DNA from: a virus
Strand: one strand, 5' to 3'
UHGV virus genome: UHGV-1351279
Length of the DNA stretch: 64,000 bases
Below, piece by piece: positions 1 to 64,000 of this stretch (position 1 is the stretch's first letter; each line of letters starts with the position of its first letter). The notes beneath the pieces are model-generated. The model ran no database searches. It saw nothing but the letters and a program-made list of their open reading frames with translations, and had not been told where the DNA came from. A program made the translations under genes and the position numbers.

Positions 1-254
1 TACCTCCTACTAAAAAAGGTGGTAAACCAGTACAAGATACTGTAGAAGTGAATAAACAACTTGTTGAAAAATATCAAGAAGATTTTGATGCTTTAAACCC
101 TGATAGTGATAAGAGTATCTTTGATGTAAGTGATAATAAAGTTATAGAGTTCTGGAATAAATTTATAACAGGAATTTATAAGGATAAAGATAAAGAAGCT
201 CTCAACAAAGTTAAAATATTTTTTGGAACAACTGGAACAAGTAGAAGAAAGTAA
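1..254 (+). CDS. hypothetical protein, 5'-truncated at the window edge; the frame is open from nt 3, so the ATG at 48 is probably internal
   Basis: No stop in frame from nt 3 to the stop codon at 252-254. Sits in the same operon as the large + strand genes. Confidence 0.45.
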   Translation, partial: PPTKKGGKPVQDTVEVNKQLVEKYQEDFDALNPDSDKSIFDVSDNKVIEFWNKFITGIYKDKDKEALNKVKIFFGTTGTSRRK

Positions 255-256
255 TT

Positions 257-2668
257 ATGGGAAGATTTTATCAAACAGCTCAAAGCCAATTTGTAGATGG
301 GGTTTTTAAACCTGACCTACAATTGGCTATGAAAGCTCTTTTAAATGAGCAACAACAATATGACAATCAGAAAGCTGTTCTTGAAGAGTTTATGAATTTA
401 AAATTTAACCATTTAAACTCTGAAGAAGAAAATGAAAATGCTCGTATAGCTAAGGAATATTATATGCAGAATGCAGATGATATTGCTAAAGCTATGATGG
501 CTGATAAACAAAATTACCATAAATATATGGACAGAATAAAAGGTCTCAGAAGAGACCTTATTTCTGATTTTGAAGATGGTCCTATAGGTAAGATGGTAAA
601 TAACTATAATCAAGAACAAGCTTGGAAGAAAGAGAATGCAGGAATACTTAAAGAAAACCCAGCTTTATATAATGCTTTATTCTCAGAAGCAAGAAAAAAT
701 TGGGGGGGTAATTCTGTAACAGGAGGTGTATGGCAGCAAGAAAATGGTCTTAAAGCTTTTGACCAACAAGCTATAGAGAATAATATTCAGAAAATGGAAG
801 CTGATATTAAAAAGAACTCTAGACAAACTTCTAATGGTACTTGGATTTATGATGATGGGTATGAAGTAAAAGAACTTACAGAACAAGATATTAGAAACTA
901 TGCTGTAAATAAAGTTCTCTCTGACCCCTCTGCTATGGCTTATTTTAAACAATCAGACAGGTTAGGTCTTAGTAATTATCTCAATCCTGATGGTTCATTA
1001 AATGAGAATGGAACACTTTCTAATTGGTTAGATGCAATTAGGTCTTATGCTTATAGAAAAGAAGATACTTGGCATAAGATGAAAGCTGACCCTTATGGAT
1101 TAAAGAGTTATGGCTATGAGCTTCAATGGCAGAACAAGAAAAAAGAGATGGATTATAAGAATCAGCTTGAAACACCTATTATAGCTGTTAAAAAATCCTC
1201 TGATGCTTTACATGGTACACCAGAACAGTATCAAGATAAGGTTAAAGGTACAATGACTAAAATAGCAGAGTATAATAAAATACTTGCTCAATATGGTGGT
1301 GATGAAAAGAAAATACCAAAAGAACTTTTAAGAAACTTAAAGCCAACAGAAGAAGATAGAGAAATAGAAAGAGTTTGGAATAAACAAGTTAATAAAAACA
1401 TCTATGATGCAGTTGAGTCTGGAGCTATTTCTAAAAACTTCTTTGAGAAATACGGAGTAAATGTTGATAGAATTAAAGACCTCATGAACAAGGATAATAT
1501 TTCAGATAAAGAAATAAAAGAGCTTGAAAATAGCTTGAGTCACATGAGAAAAGTTTTCGAGACAAGCTATAAAGATGAACTAAAAGAAAACAAGTATAAA
1601 AATCAACAAAGTGTATTTTTTGTAGATGGTAAATATAGAAAAGTATTCCAAGACCAAGTCTTAGAAAAAGATTATACAGGTATAGGTGGTGGATTTGTAT
1701 ATAAACCAGTAAAATATTATATAGATGAATCTGGTAAAAGAATTGATATAGATGATTCAAAATTGTATAGACCTGAAGATTTATCTAATAAAATTTATTC
1801 ATCTGCAAAGGAACAGATGGCTCAAAACTATAAAAACCAAAATAGAGCTATTACAACTTTTACAGTACCTATAGATTGGAAAGATAAAAAACTATCTGAA
1901 CTTAAAAATGTTTTAGGTAGTAATACTAATGCTCTACAAGATTTTGTAGAAGGTAAAGTAAGACAACAAAATGGTAGAGATATTCTAAGTAGTGGAAAAC
2001 AAGGTGAAATAGAAAGGTTTTGGTTTTGGGACACTAATTTTAATTCTTTTGTTGAAGCTGCTAAAGCTGTAATGAAAAATGGAGATGCTAAAGATATATT
2101 TGACCCTAACTTCTTTTCTTGGGAATATGTACCTGGTACAAATGGACAAGAATATCAAGTTACTATAGCAAGTAATGAAAGTGTAAAAGGCAATGTAGAT
2201 AATGGTAGAACTTCTTTTAGAATCAGAGCTAAAGGTATATCTTCAAATATAGACCAAGAATACTCAAAACAATACTATAGAACTGATTTACCTGAAGAGG
2301 ATAAGCAAGCTTTACTGAAACAAAACCCTTTTAGACAAAACTTCTTAGCTAAAAGTATTGAAAATTTTGGAGAAACATCTGATATAGGATATGGTAAATC
2401 TACTGTGGATTATTCAAATGTATTGCCAGGTTTTAAAGCTGATATAATTAAACAAAGAAGTAAAGATGAAGGTGGTGTATATCATGATTATTATGTGATA
2501 AAACCTAATTTTTCTAATGAAAACCTAAACAATCAAGCAAGACAAGTTTTTGGTGATGGCTATGCTGTAACTAATCAACAAGAAGCAGAAGAAATATTTG
2601 GTCTTTTTTATGATGGTATAGTAAATAGAGACCAATCAAGTTTAAATGTTTTAATGAATAAAAAATAA
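257..2668 (+). CDS. hypothetical large protein (803 aa), probably virion-associated
   Basis: Long uninterrupted ORF whose stop lies 1 nt before the next start (TAATATG junction). No catalytic motif recognised. Confidence 0.6.
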   Translation: MGRFYQTAQSQFVDGVFKPDLQLAMKALLNEQQQYDNQKAVLEEFMNLKFNHLNSEEENENARIAKEYYMQNADDIAKAMMADKQNYHKYMDRIKGLRRDLISDFEDGPIGKMVNNYNQEQAWKKENAGILKENPALYNALFSEARKNWGGNSVTGGVWQQENGLKAFDQQAIENNIQKMEADIKKNSRQTSNGTWIYDDGYEVKELTEQDIRNYAVNKVLSDPSAMAYFKQSDRLGLSNYLNPDGSLNENGTLSNWLDAIRSYAYRKEDTWHKMKADPYGLKSYGYELQWQNKKKEMDYKNQLETPIIAVKKSSDALHGTPEQYQDKVKGTMTKIAEYNKILAQYGGDEKKIPKELLRNLKPTEEDREIERVWNKQVNKNIYDAVESGAISKNFFEKYGVNVDRIKDLMNKDNISDKEIKELENSLSHMRKVFETSYKDELKENKYKNQQSVFFVDGKYRKVFQDQVLEKDYTGIGGGFVYKPVKYYIDESGKRIDIDDSKLYRPEDLSNKIYSSAKEQMAQNYKNQNRAITTFTVPIDWKDKKLSELKNVLGSNTNALQDFVEGKVRQQNGRDILSSGKQGEIERFWFWDTNFNSFVEAAKAVMKNGDAKDIFDPNFFSWEYVPGTNGQEYQVTIASNESVKGNVDNGRTSFRIRAKGISSNIDQEYSKQYYRTDLPEEDKQALLKQNPFRQNFLAKSIENFGETSDIGYGKSTVDYSNVLPGFKADIIKQRSKDEGGVYHDYYVIKPNFSNENLNNQARQVFGDGYAVTNQQEAEEIFGLFYDGIVNRDQSSLNVLMNKK

Positions 2669-2669
2669 T

Positions 2670-5600
2670 ATGGAAAAACCAAGTAACAATGATAAAAAAG
2701 TAGCTTTAAATTCTTTATTTAATGCTATTGATAGAACTGTACAAGAAGATAGTAGAAAAAGAGTTGGTGGTCATAAAACAGTTAGAGACCTTGAAAAAAC
2801 TTTAGGTATAAAAGCTAACTCTATATCTACTTATAATGACCAAATGTCAGAAGTAAAAAGACTTGTTGGTGCTGATGCTTTTGTAGATACAGGAATAGAC
2901 TATACACAAAATCTTGCAGCTAACCAATCAGACTCTGAAGCTTTTACAAGAGGTGCTGCAATGCTTGGTAAAGGATTTGTTTCTGGAGCTTTACAAAGCT
3001 TTGCTTCATGGGATTTTGGTTCTATAAGAGATATGGCTACAGGAGATACCTCAAAGGAATTTGGAAATGCTCTTACTGAATCTTCATTAGCTAAATGGGC
3101 TAAAGACATGACAGGTTTAGAAATATACCAAAATGGAGATGATTTTGGTTCTTCTAAATATTGGGCAAGATTTATAGGACAACAAGGATTTACTCTTGGT
3201 ATTATGGCTGAAATGGCTTTAGAACAAGGTTTATTAGCCTATGTTACAGGAGGTGCTGGTAATGTTGCTGGAGCTGCTTCTAAGTCAAGATTGATATATA
3301 ATTTACTTACAGGAGTTAATGGTCTTTATGGAGGTGTTAGGGAAGCTTGGATGAATGGTTTAGAAACACAAGAGAATACATATAATAAGTATATACAATT
3401 AGGATTTGACCAAGAAACAGCTAAAAAAAGAGCTTCTGAAGCTGCTGCCATAGGTTTTAGAATGGAAGTAGGTCCTATAATGCTTCTTAATGGTATACAA
3501 TCAATGGCTACTTTTGGTAGATTTGCTTCTAAAGGTTTAAATAAGGCTTTAGAAGAAAGTATGGATTTTGGTGTGTCTAGTGCTGTAGGTAAGTTAGGAA
3601 GTATATTTGAAAAATCAAGTAATAAATTTGTAAGAAATGCGGGAATGCTTTTTACAGATTCAGTTTCAGAAGGTGTAGAAGAAGGTTATCAAACTTGGGC
3701 TGGTAATTATGCTCAAGATGAATTACAAAAAAGGCATCTTGGTTTTGGTACAGATGAACCTTTTTGGAATGAAGAAATGAGAGACTCTATTCTAATGGGT
3801 GCTTTATCTGGAGGTATGATGGCTGGGTTTGGTAAAGCTGTACAAAAATTTGGTGATTGGTATAGTGGAAGAAGTAAAGCTATTAATGAAGCTACAGAAG
3901 CTTTCATGAAAGATGTTACAAGTAATTCTGTAACAGCTATAAAAGAACTTAATGATGCTTCTTTAGCTTATCAAAAAGCCTTTGAAACTTATAATAAAGA
4001 TAAAACTAAAGATAACAGAAAAGCTATGAATGAAGCTAAGAAAAACCTTATCATAGCTCAAGAAAAACAAGGTACAGCTCAAGTGTTAGAAGCTATGGAG
4101 TTGGACCATTTAAAAGGTAATGAGAATAATGAAGTATTTAATGCTCATATAGAACAGATAGATAATGCTATAAAAGCTCTACAATCCAATGACACTGATA
4201 AATTAAAAGGTCTTGGATTTATAGATGAAAATGGTCAATCTGTAACAGGTCTTACTAATGCTGAAATGATAAAAATGCTACAATCTGATAAGGATAAAGC
4301 ATTAAAAACTAAGAAAAGATTTGAAGACCATTACCAACATACTACTACAGACTTAGGTACTATTAAAAAATTAGTAACTATTGAAACTAAGATAGATACC
4401 TTTGAAGAAATGAAAAAAGAAGTTGAAGGTAAGATTGGTAACTACAGAAATGGTAATCAAGTTTACTCTCAACTCTCTGAAGATGGTAAAGAACTTTATG
4501 GCCTTTATTTGAGAAAGAATGCTCTTGAAGGTCTTAAAGAAAGGGGAGGTATATCTAAAAATCAAGAAGTAGAACTTGATACTATTAATCATAAATTACA
4601 ATCTATAGCAGATGCCAATGGTAAGAAAAATGTAAATGATTTATACTCTGTTCAAGATGCAAATATTTTGAGGAGAGACATGATAGGTATACAAGCTCAA
4701 CAAGAGAATTATATAGAACATTATGCTTATGAGACTGAAATAGATAAGTTATATGAAAGTCTTGAGCATAATAGCAAGCAAGATGTCATAAAACAAAATA
4801 TAAAAGAAAGAAGAAAAGCTCAAAGAGAAGCTGCTAAAGCTGTAAGAGATTTTAATAAACTTGAGAGAGAGCAAGAAAAAGAAAGAAAAAGATTAGAGAA
4901 AGAAAAAGCTAAAGCTAAGAATAAAGAAGAGAAAGAGAAAGCTCAGAAAGAAATAGATGAGTTAGCTAAGGAACAAAAAGAAACTCAAGAGAAAAAAGAT
5001 AAAGCTCAAAAAATAGAGTCTATAGAGAATGAGACAGGTAATAAAGCTTCTGATACGGAGAAAGAAGAACTTATAAATAATGGAAACTTTATATATGCAG
5101 AGGAAGATACTGCATATAAATTTGATTTTGAAGAAGGGATTGTACCAGAAGAACCTACTAAAGAACCTACTGAAACTACAGACAATGCAGTAGAAGAAGC
5201 TATGAGTTTAAAAGAACTTATAGCTAAAGGGTTAATAAAATTAGGAGTACCTACACCAGCTGATGTATCCCCTTTTGATGATGATGGTGTAGATATTGAT
5301 GCTAATAATGAAGACTTTGCTTTTACTCCTATAGATGATTCTGAACCTGTAATATATACAGAACCTTTTGAAATTATAGATTTTGATGCTAATGCTAATC
5401 TTGAAGGGGATTTTGAAAGTAGGAGAGAAACTGCTATAAAATTTGTTCAAGAGATATTAAAAGAATTAGGATTAGATGAACCAGATTTTGAAGACTATAT
5501 AAAATACTTTATAGATAGAAAAGGTAAAAAAATTACTGATGATGTGTTTCCTGGTCTTGTAAAAATGTGGGAATTAGCAGGCTATAGTCTTGATAATGTA

Positions 5601-8600
5601 AATTCAGTATATGATAAATTCTTCAATACTGCTACTGCTGCATCAGATTTTGCTTTAGAACTTATGAATAATGGAACTCTTGTCAACAAATTTAATGAGG
5701 GTTCAGAAGCTACTGCTATAGCAAGTCAAGCTCCTGTAATAGCTACTAAAGGTAATAAAGTAATTAGAGATGATAGAGGAACATTAGGAGCTGGATTAGA
5801 AGTTATAGAGGATACAGCTACAGAAAATCCTAATCCTAAAGCAGCTCACTTAGGAGTGAAGTATGAAACAGTAACTCTACCTAATGGTGTTAAAGCTAAA
5901 AGATATTCTGAAGTAGAGCTTAATAATGACCCTTTTATAGATAATCATCTTGTACTTGATAAAGACTTTTTAAGTCCAGGAAGAGTACTTGATGTTAGAG
6001 TAGCTGAAGATGCTTTAGTTACTGTATGGGATAAAGACTCAAATGGTAATAAGATAAAGAAAACTGTAAAATTTAAAGACTTAGGATTACAACCAGGTAC
6101 TCCAGAATATAATGCTAAAGTTCCTATAGTAGCTTACTATGGGGATAAACCTGTATTCTTTTTACATGACCATGAGTGGTATAATAGAACTAATATCTCT
6201 AATAGACATGGTATGCAGGACCAAATTATTAAAGATGGTTCAAGAATGATTAATGAGGTAAGAAGACAAATATTAGAAGGAGGTAAAACTCAAATCAAGA
6301 TTACTGACAACCTTTTTGGTAATATGCTAAATTTAAGTAATGCTGCAAGAGAAAAAGACCAGCAACCTATAACTTTAAATGAAGCATCTAAAGGTTCTCA
6401 AATAGTAATTGCTGAAAAAACTAATACTATAAAAGCTGGAGGTGAGTTAGTACCAACAACAGACTTAGTCAATGACTTTGAGAAAAACCCTTTAATTCCA
6501 GGTGCTGCCTATGAGATAAGAGAAATAGGTGATGGTAAAAAAATATTACTTTCTGTAGCTTCTAACAGAACAGGAGAACTTGACAGTATGCCTGATATAG
6601 GATATAATACAGTTAAGTTCGGGATTATTGCTGCCTTTTATTTACTAAATAAAAATGACAGTAGATTTGAAAGTACAACAGCAGGTATTACTAAAAAGAA
6701 TAATGTTGTACACCCTACTATTGAAATAAAAAATGCTGATGGTACAGTTGAAAAAAGGATAGTAACTGTAAAACAAAAGCTTGAAAGTATGGGTATGACT
6801 GAAGATAAGGCTAAAAAAATAGCTGATGCTATACATATTGCTTATGGTATAGATATCTTAGAAGATGCTCATCTTTTATTTGAACTTTTCACTACTACAG
6901 CAACAGGAAAAACAAGTAAACAACAGTTTTTCCAAAATGCTACTAATCCTAATAATAAACAAAAAGTAATATTACTACCTAAGAAAAGTTCAGAAGGTAA
7001 AATATCAGTTAATTATCATGTAAAAGGGTATAGTACTGCACCTGTAACTCTTAGTGGTAAAAACCTAAATGCTATTGAAATGAAACTTAATGTAAAGCCT
7101 GATGACCAGGAAGGTTTTATAAGTTTCTTTAATTTCATGAATGCTTTGTTTAGACCCTCTAAAGAAGACGCAGAAAAAGGTATTACTAAAGGTGCTTTTT
7201 CTTATAATAACTTTATGCCTAATGATAAACAATTAGGCTCAGAAAAAACTTTAGTAAATATAACCAACAATGGAGAAATTACATCATACCAATCTACTAA
7301 TGGAAACAGCACTTACTCAGATTTTGCTAAAGACACTTTAAAAACAAATATTAAATCTTTTGAAATAGAAGGAGCTGATGGTAATAAAAAAAGTATATTA
7401 GATATACAACCTATGATTTATTATGAAGTAGTAGATGGTGAAGTCACTGCACCTCAAGCTACTTCAGCACCTAATGTAACTCCTATTACTCCTACTATAA
7501 CTCCTCCAAAACAAGAAGTTAATGTAGGTCAAGTAGTAACTGCTGCTAAAGAAGAGGGTGAGCAATCTGATTTTACTAAGAGAAAAGCTGAAGCATTAAA
7601 ATCAGTTGAGGAAATGAAAAAACTTATAGGTACTGAAGTAGGAGGTAAAATTTTTACTGAAGAAATGTATAAAAATGCTTTAGATTTTGCACTTTCTGAG
7701 TTTAATGAAGACCATGATGCTTCTGTATCTATAACAATGAATCAGTATCATCTGATTCAATCCACTAAGAATAATAGAATTGATGGTATCTCTATATTAG
7801 AAGAAAATGAATTACTAAATACTTTGTTTTATAGTACTCTTGAAAGAGTTAATTTAAATAAACATGAGGTAACTCTTAGCAGTATTCAAAGGTCTTTATA
7901 CAATAGCTTAAAAATAATTGAAGAAAGTAAAGAGCAGTTTGAAATTATGGCTAAAATAAACCCTGTATTAGCTTCAAGAATGAGTGCAAGGGTTGAAAAA
8001 CTAAAAGCTATACTTAATCAAAAAGAGAAACTTATAGGTAAAGATGGTTCTCTAATGATTATGCTTAATAGGTTTTTTGGTGAAGAGATTGAATTTAATG
8101 AAGAAGCTCTTGAAGATAGTGATGAAAGTATTATATCTATACAAGATGGAGATGGTACTGAAAAGAACTATTCTGAATCCTCTTTAGAAAAAAATGTAAA
8201 GATAACTTTTAGTAGTAGTCTTAAAATCCTTTTAGCTCGTGTAAAAGCTAAGAACAATCAAGGAACTAATAAACTTAACTCACTACAATTACCTATGTTT
8301 GAAGACATAGACAATGTAGTTATGACTTTACAGGAAGTATTAGTTAAGGGTAATTCTGACTTTGATTTTGTATTACAAGAATTAAAAAATAGAGGTAAAT
8401 CTACAAGACCTAATGCTCAAGTATATGCTGAGCTACATAGGTTATTTGCTGATGCTCCAAAGCACATACAAAATGAAATTTTGTATAAAATGACAAGTGA
8501 TGTTCTTAGTATGTATATGATTCTTATGCAAGAAGGAGCCTATAATAATTACACTAAACTTGCTTTACAGAATGCTAATAGTTCAGCTTCTGATATTAGA

Positions 8601-11600
8601 CTTGTTAGAGAATGGAAAAACAACTTTTTAAACTCTGAGCTATTCTTTGAGAAAGATGGTGAAAAGTATTATAACATGGAAAGGGTTGATCTTTTGAATA
8701 AAGAGATTAATAGCCTAAGAAATGACTATAAAGAACTATTAGTTGATAACCCTGAACATGTACAGAAACTTAATAGTGTATTAAGGAAACTTGGAATAAA
8801 CCTTTCTGAGAATACACTAAAAGAACTTCTATCTACAGAAGGTAATAATTTATTGAGTAATGTTGGTTCTTTAAGCCACATACAAAGAGTGTTATATGAA
8901 GTAAACAGTTTTTATCAAACACCAAGAAAAGACCCTAATACAGGTAAAGAAATACATATTAACCCTAAATATACAGATGAAGGTTTATCACTTTATGATG
9001 TTGAAGCTACTAATATAAGAAATAATTATGCTAACTTAGAGATTGATTTAAATGGTTCTATAATAGAAAAATCTTATAGGGTAGCAGGAAAGACTATTCA
9101 AGGTACTATACAAAAAATGATGGCTTATGATGCAGTATTTGAACTTAAAGATAGTAGTAACCCTAAAGCAGAACAATTATTACAAGTACCATATTCTTCA
9201 AGAAACTATATGCTTAGAATGATGGTTCCTGAAGATAGTAAAAAAGAAGATAGTGTTAGAAAAGCTGAAGAAATTAGAAATAGATTTGATATAGGATTTG
9301 TATCTCTTGAAGCTATTAAAGAAAGACATAAGAAAACATTTGGAAGTAGGAAAATTACAGATATTCCAGATACTGATAATGTATTAGCTCAACTTGGTTT
9401 CTTTCAAAATACAGTAAAGAAATTAACTCATAAGATACCTGGTTACAAGAGTTTATCTTTTAGATTAGCTAAAGTAATGAACCCAACTCTTTCTGATAAA
9501 AACCAAATGTTACTCTATGACATGGCTGTTGTAGATGTAACTAACTCTGTATTGTCTAATACTTTTGCTGATAAAGGTAATAAATATAATATAGGAGAGG
9601 ATTTATTAAACTTTCTTACAGACCAAATATTTGAATCAGAACTTGATAGAATCATTAGTTCCTTTAAGGAAAAGACTAATATAAAGAAGTATGATAAAGC
9701 AGCTCAATTCTTTTTAGCTTTCCCTGGTTTCAATACATTAGAACTCACTATGGAAGATGGTACTAAAATGTCCCTTATAGAGTTCTTACATATAAATAAA
9801 GGATTAGCAAAAGGTGAAGAAAATATAGCCATAAAAAGACCAGCTATAAGAGAAGCAGCAAAACAGTACTTAGCAGACCTTGTAAAAGAGAAGGTTAAGG
9901 ATAAAGTAAATTTTGACAATAACACAGGAGAATGGTTTGATAATAACTTTATTAGTTTTGATGAGAAAGGAGTAAATTTTGAGAATAATTTCCTTGATGA
10001 TTCATACCTTGCATCTAAGGTAAAAGGTTCTCCTGAAAAAAGTGTTGAGGTAGCAGCTTATGATTTTGTCATAAACAACATGTTAGCTCAAAATAATGTC
10101 TATCAAATGATAGCTGGAGATACAGCTTTATATTCTGAAAACCCTTCAAAATTTGCAGATAAAAAAGAGCCTAAAAACATAAGTAAGATAGACTTTGTAG
10201 GACTTGCTAAAAAAACTGCTGAAAATATAGATAAGCGTATGGCAATGTTAATAGCTCCAGGAAATAAATTAGCTAATAGTTTGCATGAGAAATATCTTCA
10301 AATTATGGTTAATGACCCTGTAACTATTACAAGTACTTCAAGACAACTCATAAAACAATACTATGGTGAGGTTACAAAAGAAAATGAACAGGTTATAGCA
10401 GCTATTGAGGAGTTTGAAGAAAAAGCTGAAAAAGCAAGAGGAGTGTATCTTGATGAATTAAGAAATGAATATAATAACAAGTATGTAAAAATCAATGATA
10501 AATTTGTATCAGTTGATAGTGATGGTGAAATACACTATTCAGACTCAATAGAAGCAGCAGAATCTTTAGGAAAAGTACTTAAAGGTGTTGATGGCTATCA
10601 AACCTTTTTAAAGGAAAATAATAAGGAAATAGGAGACTATTTTGATATAGAGGGTACAGATGCACAGGAGCTTACTACATGGCAGGAACACTTAGATATA
10701 TTACTAAGACAAGGAAGACTTACTGAAGAAGAAAGAAATGATATAAAAGCAGTATATGATAAACTTTCTAAAGGTGAGACCTTAGATTCTAAGGAACTTA
10801 AAGTGGTAATGCAACCTATAAAACCTGTATATGCAGGAAGTACTATAGTTAGAAATGATAAGAATGAACCTATAGTAAACAGAGTTACCTATATTAAGTC
10901 ATCTTCTTTTCCATTATTACCACAGCTTACAGCAGGTCTAAAGATAGATGCTGTGAGAAAACACATGGAAAAATTACAAGAACACCATAAAGGTAATAGG
11001 AAAGTAAGGCTATCCTTCCAAACAGCAAATAAAGTAGGTTCTATTGATTCTACTCTATCTATACATGACCTTTATAATAAAACATTTGATGAGCTATTCA
11101 ATAAAAGTACTTTACTTAATGATAATACTTTAGAGCTTGAAAGGAAACATTTTAAGATACAGCAGGATACTCCTTACAAGACAGATAAAAATATGGCTAA
11201 AGGTAAAGATGATTCTATTATTATGGGTTCTCAGATGTGGAAGATAATCTTAGGAAATGGTATCAATAAAATAGAAGAAGCTATATTTCCTAATACTTTT
11301 GATGCTGCTATCATTAATGAATATAACTCTCAAGTATCTGAGAAAGATAGGGTAGTTATAAACAGTACTAAGAGTAATCTTACAGGTAAAGACCTTGATA
11401 AAATAAAGAGTTATGTAGAGAATAAGTACATAAGGAATGAGAAAGATAAACTTTATAGACAATTAGGTTTAGACCCTGAGACTAATAGACCAAAAGATGA
11501 AGCAAAGTTCATGAAAACTTTGCAAGAACTTCTTATATCTGAAGCTAAGAGTAGAAATTATACTGATGGTCTTTTAGATGGCTTAGAAGTATTTGAAGAC

Positions 11601-14600
11601 TTAGAAAAGATAGATTTTAATATTCCTTTATGGTTATCATCAGGAAGTAATAAATTTGAAGCTTTACTTCAAGCTATCATATCTAACAGATTGATTGTGT
11701 TGAAGTTACCTGGAAACTCTCACTATACTTCCTCTTCTGAAGGTTTTAGCTTTAGAAAAGAAGATATAGTATCTTTAGAATCTATCAATGAAAATAAGAA
11801 GTCTGGAATAGTATGGTTAGACCCTAATCATACAGGAGAGTTAAGAGCTACTACTAATGAGAATGGAACTCTAAAAGAAGCTGAAGTGCTAATTCAAAGT
11901 AAGTTTAGAATTACTAAGGAAGATGGTACTACAGAGCTTATAGATTTAACTAAAACTCCTTATAGTGAAGAAGATAAAGCAACAGGTAAAAAGGTATTAA
12001 ATAAAGAAATGATAGACCAGGCATTACTCTCTATGTTTTCTTTCCGTATACCTACTTCATCACATCAGTCAGGAGCTATACTTAAAGTAGTAGGTTTCTT
12101 ACCTGAAGCAAGTGGAGACTTAATTGTAGTACCTAAAGAACATACTAAACAAATTGGGGAAGACTATGATATTGATAAGAGAAATATTTATAAGTCTAAT
12201 TATGTAGTAAGAGAAAATGGTAAGATAGAGAAACTTACTTCAGCTAATATTGAAGAAATAGTAAAAAAGAAGACTAAGAACTTACAGACACAAATTGATG
12301 CTTTGTATGATGCTGTTGGTAAAGAGTTTGCTAATAATAATAAAGTAAATGAAGATTTATCTTATTTAAGTATAGATGAACTTAGAGATATGGTTTATGA
12401 CGTCTTTGGTATAGATTTAGATGAAGAAGGTATTATAGATGATAAAGAGGTAAGAAAAGTTGCTAAAGAAAACATACTTAAAAAGAATGCTGAAAAGATT
12501 AAGACATTACATGATAGCAAACATAAATTACAGTGGAATAAATACTTTGTAGAAAAAACAACAAGAGAGAGCTTAGAAAAGAAACTCCTTGAAAATGCTA
12601 TGATTGATGTTTATAAGTCTGTATATCTAACTACTAATGATAAAGTACAAAAGAAGATAAATAAAGTTTTGTCTTTTGAAGTAGCTGGAGAAACTGCTAA
12701 ACTTATAGATAAGAAACTAAACTCAATGGAAAGTACTAAGTACTTTACTATATATGATGATTCTTATCAAAGGAAACTTATGAGATTAGGTTCTACAGGT
12801 AAATTAGGTATCTCTGTACATAGTAACACTGTAACTTTCTTATCTCAAATACAGAGGTTAGATAAACCTATTATAGTTAAGAGAACTGTTTATGATGAAA
12901 AAGGTAAACCCAGACTTGTAAACAGTGAAATGGAACTTGATGGTTTACCTTCTGATGGTACTTTAGGAGGATTTAATAATGAGTTCAAAACCCTTGATGG
13001 TATGAGACTTATTTCAGATGTAGTTGGAGAGAACCAAAACTCTGCTACAGATAATGTGAAAGCTCAAATCATGGGTAAGAGAAATGAAAATGCTTATACT
13101 ATTAATGTACTTACAATGCTTAATCTTAGAGGTTATGACATGACTAAGAATCCTGTAACATTAGATAATGGTAAAAAGCAACATTTACAGCTTACTTCTT
13201 TATTCTTATCTCAACCTATTCTTAGAAGATATGTGGAGTTACAAGAGAAGTATAAGTCTCTTACTTCTGGATATGTAAAAGATAAAGAAAATGAAATTAT
13301 AAGACAACTTATAAGAGAGTTTGATATTATAATTCCTGATAGTACTTTAAATAAGTTCAATAATGAAGGTGTTATTTTTAATGAAGAAGAACTCAGAATA
13401 CATGAAAAACAGATAACAGGTCAAGGTTTATACAATGGTCTTATAGATAATAAGAACACTCAAAATACAACTATGCAACTTGCTGTATTACAAACATTCT
13501 TAAATCTTAAAAGAGAATCTGAAGAAATAGGTGAATATCAGAAACTGATAAGTATGAACTCTACTAAACTTGGTATATCTTATTTCAACACCTTAGATAG
13601 AATAGAGATTTTAAGAAAATTGAATAATGAACAAAAGTTTGAAAATATCCAAAGCCTTGTAGGTGATTTTGAAGTAGTAGATTTTGACCTTCCTAATGAA
13701 GTAATTAAAGAGAGAATAAGAGAACTTAAAGATGATGGTTATGTATTGTTTAATTACATTACTCCTATTGCTATAAAGCCAACAACACCAGAAGGAACTA
13801 TGCTTATACACAGTTTGAAAACTTCTGAAAGTGTTTTTGATAAGTTGTATCCATATAAAAGTGCTACTGTAAAAGATATAATTGAAAAAATAACTGAGAT
13901 TGCTGGTAAGACAGACCTTAGAGGAGAGGCTTTAAATGATTTGAGATATACTATAATGCAGGAGTTTAAAGAGTTTATATACTCTTCTAAGAACAGTGGA
14001 TTATTTGAAGATGCTACAGTAAGAGAAGAAAGGGAAAGATTATTCTTTGACAGAGCAGGTAATGAATCTTTGGCTTCTTTTATAAACAGACTTCAAAAAA
14101 TGGACAATAACTTCCTGAAGAATAATGAGTTTATAAGAAGTTTACAAGCTGATGTAAGTCTTACAGGAGGTGTATCTACTATAAAGAACCTTTTTGAAGA
14201 GATGGATAAGTTCTCTCAAAGTAATAGATATAATGATTACTTGAAGATGCTTCAAGACAATGACACTATCATAGGAGAATGGAATGGTTATAAAGTAACT
14301 CCTTTCCAATTAGCTCAAGAATTAGCTACTTATGCTTACTTTGCTGACCAAGAAGGGGGTGCTACAGGGTTTAGAAATAACATCAATGCTAATTATCTTA
14401 ATGTTATAGGATTTTCTAAATATCTCAGAGATGTAAATAATGAAATATTTGGTACTATAGTTACTGATGCATTTTCTGATAAATTTGTGGAACAATTCTT
14501 TCAACATAATCCTGACCAAGCTATAACCCTTAGTCAAGATAAGTTAAAGAAACTTATAGGTGCTAAGGACAAGTTTGAAAGCATACTTATAAATAAAGGT

Positions 14601-16196
14601 TCAGAAGAAGCTTATAATCTTTGGAGGAGTAAGCCTAATAAAAGCACTTATAATGATTTTATAAATAAACTTAAAAGGTTTGAATCCCCTATTGATACAG
14701 ATAATAATGAAAAGACAGCACTTAGTGATAAGTATATTTCTATAAGGTATAATAGAGCAAATGGTAAGGCTTATAAACTATTTAAATTAGTAGATACTGA
14801 AATTACAGGAAGTGGTAGAGTACTTGTATATGAAGAGATAGCTGTTTTAGGTGATAATGGTTATAATGAGTATGATATGGAAGCTATTTATAATGATGGT
14901 TCTTTAAATCCTGTTGGAGATATAGAACCTGCTGAACCTATTATAAGTGCTAAACCTTTAGATTTATCTGAAATACAGGAAACTACTGTAGGAGAATTGT
15001 TAGGAGCTGTATTCCAGAAAGAAAGTAAGCTTAAAGACTTAATGAATGATTTATTACCTTTTATAGATAAAGATGTAAAAGTAATATTCTCTGATAACTA
15101 TAATGGTAAGAATGTATCTATAGCTACTTACATGTCTCAAGAAAATGTAATAGTAATCAATCCTATGATGAAGAATGATAATTTTGTCAAGAGACAACAA
15201 CAATTAGCTAAGTCTGAAAATTATATACAAGAGGTAGTTCTTGAAGAGATAATACACAGCATTACTGTTAGTGAATTAAGTAAATGGGGAGTAAGACAAA
15301 CTACTGAAGGAGGAAATCCTAAAGAGTTTAATTATGTAGTAAGAGATGATGCTCCTTTATATATCAAAAAGCTCAATGATTTATATGAATTAGCTAAATC
15401 TAAGATACCTTATGACCCAACAAATCATGCTACTTATCCTATGATGAATATTGCAGAGTTTGTAGCTGGTGTATTTTCTAATGGTAACTTCAGAGAACTC
15501 CTTGATAGTACTAAAGATGGGGGAGAAACATTACTTGATAAGTTTAGAAAACTCTTTAAGAATTTGATTACTTACTTAACAGGTAAGAAATACTCTGATG
15601 AGGTGATGACTACTGTTATGGAATTACTCAAAGCTAAAGGTAGAAGTACAGAGTTTGTAACTACAGATAGAAGTACCAAGGAGTTTAAGAAAGCTGAAGC
15701 AGCTGATAAAGTGAAGACTATTCTAAGACAACTTAAAGCTGAAGATGTTAATTTCAAAGATGAGTTATCACCATACTCTCCTAAGCAACTTAGTCAATAT
15801 GCTTACAGAAAAGCTTTCTCTGATAATATAATTAATGATTTGAAAGCTGGTAAGACAATATTTGTAAATGAGAAAAACAGTAGAAATAATGTTGAGAAAA
15901 AGTATATTCAAGATATTATAGACCTTATTTTAACTGTACCTGGAATGAATGAGGATAACAAAGGAGAAGCTATGGAATACAAAAAAGTAAGAAATGATTT
16001 GTATATGTTGAAAATAAAAGATACTTTTGCAGAGAAACTTGCTAAATTGGATTCTGTATCTCCAGAGAATTTTGATTACACAGGATTTAATTTACAGCAA
16101 GCTATAAATCATATTATGAAAGAGAACCCTTCATTTACAACAAAGGATTTAAAGAATAAATTAAAAGAAATTGGTCTTATAAAAGAAGATTGCTAA
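2670..16196 (+). CDS. giant hypothetical protein (4508 aa); putative virion-packaged or ejected protein
   Basis: 13.5-kb uninterrupted ORF. Has a K/E-rich coiled-coil segment (about nt 4790-5040) and a Pro/Thr-rich linker (about nt 7460-7520). Its stop overlaps the ATG of the next gene (TAATG). No DxDGD or other catalytic signature was found by eye. Confidence 0.7.
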   Translation: MEKPSNNDKKVALNSLFNAIDRTVQEDSRKRVGGHKTVRDLEKTLGIKANSISTYNDQMSEVKRLVGADAFVDTGIDYTQNLAANQSDSEAFTRGAAMLGKGFVSGALQSFASWDFGSIRDMATGDTSKEFGNALTESSLAKWAKDMTGLEIYQNGDDFGSSKYWARFIGQQGFTLGIMAEMALEQGLLAYVTGGAGNVAGAASKSRLIYNLLTGVNGLYGGVREAWMNGLETQENTYNKYIQLGFDQETAKKRASEAAAIGFRMEVGPIMLLNGIQSMATFGRFASKGLNKALEESMDFGVSSAVGKLGSIFEKSSNKFVRNAGMLFTDSVSEGVEEGYQTWAGNYAQDELQKRHLGFGTDEPFWNEEMRDSILMGALSGGMMAGFGKAVQKFGDWYSGRSKAINEATEAFMKDVTSNSVTAIKELNDASLAYQKAFETYNKDKTKDNRKAMNEAKKNLIIAQEKQGTAQVLEAMELDHLKGNENNEVFNAHIEQIDNAIKALQSNDTDKLKGLGFIDENGQSVTGLTNAEMIKMLQSDKDKALKTKKRFEDHYQHTTTDLGTIKKLVTIETKIDTFEEMKKEVEGKIGNYRNGNQVYSQLSEDGKELYGLYLRKNALEGLKERGGISKNQEVELDTINHKLQSIADANGKKNVNDLYSVQDANILRRDMIGIQAQQENYIEHYAYETEIDKLYESLEHNSKQDVIKQNIKERRKAQREAAKAVRDFNKLEREQEKERKRLEKEKAKAKNKEEKEKAQKEIDELAKEQKETQEKKDKAQKIESIENETGNKASDTEKEELINNGNFIYAEEDTAYKFDFEEGIVPEEPTKEPTETTDNAVEEAMSLKELIAKGLIKLGVPTPADVSPFDDDGVDIDANNEDFAFTPIDDSEPVIYTEPFEIIDFDANANLEGDFESRRETAIKFVQEILKELGLDEPDFEDYIKYFIDRKGKKITDDVFPGLVKMWELAGYSLDNVNSVYDKFFNTATAASDFALELMNNGTLVNKFNEGSEATAIASQAPVIATKGNKVIRDDRGTLGAGLEVIEDTATENPNPKAAHLGVKYETVTLPNGVKAKRYSEVELNNDPFIDNHLVLDKDFLSPGRVLDVRVAEDALVTVWDKDSNGNKIKKTVKFKDLGLQPGTPEYNAKVPIVAYYGDKPVFFLHDHEWYNRTNISNRHGMQDQIIKDGSRMINEVRRQILEGGKTQIKITDNLFGNMLNLSNAAREKDQQPITLNEASKGSQIVIAEKTNTIKAGGELVPTTDLVNDFEKNPLIPGAAYEIREIGDGKKILLSVASNRTGELDSMPDIGYNTVKFGIIAAFYLLNKNDSRFESTTAGITKKNNVVHPTIEIKNADGTVEKRIVTVKQKLESMGMTEDKAKKIADAIHIAYGIDILEDAHLLFELFTTTATGKTSKQQFFQNATNPNNKQKVILLPKKSSEGKISVNYHVKGYSTAPVTLSGKNLNAIEMKLNVKPDDQEGFISFFNFMNALFRPSKEDAEKGITKGAFSYNNFMPNDKQLGSEKTLVNITNNGEITSYQSTNGNSTYSDFAKDTLKTNIKSFEIEGADGNKKSILDIQPMIYYEVVDGEVTAPQATSAPNVTPITPTITPPKQEVNVGQVVTAAKEEGEQSDFTKRKAEALKSVEEMKKLIGTEVGGKIFTEEMYKNALDFALSEFNEDHDASVSITMNQYHLIQSTKNNRIDGISILEENELLNTLFYSTLERVNLNKHEVTLSSIQRSLYNSLKIIEESKEQFEIMAKINPVLASRMSARVEKLKAILNQKEKLIGKDGSLMIMLNRFFGEEIEFNEEALEDSDESIISIQDGDGTEKNYSESSLEKNVKITFSSSLKILLARVKAKNNQGTNKLNSLQLPMFEDIDNVVMTLQEVLVKGNSDFDFVLQELKNRGKSTRPNAQVYAELHRLFADAPKHIQNEILYKMTSDVLSMYMILMQEGAYNNYTKLALQNANSSASDIRLVREWKNNFLNSELFFEKDGEKYYNMERVDLLNKEINSLRNDYKELLVDNPEHVQKLNSVLRKLGINLSENTLKELLSTEGNNLLSNVGSLSHIQRVLYEVNSFYQTPRKDPNTGKEIHINPKYTDEGLSLYDVEATNIRNNYANLEIDLNGSIIEKSYRVAGKTIQGTIQKMMAYDAVFELKDSSNPKAEQLLQVPYSSRNYMLRMMVPEDSKKEDSVRKAEEIRNRFDIGFVSLEAIKERHKKTFGSRKITDIPDTDNVLAQLGFFQNTVKKLTHKIPGYKSLSFRLAKVMNPTLSDKNQMLLYDMAVVDVTNSVLSNTFADKGNKYNIGEDLLNFLTDQIFESELDRIISSFKEKTNIKKYDKAAQFFLAFPGFNTLELTMEDGTKMSLIEFLHINKGLAKGEENIAIKRPAIREAAKQYLADLVKEKVKDKVNFDNNTGEWFDNNFISFDEKGVNFENNFLDDSYLASKVKGSPEKSVEVAAYDFVINNMLAQNNVYQMIAGDTALYSENPSKFADKKEPKNISKIDFVGLAKKTAENIDKRMAMLIAPGNKLANSLHEKYLQIMVNDPVTITSTSRQLIKQYYGEVTKENEQVIAAIEEFEEKAEKARGVYLDELRNEYNNKYVKINDKFVSVDSDGEIHYSDSIEAAESLGKVLKGVDGYQTFLKENNKEIGDYFDIEGTDAQELTTWQEHLDILLRQGRLTEEERNDIKAVYDKLSKGETLDSKELKVVMQPIKPVYAGSTIVRNDKNEPIVNRVTYIKSSSFPLLPQLTAGLKIDAVRKHMEKLQEHHKGNRKVRLSFQTANKVGSIDSTLSIHDLYNKTFDELFNKSTLLNDNTLELERKHFKIQQDTPYKTDKNMAKGKDDSIIMGSQMWKIILGNGINKIEEAIFPNTFDAAIINEYNSQVSEKDRVVINSTKSNLTGKDLDKIKSYVENKYIRNEKDKLYRQLGLDPETNRPKDEAKFMKTLQELLISEAKSRNYTDGLLDGLEVFEDLEKIDFNIPLWLSSGSNKFEALLQAIISNRLIVLKLPGNSHYTSSSEGFSFRKEDIVSLESINENKKSGIVWLDPNHTGELRATTNENGTLKEAEVLIQSKFRITKEDGTTELIDLTKTPYSEEDKATGKKVLNKEMIDQALLSMFSFRIPTSSHQSGAILKVVGFLPEASGDLIVVPKEHTKQIGEDYDIDKRNIYKSNYVVRENGKIEKLTSANIEEIVKKKTKNLQTQIDALYDAVGKEFANNNKVNEDLSYLSIDELRDMVYDVFGIDLDEEGIIDDKEVRKVAKENILKKNAEKIKTLHDSKHKLQWNKYFVEKTTRESLEKKLLENAMIDVYKSVYLTTNDKVQKKINKVLSFEVAGETAKLIDKKLNSMESTKYFTIYDDSYQRKLMRLGSTGKLGISVHSNTVTFLSQIQRLDKPIIVKRTVYDEKGKPRLVNSEMELDGLPSDGTLGGFNNEFKTLDGMRLISDVVGENQNSATDNVKAQIMGKRNENAYTINVLTMLNLRGYDMTKNPVTLDNGKKQHLQLTSLFLSQPILRRYVELQEKYKSLTSGYVKDKENEIIRQLIREFDIIIPDSTLNKFNNEGVIFNEEELRIHEKQITGQGLYNGLIDNKNTQNTTMQLAVLQTFLNLKRESEEIGEYQKLISMNSTKLGISYFNTLDRIEILRKLNNEQKFENIQSLVGDFEVVDFDLPNEVIKERIRELKDDGYVLFNYITPIAIKPTTPEGTMLIHSLKTSESVFDKLYPYKSATVKDIIEKITEIAGKTDLRGEALNDLRYTIMQEFKEFIYSSKNSGLFEDATVREERERLFFDRAGNESLASFINRLQKMDNNFLKNNEFIRSLQADVSLTGGVSTIKNLFEEMDKFSQSNRYNDYLKMLQDNDTIIGEWNGYKVTPFQLAQELATYAYFADQEGGATGFRNNINANYLNVIGFSKYLRDVNNEIFGTIVTDAFSDKFVEQFFQHNPDQAITLSQDKLKKLIGAKDKFESILINKGSEEAYNLWRSKPNKSTYNDFINKLKRFESPIDTDNNEKTALSDKYISIRYNRANGKAYKLFKLVDTEITGSGRVLVYEEIAVLGDNGYNEYDMEAIYNDGSLNPVGDIEPAEPIISAKPLDLSEIQETTVGELLGAVFQKESKLKDLMNDLLPFIDKDVKVIFSDNYNGKNVSIATYMSQENVIVINPMMKNDNFVKRQQQLAKSENYIQEVVLEEIIHSITVSELSKWGVRQTTEGGNPKEFNYVVRDDAPLYIKKLNDLYELAKSKIPYDPTNHATYPMMNIAEFVAGVFSNGNFRELLDSTKDGGETLLDKFRKLFKNLITYLTGKKYSDEVMTTVMELLKAKGRSTEFVTTDRSTKEFKKAEAADKVKTILRQLKAEDVNFKDELSPYSPKQLSQYAYRKAFSDNIINDLKAGKTIFVNEKNSRNNVEKKYIQDIIDLILTVPGMNEDNKGEAMEYKKVRNDLYMLKIKDTFAEKLAKLDSVSPENFDYTGFNLQQAINHIMKENPSFTTKDLKNKLKEIGLIKEDC

Positions 16197-19100
16197 TGAG
16201 TACTTGTAAAGTAGAATTTAAAGGTTTTAATATTGATTCAAGTAGTTTAGATAACTACTTGAATCAATTTACCATTGATGGTAAACAAAAGATAGATGGG
16301 GCTAAAAACACCATAAGCTATTTATTAAGTAATGCAAAAGACAATAAGTTAGGAGTACTTAAACTTGCTCTTAACTCTAATAAAGCATACATTAAAGATT
16401 TAGCTAATATGATGCTTAATACTAATAGAAAATTCTATGCTGAGGTAGAGATAAACAACAACCTTAAAGGGTTTTCTAAGTATAATGCTAATGACAATAA
16501 AATCTATATCAATGTAGATGCTATATCACAGAGGTTTTCTGAAAGTGCAGAGGAATATTTGTATGAAAGAATAGTTCATGACTTTATACAAGGATTTGCA
16601 AATAGAGAGCTAAAAAAAGCATATGAAGATGCTAATAGAGACTCTCCTTATATGAAGAATATAATCAACTTGTTTAAAGAATATTCAAAGAGTGTAGACC
16701 TTAAGGAATATAATGTATTCAAGGATAGTGTAAATAAAGAACCTTTGTTGGACCCAAGAAGTGAAAGAAGTCTTATAAGAGAGGGTTATGCTGAAGAGAC
16801 TTACAGAGCTATTACTAATCCTGCTGAGTTCTTATCTTATGGTTTGTCTAATAGTGAGTTTAGAAATACACTGAGAAAGCAAAACTTATGGCAAAAGTTT
16901 GTTTCTTTGTTAAAAGACCTTTTAGGTATATCTCAAGATAATAATGACTTAGAGTACCTTTATAAAAACTTAGATAGTTATTTAAAACAAGATGACCCTT
17001 ATACATTACATAGTGGAGGTGCAATTGGAGCTGATACTGTTTGGGGCCAGATAGGTAAACAATTTGGTATATCAGAAGAAAATCAAAGACATTATAAAAC
17101 TGCTGATATGCCTAATGGTAATACTCAAATAACTGAGCAAGATTATAGAGAAGGTAGAAAAGAAGCAGCTAAAGCAGCTAATAGAATGTTTGGTTATGAC
17201 AAAACTGAAGTAAACATGGGTTTGCTTATAAGAAATTGGTCTCAAGTAAAATATTCTGAAGCTGTATATGCTGTTGGAAGATTAGTTCCAGCTGGAGAGA
17301 ATGCTTTTCCTGATAATAAAAAAGAAGATACAAGAATTGCAAAAAACCCTACTGTAACAGGAGGTACAGGTTATGCTGTAAATATGGCTATTCTTAATAA
17401 TAAACCTGTGTATGTATATAATCAGTATGACAATCCAACTTACCCAAAAGGTTGGTATAAATATGATTCTAATATAAATGATTATGTACCTACAGAGACA
17501 CCTACACTTACAAGACACTTTGCTGGTATAGGTACAAGAAATATCAATGAAGATGGTGAAAAAGCTATTCAAGATACTTATGAAAAAACTTTCAATAAAA
17601 AACAACAAACAGGTTCTCAGAGTAGTACAGATAGTAATATAAAAGTAGAACAACAAAATAGATATTCTGTACAAGATGTGAGAAATAATCCTGACAAAAT
17701 ATTTGTATTTGGTGATAACTCCATAAGACAAGGTACAGGAGGTCAAGCTCAAATAAGAAATGAGCCTAATGCAGTTGGTATAATGACTAAAAAGTTTCCA
17801 AGAAATACACCTGATGCCTTTTTATATGATAGTGAATATGCAGAAAATATTAAGAGAATAAATGAAGATATAGAGAACTTAAAGCAAAAAGTAAAAGGTA
17901 AAACTGTAGTTTTTCCTACAGATGGTATTGGTACTAATTTAGCTGATATAGCTCATACAGCACCAAGAACTATGGAGTATCTTATAAATAGATTAAGAGA
18001 AGAGTTTGGACTAAAAGATTCAGACCCTTTTATAAAATCTATGCTTAATAAACTAAATGAAGCAAGAAATGGTTTTGGACAAAAAATGCTTATAGATGGA
18101 GAAATTTATTCATATAATGTAGATAAATTAAAAGCTTATAAACACACATTTGTTGGTTCAGGTATAAATGCTAAACAAAATGCTACTGAAGTTACTGACC
18201 CTAATTTAATAAAAAAAATATCTGATAAGTATTTTGAAACAGATAATAATAATAATAATGAAAGTAATACATCCGATAAAGTAGATGATATATTAAATGA
18301 GTTTGAGTTTTTAAAAACAAATGACCCAGAGCAAAGTAAAGAAGTTGAGATATTAGAACCTTTTGGAGTGTTTCCAAAAAATACAGGTTTCCTAATTGTA
18401 CATACTCCAAGCGCAAAAGGTAATACTGTTGTTAGAATAAAAACAAAAGATGGTAAATACTATCAGTATGAAATAGTTAAAGTTGGTGCTGGTGAATCAG
18501 TTTCTGTTTTTAAGTTTGACAAAGAGGGTGATAGATATGTAAAAAAATCTTTAGAATTAAATGAAAAAAACTCTTTCATTAAAAGCTTTGTAATAAAATT
18601 TGTTGGAATAAGTAATGAGCAAGCAAACAGAGAGGATATAAAAAGTATCTTTACAAAAGCTTTAGCATTTTTGACTAATAAATCTAAGAATAAAGAAGGG
18701 TATAGAGAGCTACTCAATAATGAGTTTGTAAAGAGTGACTTGCTACACATACATAATGTAAATTTACAAGACACAATAGCACAAATTAATTCATTAAAAG
18801 CTGATGATAAAGTTGAAGTTGATAGGATTAATTATCTTTTAGATTATCTTACAAATGATTTAAATAACAACGATAAAATATGGTATTTTGGTAGGTATGC
18901 TGAAAATGATTTATTTGGTCTTTTAGTTAATGAAGAAAAACTTACAAAACTTTCATCAGAAGATGCACTCTTAAAGTATGAAGAACTTAAACAGCTATTA
19001 TCAAGAAAATTTAAAGAGCTTGTATATGATTACAATGGTGATGTAAAAAAATGGCTATTTTCTTTATTAGATGAAAAAGAATTAGATGGTGATTTACTGA

Positions 19101-21592
19101 ACAAGTTAAGAGAGTTGAGAGGTGATGAAGAAACAATAACTCCTACACAACCTACACCTCCTCCAGCACCAAAAGAACGTTATGGAGAAGAATTTCAAGT
19201 AGACCAATTTGTATTTTCTTATAATCCTGAGACAGGTAAGTACTATCAGCATTTTAAATCTAAAAAAGGAGAAGTAAAAGAACTTACTAATGAAAAGCAA
19301 CAAAACAAAACTTTTTTAAAGTACATAGAAAAACACCCTGAGCATGCTGAAATAGTAACTTATGAAAATACAGGTAATAAATATGTTTATGATAAGAAAA
19401 GAGATAAAGTAATATCTTTATCTACAGCAGACACCATAGTTCAACCTGATATTGTTGATAAAGTAAAAAACCATGAAAAATACGCAAGGGAAGAAAAGAT
19501 AGAAGGTTTAAAGAAATACATAAAACAATATTTAAAAGATTTCAAGGATATGTCTTTTGCAAGACTTTATCAATTATTGATTAATCAAGGTACTATAACT
19601 CATGAAGATGCACATGATTTTTCTGAAGCTTTTAATCAAGCTCAACAAGAAATAAATGAAGAAAAAAATACAAGAGTCTATAAATTAAAAAGCCAACTCC
19701 CCAGTGATGTATTAGAGTATTTAAAAAATACAATAAGTGAGTACTATGATAAAAATGATAGCAAAGATGTAAACACTATCTACAGAGATTTTATGAAATC
19801 CCGTGAAGGTAAGAATGGAGGTTTTATATTTGATGTACATGGTTTGGGTAGTTTTAATATACATAATGATATATTTACAGAGCTTTTTAAAGAAATAAAA
19901 AAAGAAAAAGAGCTTGAAAAAGAAGCTAAAAAACCCCCTCAATATGAACACTCATTTTCTTACAAAGGTATAACAATACCTACTAAATTTCAATTATCAG
20001 AAGAGCAAGAACAGGCTCTTATAACTCTTATAGAAAATATTACAAGTGGAGATACAGAACCTATAACTTTAAGTGGCTATGCTGGTACTGGCAAAACTTC
20101 TGTGATAGGATATTTGGAAGATTATTTAAAAAGGAAAAGAGGTTATAAATTTCTTTATGGCGCACCTACACATGCTGCTACACTATATTTAGGTTATAAC
20201 ACTAAGAAAATGCCTTTTACAATTGCTTCTTCTGTTGTAAAAAGAATAGATGATTTTGGTAATGTAACTTACACAACATCTTCAAAAGTTGACCAAGCAT
20301 TATCAGACTACGACCAGAATATCTTTGTAGTAGATGAAGTTTCTCTAATGGATTCAACCACTATGGATAATTTCCTTTCTGTAATGGATAGAAAAGGTGT
20401 AAAAGTTATATTCATGGGGGATAAAATGCAATTACCTGAAGTAGCATCTAAAGGAAAAATAAACCCTGAAACAAAAAATTCTATAAAAGATGTTTCTAAG
20501 GCTTTTACTGATTTTAAATTAATACAATTATCTCAAGTACAAAGAACAAAAGATAACTCAATTTTGAGGGTTCTAACAGAGATTAGGAATAATCCTGATG
20601 GTGTATTACCTGTTGTAGATAATACAGAGACTCTACAGTTTTTTAATAAAGATGATAACACTAAAGGTTTTTACAAAGGGTTTAGAACAGCTTATGAAGC
20701 AGACCCTGAAGAAGCTATTTATATTACTTATACCAATGAAGATGTAAAGAACTTCAATAAATCTTTTAGAAAAGCTTTTTATGGTGAAGATGTAGATGGC
20801 TTAGTTGAAGGTGAATCTGTAATAGGATACTCTGGTTACAACAATAAAAAGATTAAGTCAAATGACTTAGCAAACAGTATAAAATACACTGTAGATGATA
20901 TTAGTTATGATGGTTCTGAAGTAAAAATAACATTAAAATCTAATGCTATACAAAAATTAGCTGATTTGCATTCACCAAATAGAGAGAATGATAAAACTGT
21001 ACAAACTACTTATTTACAGATGTCCAGAACAGACTCTTTAGATATGAAAAATCTTACAGATAAAGATTTTTTAAAGAATAATAGTAAACTATCTGAAATA
21101 TTTAGAGATGTCTATGATTTGAAGAAGATGGCTTTAGGAACAAACAGATGGAAAGATTTTAGTGAGACACTTGCTAAGATTACAGGGGGACTTGCTAAAT
21201 TAGAGATTGGAGATGATTATTTCTACAATCCATATACAAATATGATGGAAAAAGAAAGCTCTGTAAATTGGTCTAATCCTCAAATGGCTAATCTAAAAAA
21301 GAATTATAAAGAGCTTTTTATGAGTAAGAGTATTGACTATGGTTATGGTATAACTATACATAAAGCACAAGGAGCTACTTATAAGAATGTATTCTTTAAT
21401 TCTACATCAACGGAATTTGCTAAAACAGAAATCCATGAAAATGGAATGCAAATAAGTACAGAAGGTAACTCTCTTAACTATGTAGCTATGTCAAGAGCAA
21501 GTGAGAAACTTTTTGTTCTTCACTCTAATAATATAAAAAGATTAAACAATGATGACTCTATAGAGTTGTCAAAAAATTGCAGTGTATTCTAA
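16196..21592 (+). CDS. multidomain giant protein (about 1798 aa): N-terminal Rossmann-like (SLOG/LOG-DprA-like) glycine-loop modules plus a C-terminal Dda/RecD-like SF1B helicase
   Basis: The ATG at 16196 overlaps the upstream stop; the ORF track's start at 16190 is a TTG. N-terminal modules: HSGGAIGADTVWGQIG ... TGGTGYAVNMAILNNKPVYVYN (about nt 17000-17430) and KIFVFGDNSIRQGTGGQAQ (about nt 17690-17960). C-terminal helicase motifs: Walker A SGYAGTGKTS, Walker B VDEVSLMD, GDKMQLPE, and GYGITIHKAQGATY. Confidence 0.7.
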   Translation: MSTCKVEFKGFNIDSSSLDNYLNQFTIDGKQKIDGAKNTISYLLSNAKDNKLGVLKLALNSNKAYIKDLANMMLNTNRKFYAEVEINNNLKGFSKYNANDNKIYINVDAISQRFSESAEEYLYERIVHDFIQGFANRELKKAYEDANRDSPYMKNIINLFKEYSKSVDLKEYNVFKDSVNKEPLLDPRSERSLIREGYAEETYRAITNPAEFLSYGLSNSEFRNTLRKQNLWQKFVSLLKDLLGISQDNNDLEYLYKNLDSYLKQDDPYTLHSGGAIGADTVWGQIGKQFGISEENQRHYKTADMPNGNTQITEQDYREGRKEAAKAANRMFGYDKTEVNMGLLIRNWSQVKYSEAVYAVGRLVPAGENAFPDNKKEDTRIAKNPTVTGGTGYAVNMAILNNKPVYVYNQYDNPTYPKGWYKYDSNINDYVPTETPTLTRHFAGIGTRNINEDGEKAIQDTYEKTFNKKQQTGSQSSTDSNIKVEQQNRYSVQDVRNNPDKIFVFGDNSIRQGTGGQAQIRNEPNAVGIMTKKFPRNTPDAFLYDSEYAENIKRINEDIENLKQKVKGKTVVFPTDGIGTNLADIAHTAPRTMEYLINRLREEFGLKDSDPFIKSMLNKLNEARNGFGQKMLIDGEIYSYNVDKLKAYKHTFVGSGINAKQNATEVTDPNLIKKISDKYFETDNNNNNESNTSDKVDDILNEFEFLKTNDPEQSKEVEILEPFGVFPKNTGFLIVHTPSAKGNTVVRIKTKDGKYYQYEIVKVGAGESVSVFKFDKEGDRYVKKSLELNEKNSFIKSFVIKFVGISNEQANREDIKSIFTKALAFLTNKSKNKEGYRELLNNEFVKSDLLHIHNVNLQDTIAQINSLKADDKVEVDRINYLLDYLTNDLNNNDKIWYFGRYAENDLFGLLVNEEKLTKLSSEDALLKYEELKQLLSRKFKELVYDYNGDVKKWLFSLLDEKELDGDLLNKLRELRGDEETITPTQPTPPPAPKERYGEEFQVDQFVFSYNPETGKYYQHFKSKKGEVKELTNEKQQNKTFLKYIEKHPEHAEIVTYENTGNKYVYDKKRDKVISLSTADTIVQPDIVDKVKNHEKYAREEKIEGLKKYIKQYLKDFKDMSFARLYQLLINQGTITHEDAHDFSEAFNQAQQEINEEKNTRVYKLKSQLPSDVLEYLKNTISEYYDKNDSKDVNTIYRDFMKSREGKNGGFIFDVHGLGSFNIHNDIFTELFKEIKKEKELEKEAKKPPQYEHSFSYKGITIPTKFQLSEEQEQALITLIENITSGDTEPITLSGYAGTGKTSVIGYLEDYLKRKRGYKFLYGAPTHAATLYLGYNTKKMPFTIASSVVKRIDDFGNVTYTTSSKVDQALSDYDQNIFVVDEVSLMDSTTMDNFLSVMDRKGVKVIFMGDKMQLPEVASKGKINPETKNSIKDVSKAFTDFKLIQLSQVQRTKDNSILRVLTEIRNNPDGVLPVVDNTETLQFFNKDDNTKGFYKGFRTAYEADPEEAIYITYTNEDVKNFNKSFRKAFYGEDVDGLVEGESVIGYSGYNNKKIKSNDLANSIKYTVDDISYDGSEVKITLKSNAIQKLADLHSPNRENDKTVQTTYLQMSRTDSLDMKNLTDKDFLKNNSKLSEIFRDVYDLKKMALGTNRWKDFSETLAKITGGLAKLEIGDDYFYNPYTNMMEKESSVNWSNPQMANLKKNYKELFMSKSIDYGYGITIHKAQGATYKNVFFNSTSTEFAKTEIHENGMQISTEGNSLNYVAMSRASEKLFVLHSNNIKRLNNDDSIELSKNCSVF
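19960..21592 (+). other. SF1B (Dda/RecD/Pif1-like) helicase domain inside the 1798-aa protein
   Basis: About 45-50% identical by eye to the free-standing helicase at 29675-31246, from YKGITIPTKFQLSEEQ through LNYVAMSRASEKLFVL. Confidence 0.7.
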
Positions 21593-21603
21593 AATAAAAT
21601 AAT

Positions 21604-24600
21604 ATGTCTTGTAAAAATACAGTCTTAAACAGTAATAGTAGAAATGTAGTGATGAAAGGTCTTTATGAAAAAGACCTTATCACTGCCTATAAGAATGTTG
21701 GTAATACAACAATAATACAAGTATCTAACATTAAGGATTTCAATAAAAGGAATCAACTTTTAATAGATAAAATACAGGAATTACAACCTCAATTTTTATC
21801 TTCTTTTGGAAGTATGTATAACACCACTCCAACAGAATTATTCTTTGATAAAGTAAATGGTAGTCAAGAACAATTTGCTATAAAGAATTATATGTTTGAA
21901 AGGCTATCTAACTTTAAAATGGTAGATTTTAATAAGCTACAAGAAACTTTAGATAGCTTAGGTAAAATAGCTGTACAAGTATCAAATGGTAATATAGAAA
22001 TTAGAAACCATAAAATACACGGTTTTACTAAAGAAGAAGTAGATGCTATAGTAAAAAAGTATAATACACTTTCTTCTGAAAAACAACAATACATAAAAGA
22101 TGAAATTAGAAATAGTAGAAATATTGTAGATAAAGTAGCTTCAAAACTTTATGATGCTTATGAAGATAGACTTAACCTAATTACTGATATTGATTCAAAT
22201 TCAATGAGAATAGGTAATAAAAACTCTAATAATATTATTAAAGTAAAATCTAAGGAAGTTGAATCTAATAGAGAGCTTCAAGAAATAAAAGATGAAGTAG
22301 CTAATAATAAAGCTAAGGAACTTACAAGAAAAAACACTGAGGATAGCAATAAAAGGAGTAATGATTATAATACTGATGGTGATATATTGCCTTCAAATGA
22401 TAATTGGGACTCAAACTCTGACCCTAATATTACACCTCCTGTAACAGATAATTATACAGAATATACAAATTACTTAGATGCACTACTAAAAAGTGTACAG
22501 AAAAAGAAAGGTGAGTTAATAAAAGAACTCAAAAATCCAAAAAACAAGAATAAAACTAAGACTATTGATGACCTAAATAAGCTAATAACTGAAGAGGGTA
22601 AATTACAAGAGTACTATAATAATGCTATATCTGGTGAAAATGAGAAAAATGTAGAGACATTATTTAATGAATTAGATGATTTGTCTCATAAACTTGATGT
22701 AATAGATAGTGGTAGCATAAAGAATCTTGGAGATAGGGTTGATTTCCTTTTTGGATTTATTACAGGTACAAAATATGGAAGCAATGAAAATGTTGATTAT
22801 GCAATAAGTGAGAATCCTGAACTTAGGTCTAAGGTACTTTCTCTAATGCATAAATATAATAGTAAGCTCAATGAAATATCTAATAAAATCATTGAAGAAG
22901 ATGTTACTTATCAACATAATGTACTTAATAATATTGCATTTAAAAGAGCTGATGGTAAAATAGACAAAGATAAGGTAAATGATTTATTTAAAGTAAAAGA
23001 TGATATAAACTTTTTTGAGAAAGCCCTTTTAGGGGTATCTCAAGCAAGTACTAAAGAATCTATTACTCCTCAAATATTAAAGTCATACCTTGAAAAAAAT
23101 ATGTCTCATAGGACATCTGAAGCTATTGCTTATAAGGATAGATTATTAGCTGCTATTGAGAAATTAGAAGCAAAAGGTATTACTGATTTTAGCTTTATAT
23201 TTGAGAAATTTTTATCAGGAGCAAGAACAGGTAATATCATTAGTAAATATACTTCTGAGTATAGGAGAAAGCTTTATAAATACTTTAATATGGAAGTTGA
23301 GGGTAATGACTATGCTTCTTATTATAGTAAGAAAATACAATGGCTAAAGGCTAATGCTGATGTTATAGACTTTAGAAAAATAAAGGCTTTTAAAGACCTT
23401 TATGGTAAGAACTATCCTAATGAATTTATCTTCTCTGACCAGGAAATGGAAGAATATGAAAATAATCTTAGAAAACAACTTGGTAAAGTGTATGATAAAG
23501 AGATAGACAAAGTAAATAGTTGGATAGAAAATTATGAGCTTACTAAGCAAAATTATGAATCTAAATATGAAGCAGAGAGAAATAACCCTTTTGTATTTCT
23601 AAGGTCTTATTTTGGAGATTCTCCAACTACAGCAGCTGCATTTAATGGTACAGGAGGTATATCAAGTATATTTCCTAACCTTAATGATATTGTATTTGTA
23701 CCAAGAAAAACCTTTACTGAGGGCTATGACTTTAATGGAGAAGAAATAACCTCTGATACAGGCTATTATAATAAAGACTTTGATAGAATTGAACAGTCTG
23801 ATGAAATGTTTGAGTATTGGTCTGTATTAGAAGATATATATTCTCAATACATAAATCCTACCTATGACATATCAGGAATGAGCTTTGCTAAGATACAAAA
23901 GGAGTTTCTCGAAAAAGTAAGTGATGCAAAAGGTGCTTCTAAAGCAGGTACTCTAATATCTAAAGGTATACAAGCTTATAGAGAGTATTTCTATGAAGTA
24001 GGTGTAGGTAATAAGAAAGATAAAGGTATTGTAGAGAACTATTCTGATAAGACAAAACAAGAAATAAAGGCTCTATCATCAGCTCTAAAAGCTAAATCTG
24101 TTGATGAGCTTAAATCTATGGCAAAAGATTTAGGTCTTACTATACCTAATAACATAACACCAGAGCAATTAGTTCATGAGATTGCAAGTGAAATGACTTT
24201 AAGGAATTATTCTTCTGATATTAATAAGATAACAGGGGCTTTAATTGATATGGTAGCTTTACAAAAAGCCAGAGAAGATACTTTACCTATAGCTAATATC
24301 TTACTTGAGAAACATAAGAAAACTGTAGGAGAAAGTGAAAGGGAGAGAAAAAATAGTATTGAGAAATTAGAACACTATATCAATAAAGTAATTAAGAATG
24401 AGCATGAGCATGCAAGAGGTACAGAACAACTAATAGGTAAAGAGATTAAAACACCTGGTTGGATAGAGATGTTACTTGATAAATTAGGTGTTATAGGTTG
24501 GCTTAAAAATAAAGTAGAAAAGAATAGGTTCTTTTACCTTTATAGTGATTCAGAAAGACAATTATTAAAAGAACTCCAGAGTGCAAGAGAAAGAGGTCAT

Positions 24601-26616
24601 AACTCTAATATTAGTGATAGTTTCTATCAAGATGGTATGAGATATGAACTTATAGTGGATGAGCATGGGGGTACATATTTTGCAAGCTATAAAGATAAGC
24701 ACACAGGAGAAGATAAAATAATTGATATAACTCCTGAGCAATATGAAGAAGCTTATCAAAAGAATATAGAAAGTAAGATACAAAGTTTGGGTCTTGACTT
24801 AAATAGTGCTGGTATTATTCAAGGAATACTAAAAACTATCATTTTTAAAGGATTAGGACTTAACCCTATTGGAGGTATCAGAAACAGGATGGAAGGTAAA
24901 AATACCAACCTTATAATGGATATGACAGGGTATTACTGGACTAAAGGTAATATTAGACATGCTCATAATTTCTTAGCCTTTGCTAATATGTTGCATATTT
25001 TACCTGATAGGATTTCTCCTGAACACATGGGTAAATACAAACAACTAAAAATCTTTAGGTCTTTAGTAGAGAAGATGAGGATTGTTCAAGATAGAAAAAA
25101 CCCTTTAGAGAGAAATATTGAGCAGTCTAAGTTCTCTATGGAGAAATATACTAATGTTTTTTCTTGGGCTGTAGATAACCCTGAGTTTAAGAACCAGGGT
25201 TCTGTGGTTCTTGCTATACTAATGGATACTAAGATAGAGAACAATAAAGGGGAATTAGTACCTATATTTGATGGTTCTAAATTTACTGTATTTGAAGAAA
25301 CTAAAGATGGTTCCTTAAGATTAAAAGAAGAGTTTAGGTCCGAAGAGAATATAAGGAATTGGGAAAATATGGAGGTAGGATTTAATGAAGAGGATAATAA
25401 CCAATTCTTTCTAACAAGAAATAAAATGAAGACAGCCATATCAAGAACACAAGGTAACTATGATGATATGGATACTATTTGGGCTTCAAGAACTATATGG
25501 GGTCAAGTTCTAATGATGTTTAAAAAATGGATGCCAGAACACTTTATGCAGAGATTTGCATCAGGACAGAATTTTGACTTATTTACAGGAAAGAAACAAA
25601 TGATGGGTAGATACAGAGCTATGTGGAATAATAATCCTGCATTGGCTGTAACAGGACTTTCCTCTATATTAGTAGGATTAGGTTTAGGAGCTGGAGCTTT
25701 AACTGTAGGAGGTATTACAGGAGTTGTAGCTTTTAAGTTTATACATAATATGATGGGAGGAAATAAAGGTATCTTAGAAGAAGCTAATAATATAGGAGGA
25801 TTAGTAGCTTTTACTAAGTCAATACTTATTAGTACTCTTAATTACCCTTTAGAGCTTATCAATCTAAAGACAGGTATTCCAACAAAATATGATGGATATT
25901 CTAAATTAAATCTTACTGAAGAGGAAATAGGTACTTTAAGGTCTTTAGCTAAAGAAATAGCTGTAAAACTAACCTGGTTAAGTATAATGTTACTTGCTAA
26001 ATCTCTTACTTGGGATGATGATGATGATGATGACTCAGATAAAAGGAAGTTACATAATTTCTTAGATAATGAGCTTAATACAACTATTAATACATTACAA
26101 TCCTGGTCAGACCCAGGTGCTTTATATGATGATGCATCAAGAAGCTCTTTTCTTTTATATTGTGATAATGTAACAAAACTATTAAAGAGTATTATGTTAC
26201 TCAATGGAGGGGATGCTTCAAAATATGCTTTAAAGGTATCTCCTGTACCATCTTTCTTTACACACATGGTATCTAAAGATGGTGATTTACTAATGCCTTG
26301 GCAAAATGATTATGAATATGATAAAGGTAAAACTTATTGGGATGGATTTATAAAAGAAATAAAAGGTAGAGGACATGAAAAATGGTCTAAGAAAGAATAC
26401 AATAAAATAAGAAAAGAGAAAAAAGCTGAAATGTTAGAACAAGGTATGAGTGAAAAAGAGATTAAAGAAGCTCTTGGTACTAAACCAAAAGGAATGTCCT
26501 ATGTAGATGCTTTAGATTATATGGAAAATGGAGGATTACCTCCACAAGAACCTAAGAAAAAAGGTAGACCTAAAGGTAGTAAAAACAAGAAAAAAGAGGA
26601 TTCAGCTCAAAAGTAA
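21604..26616 (+). CDS. large hypothetical protein (1670 aa) with a glycine-zipper transmembrane segment; putative ejection or tape-measure-like internal protein
   Basis: Hydrophobic GxxxG-rich segment AVTGLSSILVGLGLGAGALTVGGITGVVAF at about nt 25636-25740. Also has a poly-Asp run, coiled-coil regions and a K-rich C-terminus. It is the last gene of the + operon and is followed by a terminator. Confidence 0.6.
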   Translation: MSCKNTVLNSNSRNVVMKGLYEKDLITAYKNVGNTTIIQVSNIKDFNKRNQLLIDKIQELQPQFLSSFGSMYNTTPTELFFDKVNGSQEQFAIKNYMFERLSNFKMVDFNKLQETLDSLGKIAVQVSNGNIEIRNHKIHGFTKEEVDAIVKKYNTLSSEKQQYIKDEIRNSRNIVDKVASKLYDAYEDRLNLITDIDSNSMRIGNKNSNNIIKVKSKEVESNRELQEIKDEVANNKAKELTRKNTEDSNKRSNDYNTDGDILPSNDNWDSNSDPNITPPVTDNYTEYTNYLDALLKSVQKKKGELIKELKNPKNKNKTKTIDDLNKLITEEGKLQEYYNNAISGENEKNVETLFNELDDLSHKLDVIDSGSIKNLGDRVDFLFGFITGTKYGSNENVDYAISENPELRSKVLSLMHKYNSKLNEISNKIIEEDVTYQHNVLNNIAFKRADGKIDKDKVNDLFKVKDDINFFEKALLGVSQASTKESITPQILKSYLEKNMSHRTSEAIAYKDRLLAAIEKLEAKGITDFSFIFEKFLSGARTGNIISKYTSEYRRKLYKYFNMEVEGNDYASYYSKKIQWLKANADVIDFRKIKAFKDLYGKNYPNEFIFSDQEMEEYENNLRKQLGKVYDKEIDKVNSWIENYELTKQNYESKYEAERNNPFVFLRSYFGDSPTTAAAFNGTGGISSIFPNLNDIVFVPRKTFTEGYDFNGEEITSDTGYYNKDFDRIEQSDEMFEYWSVLEDIYSQYINPTYDISGMSFAKIQKEFLEKVSDAKGASKAGTLISKGIQAYREYFYEVGVGNKKDKGIVENYSDKTKQEIKALSSALKAKSVDELKSMAKDLGLTIPNNITPEQLVHEIASEMTLRNYSSDINKITGALIDMVALQKAREDTLPIANILLEKHKKTVGESERERKNSIEKLEHYINKVIKNEHEHARGTEQLIGKEIKTPGWIEMLLDKLGVIGWLKNKVEKNRFFYLYSDSERQLLKELQSARERGHNSNISDSFYQDGMRYELIVDEHGGTYFASYKDKHTGEDKIIDITPEQYEEAYQKNIESKIQSLGLDLNSAGIIQGILKTIIFKGLGLNPIGGIRNRMEGKNTNLIMDMTGYYWTKGNIRHAHNFLAFANMLHILPDRISPEHMGKYKQLKIFRSLVEKMRIVQDRKNPLERNIEQSKFSMEKYTNVFSWAVDNPEFKNQGSVVLAILMDTKIENNKGELVPIFDGSKFTVFEETKDGSLRLKEEFRSEENIRNWENMEVGFNEEDNNQFFLTRNKMKTAISRTQGNYDDMDTIWASRTIWGQVLMMFKKWMPEHFMQRFASGQNFDLFTGKKQMMGRYRAMWNNNPALAVTGLSSILVGLGLGAGALTVGGITGVVAFKFIHNMMGGNKGILEEANNIGGLVAFTKSILISTLNYPLELINLKTGIPTKYDGYSKLNLTEEEIGTLRSLAKEIAVKLTWLSIMLLAKSLTWDDDDDDDSDKRKLHNFLDNELNTTINTLQSWSDPGALYDDASRSSFLLYCDNVTKLLKSIMLLNGGDASKYALKVSPVPSFFTHMVSKDGDLLMPWQNDYEYDKGKTYWDGFIKEIKGRGHEKWSKKEYNKIRKEKKAEMLEQGMSEKEIKEALGTKPKGMSYVDALDYMENGGLPPQEPKKKGRPKGSKNKKKEDSAQK
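26014..26034 (+). repeat. (GAT)6GAC trinucleotide microsatellite encoding poly-Asp (WDDDDDDDSD)
   Basis: Read directly from the sequence. Confidence 0.9.
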
Positions 26617-26633
26617 AAAAAATAAAGAAGATG

Positions 26634-26668
26634 GATAAAAAACCATCTTCTTTATTTGTGTATTAATT
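26634..26668 (+). terminator. intrinsic terminator of the + strand operon
   Basis: Stem aaagaagatgg / ccatcttcttt with loop ataaaaaa, followed by tatttgtgtatt. It lies 18 nt after the stop of the 1670-aa gene. Confidence 0.75.
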
Positions 26669-26726
26669 TTAATTTTCTTACTTTTGCACAAGGAATTTTT
26701 CTTATTTTTCGTTTTGCCACTTGTAA

Positions 26727-26762
26727 GAGTGTTAGAGGTATCTAACACTCTTTTTCTTTATA
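26727..26762 (+). terminator. second hairpin (perfect 11-bp stem, 4-nt loop) followed by a T-run on the + strand
   Basis: agagtgttaga-ggta-tctaacactct then ttttctttat. It overlaps the 3' end of the convergent - strand gene, so the two arms share a back-to-back terminator region. Confidence 0.6.
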
Positions 26763-27316
26763 TCTTTTACAATTCCTAATACTCTAAGAAACAAATCTCT
26801 TATAGTGCCACTGTTATCTATAACATAGTCAAAAGCATCATCTGAGAGATATAAAAGGTCAGTTTCTGAGTAATGAGTAGTATCTAATTTTACTCTATCA
26901 CTTTTTACTCTAATGAATATAGGTTTAAGCTCCTTTAATAGATTGTACTCATGTCTAAATCTCATGTCAGTAATGACATTAAACTCAAAACTTGACTCTT
27001 CTATTTGTTTTAGTATGATTTTAGCAAACACTTCTTTTCCAAAGTTCTTACAAAACATATCACCTATCATTGTATAATAGTTTCTTGGAGTCATTGCCTT
27101 AGATATATTAGTAAGTCCAATATCATGTACAGACCTATCCTTATAATCATCAAGTGTTTCAACAGGAACACCTAATACAATAGAAGTTATCTCCTTTATA
27201 GGTTTTGCAAAAGCAAAGGTTTTACAAGTAGTATAATGAAACATATCTTGCATGAAGTTTGCTACAGTGTCTTTCCCTACACCTTTATTTCCTGATATTA
27301 CTATTAATGTACTCAT
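26732..27316 (-). CDS. deoxynucleoside monophosphate kinase-like P-loop kinase (T4 gp1-like)
   Basis: N-terminal P-loop LIVISGNKGVGKDTVANF closely resembles T4 Dnk (LIFLSGVKRSGKDTTADF). Size is 194 aa. Confidence 0.55.
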   Translation of the reverse strand: MSTLIVISGNKGVGKDTVANFMQDMFHYTTCKTFAFAKPIKEITSIVLGVPVETLDDYKDRSVHDIGLTNISKAMTPRNYYTMIGDMFCKNFGKEVFAKIILKQIEESSFEFNVITDMRFRHEYNLLKELKPIFIRVKSDRVKLDTTHYSETDLLYLSDDAFDYVIDNSGTIRDLFLRVLGIVKDIKKKSVRYL

Positions 27317-27771
27317 TCTTTACCACTTTTATAAATGTTTTTATCTGTATTATACACAGTTTTTTCACCTCTCATTTCATTATTTATAGTACATAGATGT
27401 ACAAATATAATATCTTCAAAGTCTGTAACATATTGCTCAAAAGCTGTTACAAGGTCAGGTTTGTCAAGGTAAACTTTTTTAAATTCTTCTTTCAGTTCAT
27501 TAGCTAAGTTCTTAGCTTTGTTAAGTCTGTTTTTCATTAGAAACTTAACTAAATCACTGTCTTTGAGATATTCTACAAGTTTATCTATAGCTCCTATATA
27601 AGCCATTACAAGTACAAAATAATGAAAATGCTTTTCTTTTTTAAGCACAGGAGTAGCTCTTTCATAGCTTCTCTGTCTTACAGCAAGTTCCATGAGTTTA
27701 TTTACTTCACTTTTTGTAAGTTGAAGACCTCTTGCTTTTAACTCTAATTCAAATTCTTTTCTTGCATCCAT
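27313..27771 (-). CDS. hypothetical protein
   Basis: ORF in an operon with 4-nt overlaps to its neighbours. Confidence 0.5.
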   Translation of the reverse strand: MDARKEFELELKARGLQLTKSEVNKLMELAVRQRSYERATPVLKKEKHFHYFVLVMAYIGAIDKLVEYLKDSDLVKFLMKNRLNKAKNLANELKEEFKKVYLDKPDLVTAFEQYVTDFEDIIFVHLCTINNEMRGEKTVYNTDKNIYKSGKE

Positions 27772-27772
27772 A

Positions 27773-28540
27773 TTAATCTTCTTGTTCCATTAAAGGTAAT
27801 ATACCATTATCTTTTAGTTTATTGTACAGAAATAACCTACCCTTTTGAGTCCATTTTGTATTAAGTACATAGGTTGTAGAAGAATCATCAGAAAGTACTG
27901 TTTCACTTTTAGTATAACCACTCCTTGCATAAGGAGCATAAGGAAGCCAAGTATTGCCTTGTTTATACTGAATACCTATTTCATTGAGCTTTTTATTAAG
28001 CTCTTGAGCAGTCATTCCATAATCTTTAGCAATCTCTCTTACAGTGAGACAATTCTTTGTTCTAAGTATCTCATCACAGTAATCTGCTTTAGGCTGTAGC
28101 TCTTCAATGAGAAGTGTTTGTTGCCTTGTTTTCTCTTCAAGAAGATAGTTCTTTTCAACTTCAGCTGCATAAGCTCTAAGAGCTTCAGGGAGTGTTTTAG
28201 GTACTAAGTTATAATAGCCTTCTTTTCTAATGGTTGGCAATACTTCCTCAACAACCCAATCTTGAAACTTCAAAGCACTATCTAATTGTGACCTCATTAT
28301 AAGTCTATAAAGGTTGGCTTCATTGATAAAATTTAGTTCATTACTACCAATTCCATCAGAATTTGTGACTCTCTGTTTCACCGTACCGTCTGATTTACAA
28401 TGAGTTGTAACAGCTTCACCTGGTCTTTTATAGCCTAAAGCTCTGGCTACATCTACACCAGCAAAATAAGGATTATTATTGTCATCAACAATAACTCTTA
28501 CCTGACCAAAGTCAGGATTTTGGAAAATTTCAATTTTGTT
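27773..28540 (-). CDS. Bro-N / KilA-C domain protein (antirepressor-like)
   Basis: Bro-N signature FQNPDFGQVRVIVDDNNNPYFAGVDVARALGYKRPGEAV. KilA-C-like segment LTVREIAKDYGMTAQELNKKLNEIGI. Start is taken as MNKIEIF at 28540 because the ORF-track start at 28597 would run through the terminator hairpin at 28575-28603. Confidence 0.6.
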   Translation of the reverse strand, partial: NKIEIFQNPDFGQVRVIVDDNNNPYFAGVDVARALGYKRPGEAVTTHCKSDGTVKQRVTNSDGIGSNELNFINEANLYRLIMRSQLDSALKFQDWVVEEVLPTIRKEGYYNLVPKTLPEALRAYAAEVEKNYLLEEKTRQQTLLIEELQPKADYCDEILRTKNCLTVREIAKDYGMTAQELNKKLNEIGIQYKQGNTWLPYAPYARSGYTKSETVLSDDSSTTYVLNTKWTQKGRLFLYNKLKDNGILPLMEQED

Positions 28541-28568
28541 CATATAAATATTAATTAAGTTTATAAAT

Positions 28569-28603
28569 AAAAAACCTTGTGTGGTTAGGAAGTCCACACA
28601 AGG
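28569..28603 (-). terminator. intrinsic terminator on the - strand
   Basis: Perfect 10-bp stem ccttgtgtgg / ccacacaagg with a 9-nt loop. On the - strand it is followed by TTTTTTATTTAT. Confidence 0.7.
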
Positions 28604-28705
28604 TAATTCAAATTAAATAAATTATGATGATAAATAGGGCGCGTAAACACAAAGTTTTTTGAGTTACAAAAGTACAATAAAATATTGTAAGTATATAATT
28701 TTTAA

Positions 28706-28900
28706 CTAACTTTGATTTACCTCTTTCATCAGAAGACATTTATAGTTCTTGAAATAAGGGTCTGAGTTAAAGAAATTGTTATATTTTTCAATAATTTCTT
28801 GAGGATTTTGTTCTTCTGTAAATACAAGTTCTCCTCTATAAATACTCATAATTTGACCTTTATCATTGAGTTCCTCTTCTATAATTATAATCTTTATCAT
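28706..28900 (-). CDS. hypothetical small protein
   Basis: ORF coupled to neighbours by overlapping starts. Confidence 0.4.
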   Translation of the reverse strand: MIKIIIIEEELNDKGQIMSIYRGELVFTEEQNPQEIIEKYNNFFNSDPYFKNYKCLLMKEVNQS

Positions 28901-29442
28901 ATAAAATCTTCATTATCTTTGTAAGTACTTGTTTCAAGTGTTCTACCATTAGTATCTTTTGGTAACCTTTCTATGTAATCCAAAATTTTAGAAACATTGT
29001 TTTTTGAAATGAAATATTGACTCTCCATAATAAACTTAGGGTCTGTTTCATTAAGGTAAATTTTAGTTGCTTCTAAGATGTCTCTGGAACCTATAGAAGG
29101 ATTATTTAAGAGCAGCTTCTTTATCTTAGGAAGTACAGTGTTCAAACTGTTCCTTCTTAAAGAGTTTCTCTTAGCAAACATTTCTATGTATTCTTTAACC
29201 CATTCAAAACCTTCTACGGATTCACCAAAGAGGTCAATTTTCCATGTTATTTTGTTTTTGGTATAATCAATAGTGTAAAATCCTAAAGAGGAGATTTTGT
29301 TCTCTAAAGCCTCTGGAAAGTATGATGGTTTCAAGTTTAGGTATTTACAAAGTAAAAATACTTTACCATCATCTACAGGCACATTGTTTTTAGTTAGAAT
29401 CTCAGAAACCTCTGGATTAAAATCAAGCTTTATTTTTGTCAT
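28897..29442 (-). CDS. hypothetical protein
   Basis: 181-aa ORF in the operon. Confidence 0.5.
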   Translation of the reverse strand: MTKIKLDFNPEVSEILTKNNVPVDDGKVFLLCKYLNLKPSYFPEALENKISSLGFYTIDYTKNKITWKIDLFGESVEGFEWVKEYIEMFAKRNSLRRNSLNTVLPKIKKLLLNNPSIGSRDILEATKIYLNETDPKFIMESQYFISKNNVSKILDYIERLPKDTNGRTLETSTYKDNEDFI

Positions 29443-29669
29443 CTTTTTCTAAAAAACTGTGTTACTATTAGACAAGTTAGAAATACCAAAAATATGATAT
29501 TTACAATAGGTGCTACACTAAGTAAAGCAAATATGTAAATACTTGTTTTATAAGAACAAGTATCACAAAAAAGGTTACTTAATGTGTATGGAGTATACAT
29601 ACTTATTATATAATAAAATAAGTAGCATAAACCAATAGGTAATAAATAAAAAAATAAAAAGTCTATCAT
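29439..29669 (-). CDS. small membrane protein (2 predicted TM helices)
   Basis: Hydrophobic 76-aa ORF overlapping the next start. Confidence 0.4.
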   Translation of the reverse strand: MIDFLFFYLLPIGLCYLFYYIISMYTPYTLSNLFCDTCSYKTSIYIFALLSVAPIVNIIFLVFLTCLIVTQFFRKR

Positions 29670-29674
29670 AATAA

Positions 29675-31246
29675 TTAATTTAAGTGTTTTACTTTACTTC
29701 CATATAGTACAAAGAGTTTCTTAGAAGCTCTACTCATACCTACGTAATTTAAAGAGTTACCCTCTGTACCTACTTGTATATTTCTTTCCATTAAAGGGTT
29801 TGTATTAACTTCTGTAGAAAGAGAGTTGAAGAATATATTACTATAAGTGGCACCTTGAGATTTATGAATAGTAATACCATACCCATAATCTATACCTTTC
29901 TCAATAATAAGTTCTGGAAATTCTTTTCTAACCCTTTCATGTGTAGGATTGTGAGAAGAATATAATTCCATTCTATCATTGGCTGGTACATAAATATAAG
30001 TGTTACCTAAGTCTATACTTTTAAAAGCACTTGTTAGGTCATCTATACGAGAATAATAGTTCTTCCAATTATTAGTTGCTATAGCATTTACTTTAGCATT
30101 GTATATCTTCTTGAAAAGATTGCTAATAATTCTATTATTATTTTCATACATCTCCTTTGTAATCTCTTTAAATACAATACTATCTTTTTCAGATAAAGGG
30201 TAATAAGTAGTACTCATGTTAGAAAGTTCTTCATTAATCATACTTAGTACCTTTGAATACCCTGCTATAAATACAAAAGAGTCTTTAAATCTAACATCAG
30301 TTACTTGAAACTTTACAGAGTTAGCAAGGTTACCATTTACAATATTCTTATTATTATAACCTCCATAACCTATAATACTTTCTCCAACATGTAATCCATA
30401 AATATCTTCATAGAGTACTTCTTTTACCTTTTTATTGAATGCTTGTATGGATTGATTAGTGTAACTTACAAACACAGTATTTTCAGGTTCTTCTTTATAT
30501 AATTCTATGAATTTTTCAAAGAACTCTGCTTTTTGTCCTGCATTATAATAAGTAACAGTTTCTGTATTATCTATGATAGGGAGTACACCTGTTGGATTAC
30601 TCCTTATCTCTGTAAGTATTTTAAGTATACTTGCATCTTCTGTCCTCTTTACCTCTGTTAATTGTACAAGTTTGAACTTAGTAAATACATCAGATACATA
30701 CTTATTTTTATCCTTTGTAATCTCAGGTATCTGAGCTTTATCTCCCATGAAAACAATATTTACTTTCTTAGCAGTCATAAGCCTTACTAAATCTTCAACA
30801 TCTTTTCTTGATAACATAGAACTCTCATCTACAATAAGAACATTATTTTTATAAGGGTCTAAAGCACTTGTAAATTTAGAACTAAGCTTTTTTTCAAAAG
30901 TTCTTGTTTTTCCATTGTACATATTAACCATAATACTTTGTATAGTATAAGGAAGAAAACCTAAATTTAGCCCTAAATATACAGTTGCTGCATGTGTTGG
31001 AGCAGCATATATAAAGTTAAATCCAGAGAACATGTCTCTATTAAACTTCTTTTTCATGTATTTTTGTAAATACCTTATTACTGAAGTCTTACCAGTACCT
31101 GCATACCCTGATAAAGTGATAGGGGTAGTCTCATTTATTACATGGTCTATAATTTCTTTAAGGGCATTGTCTTGCTCCTGAGTTAATTTGAATTTTGTAG
31201 GTATAGAAATACCTTTATATTCAAAAAAGTTACCTTCTCTTGTCAT
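29675..31246 (-). CDS. Dda/RecD-like SF1B DNA helicase
   Basis: Walker A SGYAGTGKTS, Walker B VDESSM, GDKAQIPE, VKRTED, and GYGITIHKSQGATY (UvrD_C_2-type motif). Paralog of the C-terminus of the 1798-aa protein. Confidence 0.75.
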   Translation of the reverse strand: MTREGNFFEYKGISIPTKFKLTQEQDNALKEIIDHVINETTPITLSGYAGTGKTSVIRYLQKYMKKKFNRDMFSGFNFIYAAPTHAATVYLGLNLGFLPYTIQSIMVNMYNGKTRTFEKKLSSKFTSALDPYKNNVLIVDESSMLSRKDVEDLVRLMTAKKVNIVFMGDKAQIPEITKDKNKYVSDVFTKFKLVQLTEVKRTEDASILKILTEIRSNPTGVLPIIDNTETVTYYNAGQKAEFFEKFIELYKEEPENTVFVSYTNQSIQAFNKKVKEVLYEDIYGLHVGESIIGYGGYNNKNIVNGNLANSVKFQVTDVRFKDSFVFIAGYSKVLSMINEELSNMSTTYYPLSEKDSIVFKEITKEMYENNNRIISNLFKKIYNAKVNAIATNNWKNYYSRIDDLTSAFKSIDLGNTYIYVPANDRMELYSSHNPTHERVRKEFPELIIEKGIDYGYGITIHKSQGATYSNIFFNSLSTEVNTNPLMERNIQVGTEGNSLNYVGMSRASKKLFVLYGSKVKHLN

Positions 31247-31430
31247 CTAAATACTTTTTAATCTTTACAATATATTTATCTCTTGTTTCTGTGTCAAGAG
31301 ATTCAAATCTTAATAATAAATCACCTCCTGTCCAATGAGTAACATATCTTATTGCTTTCTTTATATCTACTTCATCAGCTTCAACAGTGATTTTATCTAT
31401 ACCATTTCCCCAATCTTGACTAATTTTCAT
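31230..31430 (-). CDS. hypothetical small protein
   Basis: ORF that overlaps the helicase start. Confidence 0.4.
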   Translation of the reverse strand: MKISQDWGNGIDKITVEADEVDIKKAIRYVTHWTGGDLLLRFESLDTETRDKYIVKIKKYLDDKRR

Positions 31431-31507
31431 GTTAAAATTTTTTAGTAAAATGGGGTGCTTTTACACACCCCATCTTGAATAAATAATAAAATTATATGAC
31501 ACCAAAA

Positions 31508-32290
31508 TTAATTTCCTAAAATAACAGGAGTTTTACCATCTGTAATTATTACTTTATTACTTGTTGTTCTAAGCATTTCAATATATTGTTGCATTAGAAT
31601 TTCCTTTGTAAGGCCTAAAGATTGAACTTTATTGGTTTCAGCATCAATCTTGGCTTTCTCAAGTAACATTTTAGAAGTTTCTAATTCATTCTTAACTCTA
31701 TTGGCTTCTTGAATTGCTTTATTTCTGTTTTCAATAGCTACAAGCATTGAGGAAGGAGGTCTTAGTCCTGAAGTAAGAGTAGTTAATTTAAAATATTTAT
31801 TCTCAAACTCTTCTTTAAGTCTTTTATTTACAGATTCTTCAAAAGAAGCCATATTATTCATAAGACTATCAGTTGTATATCTTCTGGCTTCCTCTCTATA
31901 AGCATCTGTAACCCTTTTATTGAGAATATTTTTCTCAACTAAGTCAAAGAATGAATCAGGATTAGAAATGTCATAATTCTTGTAAGAGAATACAATCTCA
32001 GGGCCTTTACCTCTAATAGGAACATAAGTATATACAGGGTCTACTGTAAATACACCTGCATCTTTTGCAGTGATTTCTACTTTATCAGGGTCTCCTGATT
32101 GTTCCCACATAGGAACTTGATACAATTCTGAGCCTGGTCCTAAGATACCTTGCGCACCTGTTACTACTTTGAAGGAATTAATCCCATTCCTTCCATACTC
32201 TGTCATTAGAACCCCTTCATAATTAGGTTCTGGTCTGTTACAAGAAACTAAAGCTGTAACGAGACTTACAATTAAAAACACTTTTCTCAT
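31508..32290 (-). CDS. SPFH/band-7-domain lipoprotein
   Basis: Lipoprotein signal MRKVFLIVSLVTALVSC (lipobox LVSC). C-terminal SPFH-like stretch AIENRNKAIQEANRVKNELETSKMLLEKAKIDAETNKV...KVIITDGKTPVILGN. Start is taken at 32290 rather than 32317. Confidence 0.5.
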   Translation of the reverse strand: MRKVFLIVSLVTALVSCNRPEPNYEGVLMTEYGRNGINSFKVVTGAQGILGPGSELYQVPMWEQSGDPDKVEITAKDAGVFTVDPVYTYVPIRGKGPEIVFSYKNYDISNPDSFFDLVEKNILNKRVTDAYREEARRYTTDSLMNNMASFEESVNKRLKEEFENKYFKLTTLTSGLRPPSSMLVAIENRNKAIQEANRVKNELETSKMLLEKAKIDAETNKVQSLGLTKEILMQQYIEMLRTTSNKVIITDGKTPVILGN

Positions 32291-32291
32291 A

Positions 32292-32465
32292 TTATTTTGA
32301 TTTGAAAAATTTCTCAAAAGGGAAAAATATTATAAATACTATACTTACGATAAGCCCTATAAACCACAAATAAGGAGTATCACTCCTAAACAAATACATT
32401 ATAGTTATTATTAGAAATACTATAATTAAAATGAATAAGATAATTTTTAGTATTAATTTTCTCAT
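32292..32465 (-). CDS. unannotated small membrane protein (57 aa, two TM helices): MRKLILKIILFILIIVFLIITIMYLFRSDTPYLWFIGLIVSIVFIIFFPFEKFFKSK
   Basis: Hand-translated from the sequence. It is coupled by TAATATG junctions to MazG upstream and to the lipoprotein downstream. It is below the ORF-track size cutoff. Confidence 0.4.
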   Translation of the reverse strand: MRKLILKIILFILIIVFLIITIMYLFRSDTPYLWFIGLIVSIVFIIFFPFEKFFKSK

Positions 32466-32466
32466 A

Positions 32467-32994
32467 TTACTTATCTTTTACAAATTGCCCATTGCTATCC
32501 ATGTGTCCTGTTCTTTTAGAAATTGTATTGTAAGCAATTTCTAAACATTCTAAAGAATCTATATTCTCCAAATAACAGTACATGTTTATATTGATAAGAA
32601 ATGCTGTTAGTGCTAAGCCATAGTATTTTCTTTCAAATAGCATGTCTATAAGTATGTTACTAAGAATTGCTAAGATTTCATTTGAGTCAGTCTCACTATT
32701 CTCTTCAACAAGTTTCTTAATATCATCTTTTTGATAAGCAAATTTAAATACAATACTAAAGTCAGCATTCTCTACTTCTTGTTTCTCAAACCAAGTAGCA
32801 TTAATTAATGTTACTAAAATATCACCTACTGAATCCTTTTTTAGTTCAGTATCTTTATTAATGTGAGCTGATATAAGCTCACCTAACTCCTCATGTGTTT
32901 TAAGAAGTTGTGCTTTTTTGTTACCTTTTTCATGGATACCTTTTTCTTTAGCCCAATCATTTACAAGGCTTACTAATTCATCTATTGTTTTCAT
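32467..32994 (-). CDS. MazG-like nucleoside triphosphate pyrophosphohydrolase
   Basis: KTHEELGELISAHINKD...SVGDILVTLINA (the EExxE/D metal-binding helix pair) and C-terminal ISKRTGHMDSNGQFVKD. Confidence 0.6.
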   Translation of the reverse strand: MKTIDELVSLVNDWAKEKGIHEKGNKKAQLLKTHEELGELISAHINKDTELKKDSVGDILVTLINATWFEKQEVENADFSIVFKFAYQKDDIKKLVEENSETDSNEILAILSNILIDMLFERKYYGLALTAFLININMYCYLENIDSLECLEIAYNTISKRTGHMDSNGQFVKDK

Positions 32995-33015
32995 GTTTGA
33001 AATAATTTATTTTTC

Positions 33016-33357
33016 TTATTTTAAATATTTTTCATTAAAGCCATCAAAAGTGACTTCTCCTTGAGTACCATATTTCATACCATTCATAAAGAAGTACCTA
33101 AAAAACAGTTTATCCCATGTATGAATAGTGATTTGAAATATAAAGTTAGTATGTATATTACTTATTCTTTCTAACTCATCAATAACATCTTCATAATATA
33201 CTTGTTTTATCTCATTTTCACCTCTTTCTAATAGTTCATAAAGAGGGAAAAGTTTTGTGAGTTTCCTATATGGTTTACAATCTATAGGTATATACTTTTT
33301 TGTAAAGCATTTTATCTCATAAAAATTTGTTTTCTGATAATCTTTTGCATTCATCAT
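33016..33357 (-). CDS. hypothetical protein
   Basis: ORF in the operon. Confidence 0.45.
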   Translation of the reverse strand: MMNAKDYQKTNFYEIKCFTKKYIPIDCKPYRKLTKLFPLYELLERGENEIKQVYYEDVIDELERISNIHTNFIFQITIHTWDKLFFRYFFMNGMKYGTQGEVTFDGFNEKYLK

Positions 33358-33728
33358 CTTAGCCAGTTTAAGTATTCAAATAGTGGTGTGAAATGTTCAT
33401 CTATTACATCATAACCTATACCTTGTATGATTAAAAAATAATATTCTCTATAGTATATTGGTACAAACCCTAATTCATATAATTTATCTACATTGCAATA
33501 TTCTGAATCAATATAGAAATCATCACACATATAGATTACATTTTGCCAAACTTCATTTGTAGGTTGTATCTCTAATTTCTTAAAAAGGTCTTCATCATTA
33601 GGTAATACAAGTTCTGCATTTTTCTTCCAATCTTTTTCATCTAATATTTGAAAAGGTATAGCTGCAAACTCTTTTTGCATGAGCTGTATAACTTTTCTTT
33701 TCCTGTCTGTGTATTCAATTGCATTCAT
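33354..33728 (-). CDS. hypothetical protein
   Basis: ORF with a 4-nt overlap. Confidence 0.45.
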   Translation of the reverse strand: MNAIEYTDRKRKVIQLMQKEFAAIPFQILDEKDWKKNAELVLPNDEDLFKKLEIQPTNEVWQNVIYMCDDFYIDSEYCNVDKLYELGFVPIYYREYYFLIIQGIGYDVIDEHFTPLFEYLNWLR

Positions 33729-33730
33729 TA

Positions 33731-34402
33731 TTAAAAACTAATTAGAGTTCTACCTATACTTATACCTATGTAAGGTTTTAATCCTTCTGGAGTTATACCA
33801 TATCCAGCACTAACATTTAAACCCCATTTTTTAGGTTTAGGAAGTTTATAAACACTTCTTACCTCTTGAGTAGTTGAAAAGGGATTATGATTAATCACAT
33901 CTATATAAGTACCATCTTTTTCCTTAGAGAGTCTAATATCATATTGGTCTCTTGTGAATATTCTCAATGCTGTTGTATCTTTATTTATTGCTACAGTACC
34001 CCAAATCCAACCTTGTATATCAAAATCAGTCTCATAAGTTACATTTACTGTATCTTTTATCTTTGTTGTTTTAAATACAGTGTCAACTTTAGTTTCTGTT
34101 TTGATTATAGAAGCAGCCAAAGTACCTTTTTTTACAAGTTTCTGAAGGTCTTGTATAGTTTTATCTTTCACTTGTAATTGTTTAAAAAAAGACATGTTAT
34201 CTACTTCTATGGAGCTAATTCTTGAAATCATTTTACCTTCTTTATCTCTATAAGAACGTAATGAATCATTGAGTTGAGCTATGAGCCTTTTAGAGCTTAT
34301 CTCTCTATCTCTATCAGAACATTCTCTAAACATTAGAGATATTAAAAGGAATAATCCAATAGTTAATAGCATTGGAGCTAAAAATCTAAACACTTTTACC
34401 AT
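33731..34402 (-). CDS. membrane-anchored hypothetical protein (N-terminal TM helix; beta-rich C-terminus ending in Phe)
   Basis: Hydrophobic N-terminus MVKVFRFLAPMLLTIGLFLLISLMF and C-terminus ...GYGITPEGLKPYIGISIGRTLISF. Confidence 0.45.
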   Translation of the reverse strand: MVKVFRFLAPMLLTIGLFLLISLMFRECSDRDREISSKRLIAQLNDSLRSYRDKEGKMISRISSIEVDNMSFFKQLQVKDKTIQDLQKLVKKGTLAASIIKTETKVDTVFKTTKIKDTVNVTYETDFDIQGWIWGTVAINKDTTALRIFTRDQYDIRLSKEKDGTYIDVINHNPFSTTQEVRSVYKLPKPKKWGLNVSAGYGITPEGLKPYIGISIGRTLISF

Positions 34403-34770
34403 AATTTATTTTCTTCAAATTTTACTTCTCCTGTGCAAACTTGTTCATTACCATTATAGTAATAATTCTTTTCTATGTCTAATCTATCCTCTCCACTTCT
34501 TTCTACTACTATTTTTAGATAGGGAAATTGTTTAGATAATCTAAGAAAATCATCTGAAAAATCATACCATTTTTTATAGTATATATCTACTTGTTCAGGA
34601 AGAAGTTTATCTGCATAATAGGCAGAATCTTTATTTCTATCTTCTCTAATAACATCTGTTATGACACCTAAAGAATTATCATTTTCTAAGAAATCAAGTA
34701 TTTCAACCTGCTGTTTTATTGTGAGGTCTTTCTTATTGAATGTAATCTTAAAATCACTGTTATATCCCAT
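34396..34770 (-). CDS. hypothetical protein
   Basis: ORF in the operon. Confidence 0.45.
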   Translation of the reverse strand: MGYNSDFKITFNKKDLTIKQQVEILDFLENDNSLGVITDVIREDRNKDSAYYADKLLPEQVDIYYKKWYDFSDDFLRLSKQFPYLKIVVERSGEDRLDIEKNYYYNGNEQVCTGEVKFEENKLW

Positions 34771-34821
34771 AATTTTAAATTTAGGGGAGAGTTGCCCCTC
34801 CCCAGATATTAATACTTAATC

Positions 34822-35565
34822 CTATACAAATATTTTGTCCCAATAAGTCTCTAATGTACCATCTTCAAGTTTCTTAGAGATTACAAACTCTTTATTGGAT
34901 AAATGAGGGATGCGAGTTCCTCCAATTAATCCAATAGAAGGATTAAAAGATATAGTATTCTCATTAGGAGAACTCCTATATAATAATCCCATAGCATCAG
35001 TCTTTAAAGCTAAAATATCTTTTAATTTACCCTCTAAAGCTAAGTCTTTTACATTACCTTCCATATCTTTATCCGTTTTTAAAGACTTGTCAGCTACATG
35101 CCCTAAAAGAATTAAACACTTACAGTAAGGTTTAAAGAAGTTAATAATTTGCTGAAAAGCATTTCTTTTGTAACCATAACCAGCACCATAAGCAAGATTT
35201 GTAATATCATATTTTAAATCTTTGATTTGGTTTTTAGCATTCATAGGGTCAGCATTATAATTTTTGATAGCTAATGTATTTGTTATAGTATCATATAACA
35301 TAGTAATAGTATCTAAAACTATAAAGTCAAATTGTGGTTTCTTTTCTCCAAATTCTTTACTGAGTTGAGAGAAAGTAGTATAGTCATTTACTTTAATGTA
35401 ATTACCACTATAGTAAGCCATACCATCATCAAAATCTAAAATAAGATAGTTACCTGGAAGGTGTGTCATAAGTTCAGTCTTTCCAATTTTTGGATAACTG
35501 AAAATAATCATTTCTCTTGCATTTTGAGAAACCTTTTCTTTCTTGATGTTTTCTAATAAACTCAT
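34822..35565 (-). CDS. AAA_24-family (Sak4-like) RecA-fold ATPase
   Basis: Walker A IIFSYPKIGKTELM and Walker B FDFIVLDTITML. Size about 247 aa. A PD-(D/E)XK nuclease and a resolvase lie nearby. Confidence 0.5.
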   Translation of the reverse strand: MSLLENIKKEKVSQNAREMIIFSYPKIGKTELMTHLPGNYLILDFDDGMAYYSGNYIKVNDYTTFSQLSKEFGEKKPQFDFIVLDTITMLYDTITNTLAIKNYNADPMNAKNQIKDLKYDITNLAYGAGYGYKRNAFQQIINFFKPYCKCLILLGHVADKSLKTDKDMEGNVKDLALEGKLKDILALKTDAMGLLYRSSPNENTISFNPSIGLIGGTRIPHLSNKEFVISKKLEDGTLETYWDKIFV

Positions 35566-35580
35566 ACTAAATTAAAAATT

Positions 35581-35612
35581 AAGCCTGTCAAACACTAAGA
35601 CTTAACAGGCTT
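35581..35612 (-). terminator. stem-loop (8-bp stem aagcctgt / acaggctt, 16-nt loop) between genes
   Basis: Lies 16 nt upstream of the AAA_24 start codon and downstream of the 35688 gene end. The 3' flank on the - strand is only moderately T-rich. Confidence 0.35.
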
Positions 35613-35687
35613 GATAAAAAATAAATAAAACTATAAAATAGGAATTGATAGGCACTGCAAAGATACAAATTATATTTGAACTAAAAA

Positions 35688-35954
35688 CTAAAATTCAATA
35701 TAATCTATATCAAGTTCTTTACATTTCTTCTTAAACTGAACAAAATCAGTTACTAAAGATGGGTCTAAGTCAGACTCCCTAATAATCTTTTCAGATACAT
35801 TCAAGTTATAGTGTCTAACCACATTCTCTGGTATAGAAATATCATCATCTTCAAAATAATGAGTTCTAATGTATTCTTTAATATGCTCATTTAATTTAGG
35901 TAAGAAAAGCACTTTGTAAACAATAGAACCTAACTCTCTAATTTGTTCTTCCAT
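35688..35954 (-). CDS. hypothetical small protein
   Basis: ORF in the operon. Confidence 0.4.
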   Translation of the reverse strand: MEEQIRELGSIVYKVLFLPKLNEHIKEYIRTHYFEDDDISIPENVVRHYNLNVSEKIIRESDLDPSLVTDFVQFKKKCKELDIDYIEF

Positions 35955-36282
35955 TTTTTATTTTTGATTTTAGTTCAACTATCTTTTTATTTAAACCCTT
36001 ACAATTTTCTTTGTAAGTTTCAAATTTCTTCTTATAGTGTTCAAGCTCTGCTGAAATAAGTATTTTTTCTTCTTCTAAGCTTCTTACTTTATCTTTCAAT
36101 AAAGCTATATCCATTACAAGATTTCTTATATCTGCTTGATAGGCAGATTTTTTGCTTACTCTATAACCTACATTATAAAATATAGATATTATTAGAGCAA
36201 TTGCTAAAAATGTTTCTACAATTGTCATATTTTTAATTCCATAAATCACCTTTTGGAGGTGAATATCCAAAAATCTCCTCAC
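35938..36282 (-). CDS. hypothetical protein with an N-terminal TM helix and a coiled coil
   Basis: Hydrophobic segment IVETFLAIALIISIFY and a heptad-like C-terminus. Confidence 0.4.
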   Translation of the reverse strand: MRRFLDIHLQKVIYGIKNMTIVETFLAIALIISIFYNVGYRVSKKSAYQADIRNLVMDIALLKDKVRSLEEEKILISAELEHYKKKFETYKENCKGLNKKIVELKSKIKNGRTN

Positions 36283-36895
36283 TAAATCTTGGAGGATAGT
36301 CTAATTCAAAATCATTATTAAACATCTCCTCCTTGATATTAGTGTCAAAATCTAAATTCACTCTTTTTATAAAAGCCTTTTTTCTTTTTTCATCTTTAAG
36401 AAATACATCTCTTGTATTTTTCAGTATCTTATTTACTTCTCTTTCTAATGTTTTGTTTTCAAATTTCCTAAAACCAAAGTATTTCTTTACTTGTTCTTCA
36501 CTATACATTAAGCTGTATTTACCTTTTATGAAATTGTACATAGCATTCTTAAATACATAAGGTATTTTCAGAACAACCATGTGTCCTGTATTGAACTTAC
36601 CATATTTGTATTCATAATCAGAAGTATAATAATGTTGTATCCTTACAAAATGTAGGAATTGTTGAAACTTTTCTCTGTACTTTTGAAGATTGATTTGCAT
36701 GTGGTTTCTTAGTTCAACATCAAAAAGAATAAATAAATTATCTTCTTCAAAAGCTACATTTGTATCTCCAATTCCAATATTAAGTTTTATAAAAGAGGTA
36801 ATATAATTGTCTAAATCTGGTCCATAATATTTTAATGTTGGGTATAGATACCTCCATGTTTTGTTCTTAAATAACTTTCCACTGTGTATTTCCAT
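36233..36895 (-). CDS. hypothetical protein
   Basis: 220-aa ORF. Confidence 0.45.
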   Translation of the reverse strand: MEIHSGKLFKNKTWRYLYPTLKYYGPDLDNYITSFIKLNIGIGDTNVAFEEDNLFILFDVELRNHMQINLQKYREKFQQFLHFVRIQHYYTSDYEYKYGKFNTGHMVVLKIPYVFKNAMYNFIKGKYSLMYSEEQVKKYFGFRKFENKTLEREVNKILKNTRDVFLKDEKRKKAFIKRVNLDFDTNIKEEMFNNDFELDYPPRFSEEIFGYSPPKGDLWN

Positions 36896-36907
36896 AACAA
36901 AATCAAA

Positions 36908-38002
36908 TTATTTAAGAGGTATAATACCTGCCCAATCTAACTTCAAATTATCTCCACTTTCTCTAAAAAGCCTATCTTCAGTAAAGTCATTCTCAACATA
37001 AAACAGGTAATCATCTATAAGGTCCATATAACCTTTTACATTATTTAATCTGTTATATACTGTATCTGTAGAATTACTTGCTTGTTCACCTCTTAGGTAT
37101 AGGTAATCTCTACCATATTTACCCATAAACTCAAGGCTTTTATCACAAGTAAATATTACAGGCTCTTCATCTTCTTCAGTAGTACTCACTACAATAAACT
37201 TAAAGTCTAATATTTTATAGTTTTTAAACTCATTATCTTCTTTCCACTGATAAAGTGCTTCTACATACCATGAAAGTTGAATGTCATACCTCCTTTTCCT
37301 TAAAGATTCAGGGAAATTCTTTACAGAATCACCAATAGTTTTAAGATCAATTGGAGTTATAGTTTTCTCTATATGGTTAATATAAACTATATCTAAAAGA
37401 GCTTTACACTCTACTTCACTTATCTCAAACTCTATTGGTAACTGTTTTAGAATGGTAATATTTTCATCACTATCTCTAAAATACCTTGAAGTATACTGAT
37501 TTGCATATACCTTTCTTACAATATTAGACACTATTTCTGCTTCTTCTTGAGTTAGAATAGTTTTATCTCCAGAACTTACAATCTCTTCCCAATACTCATG
37601 ATATTCTATGATTTTATTTATTCTTGTTTCAAGTTTCAAGTTCTTATAATAACCATGAGATTCACAGCTATCAATAATTTCTTGCTTTAGAAATTCCAAA
37701 TTCTTATAAGAATCATCTTCAGCAATCTTATCTTTAGCATTAGAATAAACCTCGTATAATATGCTTTTTACCACATCTGATGGTTTATCAGCTAAATGAG
37801 AAATATAGTACTTCTCATTAAAATCTACCACACTGGTAAGATAAGTATCTACAGCACTACCTATTACAAAATGTTTCTTCTCTTCAAAGAAAAGCTCTGG
37901 TTCTTCTGTTTCAAGAAAAGCTTTTGGACTATATAAAAGAGTCTTTAACTTACTCTGTGATAGTCTTGGACTATCATAATAATTTTCTTTTGTTAATCCC
38001 AT
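36908..38002 (-). CDS. PD-(D/E)XK-family nuclease (RecB/YqaJ/Cas4-like exonuclease)
   Basis: Motif II-like KALLDIVYI and motif III-like TPIDLKTIG (hhDhKT). Sits beside the Sak4-like ATPase and the resolvase. Confidence 0.45.
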   Translation of the reverse strand: MGLTKENYYDSPRLSQSKLKTLLYSPKAFLETEEPELFFEEKKHFVIGSAVDTYLTSVVDFNEKYYISHLADKPSDVVKSILYEVYSNAKDKIAEDDSYKNLEFLKQEIIDSCESHGYYKNLKLETRINKIIEYHEYWEEIVSSGDKTILTQEEAEIVSNIVRKVYANQYTSRYFRDSDENITILKQLPIEFEISEVECKALLDIVYINHIEKTITPIDLKTIGDSVKNFPESLRKRRYDIQLSWYVEALYQWKEDNEFKNYKILDFKFIVVSTTEEDEEPVIFTCDKSLEFMGKYGRDYLYLRGEQASNSTDTVYNRLNNVKGYMDLIDDYLFYVENDFTEDRLFRESGDNLKLDWAGIIPLK

Positions 38003-38388
38003 TTTTCTATTTTACTAATTAATAATTTAAAGTCTTCAAAGGTCATACTTACAATTGTATCAAATTGTGTTCTTCTTTTACCTTGTCCAACCTCCTTTTT
38101 GTGTATAAGGATATTAGGTAAAAAGTATTCTCTTGAGCCTTCAGGAAATATTTCCCTGACTCTATCATATACATATCTAATCTCCTTAGAAGCATTTAAG
38201 CCTTTCTGCTTACCTGCTTTTATCTGAATATTCATAGGTACAAAGAGAAGGTCAATACCTGCACCATCATGCATTTTTGAACCTTCTCTTGATGTTTTAC
38301 AATGTGTAAATCCTAATTCTCTGAATGCTGAAGCAAACTCTCTTTCAGCATTACTACCTTTTCTTTTATTTGTTGCTCCTTTTGTCAT
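37993..38388 (-). CDS. Hjc-like (archaeal-type PD-(D/E)XK) Holliday-junction resolvase
   Basis: KRKGSNAEREFASAFRELGF...EGSKMHDGAGIDLLFVP.NIQIKAGK aligns with Hjc RKGAQAERELIKLLEKHGF...DLVAG...IEVK. The ExK glutamate appears as Gln (QIK). Confidence 0.45.
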   Translation of the reverse strand: MTKGATNKRKGSNAEREFASAFRELGFTHCKTSREGSKMHDGAGIDLLFVPMNIQIKAGKQKGLNASKEIRYVYDRVREIFPEGSREYFLPNILIHKKEVGQGKRRTQFDTIVSMTFEDFKLLISKIEKWD

Positions 38389-39125
38389 AATGTACTAAAA
38401 ATATCTTCTACAAGTTTATCTTCAATATAGCTAAAATATTTTTCAACTTCTTCTAAGCTATTCATTTCAGGCAATAATTTTACAGTCTTAAATATTTTAG
38501 AGCCTAAATTAGTTGTTTCTATAATATCTATATTAAACACTCTAACAAAGTGTAAATAATAAGTGTCAAATTTCTTTCTCCATGTATTGTATTTATCATC
38601 TGTAAGAAACTTTCTATCTATATAAAGAGTTAGATTATTCTCTAAGTTCTTATCTACAAAATCTAATTTCTCCTCTGAAGATTTCAAACTACAAAAAGCT
38701 ATAAAGAAATGATTAGGAATACATAGAGATACTAAAAGTTCATTTGTATCTAAATCCCAAAGAGACCCTTGTGCATTGAATAAATTTACTACATTATCAC
38801 CAGATTTACTTCTCATAAATGAAAAGCTTAATCTTTGTTTTTTCATGTCTGTAAAAAAGTTATTATAAGACTTTTCAAATTGATGGTCATTTATATAGCT
38901 TTTATTCATCTTGTAAGAATAATAGATACTCTTTTCAGGACTTGACACACCTTCTATAAAGTTATCATATAGAAATAAACTGTTGGCAGGTACAATCTTA
39001 TTTTCTATAAATAAACAAATATCTTTCTCTATGTAAGAACTATTACTTATATCCTTTTTTAGATAAATTGAATTTGAAAGACCACTAAAATATTGGAACA
39101 ACAAATTGTTTAATTCTCTATTCAT
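38385..39125 (-). CDS. hypothetical protein (246 aa) immediately downstream of the E1-like gene
   Basis: ORF overlapping the E1-like gene by 8 nt. No motif recognised. Confidence 0.45.
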   Translation of the reverse strand: MNRELNNLLFQYFSGLSNSIYLKKDISNSSYIEKDICLFIENKIVPANSLFLYDNFIEGVSSPEKSIYYSYKMNKSYINDHQFEKSYNNFFTDMKKQRLSFSFMRSKSGDNVVNLFNAQGSLWDLDTNELLVSLCIPNHFFIAFCSLKSSEEKLDFVDKNLENNLTLYIDRKFLTDDKYNTWRKKFDTYYLHFVRVFNIDIIETTNLGSKIFKTVKLLPEMNSLEEVEKYFSYIEDKLVEDIFSTL

Positions 39126-39813
39126 TTATCACAGTATTCATTGGTAATATATAATCCCATCTAAAAGGAACTTCTCTATCATCTTCACCTGTTACACAAT
39201 TGGATAGGTGATTAGTAAAGAATCCTACAGCATGAGAAGAAGCCATACATGAAATATGTGTTGTTGATTTTAAAGTACATACTTCATCAGGTATCTTATC
39301 ATCACTAAAAAGACTCTTTTTATAATCTTCTATCTTATCTGGTGTAACACAAAAGATTTGCATGTTCTCAAAATTAAGCCTTGTATCTATAAAGATTGGT
39401 ACTTTATGTTTGTCTTTTTCATTGTAGTTATTTTCAACATATTTGCACCAATTATTAAAGAATATCTCTCTTGCTTTCATATTATCAAAGCAAGAAAACA
39501 TAAATTTATCAGCATAACTATTTTGGTCATAGGGGTCTTTAGATACATTTATACTTACTAATGCAAAATCTTGTATTCTTCTTCTTAAAGCATCCACTTT
39601 ATAGCTACCTACATCATTATAACCAAAAAATTGTCCAGCTAAATTATGTTCTTCAATTTTGTCAAAATCATAAACAAAAGGCTTAAAGTTCATTCTTGCT
39701 AATAGCAAAGAGGTGAAGGAACCTAAAGAACCTGCACCACCTACTATAACATTTCTAACTTCAGAGCTGAACCATACAGCCCCTTTAAATCTACTTGTTG
39801 TTATTTCGTTCAT
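39118..39813 (-). CDS. ThiF/MoeB/E1-like adenylyltransferase domain protein
   Basis: Rossmann loop VIVGGAGSLGS, DFDKIEEHNLAGQ (the D-x-D...N-L-x-R/G-Q box), YKVDALRRRI, and DNMKAR. The start is 1 nt after the JAB gene stop. Confidence 0.65.
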   Translation of the reverse strand: MNEITTSRFKGAVWFSSEVRNVIVGGAGSLGSFTSLLLARMNFKPFVYDFDKIEEHNLAGQFFGYNDVGSYKVDALRRRIQDFALVSINVSKDPYDQNSYADKFMFSCFDNMKAREIFFNNWCKYVENNYNEKDKHKVPIFIDTRLNFENMQIFCVTPDKIEDYKKSLFSDDKIPDEVCTLKSTTHISCMASSHAVGFFTNHLSNCVTGEDDREVPFRWDYILPMNTVINE

Positions 39814-39814
39814 A

Positions 39815-40954
39815 CTAAATTTTATTAATCATTTTCTGTATTGCTTCTACAAGTACTTCAATATACTTATTATACTTGCTTGGTTTTACAGTAAGGAAAT
39901 CTTCATACTCTTCAAGTAAAGCTTCAAGAACTGCTTTAAAGCCTTCATCACTTTTGATATTAGGAAAATATTCATCATAAGTAGCTTCAAAATTGTCATA
40001 GAATGTATCTTGTAATATCTTTGGAGCTATCTCATAATCAATATAATACTCTAATACATCCATAAAGTCTTTAAAAGTAGCTCTTTCAGAAAAACTTATA
40101 AGCACATTTACTGAAAACTCAGGAATAGTATTAGTAATAAAATAATCTTTCTCAACGCTTCTTTTTAGGTCTTTTTTTTTAGAGTAGATGGTACTTGGAA
40201 TTACAGGAACAAATTTTCCTGTGCTTGGAGTAACACCATAACTTTTAGAATAACTACTTACAGTACCATTACTATTATAACCAACACCATAAGTATTGTT
40301 ATTATAATTATTACCATAGGTAAAGTTACTCCCATAATTATACACAGGTACTTTCATAATGTCTTCTACAGCTTGAATGAAATCTTCTCTTAGATAAGGT
40401 CTTTCAATCTCAATATCACAGTCATAAATAACTAAGTACTGTTGGTTTTCATTATCTACACTGACACTATATTCTTGACCAAACTCATCAAGAGCTTTTG
40501 CTACTGTTTGAGAAGAGTTTGTATTGGCCACAAAACAAAGCTTAGCTACCATTTGTTCTCTGTTATTTACAATAAGAGATAAATAAATGTTATTCTTAGG
40601 AGCATTAATCTCCAAATCTCTTATATCTGTACCAGAAAAGAATGAGTCCATGTTGTTATGGCTGTGAGTTGCTCCATATAAACAATCTTCAAACTGTTCA
40701 TTTTTATTAATGAAATTCACATACCTTTCATCTACTTCATATTCTGTATAAGTAGCATTACCTTTATCTAAAGGAAGAATAGCTCTTGTAATAATTCTCA
40801 AGTTCTCAGGATTTTTTATAGAACCTTCTAAATCATAGAAAAGTAATCCCGACCATTCTACACTATTTATTCTTTTACAGAGATATGTTATCTCGCTGTA
40901 AACCTCTTTTGTAATTGTTAATTTTACTTTTGTAGATTGATTCAAATGCTTCAT
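39815..40954 (-). CDS. JAB/MPN (JAMM) metalloprotease-domain protein with an N/Y/G-rich C-terminal extension
   Basis: Complete JAMM motif: E in VEWSGLL, then HSHNNMDSFFSGTD (HxHx7Sx2D). The C-terminal 200 aa are low-complexity (YNYGSNFTYGNNYNNNTYGVGYNSNG). Confidence 0.65.
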   Translation of the reverse strand: MKHLNQSTKVKLTITKEVYSEITYLCKRINSVEWSGLLFYDLEGSIKNPENLRIITRAILPLDKGNATYTEYEVDERYVNFINKNEQFEDCLYGATHSHNNMDSFFSGTDIRDLEINAPKNNIYLSLIVNNREQMVAKLCFVANTNSSQTVAKALDEFGQEYSVSVDNENQQYLVIYDCDIEIERPYLREDFIQAVEDIMKVPVYNYGSNFTYGNNYNNNTYGVGYNSNGTVSSYSKSYGVTPSTGKFVPVIPSTIYSKKKDLKRSVEKDYFITNTIPEFSVNVLISFSERATFKDFMDVLEYYIDYEIAPKILQDTFYDNFEATYDEYFPNIKSDEGFKAVLEALLEEYEDFLTVKPSKYNKYIEVLVEAIQKMINKI

Positions 40955-42122
40955 TTTTTTGTATTTTTTCTAATCTTCTTGTTAAACATCTTTTTATATA
41001 TTCTCTTGTCTCTTTCATCAATACCAATTTTGGTGTTATAGTATCCTTTTCATCAGGAATCTCTGTAAGAACTAATGGATACTCTTTCTGTTTATAAACT
41101 AATGGTATAATATTAAGAGAACTATCAGGTAAATAGTTTTTAAATGATACATTAAAGGTATTGTTTAAATGTAATTCGTAAACATTACCTTCTAATCTAT
41201 AACATAAATAATACTTTTTGTAATTACCTAAATGCTTATTTAAAGTTTCAACTGCATATTTTTCAAATTCTTCATCAAAATCTATTTCTAATTTACTATT
41301 AGATAGAGATATATTCACATGTGCATTACTTTTCTTATAATCTTTAAATAAAGTTTTTAGGAAATCATTATCTGATACAGCATAGTTAAAACTTGCTCTA
41401 CTATAATTACTATTTGTAGCAGGTAATCTTATATTAGAGAACTTATGATAAGGCATACCAGATAAAGATTCATAATAAACAATAGTAAACATTTGGACAA
41501 AGAAGTTTGTCCAAAAATTCTCATTGTTATTTTCAGGTTCTACTGACTCTAATATAATTGTTGACAAATTACTTGTACCTAAACAGAATTTACTGAAGAA
41601 TATAGATGGTAAAGCCCTATTTTGTCTTTCACAGTAATTATGATAGGGTAAGTTTTCATAATGACTATGTCCATAAGAATAGTATTCTGCAAATGTCATT
41701 GTAGTTCTACCCCCTAAAATAGTAGTACAATAAGGTATCTCATTAGTATTTGACATTTCATATAAAACAAACAAGTCTTTTATACCATCATACTTCTCAC
41801 CATTACTATTCTCTATAGTTACTTGAGGAAATCTTGTAATAAATCCTCTAAAGTATACTCTTATCTTATTACCATTTACTAACTTATAGAAAAATAAAAA
41901 ATCCCAATTATCACCATAAATCTCATTTAGAGACTTTATTATTGGTTCTAATTTCTCTAAATAACCAATAGATATGTTTCTTTCAGGCCTATCACCATAA
42001 AACAGCTTATTTTTTTTAGATTTATCTTTTAAGTATTCATAAGGATTTTCTATTTTAAGCCTAAAATAATTAGTAAGAGATGTATCAAACAAGTCACTTT
42101 TATTTCTTTTTTCTCTGTACAT
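40875..42122 (-). CDS. hypothetical protein (415 aa) upstream of JAB, overlapping it by 80 nt
   Basis: ORF whose start abuts a terminator-like hairpin. Contains YHNYCERQNRALPSIFFSKFCLGTSNL, which is only weakly reminiscent of an E2 HPN...C motif. Confidence 0.45.
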   Translation of the reverse strand: MYREKRNKSDLFDTSLTNYFRLKIENPYEYLKDKSKKNKLFYGDRPERNISIGYLEKLEPIIKSLNEIYGDNWDFLFFYKLVNGNKIRVYFRGFITRFPQVTIENSNGEKYDGIKDLFVLYEMSNTNEIPYCTTILGGRTTMTFAEYYSYGHSHYENLPYHNYCERQNRALPSIFFSKFCLGTSNLSTIILESVEPENNNENFWTNFFVQMFTIVYYESLSGMPYHKFSNIRLPATNSNYSRASFNYAVSDNDFLKTLFKDYKKSNAHVNISLSNSKLEIDFDEEFEKYAVETLNKHLGNYKKYYLCYRLEGNVYELHLNNTFNVSFKNYLPDSSLNIIPLVYKQKEYPLVLTEIPDEKDTITPKLVLMKETREYIKRCLTRRLEKIQKNEAFESIYKSKINNYKRGLQRDNISL

Positions 42123-42132
42123 AACTTAAAAT

Positions 42133-42167
42133 AAAAAAGAAAGAAAGTGAGGTTTCCCCCACTTTCT
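42133..42167 (-). terminator. intrinsic terminator (hairpin agaaagtgagg / ccccactttct) followed on the - strand by TTCTTTTTTATTTT
   Basis: Lies between the end of the 178-aa gene (42197) and the start of the 415-aa gene (42122). Confidence 0.55.
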
Positions 42168-42196
42168 AAGCTTAATATAAAACAACTTTTATGAGT

Positions 42197-42733
42197 TTAC
42201 AATTTCTTCAAAAGCTCCAAATCATCTAAATCTTCTTTAGAAAGTCCATTAGAAACATTTACAGGCTGAGCCACTTTTATTTCTAATGATGCAGCATCTT
42301 TTGAAGGAATACCTCTTAGAAGAGTAATGATAGTGTTTAGTTTACCATTAAGGGTACTAAGAGTTTCTTCTACATCTGAAAATCTGTTGTGAAGAGATTC
42401 AAATTCTTCATCAAAGTCAATACCTTGCTTACCATCTTTCTGGGTAATGAAAAGCTTGAAATCTCCAGAAGGAATTTCAGCATTTGGAGAAGTTACTACT
42501 ACACCTTCTCCCAAAAGAACACGCATTTCATCAAATACTTGCTCCATGCTTGAACCTACATTGGCATCTCTTACAAGTGCAGATAACTCAGAGAACTTGT
42601 TATCTTTTAATTGATAAATAACTTCATCACCTTCTATACGAGTTGATGATGTTGCATTAGGGTTTACTTCAATTTTGTACTTCCCTCTGATACCTCTACC
42701 TGCGAGGATTTTTACTGTTTGTACTGTTGTCAT
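42197..42733 (-). CDS. hypothetical protein
   Basis: 178-aa ORF. Confidence 0.45.
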   Translation of the reverse strand: MTTVQTVKILAGRGIRGKYKIEVNPNATSSTRIEGDEVIYQLKDNKFSELSALVRDANVGSSMEQVFDEMRVLLGEGVVVTSPNAEIPSGDFKLFITQKDGKQGIDFDEEFESLHNRFSDVEETLSTLNGKLNTIITLLRGIPSKDAASLEIKVAQPVNVSNGLSKEDLDDLELLKKL

Positions 42734-42761
42734 GTTTTTCTTGTTTTTAAAATGTTATTAA

Positions 42762-43061
42762 TTAAATTGTTGCATCGGAAAATCTTTCCTTAATTACTTT
42801 TTCAATGAAATTCAATTTCTTGTTTAGAACTTCAAGCTCTGTTGCAGCTATGAGTTCTTTTAGGTAATCATAGGGAATTTGCTTTTGGAAGTGTTTAATA
42901 TCAGCTTCCTTTTCTGCAATTTGACCTTTTATAGAAAGCTTTTCTTCATTTAGTCTCAAATGTGCTCTCTGTGCAATTAGCTTCAAGTTTTCTACTTTAG
43001 CTTCTTTTTCATCTTTAGAAATCAATTCTAAATAGGTTTCTTGTTTGTTTACTTGTTCCAT
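42762..43061 (-). CDS. hypothetical coiled-coil protein
   Basis: 99-aa K/E-rich ORF. Confidence 0.4.
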   Translation of the reverse strand: MEQVNKQETYLELISKDEKEAKVENLKLIAQRAHLRLNEEKLSIKGQIAEKEADIKHFQKQIPYDYLKELIAATELEVLNKKLNFIEKVIKERFSDATI

Positions 43062-44053
43062 TTTGAAATGTTTTTTTTAATAAATGTTTCTAATTCTTGT
43101 TTACCTTTTTTCTTTAATAAATCAGAAGGGTCTTTGATACCTTCATTCAAAAGATTTGGGTCCAGTACAACACTACAAGCAAGGTTAGGCTTTATGTCAT
43201 TTATAATATCTTTTACTAAGTTGCTTGCTCCAATACCTGTAGCATCATTATCAAACCAGACTATTACTTTGTATTTTTGTTCTATGAGTTTTTCTAATAT
43301 GAGTCTGTTTGGTACTTGACCCTCATTTTGAAACCAACATACATTCAATCCTTGATTTTTAAGCACTCTATAATCTTTATATGACTTGGTGATAATTAAC
43401 ATACCTTTATTTTTAAATCTTCCGCCAATATCATTTTGATTACAGTTAGTAAACCATTTGTGTTCCTTGTCATAAGGTGAATAGATTTTCTTTTTGTTGT
43501 CTTTAAAATCTGTATATGCGTAGGATTGTTTAGTATTTACTGTAAATGGCTCTAAAGTATCTCTCTTAAAGCTCGAATAAGCATAGATAGGATAAACTTT
43601 GTCTTCTTTTAGTTGTTCTCTATTTATTTGGTAAGAAGACCAAAATTTAGCATCTAACTTATTCCAATCTCTTATACTTATGAAAATGTCTCTACTTGCT
43701 TTTTGAGTATTTGGGTTTTTGTATTTAACGATTGGATTATTACTAATTAATTTATTATCTAATATAAAATACTCAATGTAGCTTAAAGCTTCTTCAAAAG
43801 ATAAATTGAGACATACTTTTATAAACTCTATACAGTTTATACCTGATTTGAATGTAGCCCAATCATGAAAATATAAAATACCATTGTTATCATATAAGAA
43901 ATAGCAACCAGGTGTCTTATCTTCTCTATAAGGAGCTATATACTTATCATGTATATTGATGTCCTCTTTTATAAAGATACCAAAGATATCCTTCTGATAA
44001 TTAAAGATATAGTCAAAATCTAAGGTACTATAACCATGTTTATAACCAAACAT
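43049..44053 (-). CDS. DnaG-like protein: degenerate zinc-finger region plus TOPRIM domain
   Basis: APYREDKTPGCYFLY...YFHDWATFKSG aligns with the CPFHxEKTPSF...CFGCG zinc ribbon, but with the Cys/His ligands replaced. The TOPRIM region has VIVWFDNDATGIGAS (DxD), but the usual Glu sits as Lys in LIITKSYKDY. Confidence 0.45.
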   Translation of the reverse strand: MFGYKHGYSTLDFDYIFNYQKDIFGIFIKEDINIHDKYIAPYREDKTPGCYFLYDNNGILYFHDWATFKSGINCIEFIKVCLNLSFEEALSYIEYFILDNKLISNNPIVKYKNPNTQKASRDIFISIRDWNKLDAKFWSSYQINREQLKEDKVYPIYAYSSFKRDTLEPFTVNTKQSYAYTDFKDNKKKIYSPYDKEHKWFTNCNQNDIGGRFKNKGMLIITKSYKDYRVLKNQGLNVCWFQNEGQVPNRLILEKLIEQKYKVIVWFDNDATGIGASNLVKDIINDIKPNLACSVVLDPNLLNEGIKDPSDLLKKKGKQELETFIKKNISKWNK

Positions 44054-44084
44054 AATTTTTTGGCTACAAAGTTAGTAATTTATT

Positions 44085-44819
44085 TTAGAATGGAAAATCT
44101 CCATCTAAATTTTCTCCTGTACTTTCTTCAATTGCTTCAGGAGCAGCACTTTGCTCTACTTCATCATCAGAGAGAACTAATTGATTAAATAAAGAAGTAT
44201 TGAATAGATACTTACCATTGCTTTCAGACCTTCTGATAGGGTGCTTTTTGCCATCTTCAGTAACATACTCAAGTACATACTTTTCCTTGTCAAAGTGTTC
44301 TTTAAAATCACCCTCTACGTGAGGTACAAAAGTTTTACCCCAATAAGCTGTACCAAATATTGGAACTTCAAGGAAAGCTTGTTTATATCCTTGAGGTACT
44401 TTCTTTTGATATTGCATAAAAAGGTCTACCTTTACATTACCTACTTTACCTGTTTTATTGATAGCATTAGCTATAACAGTAATATAGCTTTTCCAGGAGT
44501 TAATAGGTTGTTTAAGAAGTTCTTTTAGGGTTTCTCTATCCATAAAACATTCTGCAAGTTCACAAATTTGCATTTGAGTTACTTCAGCTTGTTTCTGGTA
44601 CATTTCTTTACTGTTCTCAAAACTTGTGTTTTCTTTAGGTTCAAAGAAAGTAAAGAAACCATCTTTTTCTGCACCATCTAATCTATAGTTTACAGATAGT
44701 ACATCAAGACCATTTTTTGTTTGTGTTACTTCTACTTTAGTAAAAGTAGCATTTTGGTTGAGACCAAATTTACCAAAGCTTCCTGAGAACTCTTTGGCTT
44801 CTTGAAATCCAAAATTCAT
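44085..44819 (-). CDS. ssb: single-stranded DNA-binding protein with an acidic C-terminal tail
   Basis: C-terminus DDEVEQSAAPEAIEESTGENLDGDFPF matches the SSB-type acidic tail that ends in DFPF/DIPF. It lies in the replication module. Confidence 0.5.
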   Translation of the reverse strand: MNFGFQEAKEFSGSFGKFGLNQNATFTKVEVTQTKNGLDVLSVNYRLDGAEKDGFFTFFEPKENTSFENSKEMYQKQAEVTQMQICELAECFMDRETLKELLKQPINSWKSYITVIANAINKTGKVGNVKVDLFMQYQKKVPQGYKQAFLEVPIFGTAYWGKTFVPHVEGDFKEHFDKEKYVLEYVTEDGKKHPIRRSESNGKYLFNTSLFNQLVLSDDEVEQSAAPEAIEESTGENLDGDFPF

Positions 44820-44841
44820 ATATGAATAATTTATAAATTAA

Positions 44842-45153
44842 TTACGCAAATCTTGTAGGACCTCCATATACAAAAGTATTAGAAGGTACTTCTTCTACAC
44901 TTTGTTGAGCTAAAGCTTCTACTTCAGCTTGAGGTTCTGGAATGTCTTGTTCTCCTTCAGGATTAATAACTTCAGGTTCTTCTTCAATAACCCAAAGAGG
45001 TTTCCTGAATTTCCTAATCTCAAGACCTAAAGTCTTTAGGACATTTTTCATCTGAGCTACAGGCAATCCATAATGCTCTGCAAGCTCTTTCATTTTCATG
45101 CCATTGTCAATTTGTTCTTTAAGAACACTTGGCTTGATTTTAACTTGTTCCAT
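44842..45153 (-). CDS. small HTH-like protein with an acidic C-terminus
   Basis: MKELAEHYGLPVAQMKNVLKTLGL helix-turn-helix-like segment. The stop overlaps the DnaB-like gene's position. Confidence 0.35.
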   Translation of the reverse strand: MEQVKIKPSVLKEQIDNGMKMKELAEHYGLPVAQMKNVLKTLGLEIRKFRKPLWVIEEEPEVINPEGEQDIPEPQAEVEALAQQSVEEVPSNTFVYGGPTRFA

Positions 45154-46286
45154 TACTTTAAAGTATTAATATAATTATATATTCTGTTTAATTCATTTAC
45201 TTCAGTAGGTTTAGGTAATTCTGAGAAGTAGTCTACAGCTCCTAAGAAGAATAAAGGTACTTGTACTCCAGCTTCACCATCTCTTGATTTAAGTATCTGC
45301 ATAGCTCTGTAATGATTCTTTAGTTTTGTAATGTCATATCCTCCATGATTTGTTATTTTATATCTATAAGGAGCAAATAATGTCAATACATAAGAAGCAT
45401 CTCTTGTACAGGTTTTAGAGTCACCAAAGCTTGAAATTGAGGGAGTTAGCTTTTCTTCAATAGATTTTCCAGCTACATTATATTGTACTGTCTCAGCATC
45501 TAAAGCAAGCTGTTGTACTCCAACTACAGTAAATCCAAACTTATCTCTAAGCCTTAGAGCATACTTAGAAGAGAATAAATCAATAGCACTCTTTAAACTT
45601 TCTCCTTTTTCACCACTTAAAAGATTATAATTATCTACAATAACTATAACATAATGATTTGGGTGATAAGTTTTATAGTACTTTACTTTAGAGAAAGCTG
45701 TTCCAACACCTTTTCTTATGTTCTCAACCTCTTCTTTTGTAAGAGGTTTATCATTTTTATCATAATAAGTACCTATGCTTAGAGCAAAGTCCCTACATTT
45801 CTTGAATATACCTGTAGGATTAGTAATATGAGTTATGATATGTACTTTTTCTAAGAATTTATTTATATGTTCCTTAGCTTCTTCTACATACTTTATAATC
45901 TCATTAGATACAGTATTCAATCTTCCAATAGATTGTAAGTCTTTTACACTTACTATTTTCTTGTACTTATGAAATATGTATCTTGAAATCTCACTCATAA
46001 TTACTTTTTCTTCACTCTCCTCTAAAGAGAAATCAAGAATATCAACTTTTATGTCCTCTTGAGTACTCTCTATATAAGATAGGACGTTATGAATAAAGAA
46101 GTACCTTACAAACTTAGATTTACCTATAGAAGTTCCTGCACCTACTAAATAATAAGAAGCTTTCTCAACACCTGGAAGATAACTTTCTAATCTCTCAAAT
46201 CCTGCAAAAGGAATACAGTTATAATTTCCTTTATCATGGTTTTGTTTGTTAGTTTTTATCTTCTCTAATACTGTTTCAAAATTCAT
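45153..46286 (-). CDS. DnaB-family replicative helicase (RecA-like domain)
   Basis: NCIPFAGFERLESYLPGVEKASYYLVGAGTSIGKSKF (Walker A), IVIVDNYNLL (Walker B, DYLQLM-like), ALRLRDKFGFTVVGVQQL, and SISSFGDSKTCTRDAS (SDLRESGSIEQDAD-like). Confidence 0.6.
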   Translation of the reverse strand: MNFETVLEKIKTNKQNHDKGNYNCIPFAGFERLESYLPGVEKASYYLVGAGTSIGKSKFVRYFFIHNVLSYIESTQEDIKVDILDFSLEESEEKVIMSEISRYIFHKYKKIVSVKDLQSIGRLNTVSNEIIKYVEEAKEHINKFLEKVHIITHITNPTGIFKKCRDFALSIGTYYDKNDKPLTKEEVENIRKGVGTAFSKVKYYKTYHPNHYVIVIVDNYNLLSGEKGESLKSAIDLFSSKYALRLRDKFGFTVVGVQQLALDAETVQYNVAGKSIEEKLTPSISSFGDSKTCTRDASYVLTLFAPYRYKITNHGGYDITKLKNHYRAMQILKSRDGEAGVQVPLFFLGAVDYFSELPKPTEVNELNRIYNYINTLK

Positions 46287-47383
46287 TATTCTACAATTTT
46301 ATTTACATCTACATCTTCTAAAAACTTCTTTGTCCATAACTCATCTACAGTATCTTTGAGATAAAGGATATAAACATTAAGTATTTTACCTTGCCTTTTA
46401 AGTAATCCTCTACTAAGTTTTTGATAAGAATACCCTTGATTGTTACTATCACATTGAATAATTACTACATTGTCAATATCCTTATAAGTAACACCAACAG
46501 TACCTGTCTTAACCAAAGAAAGTTGGTTTATTTTACCTTCTTGAAAGGCTTTTAAATCTTTGTCAGAAGTCTTACTATTATAAGAAGGATAACCTAATAG
46601 TTTAGCTTGTTCTGTATTGGAACAAAATATTAGAGTTCTTTCTTCCTTTTTTAGAGATTGTAGTAAAGATAAAGCAGCAAAAAGCTTAGTAGGAGCATTG
46701 TAAATCAAATGCATTCTTGAGGTGTATAAGAACTTATTTATAGGCAAATGAACCTTTTTTTTGTACTCAATTACACTGGTAAGGTAACAATACTTCTCAA
46801 ACTCTGTTTGCATAAATTTCCTACCTTTTAAGCCTGATTCAATGAGTTTATCTTTACTGTTGAGTTCTAAAGGAATAAGTTTTATCTGATAATCACTAAT
46901 AATGTCTGTATTAATAGCGTCATTAATAGACATTTCTACTAAAGTTGAGAATTTGAGTTTCTCTAAAAGCTCTCTTTTATCTTTATGTTTGCTTGGGGTT
47001 CCTGTAAGTCCTAATATTGTTTCTACTTTTAAATCCCCTGTGAATAAACCTACAGAATTATTAGGTGAGAATGATTGTATCTCATCTAAAACCATAAAGT
47101 CATAAGCTCCTCTTTCTTTGTGTAGTGAGTTATAGCAAATAAATTTAGTTACCTTTAAAAGCTCTTCTGCACTCCATTTTTTAAACTCTTCAGGTGTTCC
47201 TTTATCTCTAAGCTCTTTATTAGGAGTAACCCATAAAATAGACTTGAAATTATGTTTTTTCATTATCTCTATGGCAAGTTTAGTTTTACCTACCCTCATA
47301 CCAACAAGAATGAGTTGATTTTTTCCAATCTCAAATTTATTTAGGGCTTCTTCTAATATTAATTGTCTTGGGTCTCTATCCAT
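46286..47383 (-). CDS. SF2 DNA/RNA helicase (DExx-box / ResIII-like)
   Basis: Walker A VGMRVGKT, motif II MVLDEIQ, and motif III LTGTP. Confidence 0.55.
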   Translation of the reverse strand: MDRDPRQLILEEALNKFEIGKNQLILVGMRVGKTKLAIEIMKKHNFKSILWVTPNKELRDKGTPEEFKKWSAEELLKVTKFICYNSLHKERGAYDFMVLDEIQSFSPNNSVGLFTGDLKVETILGLTGTPSKHKDKRELLEKLKFSTLVEMSINDAINTDIISDYQIKLIPLELNSKDKLIESGLKGRKFMQTEFEKYCYLTSVIEYKKKVHLPINKFLYTSRMHLIYNAPTKLFAALSLLQSLKKEERTLIFCSNTEQAKLLGYPSYNSKTSDKDLKAFQEGKINQLSLVKTGTVGVTYKDIDNVVIIQCDSNNQGYSYQKLSRGLLKRQGKILNVYILYLKDTVDELWTKKFLEDVDVNKIVE

Positions 47384-47841
47384 TCGTAATAATCATCTAA
47401 AGGTTTCTTAGTCTCATCTTTAATCAAAGATACAATATCAAAATTATCTGTGAAAAATTCATCACCAGAATATTTACCATAAGCAGTAAACCTTATGAAA
47501 TTATAACTATAAAGCTCATACTTATATAGTTCTAATCTTGCCTCTGGTATTGACAGTTTCTCTAATTGTTCTTCAGATAAATCTATAATGTAAGGTTTTT
47601 CAAGATTGGTTTCATCTTCTGTAATTACTTCTTCATCAAAGCAATAAAAGTCTACAATAGAAGTATAAAAGCACATTTTACAAAAGCTATTCATAATACC
47701 TCTTGAATCTTTCATCATATTACCAATAGCTTTTTGTTGTTCTTGTATTCTACCTATTGTGTTACCATCTATTTTGATGAGAGCATAATCACAGGTGTCC
47801 CAATCACTATCTGTAAAAGCTTTTACTATTATGTATTTCAT
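47359..47841 (-). CDS. hypothetical protein
   Basis: 160-aa ORF. Confidence 0.45.
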   Translation of the reverse strand: MKYIIVKAFTDSDWDTCDYALIKIDGNTIGRIQEQQKAIGNMMKDSRGIMNSFCKMCFYTSIVDFYCFDEEVITEDETNLEKPYIIDLSEEQLEKLSIPEARLELYKYELYSYNFIRFTAYGKYSGDEFFTDNFDIVSLIKDETKKPLDDYYEWIETQDN

Positions 47842-48470
47842 GGTATGTACAGATTAGTTAAACAATCCTTTTTTACTTCAACATCTTTTAATGATTCACC
47901 TTTTATCTTTTCGTATGTTTGTATGTTGAATGGGGTTGCAAATATATGAAAACCATTTTTACTTTTCAAGAGACCTTTTATTTTATTTTTACACATCTCA
48001 AGAGGTTCACAACGGTTTATAACATATTGTACTTTACCTAAAATATCAGTGTCTTTTGTATCAATATCTATAATCCAGTATTTTTCAATACCTAAAGATT
48101 TATCTATTGATGTAGCAGCAGTACAGCTGGTAAAAAGTTTAGATATTACTCCTTCATAAAAGTCCTCTTCTATATATCCTGATAATTTTCTAAGCATAGC
48201 ATGAGTTACTCTCTTTAAACTTTTCGGGTTTAAGTCAATCATAGCTCTTGCATTTAGAGTATTACATATAGGTATAATTTCATTTTCTAACTTATATTCT
48301 AAGTAATCTAAACTTTTTACCACATAGGATTTTACAACATTAGAGTTTTTATTAATATTACTAACCTCTTTTTTTCTTTGCATTATCTCTACATGAAAGA
48401 ATAAATCAGGATTATCAATATTAAAAACCTCTATTAATCTAAACTTTAGATTTTCAAGATTGTTTATCAT
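47838..48470 (-). CDS. candidate archaeo-eukaryotic primase (AEP)-superfamily small domain protein
   Basis: Motif I-like YWIIDIDTKD (hhhDhD) and motif II-like KSKNGFHIFATPF (sGxGxHhh), with an acidic residue downstream. Confidence 0.35.
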   Translation of the reverse strand: MINNLENLKFRLIEVFNIDNPDLFFHVEIMQRKKEVSNINKNSNVVKSYVVKSLDYLEYKLENEIIPICNTLNARAMIDLNPKSLKRVTHAMLRKLSGYIEEDFYEGVISKLFTSCTAATSIDKSLGIEKYWIIDIDTKDTDILGKVQYVINRCEPLEMCKNKIKGLLKSKNGFHIFATPFNIQTYEKIKGESLKDVEVKKDCLTNLYIP

Positions 48471-48684
48471 CTTCTTTATCTAATGCTATAAGTCTCATAA
48501 TATTAAACAACAAGGCTTGTGTTGTTGATGAATGTGCATTAATTGTTATGAAAATCTTCTCAAAAAAAGCTTTTTCTGAGAAATCTTCATAATCTGTATG
48601 AATAGCTTTTGCAAGCATTTCTGCTGATTCTTTCAATAATTGAGCAGAGCTGTTCAAGATTTGTAATTTTTCTTCTTTTTTCAT
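48454..48684 (-). CDS. hypothetical small protein
   Basis: 76-aa ORF. Confidence 0.4.
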   Translation of the reverse strand: MKKEEKLQILNSSAQLLKESAEMLAKAIHTDYEDFSEKAFFEKIFITINAHSSTTQALLFNIMRLIALDKEDDKQS

Positions 48685-48709
48685 ATTTTTTAATATTTAA
48701 AATTTATTT

Positions 48710-48838
48710 CTAATGTTTTATTATTTTAGTCATTCTTTCTAATACATCTTTTGAAGTATGACCATCAAATTCAAATAATGCTTTTTCTGTTTCTTCTAAT
48801 AGGAATTTTCCTAATTCTTGTAAATTTAATTTTTTCAT
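48710..48838 (-). CDS. unannotated small ORF (42 aa) MKKLNLQELGKFLLEETEKALFEFDGHTSKDVLERMTKIIKH
   Basis: Hand-translated. Its ATG overlaps the TGA of the upstream gene (ATGA junction). Confidence 0.3.
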   Translation of the reverse strand: MKKLNLQELGKFLLEETEKALFEFDGHTSKDVLERMTKIIKH

Positions 48839-49185
48839 TGTAAATTATTCATTAAATCACTTTTGATCATGTAAATTTCTTCTTCGTCGGTAAAGTAGTA
48901 TGATACTCCTTTATTTTCACCTTCTATACAAGTAGCATTTATATCTTCTATAATGTATTTTCCATTTTCTCCTTTTCTTTTTAAACGAATAGAGTCTGCT
49001 TGAAACCTCATTATTTTATTCCATGCTATAGCATAAAAACTGTTTATTATATCTGCTTTACAAGACATGTTATCTAAAGTAAATTCTTTATAATTGTTTA
49101 TAATTACAGGTTTTTTCTTGTATTTCCATAAACCTACTATTACACAAATTAAAAGAATTATTATTAGGATAAATATATAATTCAT
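48835..49185 (-). CDS. membrane-anchored hypothetical protein
   Basis: N-terminal TM helix MNYIFILIIILLICVIVGLW. Confidence 0.45.
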   Translation of the reverse strand: MNYIFILIIILLICVIVGLWKYKKKPVIINNYKEFTLDNMSCKADIINSFYAIAWNKIMRFQADSIRLKRKGENGKYIIEDINATCIEGENKGVSYYFTDEEEIYMIKSDLMNNLQ

Positions 49186-49186
49186 A

Positions 49187-50281
49187 TTAAATATCTTTTA
49201 ATTCAACATTATCCTCTACATATTGTCTTAGACTTATAAAACCCCTTAATTGTTTATTGTATCCGTGTGTTTCTTTAGGAATTGCAACTATATAGTCTTC
49301 TCTTTCTATTTTACCTTTAATCCAGCTTCTATATTCATCATCAGTCATACACTTAGCTATATGTCCAAAGCAACTCCAATGTCCTGAGTTTTTAAGTTTC
49401 TCATACATTTCTTGAGCTTTTTCTGATGTAATAGAGTTTTCATCACCAATCTTAGTATAAGATATTTTTGCGGTAAGACAAACTGATTTCTTAATCATAT
49501 CAGCAAAAAAACCAAATTCTTTTCCATTAAGAATTTCTTTAGCAAATGGTATATGCCAACAATCCTCTTTTAAAATATTAGGAGTAGACTCATTAAGAGC
49601 ATCATACATTTTCTCAGCTAAGTCCATAAAGTGGATTTCTGCTTGTCCTGAATTACACTGTAACCACTCCAAATCTGTCATATCTTTTAAGTGTGGAAAT
49701 AATCCTATGGCATCTTTCTTTGAGGTGAATTTTAGGTTTTCTACATTGTAAATAGGACATCTTTGTTCAAACAAATGCTCAAAAGATTCTCTTGTACCTG
49801 TACAAAGTTGTGTGACCCACATCCAAGGTTCCAATAACCTATTACCATAGTTTTTAGATAATGAAGTATTAGGTACAAAACCTGTTGCATGTTTAATTTC
49901 AATATCAAGAATTTTTTCATCTATTGTATCTAAAACTTCACCTACAATTATTTTTGCAGATGTAACAGCTTTGTCCCTTGCTCTTAACCATGTTTTATTT
50001 TTTATTTCTATGTGTTTAGGGTCTGTAAGATATTTATCACCTTGCATACCTTTGTGTTCCAACATCCAGGCAATAGGCACAAAAGGCTCTTTCTCTACTA
50101 CTTCAACCATTTTCTCAAATGGTATAGCACGAGATGAGCTTGTATTCTTCTCTAACATCTTATAGGTATTAACTTCACTAAGAATAATACGAGGAAAAGT
50201 TAGTTTGTAGGTGATTATCTCATCACCTGTTCCAGCTCTTTTACTATGAGCTATAATTTCTGCTTTGATGTTATTCTTCAT
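49187..50281 (-). CDS. hypothetical protein (364 aa) in the nucleotide-metabolism neighbourhood
   Basis: Contains two H/T-x-S-x-F-(E/G)-H motifs (TRESFEH and GHWSCFGH) weakly reminiscent of the ThyX N-motif, but no RHR...S motif. Confidence 0.4.
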   Translation of the reverse strand: MKNNIKAEIIAHSKRAGTGDEIITYKLTFPRIILSEVNTYKMLEKNTSSSRAIPFEKMVEVVEKEPFVPIAWMLEHKGMQGDKYLTDPKHIEIKNKTWLRARDKAVTSAKIIVGEVLDTIDEKILDIEIKHATGFVPNTSLSKNYGNRLLEPWMWVTQLCTGTRESFEHLFEQRCPIYNVENLKFTSKKDAIGLFPHLKDMTDLEWLQCNSGQAEIHFMDLAEKMYDALNESTPNILKEDCWHIPFAKEILNGKEFGFFADMIKKSVCLTAKISYTKIGDENSITSEKAQEMYEKLKNSGHWSCFGHIAKCMTDDEYRSWIKGKIEREDYIVAIPKETHGYNKQLRGFISLRQYVEDNVELKDI

Positions 50282-50462
50282 TGTAATATCCTTTAAGTTC
50301 TTCTAATTCTTTAATAAATTGGATGTAAACATTTTTACGAGTTATCCAATTAGTTTTTTCCTCAACACTTGTATTAGTATATTCAGCCAATAACTCTTTG
50401 TATTCTTCTACGTATTCCTTATATCTTTCTATAAGTTCTGATATTTTATCTATTTTTGTCAT
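50271..50462 (-). CDS. hypothetical small protein
   Basis: ORF. Confidence 0.4.
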   Translation of the reverse strand: MTKIDKISELIERYKEYVEEYKELLAEYTNTSVEEKTNWITRKNVYIQFIKELEELKGYYNEE

Positions 50463-50469
50463 AACTTAA

Positions 50470-50688
50470 TTATCTAAATAGTTTTAAAATCCAATAAATA
50501 ACATATATTAATATTCTTGCACACAGAGGTACAACAATTAAGATTGAGAATATCTCAAAAGTTAAATGTAAGGTTGTCTTTGTATCATTGATTATAGACT
50601 TTACTACATTTATAATTAGATAAATATCAAAAATAACTGCAACTATTACCATTATAATAGTTAATAATATAAATGTGAGTTGTTTCAT
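50470..50688 (-). CDS. small membrane protein (2 TM)
   Basis: Hydrophobic 72-aa ORF. Confidence 0.4.
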   Translation of the reverse strand: MKQLTFILLTIIMVIVAVIFDIYLIINVVKSIINDTKTTLHLTFEIFSILIVVPLCARILIYVIYWILKLFR

Positions 50689-50699
50689 TTTATTTTATT

Positions 50700-50894
50700 T
50701 TATTCTGATTCATTTTCTATATCTTTATATAATTTTATAAAGAAATCTAAATTAAAAAAGGCTAAACATAATATGAATGCATTAATCAATATAAATGCAT
50801 CTTTGTTATGTATAATCTCTTTTAATACACATAAAACTGCTGCAAAACAAGAAAACAAGTTTGCATACATTAGTAATCTTGGAATAATTTTCAT
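50700..50894 (-). CDS. small membrane protein
   Basis: Hydrophobic 64-aa ORF. Preferred over the antisense 50680-50901 ORF because the operon is on the - strand. Confidence 0.35.
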   Translation of the reverse strand: MKIIPRLLMYANLFSCFAAVLCVLKEIIHNKDAFILINAFILCLAFFNLDFFIKLYKDIENESE

Positions 50895-51160
50895 GATTTG
50901 ATTTTTTTAATTCTTTTTAATCTCTTTTTAGCTTTCAATCTATTTAATCCATTACCTATTGCTTCTATAGCAAAGAAAACAGAGATAAAAGCGGATAATA
51001 CATTTACCATAGGTGTAAAGCTTGCTAATACTATAATACCTAAAACCCACGGTTGGTCTAACTCTCTTATTTTCCTAAACCTTAAAATAAAGAATATTAG
51101 TCCACAAATTAAAGATATACAAAAAGCTGGTACATAAGTCATACTGAAAAATTCTTTCAT
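50891..51160 (-). CDS. small membrane protein (2-3 TM)
   Basis: Hydrophobic 89-aa ORF with a 4-nt overlap. Confidence 0.4.
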   Translation of the reverse strand: MKEFFSMTYVPAFCISLICGLIFFILRFRKIRELDQPWVLGIIVLASFTPMVNVLSAFISVFFAIEAIGNGLNRLKAKKRLKRIKKIKS

Positions 51161-52023
51161 TCTTTATTGTATTTTAATAGTTCTTTACTTGATTCTAAAC
51201 TATCATAAGTTTCAAAAAGACAAGGGTCTGAAAGGCCATAAGGATTTGTTTCTATTATGGAAATATCTAAGAATCTCTTATTAATTCCAACTTTATAGTG
51301 AGTTCCTCCTGAAACATATAAATCAGCTACAAAATTGTCTACTTTAATATTTGGTATACAAATATTGTCCATAAAGTACGTAACACCCCTCTTAATTTCA
51401 TTTAAATATTTTTTATTATAAGAGAAGGTTTCCTTATAAAATTGCTGGCTTATACCAATAACTTTTCTATCTTTTACAAACACCCTCCATTCACAATGCC
51501 TATCCAAATTAGCAAATGGTCTAATGTATAGAATAATTTCATCTTTTAATTTAGTTAGAAACACTAAGTCCTCAAAAGTTCTCATTGAACCTAATAGAGC
51601 ATCTATAATTTCTCCTGCATTATGAAGAGATTTATAATCCTCTTTAGGCCAATTCTGAATATAATCCTTTGGGCTTCTGCTTTCTAACTTAACAAATAGT
51701 TCTCTTATCCTATTAGCTCCAAAAAAGAATTGATTTTCTTTTTTATTGAGTTGTCTCTGTAAGTAATTTACAAGAATGTGTTCTGCTTTCTTATCATTGT
51801 CAAGGCATGGTCTAATCATTTCAGTAGGTATTTTTATCTCTTTTATTGGAGGAGAATATGAGAATAAGTCTTTACCCCAATCAGAGAATTTTACCCCATT
51901 TAAATTATTATACCAATCTTGCGCAACTTCTACAGGATTTCTTCTTGGTGAATCTTCTAATGCATTTTTTATTACTTCTATATTTGCATCTATAAGTAAT
52001 TCTGTTAATTCTGCTTTTGTCAT
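51157..52023 (-). CDS. ATP-grasp fold enzyme (candidate)
   Basis: EWRVFVKDRKVIGISQQ and FVADLYVSGGTHYKVGINKRFLDISIIETNP resemble the ATP-grasp strands (E.RvfV ... hhEhN). Confidence 0.4.
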   Translation of the reverse strand: MTKAELTELLIDANIEVIKNALEDSPRRNPVEVAQDWYNNLNGVKFSDWGKDLFSYSPPIKEIKIPTEMIRPCLDNDKKAEHILVNYLQRQLNKKENQFFFGANRIRELFVKLESRSPKDYIQNWPKEDYKSLHNAGEIIDALLGSMRTFEDLVFLTKLKDEIILYIRPFANLDRHCEWRVFVKDRKVIGISQQFYKETFSYNKKYLNEIKRGVTYFMDNICIPNIKVDNFVADLYVSGGTHYKVGINKRFLDISIIETNPYGLSDPCLFETYDSLESSKELLKYNKE

Positions 52024-52025
52024 AA

Positions 52026-52358
52026 TTATTTTTTATTATCAAAATAATTTAATACTTCAATATCTGTTATCATAAGAGTAGTATATTTACAATCAGGTTT
52101 ATTATAATACAAAATTATTTGCCAATCTCCAAAACCATTTTCTCTGGATAGATAAATAATTTCTGGAGATACATTAATCTTTTTACTTATATACTCTTTT
52201 ACTTGTTCTTTTGTAGCAAATCTTGGTAGAGTTATTGGATAATCACCAAATGGATTCATATATTTTACAACTATATAACAAAATATACCCCATGGAATTA
52301 CTATAAAGACAGTATTAAATAAAAGAGTAAGTAAATCTTGTTTTATACTTTCACTCAT
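52026..52358 (-). CDS. membrane-anchored hypothetical protein
   Basis: N-terminal TM helix. Confidence 0.4.
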   Translation of the reverse strand: MSESIKQDLLTLLFNTVFIVIPWGIFCYIVVKYMNPFGDYPITLPRFATKEQVKEYISKKINVSPEIIYLSRENGFGDWQIILYYNKPDCKYTTLMITDIEVLNYFDNKK

Positions 52359-52927
52359 AGTAAAGGTTTTGCTTGTTCTAACAGCTCTCCATGTTCCTCA
52401 AAAAACTTGTTTCTTACTTCTTCTGTTTTAAAAGATAATATTCTATTTGCAGAAAAAGAGTTTCCTTTCTCTATTTTATCTAACTCTGTGAATATATTGT
52501 ATTTCCTTATGGTATCATCTTTCCAATTAGGTTTCCAACCCTCATTGTAATAGTCTCTTAACCAAATAAGTTTAGCAAGAGCTTTAAAAGCTTCTGCTAT
52601 TCTCTCATCAGGAAGCTCTATTTCATGTAATATAGAAATGTATCCGCCATTAATTAATGAATCCATTCTAACATTATCGTATGTTGGTGTGAATTTCTCT
52701 TGTTCAAACCCTTTTAACTCTACTTCATAGGGCTTTATTGATAAGGTTGGTATAGAGCATAATCCAAAAGAGCCGTCTATGTGATAAAAATAATCATCTC
52801 CATTAAAAACAACTTTTATATACCAATAACCATCAACATCTCTTTCTATTTCAACTATTTTCCCTTTGGAATCTGGGAAATTTACTTGGTCATATACTTC
52901 TTGACCTACTTTAAATATTGTTTTCAT
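52355..52927 (-). CDS. hypothetical protein, paralog family A (MKTIFKVGQEVYD...)
   Basis: Shares its N-terminus and the E(Y/V)xLKGF(E/N)Q motif with the genes at 56126-56536 and 56536-56952. Confidence 0.5.
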   Translation of the reverse strand: MKTIFKVGQEVYDQVNFPDSKGKIVEIERDVDGYWYIKVVFNGDDYFYHIDGSFGLCSIPTLSIKPYEVELKGFEQEKFTPTYDNVRMDSLINGGYISILHEIELPDERIAEAFKALAKLIWLRDYYNEGWKPNWKDDTIRKYNIFTELDKIEKGNSFSANRILSFKTEEVRNKFFEEHGELLEQAKPLL

Positions 52928-53340
52928 AAGTTACCTATTTTACAAAGTGTTATTACAAGTATGTTTTTATAGATAAAAGCTTTTATAATTGGACTTTTAC
53001 ATATATCTAACTGTTTTATACAAAAAACCAACATATCTAATACTTTATTCTTAGATATTTCCTCATTGGAATAACTTTCTATTTTTGATTTCAAATTATA
53101 TCTATTTTTAGTTTTGTAGATATAATCATATAAAAGGTTTCCACTTTTAATATGAAGCCCATTAGTTGTCAAAATAATAAGCTGTGTAAAAAGAAAATTG
53201 TTTAAATTACAATCATCTTTTTCTTTCAATCTTTCTAATATCTCTATTAACTCTTTATTAGACTTTAGTTTATGCCAACTAAACAAACAATTATTAATAA
53301 CAGGTATGAAAGAATCTTTAGTTATTTTCATATAATTCAA
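52924..53340 (-). CDS. hypothetical protein
   Basis: 138-aa ORF. Confidence 0.4.
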   Translation of the reverse strand: MNYMKITKDSFIPVINNCLFSWHKLKSNKELIEILERLKEKDDCNLNNFLFTQLIILTTNGLHIKSGNLLYDYIYKTKNRYNLKSKIESYSNEEISKNKVLDMLVFCIKQLDICKSPIIKAFIYKNILVITLCKIGNL

Positions 53341-53776
53341 TTAGTTTATTGACTAATGCTTCTCTTGCTTCCTCATATTTTTCAAAATTCTTATAGTTAG
53401 CAGAGTAAAATAGTACATCACCAGATATGTTTCTTATCATATATCCATAGTTGTAATGTGTCTCATCATGAAGACCAAAATCATCATACTCTATTGTTCC
53501 TATAAGTCCTCTATCTCTAAACCATTTAAAAGCTGTTTCATAATCAAAAATAGAAACTTTTTCTAAAGAATCATTGTAGTTTACAGACTCCATATTTTTA
53601 TGTGTTCCTTTATAATTATTTTCCATTTCATCTAATTCAAAATGAAAAATATCTGGATTTCTTTTATAAAAATATAGAAAACATCTTTCTTTGAAACCTA
53701 TATTTTTCATCTTCTCAGCTAATTCAGTAATTATAAGGTTTTTTAGAAACATTTTATTATCTTCTTTTATATACAT
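53318..53776 (-). CDS. hypothetical protein, paralog family B (WFR.kG....EY ... YEEAREALVNKLIELY)
   Basis: Conserved C-terminus shared with the genes at 53779-54084 and 55183-55626. Confidence 0.5.
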   Translation of the reverse strand: MYIKEDNKMFLKNLIITELAEKMKNIGFKERCFLYFYKRNPDIFHFELDEMENNYKGTHKNMESVNYNDSLEKVSIFDYETAFKWFRDRGLIGTIEYDDFGLHDETHYNYGYMIRNISGDVLFYSANYKNFEKYEEAREALVNKLIELYENN

Positions 53777-53778
53777 CT

Positions 53779-54084
53779 CTACTCTTTTTTATAAACTTCA
53801 ATTAATTTATTAACCAATGCTTCACGAGCTTCTTCATAGGTTTTAAAATAGCTTATTCTTGTTTGTAGTAATATACCAAATATACTTATTTTAAACATAT
53901 CATTATCAGAAGTATATTCTATGTGGGAGTGGAAGCCTTTACTTCTGAACCATTCTAAGACTTGTTCCCAAGTTGGAATTGCAGTTCTCAAAACAAAATT
54001 CTTGTATATATCTAATTTATCTTCTAAATCTTTATTGCTTACAAGTTCTACATCTTCTAATAAAACAATAGCTTCAGAATACAT
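53779..54084 (-). CDS. hypothetical protein, paralog family B
   Basis: LEWFRSKGFHSHIEY...YEEAREALVNKLIEVYKKE. Confidence 0.5.
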   Translation of the reverse strand: MYSEAIVLLEDVELVSNKDLEDKLDIYKNFVLRTAIPTWEQVLEWFRSKGFHSHIEYTSDNDMFKISIFGILLQTRISYFKTYEEAREALVNKLIEVYKKE

Positions 54085-54161
54085 TTCTTCTTTAAAATTT
54101 ATAAAATTATAGTCTTCTGAATGTGTTTCAACATTTTCTACTAAACAAGGTTCATTAAATC

Positions 54162-54527
54162 CTATTTCTTTAAGTTTTTTTTGCTATTTCTATTGGCACA
54201 AGCCATGTTGGATAATTGTTCTTTTGCATGCTCTATTTGTTTTTTGTGAAGTTCATAATCTGTAATGATATTTTTGAAATTTGAGTTCTCATCTATAATC
54301 ATTTCACTATAAGAGGTTTTAAAAGTAGTTAAAAAGTGTTGTATTACATTGTTATATAATTCAACTTTGTATATTTCACCTACTTTATTTTTCATCTCTA
54401 CTATATATAATTCGTTGTTATAGTTTACAACAGAGGTGATTTCCACACCTCTGTTTTTTAAATCTTTATAACCTCTTATATATTTATAAAGTATTGTTTC
54501 CCAAAGTTCTTTACTTTCTTCATTCAT
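54162..54527 (-). CDS. hypothetical protein
   Basis: 121-aa ORF. Confidence 0.4.
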   Translation of the reverse strand: MNEESKELWETILYKYIRGYKDLKNRGVEITSVVNYNNELYIVEMKNKVGEIYKVELYNNVIQHFLTTFKTSYSEMIIDENSNFKNIITDYELHKKQIEHAKEQLSNMACANRNSKKNLKK

Positions 54528-54873
54528 GAATATTTCCTATTATTTGTACTTTAAAGTATTCTACATTTTCTTTAGTTACAGAATATGTATTATAATCTAC
54601 ACTACCCTTATCATACCTAAAGCAAAAACAGCAATAATCTTCTTCAAAAGTTACAGAAGCTTGTTTATCTACAGTTTCAAGATATACTATGTCTCCTTCA
54701 TAGATTTCTTTACCATTTATATCATATAGACCAGTGAATTGACCTACTGATTCTGGTATGACATGTTTCCCATTTATGAATAGTCCCTTCTCAGGAGATT
54801 CATACCATGAAAGATAGCCATATAACCACTTATTAGTGTTTGAGTCTAAACCTCTAAAATTTATTATTCTCAT
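54520..54873 (-). CDS. YopX-family protein
   Basis: INFRGLD...WLYGY ... QFTGLYDINGKEIYEGDIVY ... QIIGNIHE. Start is taken at MRIINFRG (54873), which gives a TAAnATG junction with the upstream gene. Confidence 0.55.
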   Translation of the reverse strand: MRIINFRGLDSNTNKWLYGYLSWYESPEKGLFINGKHVIPESVGQFTGLYDINGKEIYEGDIVYLETVDKQASVTFEEDYCCFCFRYDKGSVDYNTYSVTKENVEYFKVQIIGNIHE

Positions 54874-54874
54874 G

Positions 54875-55123
54875 TTAATCAATAATTTCAAAATGTGAAT
54901 CATCATCTATAATAGAAATTTCAAGTATCTTTCCTTCATTTACATTCTCAAAATCATCTTCTAAGATATAATTCTCTTTTAATTTAAGAATCTGCTCATC
55001 TCTATTTCCTACTATTTCATAAGTAAGTTCTTTTACTACTTTGCAGGTAGAAACAGCTCTAATTTTTACTTTTTTCATTATTACTTTTATTATTATCTTC
55101 AAAGAATGCTTTATGAAATACAC
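54875..55123 (-). CDS. hypothetical small protein
   Basis: 82-aa ORF. Confidence 0.4.
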   Translation of the reverse strand: MYFIKHSLKIIIKVIMKKVKIRAVSTCKVVKELTYEIVGNRDEQILKLKENYILEDDFENVNEGKILEISIIDDDSHFEIID

Positions 55124-55182
55124 CTCCTATACCAAAAATCACTATATATAAACCAACAAGAAATATAATTGCAGCTACTATA

Positions 55183-55626
55183 TTAAGAATTAATTCTTTC
55201 ATTCTGTTTTTCTTTATAAATTTTAATTAATTCTTTTAAACACTCTCCTCTTGCTATTTCATAAGAAATATAATAATTAATATATTTTTCCCAAGCAAAA
55301 TCATGAATTATTTCATATAGATAACCTATTTTACACTTTAAATCAGGGTGAAATATATAGTCTATATTTGCTTTATAACCTTTATTTCTAAACCAGGAAA
55401 AAGCTTGTTCAAAAGTAGGTAAATCAGTAAAAGGACTGTTTGGCATGTTTCCTCCAATTACAAAATCTGAAATTAAAGGTTCATTAGAGGAACCATTCTT
55501 TAAACAAGCTGTAATTCCAATACCTTCTGAAAAAGAAAATATACAAGATTCATCAAAACCTAAGTCTTTCAATTCTTTGGCTAATTCTAAAGGAACTAAC
55601 CAATCAGGGTATTCATTCTTTTTCAT
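55183..55626 (-). CDS. hypothetical protein, paralog family B
   Basis: FSWFRNKGYKANIDY...YEIARGECLKELIKIYKEK. Confidence 0.45.
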   Translation of the reverse strand: MKKNEYPDWLVPLELAKELKDLGFDESCIFSFSEGIGITACLKNGSSNEPLISDFVIGGNMPNSPFTDLPTFEQAFSWFRNKGYKANIDYIFHPDLKCKIGYLYEIIHDFAWEKYINYYISYEIARGECLKELIKIYKEKQNERINS

Positions 55627-55906
55627 CTTTTATAGCTTTAGATGCTTTTTCAAAAGTTTTATAGATTTCATTAGTGTTTCTATACCAATGACTTTTAGAG
55701 GTGTTTGGTTCTTTTGTTAAATCAAGCCAAACAGTTGTGTAAGACTTTTCTTTAATAGTTTCACCATCTAATTCATACCTCTTTTCCTCGTTAATTACAA
55801 ATAATTTACCTTTTATTACTTTTTTATATGAAGCTTTACTATCTTTTTCAAAAAACTCTTCTATAGTGTAAAAATATTTACCTAAATCTCTCTTTGTTAT
55901 TCTCAT
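55613..55906 (-). CDS. hypothetical protein
   Basis: 97-aa ORF. Confidence 0.4.
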   Translation of the reverse strand: MRITKRDLGKYFYTIEEFFEKDSKASYKKVIKGKLFVINEEKRYELDGETIKEKSYTTVWLDLTKEPNTSKSHWYRNTNEIYKTFEKASKAIKDEKE

Positions 55907-55907
55907 T

Positions 55908-56129
55908 TTACTCTATTGTTTTACAATTATTTTCAATACTTTCTTTTATAACTTTGGTTATTTCTTTTAAATCTATTACATTACTAATGTAACATTTCTC
56001 TAATTTGAAGAGTTTTCCAAAAAATGGGTCATAAAGATAATTACAACCATTTATATTTATTGAAAAAGGCTCTTTAGAATGTTTTATCTTACTAAATAAA
56101 TCTTTTAAATCATCTTCAGTTGGTTTCAT
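55908..56129 (-). CDS. hypothetical small protein
   Basis: 73-aa ORF. Confidence 0.4.
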   Translation of the reverse strand: MKPTEDDLKDLFSKIKHSKEPFSININGCNYLYDPFFGKLFKLEKCYISNVIDLKEITKVIKESIENNCKTIE

Positions 56130-56536
56130 TCTAATCCAAGTATTTTAATCTGTTCGTCTGTTAGTGGTTCACAATAATCCCAATCATCACCTTCAGAATC
56201 ATAAAAATTTCCTTTTTCATCTACACTACTAAGTATACACAAATAAAAATAATCTTTATCGTATTTATGTTTAAATCTACACCATTTACCTATGTATTTA
56301 GTGTAATCTCTTGCATATATTTGATTAAAACCTTTCAATGTATACTCTGTAAAAGATAAGAGTTTTGAAGCTACTCCTTTTGAATAATGTACTTCATCTC
56401 CATTTTTAAATTTGACATCACAAACTAATTTTGAATCTTCTTCTTTTTCCCAATCAAAAGAGTACATAAAAATTACTACTCCCCAACCAAATCTTATGTC
56501 AAAGACTTTGTCACCTTTTTCAAATATTGTTTTCAT
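56126..56536 (-). CDS. hypothetical protein, paralog family A
   Basis: MKTIFEKGDKVFD...EYTLKGFNQ...PLTDEQIKILGLE. Confidence 0.5.
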   Translation of the reverse strand: MKTIFEKGDKVFDIRFGWGVVIFMYSFDWEKEEDSKLVCDVKFKNGDEVHYSKGVASKLLSFTEYTLKGFNQIYARDYTKYIGKWCRFKHKYDKDYFYLCILSSVDEKGNFYDSEGDDWDYCEPLTDEQIKILGLE

Positions 56537-56952
56537 TATAAATTAAGTATTTTAATTTGTTCTTCAGTTAATGGTTTAAAATTCTTGTATGATTCATCTT
56601 CACAACTTTTAAAAGGATATATACTATTATTTTCATAGTTATAGAGTTTGCCAATTCTATTTGTATTTTCAAAGTCTTCTATATCATCATAAAATACACC
56701 CCAAGTACCAAAGTATTCACTATAATCAATAATAGGTTCTTGAGTAAAACCTTCTAATGTATATTCTTTAGTTGCTAAAGTTGGTTTATCAGTAACTTGT
56801 TCACATATAGTTCCATTTAAATGATACCAAATTTCTTCTTTTGGTTTTTTATCAAATAGTACAGAAATATATTTTGTCTCTATCTTTTTTATTGTTCCCC
56901 AACCAAAGAAGAAGTCAAATACTCTTTGGTTTACTTTAAATTTTGTTCTCAT
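56536..56952 (-). CDS. hypothetical protein, paralog family A (in tandem with 56126-56536)
   Basis: MRTKFKVNQRVFD...EYTLEGFTQE...PLTEEQIKILNL. Confidence 0.5.
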   Translation of the reverse strand: MRTKFKVNQRVFDFFFGWGTIKKIETKYISVLFDKKPKEEIWYHLNGTICEQVTDKPTLATKEYTLEGFTQEPIIDYSEYFGTWGVFYDDIEDFENTNRIGKLYNYENNSIYPFKSCEDESYKNFKPLTEEQIKILNL

Positions 56953-56955
56953 TTT

Positions 56956-57180
56956 TTACCCTTTTAGACTATCATAAATATTGTTTATTTCTTCACATAT
57001 CTCAGAAATATCATACATTAGTTCTTGTGTAGATTTATCTGATGTAAGTTCTTTAAAATCTTTTCTTTTAAAGTGTTCTTTTCCCTTATCATTAATAGTT
57101 TTAAACTCTTGTAAAGCTTCTTTTACTTTTATAGAAGCTTGTTTTAAGTCTTCTAAGTTTTTTATTATTTCTTCTTTCAT
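56956..57180 (-). CDS. hypothetical small protein
   Basis: 74-aa ORF. Confidence 0.4.
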   Translation of the reverse strand: MKEEIIKNLEDLKQASIKVKEALQEFKTINDKGKEHFKRKDFKELTSDKSTQELMYDISEICEEINNIYDSLKG

Positions 57181-57431
57181 ATACTATCAATTATATTTTT
57201 TACTAATTTATCTGTGTTCTCTGAGAGTTTCTTGGATATTATCTTTAGTATATCTAATGACAAATCTTCATCTACACAAAGTGTAAAAGACTCTCCTATT
57301 TCATTGAAGAAAGATACTTTACCTTCATACCTATCTTTTTGTTTTTCTTCTTCTTTTTCAAAAGAGTAACCTTTTTTAAATTCTAATGAAAACTCTTTTA
57401 TTCTAAAATTCTTATTCATAATTAATGACAT
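57177..57431 (-). CDS. hypothetical small protein
   Basis: 84-aa ORF overlapping the polymerase's 3' end. Confidence 0.4.
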   Translation of the reverse strand: MSLIMNKNFRIKEFSLEFKKGYSFEKEEEKQKDRYEGKVSFFNEIGESFTLCVDEDLSLDILKIISKKLSENTDKLVKNIIDSI

Positions 57432-60400
57432 TCTGCATAATTAACTCCAAAGTCTGCACTTATATCCATTGGTATTGAAAACTTTATTTTATCATTTACT
57501 TTTGAAATACACTCTTTTAGATATTTTAATATACTATCTTTAGAGATATTATTATTAAAATAACATAAGTACTCATCATGTATCTGAAGCATTACTGTAT
57601 TTACTCTTTTTCTTACTTCTTGTAAGTAACAATCAAAAACAAATACAGCAGTACTTTGATTTAGTGATGAAAATATATCTTTAAAATACCTAAGTGAAAT
57701 CCAAAAGTTACTTACAGGATTAAGTATATACATAGTATTTACAGTTTGTAAAAAACTGTTTTGTAATTTTTGACACCTTTTCTTTTCTTTCTTACTATTG
57801 TCTTTAGGTAAAAAATCTACTGTCTTATATACTTTTACTTCCCCTGTTTTGTGTATTACTTTCAATAAGAGGTCTTTCTCTACATCTAACACAGATTTAT
57901 TCATAGTCCAATAACCATCTAATATAGTCTCTGCTTCTTCTTTTGTACAATCTAAGTTTTTAGCTAATGTTGGAGCTCCAACTTTATATACAGAAGAATT
58001 TCCTGTTATAACTACTAAATCATTTTGTTTTGCAATAAAAGTTTTATTTTTATTGTTTACACAAAACACATCTGTATACCTACTAAAATCTTTTTTTAGT
58101 TTTTGACCTGTTATGTTTCTCCTATTTCTTATAAAGACATCAACACAAACATTATTTTTATAAACTTTTCCTTTTGATAATTTGTAAAAGTACCCATTTA
58201 AAGTTAAAGCTAAACAAAAAGCATCTAATATTTTACCCTTATTTTGAGTAAATATCTTTTGACCCTCTTTTTTATGACCATCTCCTTTTAACATGTGTAT
58301 TATGAACTCTTCTCTTATGTCATGTGGTATGTTTATTATAAGGTTAGTGTAATCTATGTCTTTTTTATTTCTTTCAGGTAAATTAAGTCTGTAAAACAAA
58401 CTTCTTATTTCTGATGGTGATAGGTCATAGTAAGTAAGTCCATCTTTTCTTGTATAAGTTCTGTATTTATAATTATTCAATACTTTTTCTAAATCTTCTT
58501 TGTTACTTTTTTGACCTATTTTACATATAACATGTCTTTTTTTACCATTAGAATTAGATGTACCATTTAATTTATCAGACCATTCTACATAACCTTCTGT
58601 TAGAATCCAAGCTAAAAGCCTTATATCTTCAACATTGTAATCTCTGTTTGTGTTTTTATAAGGTGCTGAAACAATTATTTTATCATTTTTGTTTATATCT
58701 TTTGTTTCAACAAAAACGTTTTTATAATATGTTTCCTTGTTTTTTGATGTTATTTTTTTAGAAGAAAACCATTTATGGTTTGGTGTACATTCAAAAGAAA
58801 AATGACTATTATGTAAGCTTATAACTTCTTGTTTTTCAAAATAGGGTATAGAGTCTATTTTTACAACTTCTAATTCATTTAATTCTGTATTATAAGAAAA
58901 AATGCAATCATCTAATTTTAGTTGCTCATATTTTTTCCAACCCTCTGTTGTTAAAATTTCTGTTATATCAGTTGGCAAACAAAAATTTACTATTTTAGCC
59001 TTATTTCTCATAGTTTTTAATTCTAAAAATTCTTTTTTTTCATCTTCATTTTTTTCTTCTTTTTTATCTAATTCTTTATATCTATTAGCTTGTTTTTCAC
59101 TCATTAAACCTGAAAATTTTGCAATTTCAATATGTGCATCATATCCTGGAACTCTTTTTTTATTTACATAATCAGGGTCAAATTTGTACATATAATTATC
59201 TTGAGTTGTTGCTTCAGCTGCTGATAAGTCAGAACCACACAGTATAGTATTTTCTTTAGGAGAAAGAATTAAACCTCTAATCTCTTTACCATAAAAGGTA
59301 TTTGGTTTAGGTAAATTACTAATAGGTTTTCTGTGTAGAAATCTAAAGGTATTTGATAAACCTCCAGCAGTAGCATAAACACAATTATTCTTGTCCATAC
59401 TTTCCATAAAAGACTTAAACACTCCTATCCTATGAGTTATTAAAGAAAGGTCATTAAACAGCTCTATTTCTGGTACTATTTCTATTAATTTTTTTACAGA
59501 ATTACATATTTTACCATTATCATCATAAATCTGTTCTACCTCTTTTTTAGTACCTTTTTTCTTATCTTTTACTGTTTTATAAGTACAAGGTATCCAACCT
59601 AATGAGTAAAACCATTTTTTTACCTGGTCTACACTTCCTGGATTAGGTTCTTCCTCTTCACATATTAAAGTAACTATTCCTTCATAATCTTCAGGTAATT
59701 CTTGTTCTTGTAAAATAGCTAACCACTTTTTACCTGCTTCACTCAAAGAACCATCTTTCTTAGTCATTTTATTGGGTTTAGTTACCTCTTTGTATTTATA
59801 TACTTTAGGCATTATTCCTTTTAAAATTTCTACTTTTTCATTATAGATTGTTTCAAGCTCATCTAAAGATTTGTAAAGTAATTTCGTATCTACTTTTATC
59901 TTTACTTCTTCTTGCTCTCTTAGACAATCCATTTTGAAGTTTAAATAGTTAATGATTCTTTCTTTATCCTCCTGTTTAGAATATAGTTTATGAAGAAAAA
60001 TTATTTGATTGTGAAATAATCTCTGATTAATCTCAACATCTTCACTGCACCTGTGAATATATTCCTCAATAGTTAGATTACTCCAATCAGATATTTTAGG
60101 TTTAGGTACTCCAAATTCTTCTCCAAAGGATTCTAATCCATGAGATTTTCTCCCTATATATAAATACCATGATAATCCCATAGTATCTATAATTTTAAGC
60201 TCCTTTGGCTTTTTCCAACCTAATAATTTTTTTAATACAGGTAAATCAAATCTTAGAATGTTATGCCCAATTAATGTTTCTTGTTTATCTAAAAAGGTGA
60301 TAATATCATTAGGATTCACTAAAGCTCCCTTTTCTAATAAAATACCTTTTTCATAAATTTGATAACAAAAACAATGTAGTTTTGTTACCTCATCTAATAA

Positions 60401-60436
60401 GCCATCACACTCCAAATCAAATATTGTGTAACTCAT
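57422..60436 (-). CDS. family-A DNA polymerase (3'-5' exonuclease plus polymerase domains), interrupted by an intein
   Basis: Exo I IFDLECDG, motif A LCGSDLSAAE, motif B split as RNKAKIVNF / SSVYKVG, and motif C MLQIHDEYL. Length is 1004 aa including the 328-aa insert. Confidence 0.75.
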   Translation of the reverse strand: MSYTIFDLECDGLLDEVTKLHCFCYQIYEKGILLEKGALVNPNDIITFLDKQETLIGHNILRFDLPVLKKLLGWKKPKELKIIDTMGLSWYLYIGRKSHGLESFGEEFGVPKPKISDWSNLTIEEYIHRCSEDVEINQRLFHNQIIFLHKLYSKQEDKERIINYLNFKMDCLREQEEVKIKVDTKLLYKSLDELETIYNEKVEILKGIMPKVYKYKEVTKPNKMTKKDGSLSEAGKKWLAILQEQELPEDYEGIVTLICEEEEPNPGSVDQVKKWFYSLGWIPCTYKTVKDKKKGTKKEVEQIYDDNGKICNSVKKLIEIVPEIELFNDLSLITHRIGVFKSFMESMDKNNCVYATAGGLSNTFRFLHRKPISNLPKPNTFYGKEIRGLILSPKENTILCGSDLSAAEATTQDNYMYKFDPDYVNKKRVPGYDAHIEIAKFSGLMSEKQANRYKELDKKEEKNEDEKKEFLELKTMRNKAKIVNFCLPTDITEILTTEGWKKYEQLKLDDCIFSYNTELNELEVVKIDSIPYFEKQEVISLHNSHFSFECTPNHKWFSSKKITSKNKETYYKNVFVETKDINKNDKIIVSAPYKNTNRDYNVEDIRLLAWILTEGYVEWSDKLNGTSNSNGKKRHVICKIGQKSNKEDLEKVLNNYKYRTYTRKDGLTYYDLSPSEIRSLFYRLNLPERNKKDIDYTNLIINIPHDIREEFIIHMLKGDGHKKEGQKIFTQNKGKILDAFCLALTLNGYFYKLSKGKVYKNNVCVDVFIRNRRNITGQKLKKDFSRYTDVFCVNNKNKTFIAKQNDLVVITGNSSVYKVGAPTLAKNLDCTKEEAETILDGYWTMNKSVLDVEKDLLLKVIHKTGEVKVYKTVDFLPKDNSKKEKKRCQKLQNSFLQTVNTMYILNPVSNFWISLRYFKDIFSSLNQSTAVFVFDCYLQEVRKRVNTVMLQIHDEYLCYFNNNISKDSILKYLKECISKVNDKIKFSIPMDISADFGVNYAECH
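57998..58981 (-). mobile_element. intein (Hint domain) carrying a LAGLIDADG homing-endonuclease domain, inserted in polymerase motif B
   Basis: Begins with Cys486 (CLPTDITEIL). Has TPNHKW (block B), LLAWILTEGYV and FIIHMLKGDGHK (LAGLIDADG pair). Ends ...VVITGN813 with Ser814 at +1. The flanks reconstitute RNKAKIVNF-SSVYKVG, matching RRxAKxxNFGxxYG. Confidence 0.7.
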
Positions 60437-60438
60437 TG

Positions 60439-61020
60439 CTATTCTTTTAAACCTTGTTCAATAATATTCTCCATCATATTTGAGTTTATAGTTCTTGTAC
60501 CATCAGGGTTATATTTAATACACAATCTCAAATCTTTTAGTTTACTCCATTTACCTCTTGCAAATAAGTTTGGGTCTACTAAATAAACAGATTTTGATAT
60601 TGGTATTAATATATTCTCTTTCTTTAGCTTAGATATAGCAACATCAATTGTTTCTATTTTTAATCCTGTGTCCTTAGACATAAGAATTTTTGTGTCTTTT
60701 ACTGCTATAAACTTATTATCATACCCCATTCTAAGAACTATTGAATATAGTACCAAAGAAACATTTTTCTCTAATGAGAATATTCTTTTTATATCACTTA
60801 AATATAATTTTAGAAAGTCAGGCTCTGTTGATACAATTGCTGTTTTAAAGTTTTTTACTTTTAAAACTTCTCCTGTATCATTATTGATTTCAATGGTTTC
60901 TTCTTCATAAGTTACCTTTTTCACTTTTTCTTGCTTAGGTTTATTCAACCTATTTACTTTTGTTACTTTCATTTCTAATAGCTTTTCTAATTCCCTGCAA
61001 AGGTATGTAATATTTTCCAC
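60439..61020 (-). CDS. hypothetical protein, candidate DNA-binding regulator or initiator next to the half-site array
   Basis: 193-aa ORF immediately downstream of the operator-like array. No firm motif. Confidence 0.35.
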   Translation of the reverse strand: MENITYLCRELEKLLEMKVTKVNRLNKPKQEKVKKVTYEEETIEINNDTGEVLKVKNFKTAIVSTEPDFLKLYLSDIKRIFSLEKNVSLVLYSIVLRMGYDNKFIAVKDTKILMSKDTGLKIETIDVAISKLKKENILIPISKSVYLVDPNLFARGKWSKLKDLRLCIKYNPDGTRTINSNMMENIIEQGLKE

Positions 61021-61061
61021 TTATGATATTTCTTTAGTACAGTTTAACAAATCTCTTCAAG

Positions 61062-61131
61062 CTTATGGTAGCCATAAGTGAGACTTATGGTAATCATAAG
61101 TTCAACTTATCATAACCATAAGTTAGACTTA
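61062..61131. promoter_or_regulatory. array of about 7 alternating inverted 7-mer half-sites (CTTATGG / CCATAAG) at roughly 10-11-bp spacing; candidate operator or origin
   Basis: CTTATGGtagCCATAAGtgagaCTTATGGtaatCATAAGTtcaACTTATcataaCCATAAGTtagACTTAg, read directly from the sequence. Confidence 0.55.
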
Positions 61132-61268
61132 GCTTCAAATGGAATACAAAAGCCTGATTATCATTGGGTTATAAGAGAGGTAAAGTGTAAATTCCTTCTT
61201 TTATTATTTTATTGTATAGTGTAAAGTCCATATATTTTATACAAAAAATAAAAAGGAAAGTGAGGTAA

Positions 61269-61310
61269 TTAAAGGGCAGAATTAACTACCCTTTAATATA
61301 CCAATGTTAT
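61269..61310 (-). terminator. hairpin (ttaaaggg / ccctttaa, 12-nt loop) followed on the - strand by T-rich tract ttacctcactttcctttttatttttt
   Basis: Lies downstream of the gene ending at 61384. It contains the 11-mer GAAAGTGAGGT that is also found at the 42.14-kb terminator. Confidence 0.4.
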
Positions 61311-61383
61311 GGCAACTTAGAAACTCTACTCCAAAGATACATTCACACATATCAGTTTCTTTAAGTCATAACACAGTGGAATC

Positions 61384-61632
61384 TTATACTTGCTCATCAT
61401 TAAGTGTCAAGTTATTGACTAAAGAGATAATCCTGAAATCCTTCTCTGAACTATTACAAATAAAGTAACTTTCAGAAAGTAATACATTATTCTCTCCTAA
61501 ATCATAAATGACATATAACTTATGATAATCAAGTGAATCCTTACCCTTTCTTTTGATGAACTCTAATATTGCATCTCTCGTGGGTAACCCCTTAAATTCT
61601 AAGCCTTGCTTTATCTCTAAAATTGTCTTCAT
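61384..61632 (-). CDS. hypothetical small protein
   Basis: 82-aa ORF. Confidence 0.4.
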   Translation of the reverse strand: MKTILEIKQGLEFKGLPTRDAILEFIKRKGKDSLDYHKLYVIYDLGENNVLLSESYFICNSSEKDFRIISLVNNLTLNDEQV

Positions 61633-61638
61633 AATATT

Positions 61639-61800
61639 CTATTTTGAATGTGATGAAAATGATATATAAGCAAAAAATACAAAAAGTACTGTACTTATAA
61701 CACCTGCTACTTCATTAGAAAATATACAAACAGAAGTAAAAGTTATTATTATCCAAATGATAAATAATATAAATTCTAAGTTTTTGTCACTATCACTCAT
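61639..61800 (-). CDS. unannotated small membrane protein (53 aa) MSDSDKNLEFILFIIWIIITFTSVCIFSNEVAGVISTVLFVFFAYISFSSHSK
   Basis: Hand-translated. It has a TAATATG junction with the upstream gene. Confidence 0.3.
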   Translation of the reverse strand: MSDSDKNLEFILFIIWIIITFTSVCIFSNEVAGVISTVLFVFFAYISFSSHSK

Positions 61801-61801
61801 A

Positions 61802-61999
61802 TTAAAACCATTTAAATAAAATAATTGAACCTGTTTGCTCTTCTATCTTTCTATTAATAGAAATAAAAGACTCTTCAGAGATGTTTTTTCTCTGCTCTTT
61901 TGCTTTGTTAGTGTAATATTCACTTCTTTCTTTATTACCTAACTTTCCCATTACTACTGCATTATTTAAATACATGTAGTATTTTGTTTCTTCTTTCAT
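61802..61999 (-). CDS. hypothetical small protein
   Basis: 65-aa ORF. Confidence 0.4.
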   Translation of the reverse strand: MKEETKYYMYLNNAVVMGKLGNKERSEYYTNKAKEQRKNISEESFISINRKIEEQTGSIILFKWF

Positions 62000-62329
62000 G
62001 GTATTTAGTATTTAAAAAATTGTTATTAAATAAAAAAGGCTTTTAGTACTGATATTTGCCTGTTGCAGTGTTTGTTCCACGATAGTATATAATAAGTATT
62101 ATCTTTATTAGAAACTCAATGTAACCATCCTGTGGATTTTATAACATGCTATTGTTAAAACTAAAGTTGTTTTATAATATTAAACTATTTTATTACTACT
62201 ATCTTCCCGTAACTTACGAGTACAAATTCTTGACTAAAAGCCTTATCCTTTAAGTAGTGTTGTATAAAAAAGTTTCAGGTACTCAGATATAGAGGCCTTT
62301 CCCCGAAACTAAAACATAAATACTACAAA

Positions 62330-62674
62330 CTACCAATATTCCTTAAACCTCTTTAATGTATTTATGAAATCTTCTTTTATATCCTCTAAAAGAAGTATTA
62401 CATCTTCATTCTTTAGGTATTCATCTTTATCTAATGTCATTGGATTATTTATACTGTCAATATAAATAACCTCATGTAAATCACTTAAAAAAGAATATTT
62501 ATTACTTCTATGCTTTTTTAAGTAATTCAACAAAATGTTGAAATAGCCATTCTCTCCTTTATATTTAGAATAGCTTAATAATTGTTGTAATCTTATATAC
62601 AACCTTTCTGCATGGTCTAAAAGACCTTTTCTGTAGAGTTCAAAATTTATCTCTACTAAATTATTTCCTTTCAT
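62330..62674 (-). CDS. hypothetical protein
   Basis: 114-aa ORF. Confidence 0.4.
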   Translation of the reverse strand: MKGNNLVEINFELYRKGLLDHAERLYIRLQQLLSYSKYKGENGYFNILLNYLKKHRSNKYSFLSDLHEVIYIDSINNPMTLDKDEYLKNEDVILLLEDIKEDFINTLKRFKEYW

Positions 62675-62737
62675 AGTACTTATGTTTAAAATTAAATAAC
62701 TAAGTCTGGTTTTTGAATAGAACCAGACAAAACTATT

Positions 62738-63034
62738 TTATTGATTTACTACTTGCCACTTAACATATTTTCTACTTAACGGTACTATTGCTATACCATA
62801 ATCAGTCCATGCTAAATGAAACAAGTTATCATACCTGTCTATAAATATGTCACTACCTTCATCAGTTAATGAGTCATTTTCTATTAGTTGGCACCTAATA
62901 TCAAAATCACCATTGATGGTTAATATGCCATCTTCATAAGGTAATTCATATACACAACCCCCTATCCAAAACTTCTCTGTCTTTGGAGGTAATAAACTGA
63001 AAAGGCTTGCTAAAGCTAATATTATTGTATTCAT
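62738..63034 (-). CDS. small secreted protein (signal peptide)
   Basis: N-terminus MNTIILALASLFSLLPP. Confidence 0.4.
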   Translation of the reverse strand: MNTIILALASLFSLLPPKTEKFWIGGCVYELPYEDGILTINGDFDIRCQLIENDSLTDEGSDIFIDRYDNLFHLAWTDYGIAIVPLSRKYVKWQVVNQ

Positions 63035-63087
63035 GTTATTTATATTTTAAATTTAAAAAGGAGTTTTTGTAGGAACTCCTCAAAACC

Positions 63088-63750
63088 TTAGTAAAACCCA
63101 CAATGAGACTTAGTGAAGGCTATTTTGTACTCATAAAGAGCTTCTCTTTCACCATATAAATGAAAGTATTCTATGTTACCCTTATCTAAGGTTTTAAGCT
63201 TAGTATTTAGCTCTTTTATTGCTAAATCTATCTCTTCCTCTGTAGAGAAATCATAGAAGCTATTCCTTACATAGTCCTCACAAAAAGATAAGTACTTAGG
63301 AAAATCAATAAGTAATTTTATTAACTTATCAATTGTATGTTCCATAGTCCTATATTTCTCTATTAAATTATAGCATTCTTCTTTGAACTCTTTAATTATA
63401 AAAGATTCACTATCTATGCTATTATAAGTTTCAAGAAATACATTTTTATTATACTTATATTCATCTTTAAGAGAAGTGAGTTTTTTAATTAATACCTCTG
63501 TATCAAAAGTATTAACTAATTCTTCTAAGCTGTATTCAGAGAAATTCTCTAATGTAGCCTTGAAGTTTTTGAGACTCTCTCGAATATTATTCTCAGTCTC
63601 CTTTGATATGGTGCCAGTGTTTAGATAAATGTAAACAAAAGAAGGACTCACATTTAAAATGTCTTTATAATCCTCCTCATAGTCATTTTTATCAAAATCA
63701 CACCAGTTGCCCCAATCATCTACAAATGTTTGTAATTCTATAAAATTCAT
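63088..63750 (-). CDS. hypothetical protein
   Basis: 220-aa ORF. Confidence 0.45.
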   Translation of the reverse strand: MNFIELQTFVDDWGNWCDFDKNDYEEDYKDILNVSPSFVYIYLNTGTISKETENNIRESLKNFKATLENFSEYSLEELVNTFDTEVLIKKLTSLKDEYKYNKNVFLETYNSIDSESFIIKEFKEECYNLIEKYRTMEHTIDKLIKLLIDFPKYLSFCEDYVRNSFYDFSTEEEIDLAIKELNTKLKTLDKGNIEYFHLYGEREALYEYKIAFTKSHCGFY

Positions 63751-63804
63751 TGTATTTATGTTTTAAAATTAATAAGGCAGTTTTTATCAGAACTGCCAAA
63801 ACTG

Positions 63805-63993
63805 TTACATGTAATTATAGTAGTTACTCTTTAAAGCATCTTGAAGACTTATTAAAGAATCCTTGATGTTGTAAGTGTAATTCTCCATATCTTCTTTTTG
63901 TATTGTAAACATTATTATACTCCCAATGTAATTATACAAAAAGTGAAAAATACTAATTGACATGTGATTACTATAATGCAAAGACTTAATCAT
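63805..63993 (-). CDS. hypothetical small protein
   Basis: 62-aa ORF near the window edge. Confidence 0.3.
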   Translation of the reverse strand: MIKSLHYSNHMSISIFHFLYNYIGSIIMFTIQKEDMENYTYNIKDSLISLQDALKSNYYNYM

Positions 63994-64000
63994 ATCTAAG

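What the first reader, a model, noticed from the sequence alone, without database searches (positions are those of the whole stretch)
61062..61131. Array of alternating inverted 7-mers (CTTATGG / CCATAAG) at helical-turn spacing in a 360-bp intergenic region
Seven half-sites alternate in orientation every 10-11 bp, forming three overlapping palindromes. The array lies just upstream, on the - strand, of the 193-aa gene that heads the long replication operon. It is flanked by a terminator hairpin at 61269-61296. This geometry suits cooperative binding of a dimeric regulator or replication initiator. It could be the early operator or the replication origin.
Basis: seen in the sequence. Interest (0 to 1): 0.65.

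Follow-up and report, generated by a model that had tools for sequence, protein, structure and literature searches.

The report
Initiator-binding repeats at phage replication origin
The repeat array is real and is most likely the binding site (iterons) of the plasmid-type replication initiator RepL encoded next to it in a crAss-like gut phage, a familiar kind of replication origin not previously described for these phages in the papers I could search.

Summary
Window 61061-61133 holds three 19-bp palindromes (ACTTATGG-nnn-CCATAAGT) at exactly 22-bp spacing, plus a degenerate seventh half-site. It is the only period-22 array and the top-scoring tandem repeat in the 64 kb, and the palindrome occurs nowhere else. 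The adjacent "193-aa" gene is a RepL-family (Pfam PF05732) replication initiator. The genome is a ~97-kb Crassvirales-like phage. Relatives at 64-87% protein identity keep the array: the outer arms are invariant, while centres, linkers and copy number vary. About 14 of 18 RepL lineages examined, including circular 2.4-5 kb plasmids where RepL is the only Rep seen, carry a 21-22-bp-period array, often palindromic, upstream of repL. The repeat sequence differs in each lineage. In pHW126-like plasmids (pIGRK, pIGMS31), whose Rep proteins are reported as distant RepL relatives, four repeats at 22-bp period plus a conserved block are the experimentally defined origin and the Rep binding site. Best reading: RepL iterons forming the origin core, with an AT-rich unwinding tract beside them, and probably also autoregulating repL. 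Binding and origin activity are inferred, not shown. The GC-skew minimum lies ~3.5 kb away and is uninformative. Verdict: a new member of a known kind, of moderate interest.

The parts
61061..61133 (.). Whole iteron array: three 22-bp units plus a degenerate seventh half-site, on an 11-bp lattice of 8-mers with alternating orientation.
   Evidence: It is conserved in relatives.
61061..61079 (.). Palindrome nearest repL: GCTTATGGTAGCCATAAGT.
   Evidence: 1 mismatch to the consensus. In gene orientation it always ends ...CCATAAGC in the close relatives.
61083..61101 (.). Middle palindrome: ACTTATGGTAATCATAAGT.
61105..61123 (.). Distal palindrome: ACTTATCATAACCATAAGT.
   Evidence: This is the unit missing in relative L003, which has two units.
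61127..61133 (.). Degenerate seventh half-site: ACTTAGC.
   Evidence: It is conserved in the 79-87% relatives but absent in the 64% relative L006. The binding unit is therefore taken as ACTTATGG-nnn-CCATAAGT.
61017..61027 (-). Isolated half-site ATCATAAGTGG between the array and the repL start; candidate auxiliary or operator site.
   Evidence: Repeat families D3 and I7. It is invariant in the close relatives. Its function is inferred.
60998..61005 (-). TACCTTTG, a match to the Bacteroidota-type -7 promoter motif TAnnTTTG, 26 nt upstream of ATG 60972. Weak candidate for the repL promoter.
   Evidence: One search gives the position, but the motif occurs 0.76 times per kb per strand by chance. 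It is invariant in relatives, and equivalent motifs lie before repL in L006, L008 and L012. It could equally be the codons Y-L-C of a longer RepL.
60439..60972 (-). repL, a RepL-family replication initiator. It is 177 aa from ATG 60972; a conserved in-frame extension to GTG 61020 would give 193 aa.
   Evidence: Pfam PF05732, E = 2e-11, 44.1 bits against a cutoff of 20.3. Most gene callers use the 177-aa start. The AF2 model has a winged-helix core at residues 58-132. It is the only RepL ORF in the window.
61134..61179 (.). Block next to the array, strongly conserved among close relatives. Possible counterpart of the 'conserved region' of pHW126-like origins.
   Evidence: Alignment A1 columns ~320-385. 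Analogy with the CR element. Sequence similarity to the plasmid CR was not tested.
61180..61269 (.). AT-rich tract of low duplex stability; candidate DNA-unwinding element.
   Evidence: Seven of the eight overlapping 40-mers starting at 61170-61240 are 78-85% AT and fall in the 87th-99th percentile of least stable 40-mers in the window; the one starting at 61240 does not (34th percentile). Function is inferred. Some relatives carry a ~100-nt insertion here.
61264..61302 (-). Strong stem-loop followed by a T-rich run; terminator-like end of the upstream gene block.
   Evidence: -20.7 kcal/mol, z = -4.85. L005 has a different stem-forming sequence at the same place. The consensus terminator scan did not call it.
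57422..60436 (-). Context only: family A DNA polymerase gene immediately downstream of repL, with a ~320-aa intein-like insert.
   Evidence: phrog_17 E = 1.1e-79 and DNA_pol_A C-terminus. The insert has no Pfam match.

Best explanation
The array is a set of iterons for the RepL-family initiator encoded 90-140 bp away.

Inferred mechanism, step by step:
- RepL has a single winged-helix DNA-binding core. It binds each 19-bp palindrome as a dimer, reading the invariant outer arms ACTTAT(G) and (C)ATAAGT.
- The 22-bp period (two helical turns) puts three dimers, and possibly a seventh monomer, on one face of the DNA. This allows cooperative assembly of a nucleoprotein complex.
- That complex destabilises the neighbouring AT-rich tract at 61180-61269, or nicks nearby as reported for the plasmid relative RepM. 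It then admits the phage's own DnaB-like helicase, primase and PolA, which are encoded downstream on the same strand.
- The same occupancy, together with the isolated half-site at 61017-61027, probably represses repL transcription.

What is shown:
- the anatomy of the array
- its uniqueness in the window and within 10 kb in relatives
- its conservation pattern among relatives
- the RepL identity of the adjacent gene
- the family-wide association of repL with 21-22-bp-period arrays

What is inferred: binding, stoichiometry, origin firing and autoregulation.
For: 1. The array is real, unique and non-random. Its palindrome occurs nowhere else in the 64 kb, nor within +/-10 kb of repL in three closest relatives (L026-L028; L028 is cut short downstream).

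2. The adjacent gene is RepL PF05732. The AF2 model gives one winged-helix core. Its nearest folds are winged-helix domains of dimeric DNA-binding regulators, but the matches are weak.

3. There is a binding-site signature among 18 distinct units from ten genomes at 64-100% RepL identity. Positions ACTTAT.G and .ATAAG are invariant or nearly so. The centre, the linkers and the copy number (2 or 3) vary. Arm variants are not compensatory, so the constraint is on sequence rather than on a hairpin.

4. Across the family the sequence changes while the geometry stays. A 21-22-bp-period array lies upstream of repL in about 14 of 18 lineages, each with its own sequence. Examples are TGTCACTgtgagAGTGACA, ATTACATgagggATGTAAT, TCCTCgctcaGAGGA (14 copies), TGATACnnnGTATCA, and three direct repeats of TTGTTACTCGTGGGTGTGAACA. 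For comparison, there is one period-22 array in the whole 64 kb of the window.

5. Many homologues sit on 2.4-3.5-kb plasmids; those inspected in detail are circular (~2.4-5.4 kb), most carry a relaxase gene, and RepL is the only Rep seen. The array must therefore lie in or next to their origin.

6. Experimental precedent comes from pIGRK and pIGMS31, whose Rep proteins are wHTH dimers reported as distantly related to pSN2 RepL. Their origin is a conserved region plus four 20-bp repeats with 2-nt spacers (22-bp period) upstream of rep. Rep binds the repeats and the promoter inverted repeats, and it autorepresses. The origin region (conserved region plus repeats) acts as an incompatibility determinant.

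7. The layout matches classical origins: terminator, AT-rich tract, conserved block, iterons, rep.

8. For the prototype crAssphage, an origin was predicted directly upstream of a repL gene, with a read-coverage peak there (PMC10983915).
Against: - No binding or replication data exist for this phage or for any crAss-like RepL.
- The cumulative GC-skew minimum in full-length relatives lies about 3.5 kb upstream of the array, near the switch in gene orientation. Skew here follows transcription direction, so this is weak evidence either way.
- A 1.2-kb non-coding divergent region about 5 kb upstream, outside the window, is an alternative origin site.
- Three or four of the 18 RepL lineages showed no comparable array.
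- The array lies upstream of the candidate core promoter rather than over it. The promoter itself is not securely located: TAnnTTTG is frequent by chance.
- The structural model is of only moderate confidence (pLDDT 72), and no PDB match reached E < 0.01.
- The link between PF05732 and the pHW126-like Reps rests on the authors' statement and on architecture. I did not align the two directly.
Confidence: 0.7

Rival explanations
1. The array is purely a transcriptional operator. RepL, or another phage or host dimeric HTH protein, binds it only to repress or time transcription of the repL-polA unit. Replication starts elsewhere, for example in the 1.2-kb divergent region or by recombination-dependent priming.
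For: Three palindromic sites at about two-turn spacing next to a gene start resemble phage operators. An extra half-site lies between the array and the start codon. The Rep proteins of pIGRK and pIGMS31 do autorepress through related repeats. The GC-skew minimum and the large non-coding gap are several kb away.
Against: The array ends about 55 bp upstream of the best promoter candidate rather than overlapping it. The same 21-22-bp arrays accompany repL on tiny plasmids, where an origin must be present, and in pIGRK the repeats plus CR suffice as the origin with Rep in trans. No cI/Cro-like gene was seen among the neighbouring ORFs scanned (nine ORFs across ~56.9-63.8 kb; three small ORFs in that span were not scanned). 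A non-RepL binder would not explain why the repeat sequence changes with the RepL lineage.
Confidence: 0.17
2. The array is the double-strand origin for rolling-circle (sigma) replication. RepL binds the repeats and nicks one strand nearby, starting concatemer synthesis rather than theta-type unwinding.
For: pHW126 was classed as a rolling-circle plasmid. RepM of pIGMS31 nicks just upstream of the CR next to the iterons, and 2D gels show both rolling-circle and theta intermediates. The palindromes can extrude as hairpins (ssDNA fold -15.5 kcal/mol, z = -5.6). Tailed phages need concatemers for packaging (general knowledge).
Against: RepL-type proteins lack HUH/Tyr nuclease motifs, as the same authors state. 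Arm variation is not compensatory, so hairpin structure is not what is conserved. The phage encodes a full helicase-primase-polymerase set suited to fork assembly. This is a sub-variant of the best explanation, with the same site and protein but different chemistry.
Confidence: 0.1
3. The array is a structured RNA or DNA element, or a chance low-complexity repeat, with no protein-binding role.
For: The region folds better than shuffled sequence as a single strand.
Against: There is no Rfam family match; only two sub-threshold chance hits. Substitutions in the arms are not compensatory. The array is conserved in relatives down to 64% protein identity, while the spacers drift. The family-wide periodicity cannot be chance.
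Confidence: 0.03

Closest known systems
Origins of pHW126-like plasmids (pHW126, pIGRK, pIGMS31)
   Same: The Rep is a small wHTH protein that dimerises and is reported as distantly related to pSN2 RepL. Iteron-like repeats at a 22-bp period (20 bp plus a 2-nt spacer, four copies) lie directly upstream of rep, next to a short conserved block. In these plasmids Rep binds the repeats and related inverted repeats at its own promoter and represses itself. E. coli 2.4-kb plasmids with that architecture (4.4 x 22 bp, MobV relaxase) encode a protein 29% identical to the window's RepL.
   Different: Here each unit is a 19-bp palindrome rather than a plain direct repeat, and there are three copies rather than four. 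The host replicon is a ~97-kb lytic-type phage with its own replisome, not a 2-3-kb plasmid. No ssi-like element was sought. Similarity to the plasmid CR sequence and direct homology to RepR/RepM were not tested.
Phage lambda ori (O-some)
   Same: Both are phage origins built from several 19-bp imperfect inverted repeats, each bound by a dimer of the phage initiator, next to an AT-rich tract that unwinds (PMC7466680). This is the closest functional analogue of palindromic iterons in a phage.
   Different: Lambda's iterons lie inside the O gene, whereas here they lie upstream of the initiator gene. I found no evidence that O protein and RepL are related, and did not test it. Lambda relies on host DnaB delivered by P, whereas this phage encodes its own helicase and primase. 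Transcriptional activation of the origin is unknown here.
Classical iteron plasmids (F RepE, R6K pi, pPS10 RepA, RK2 TrfA)
   Same: All have a tandem array of ~17-22-bp initiator sites in helical phase, an adjacent AT-rich unwinding element, autoregulation of rep, and an origin next to the rep gene (reviews listed, abstracts only (not read here); classification).
   Different: Those initiators have two winged-helix domains. Monomers bind direct repeats, and dimers bind a separate inverted-repeat operator. RepL is classed with the single-winged-helix initiators, and here the origin-type repeats are themselves palindromic.
Predicted origin upstream of repL in the prototype crAssphage (Carjivirus communis)
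   Same: It is also a crAss-like phage with RepL gene(s) at the replication module. Ori-Finder and read coverage place an origin directly upstream of one repL (PMC10983915).
   Different: That work describes no iterons or palindromes: the word 'iteron' has 0 occurrences. The window's phage is not close to any crAss-like genome in the phage collection at DNA level, has a single repL in the 64 kb, and its repL lies 5-6 kb inside the strand block rather than first. I could not fetch the C. communis record to compare.

Membership tests
RepL-type (PF05732 / pSN2 / pHW126-like) replicon origin | A RepL-family initiator gene lies immediately next to the repeats. | tested here: met
   PF05732, E = 2e-11, 44.1 bits against a cutoff of 20.3. 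There are 216 homologues with E <= 1e-5, and nearly all of the 120 listed are annotated PF05732.
RepL-type (PF05732 / pSN2 / pHW126-like) replicon origin | A tandem array of at least 3 repeats at ~22-bp period lies within a few hundred bp upstream of rep. | tested here: met
   3.2 x 22 bp, 90-160 bp upstream of ATG 60972. The same holds in about 14 of 18 lineages. pIGRK has 4 x (20+2) bp.
RepL-type (PF05732 / pSN2 / pHW126-like) replicon origin | The repeat sequence is specific to the Rep lineage: conserved among close relatives and different in distant ones. | tested here: met
   The arms are invariant at 64-100% protein identity. Repeats are unrelated at <= 50% identity.
RepL-type (PF05732 / pSN2 / pHW126-like) replicon origin | A short conserved region (CR) lies beside the iterons and is required in cis. 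| tested here: inconclusive
   A strongly conserved ~45-bp block at 61134-61179 adjoins the array in close relatives. It is not evident in the 64% relative. It was not compared with the plasmid CR.
RepL-type (PF05732 / pSN2 / pHW126-like) replicon origin | Rep binds the repeats (EMSA or footprint). | not testable with these tools
   Shown only for RepR and RepM of the plasmids.
RepL-type (PF05732 / pSN2 / pHW126-like) replicon origin | The region supports replication in cis when Rep is supplied in trans, and it exerts incompatibility. | not testable with these tools
   Shown for pIGRK and pIGMS31. No data exist for the phage.
Iteron-type origin in general | An AT-rich unwinding element adjoins the initiator sites. 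| tested here: met
   Region 61180-61269: 40-mers are 78-85% AT and reach the 95th-99th percentile of instability. It starts about 50 bp from the distal end of the array.
Iteron-type origin in general | The site coincides with the replication-associated strand-asymmetry switch. | tested here: not met
   The cumulative GC-skew minimum lies about 3.5 kb upstream, at the change in gene orientation. Skew here tracks transcription, so this feature is weakly diagnostic.
Lambda-type ori (O protein iterons) | The iterons lie inside the initiator gene, and the initiator belongs to the lambda O family. | tested here: not met
   The array is intergenic, and the initiator matches Pfam RepL (PF05732), with no lambda O-family match listed. 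This is functional resemblance only.
Classical double-winged-helix iteron initiators (Rep_3 / RepE / pi) | The initiator has two winged-helix domains, with monomers on direct repeats and dimers on a separate inverted-repeat operator. | tested here: not met
   The model shows one confident winged-helix core. Pfam gives RepL and no Rep_3. Each unit is itself palindromic.
Phage immunity operator (cI/Cro-type OR/OL) | Three dyad-symmetric sites overlap divergent or early promoters next to a repressor gene. | tested here: not met
   No repressor-like family was found among the neighbouring ORFs scanned. Genes on both sides run the same way. The sites do not overlap the best promoter candidate.

The most novel reading that the evidence does not exclude
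RepL plus its three palindromic iterons form a complete plasmid-derived mini-replicon, captured by a crAss-like phage from the small mobilisable plasmids of its Bacteroidota host. It would let the ~97-kb genome persist as a low-copy plasmid (carrier state) between lytic bursts. It would also make the phage incompatible with, or sensitive to, resident plasmids carrying the same iterons. In addition, the two conserved in-frame starts (GTG 61020 and ATG 60972) might yield an initiator and an inhibitor form, as in pIGRK.
Probability: 0.2. Interest if true: 0.7.

Novelty: new member of a known kind. Interest (0 to 1): 0.4.

Why it matters
crAss-like phages are among the most abundant viruses of the human gut. 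How they start DNA replication, and how they persist without lysogeny, is unresolved. This finding gives a precise ~250-bp candidate origin and a named initiator for one uncultured lineage. Both are directly testable by EMSA or footprinting, RepL-dependent replication of a vector, and read-depth profiles. The finding also ties the phage's initiator to a large family of 2-4-kb gut plasmids. A by-product of the survey is a simple rule: RepL genes are usually preceded by a 21-22-bp-period, often dyad-symmetric, array. That rule could help annotate origins in plasmids and phages. The mechanism itself is conventional iteron biology.

Tried and rejected
- DNA-level search of the phage collection with 57000-64000 found only two short, irrelevant hits, so no annotated close relative was available.
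- PHROGs gave nothing for the RepL protein.
- The sigma-70 promoter scan gave 11 weak hits against 5.4 expected. It is not appropriate for a Bacteroidota host.
- The terminator scan missed the hairpin.
- TAnnTTTG as a promoter marker turned out to be frequent by chance, at 0.76 per kb per strand. I therefore downgraded the promoter call.
- GC skew does not single out the array; it follows gene orientation.
- PDB sequence search gave no significant match, and fold search gave no match below E = 0.018. Only the generic winged-helix fold can be claimed.
- Rfam found no family, so the structured-RNA reading was rejected.
- Attempts to fetch the prototype crAssphage (NC_024711, JQ995537) and pIGRK (AY543071) failed because the records are not in the collections. 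Direct comparison with those reference systems was therefore not made.
- A DnaA-box reading of TTTTCCACT at 61014-61022 was considered and dropped. It has two mismatches to the TTATCCACA consensus, which I recalled from memory, and the CAC is not kept in L006.
- Pfam on the PolA insert returned nothing.

Full report
**1. The observation**

Window 61061-61133 reads, on the + strand: gCTTATGG-tag-CCATAAGT-gag-ACTTATGG-taa-tCATAAGT-tca-ACTTATca-taa-CCATAAGT-tag-ACTTAGc. It is a regular lattice of 8-mers separated by 3-nt spacers, with orientation alternating. This gives three 19-bp palindromes at 61061-79, 61083-101 and 61105-123, spaced exactly 22 bp apart, plus a degenerate seventh half-site.

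- Tandem Repeats Finder reports period 22, 3.2 copies, score 91. That is the best of 64 rows and the only period-22 array in the 64 kb.
- The 19-mer with up to 3 mismatches is found only at these three sites: 6 strand-matches against 0.16 expected, and no shuffle reached 6.
- The 7-mer alone occurs 16 times against 7.0 +/- 2.6 expected. Four of the 16 lie in the array, and the rest are a mild excess.

**2. The surroundings**

The window is 26-32% GC. Genes run on the + strand up to about 26 kb and on the - strand from there to the end.

- The + arm carries giant ORFs of 4508, 1800 and 1670 aa.
- The - arm carries primase, a DnaB-like helicase, a Dda-like helicase and a family A DNA polymerase.
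- The helicase is closest to those of Bacteroides crAss-like phages, at 36% identity.
- Contigs carrying RepL proteins >=64% identical to the window's are 91-103 kb.

This is an uncultured Crassvirales-like phage with no close DNA relative in the phage collection.

The "193-aa" ORF next to the array matches Pfam RepL (PF05732), E = 2e-11, 44.1 bits against a cutoff of 20.3. Most gene callers start it at ATG 60972, giving 177 aa. It is the only RepL-like ORF in the window.

An AlphaFold2 model built on 69 homologues has mean pLDDT 72, with most of residues ~61-135 above 85 (per-10-residue block means 83-96). It shows one winged-helix core: H58-65, H69-81, H92-102, H106-118 and a beta-wing at 122-132. 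The best PDB fold matches are winged-helix domains of dimeric regulators such as Zur/Fur, CRP/FNR, IclR and CodY. None is strong; the best E-value is 0.018. There is no sequence match in the PDB.

**3. Conservation in close relatives**

Nine relatives with RepL 64-100% identical keep the array at the same place. I compared 18 distinct 22-bp units.

- The outer arms are invariant or nearly so: A-C-T-T-A-T(17/18)-G and A(17/18)-T-A-A-G(17/18).
- The inner arm positions, the 3-nt centre and the 3-nt linkers vary.
- One relative (L003) has two units instead of three.
- Arm variants are not compensatory. For example, GG is found opposite TG, TC or CC, and GA opposite CC.

The constraint is therefore on base identity in duplex DNA, not on a hairpin, even though the single strand could fold. 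Rfam finds no family. The 64% relative lacks the degenerate seventh half-site, so the unit is best read as ACTTATGG-nnn-CCATAAGT. The palindrome occurs nowhere else within +/-10 kb of repL in the closest relatives.

**4. Distant relatives: same geometry, different sequence**

I examined the region upstream of repL in every lineage I could reach.

| Locus and source | Array upstream of repL |
|---|---|
| L011-L014, circular ~2.9-kb Mob_Pre plasmids, 47% identity (circularity) | 3 x 22-bp direct repeats, TTGTTACTCGTGGGTGTGAACA |
| L008 | 2 direct + 1 inverted TCTAATCTGGG, direct copies 22 bp apart |
| L015, E. coli 2.4-kb MobV plasmid | 4.4 x 22 bp |
| L016 and L024, Klebsiella and Aeromonas 3.4-kb plasmids | 3 x 22 bp, TGTCACTgtgagAGTGACA |
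| L018, Bacillus 5.4-kb plasmid | 3.3 x 22 bp, ATTACATgagggATGTAAT |
| L019, Erwinia pETR003-a | 14 x 22 bp, TCCTCgctcaGAGGA |
| L022, Sodalis phiSG1 | 3.3 x 22 bp |
| L025, Priestia plasmid | 4.3 x 22 bp |
| L020, Pseudoalteromonas phage HS5 | 2.7 x 21 bp |
| L034 and L036, IMG/VR contigs | 2.2 x 22 bp, GCTTATAAcTTATAAGC |
| L035, IMG/VR contig | three TGATACnnnGTATCA, 22 bp apart |
| L039, IMG/VR contig | 3 x 22 bp, TTGTAAtggggTTACAA |

Two lineages (L037, L040) showed nothing comparable. One (L038) had palindromes at a different spacing. One (L021) had only two copies, 21 bp apart. That makes roughly 14 of 18 lineages. The background is one period-22 array in the whole 64 kb of the window.

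A profile search found 216 homologues, and most of the 120 listed are on 2-4-kb contigs. A search of the plasmid collection found 159 plasmids, many of them 2.4-3.5 kb. The repeat sequence changes with the protein while the period stays constant. This is what is expected if RepL itself reads the repeats.

**5. Published experiments on the closest studied systems**

- pBI143-like Bacteroides plasmids type as RepL (PMC6927303).
- RepL (PF05732) of pSN2 is shown as a representative in a survey of winged-helix replication initiators that defines a single-winged-helix class (bioRxiv 2024.09.03.610885).
- The Rep proteins of pHW126-like plasmids are wHTH dimers that their authors describe as distantly related to pSN2 RepL.
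- In pIGRK the origin is a ~20-bp conserved region plus four 20-bp direct repeats separated by 2-nt spacers, which is a 22-bp period. This region replicates when RepR is supplied in trans and is an incompatibility determinant. RepR binds the repeats and represses its own promoter (PMC6854812).
- pIGMS31 behaves likewise. RepM also nicks next to the conserved region, and both rolling-circle and theta intermediates are seen (bioRxiv 2022.12.05.519187). pHW126 showed the origin-deletion behaviour typical of rolling-circle plasmids (PMC2831885).
- In phage lambda, the minimal O-binding site is a 19-bp imperfect inverted repeat. O is a dimer, and four such iterons adjoin an AT-rich tract (PMC7466680).
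- For the prototype crAssphage, Ori-Finder and read coverage place an origin directly upstream of a repL gene. No iterons are described there (PMC10983915).
- No paper in the searchable library combines 'crAss' with 'iteron' in a phage context.

**6. Most likely mechanism**

RepL dimers bind the three palindromes. The two-turn spacing aligns them on one face of the helix, which allows cooperative assembly.

The layout in the direction of transcription is:

1. terminator-like hairpin (61302-61264)
2. AT-rich tract of low stability (61269-61180, up to the 99th percentile of instability)
3. conserved block (61179-61134)
4. iterons (61133-61061)
5. isolated half-site (61027-61017)
6. repL

This is the order seen in iteron origins. 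I infer that the complex opens the AT-rich tract, or nicks nearby, and loads the phage helicase, primase and PolA. I also infer that it feeds back on repL expression. None of these steps is demonstrated for this phage.

**7. Uncertainties**

*Origin or operator only.* The cumulative GC-skew minimum in 20-kb loci from full-length relatives lies about 3.5 kb upstream of the array, where gene orientation changes. A 1.2-kb non-coding divergent gap lies about 5 kb upstream, beyond the window's end. Skew follows transcription here, so it neither supports nor excludes the array.

*The promoter.* TACCTTTG at 61005-60998 fits the Bacteroidota -7 motif (a consensus I recalled from memory) and is invariant in relatives. 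However, the motif is frequent by chance. It could equally be the codons Y-L-C of an N-terminal extension starting at GTG 61020. That extension's amino-acid sequence is conserved in the 64% relative: MENITYLCREL against MENVSYLCKEL. Two in-frame products, as in pIGRK, are possible but unproven.

*Homology to the plasmid Reps.* The link to pHW126-type Reps rests on the authors' statement and on shared architecture, not on an alignment made here. The reference records could not be fetched.

**8. Verdict**

It is a new member of a known kind: a RepL-type iteron origin with palindromic units, functionally like the lambda O-some, located in a crAss-like phage. Its interest is moderate. It gives a precise, testable origin and initiator for an important but poorly understood phage group, and it links that initiator to abundant small gut plasmids. 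The principle is textbook iteron biology.

Noticed in passing
window 57422-60436 (-); L026 10537-13817; L027 10537-12534: The family A DNA polymerase gene occurs in three states among near-identical phages. In the window it is one 1004-aa ORF with a ~320-aa insert that looks like an intein: it starts at Cys in ...NFC|LPTD, ends ...VITGN|S, and has LAGLIDADG-like motifs LLAWILTEGY and MLKGDGH, but no Pfam match. In L026 it is split into 368-aa and 261-aa ORFs by a free-standing GIY-YIG (SegE) homing-endonuclease gene. In L027 it is an uninterrupted 665-aa ORF.
   Followed up: partly
L023 (Klebsiella phage KP13MC5-1, OP617746.1, record 171754-173782) versus L015 (E. coli plasmid NZ_CP026575.2): The end of a 174-kb Slopekvirus record carries a RepL-like gene and a 4.4 x 22-bp array whose TRF consensus, copy number and score match those of 2.4-kb enterobacterial MobV plasmids. 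This probably reflects a co-assembled or contaminating small plasmid rather than a phage gene.
   Followed up: no
L026 3747-4950 and 4000-7000 (corresponds to ~64.0-67.2 kb, beyond the window end): A 1.2-kb non-coding gap separates the divergent gene blocks. It is followed by about 2-3 kb in which GC skew is near zero although the genes are already on the replication strand, and GC content there is higher (32-33%). The cumulative skew minimum falls here. This is an alternative origin, early-promoter or genome-end region. The crAssphage preprint reports a similar zero-skew zone.
   Followed up: partly
window 61517-61531 (inside the 82-aa ORF 61384-61632, - strand): AACTTATGATAATCA resembles one and a half half-sites of the array (93% to 61083-61096). 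It is a possible outlying RepL site or a chance match.
   Followed up: no
A1 alignment columns ~170-290 (between window 61180 and 61260); L002-L005: Four relatives carry a ~100-nt insertion between the hairpin and the conserved block. L005 has a different stem-forming sequence (GGTGAGGTT...AACCTCACC) in place of the window's hairpin. This is a structural replacement that supports a terminator role.
   Followed up: no
L019 (Erwinia tracheiphila pETR003-a, also deposited as Erwinia phage LS-2018a), locus 363-670: Fourteen perfect copies of a 22-bp iteron (TCCTCGCTCAGAGGATAAGTAG) lie upstream of repL. This is far more than the 3-4 copies seen elsewhere and may be a recent expansion.
   Followed up: no
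window 52355-52927, 56126-56536, 56536-56952; and 53318-53776, 53779-54084, 55183-55626 (all - strand): There are two families of small paralogous ORFs in the replication arm. One set starts MKTIFKVGQEVYD, MKTIFEKGDKVFD or MRTKFKVNQRVFD. The other shares a C-terminal ...YEEAREALVNKLIE(L/V)Y... motif. No function is assigned.
   Followed up: no
window 60973-61020 (-) and P0009 N-terminus: The 16-codon in-frame extension upstream of ATG 60972 opens directly after a stop codon with GTG (TTG in L006). It is conserved at the amino-acid level in the 64% relative. This raises the possibility of long and short RepL forms, as in pIGRK RepR/RepR'.
   Followed up: partly
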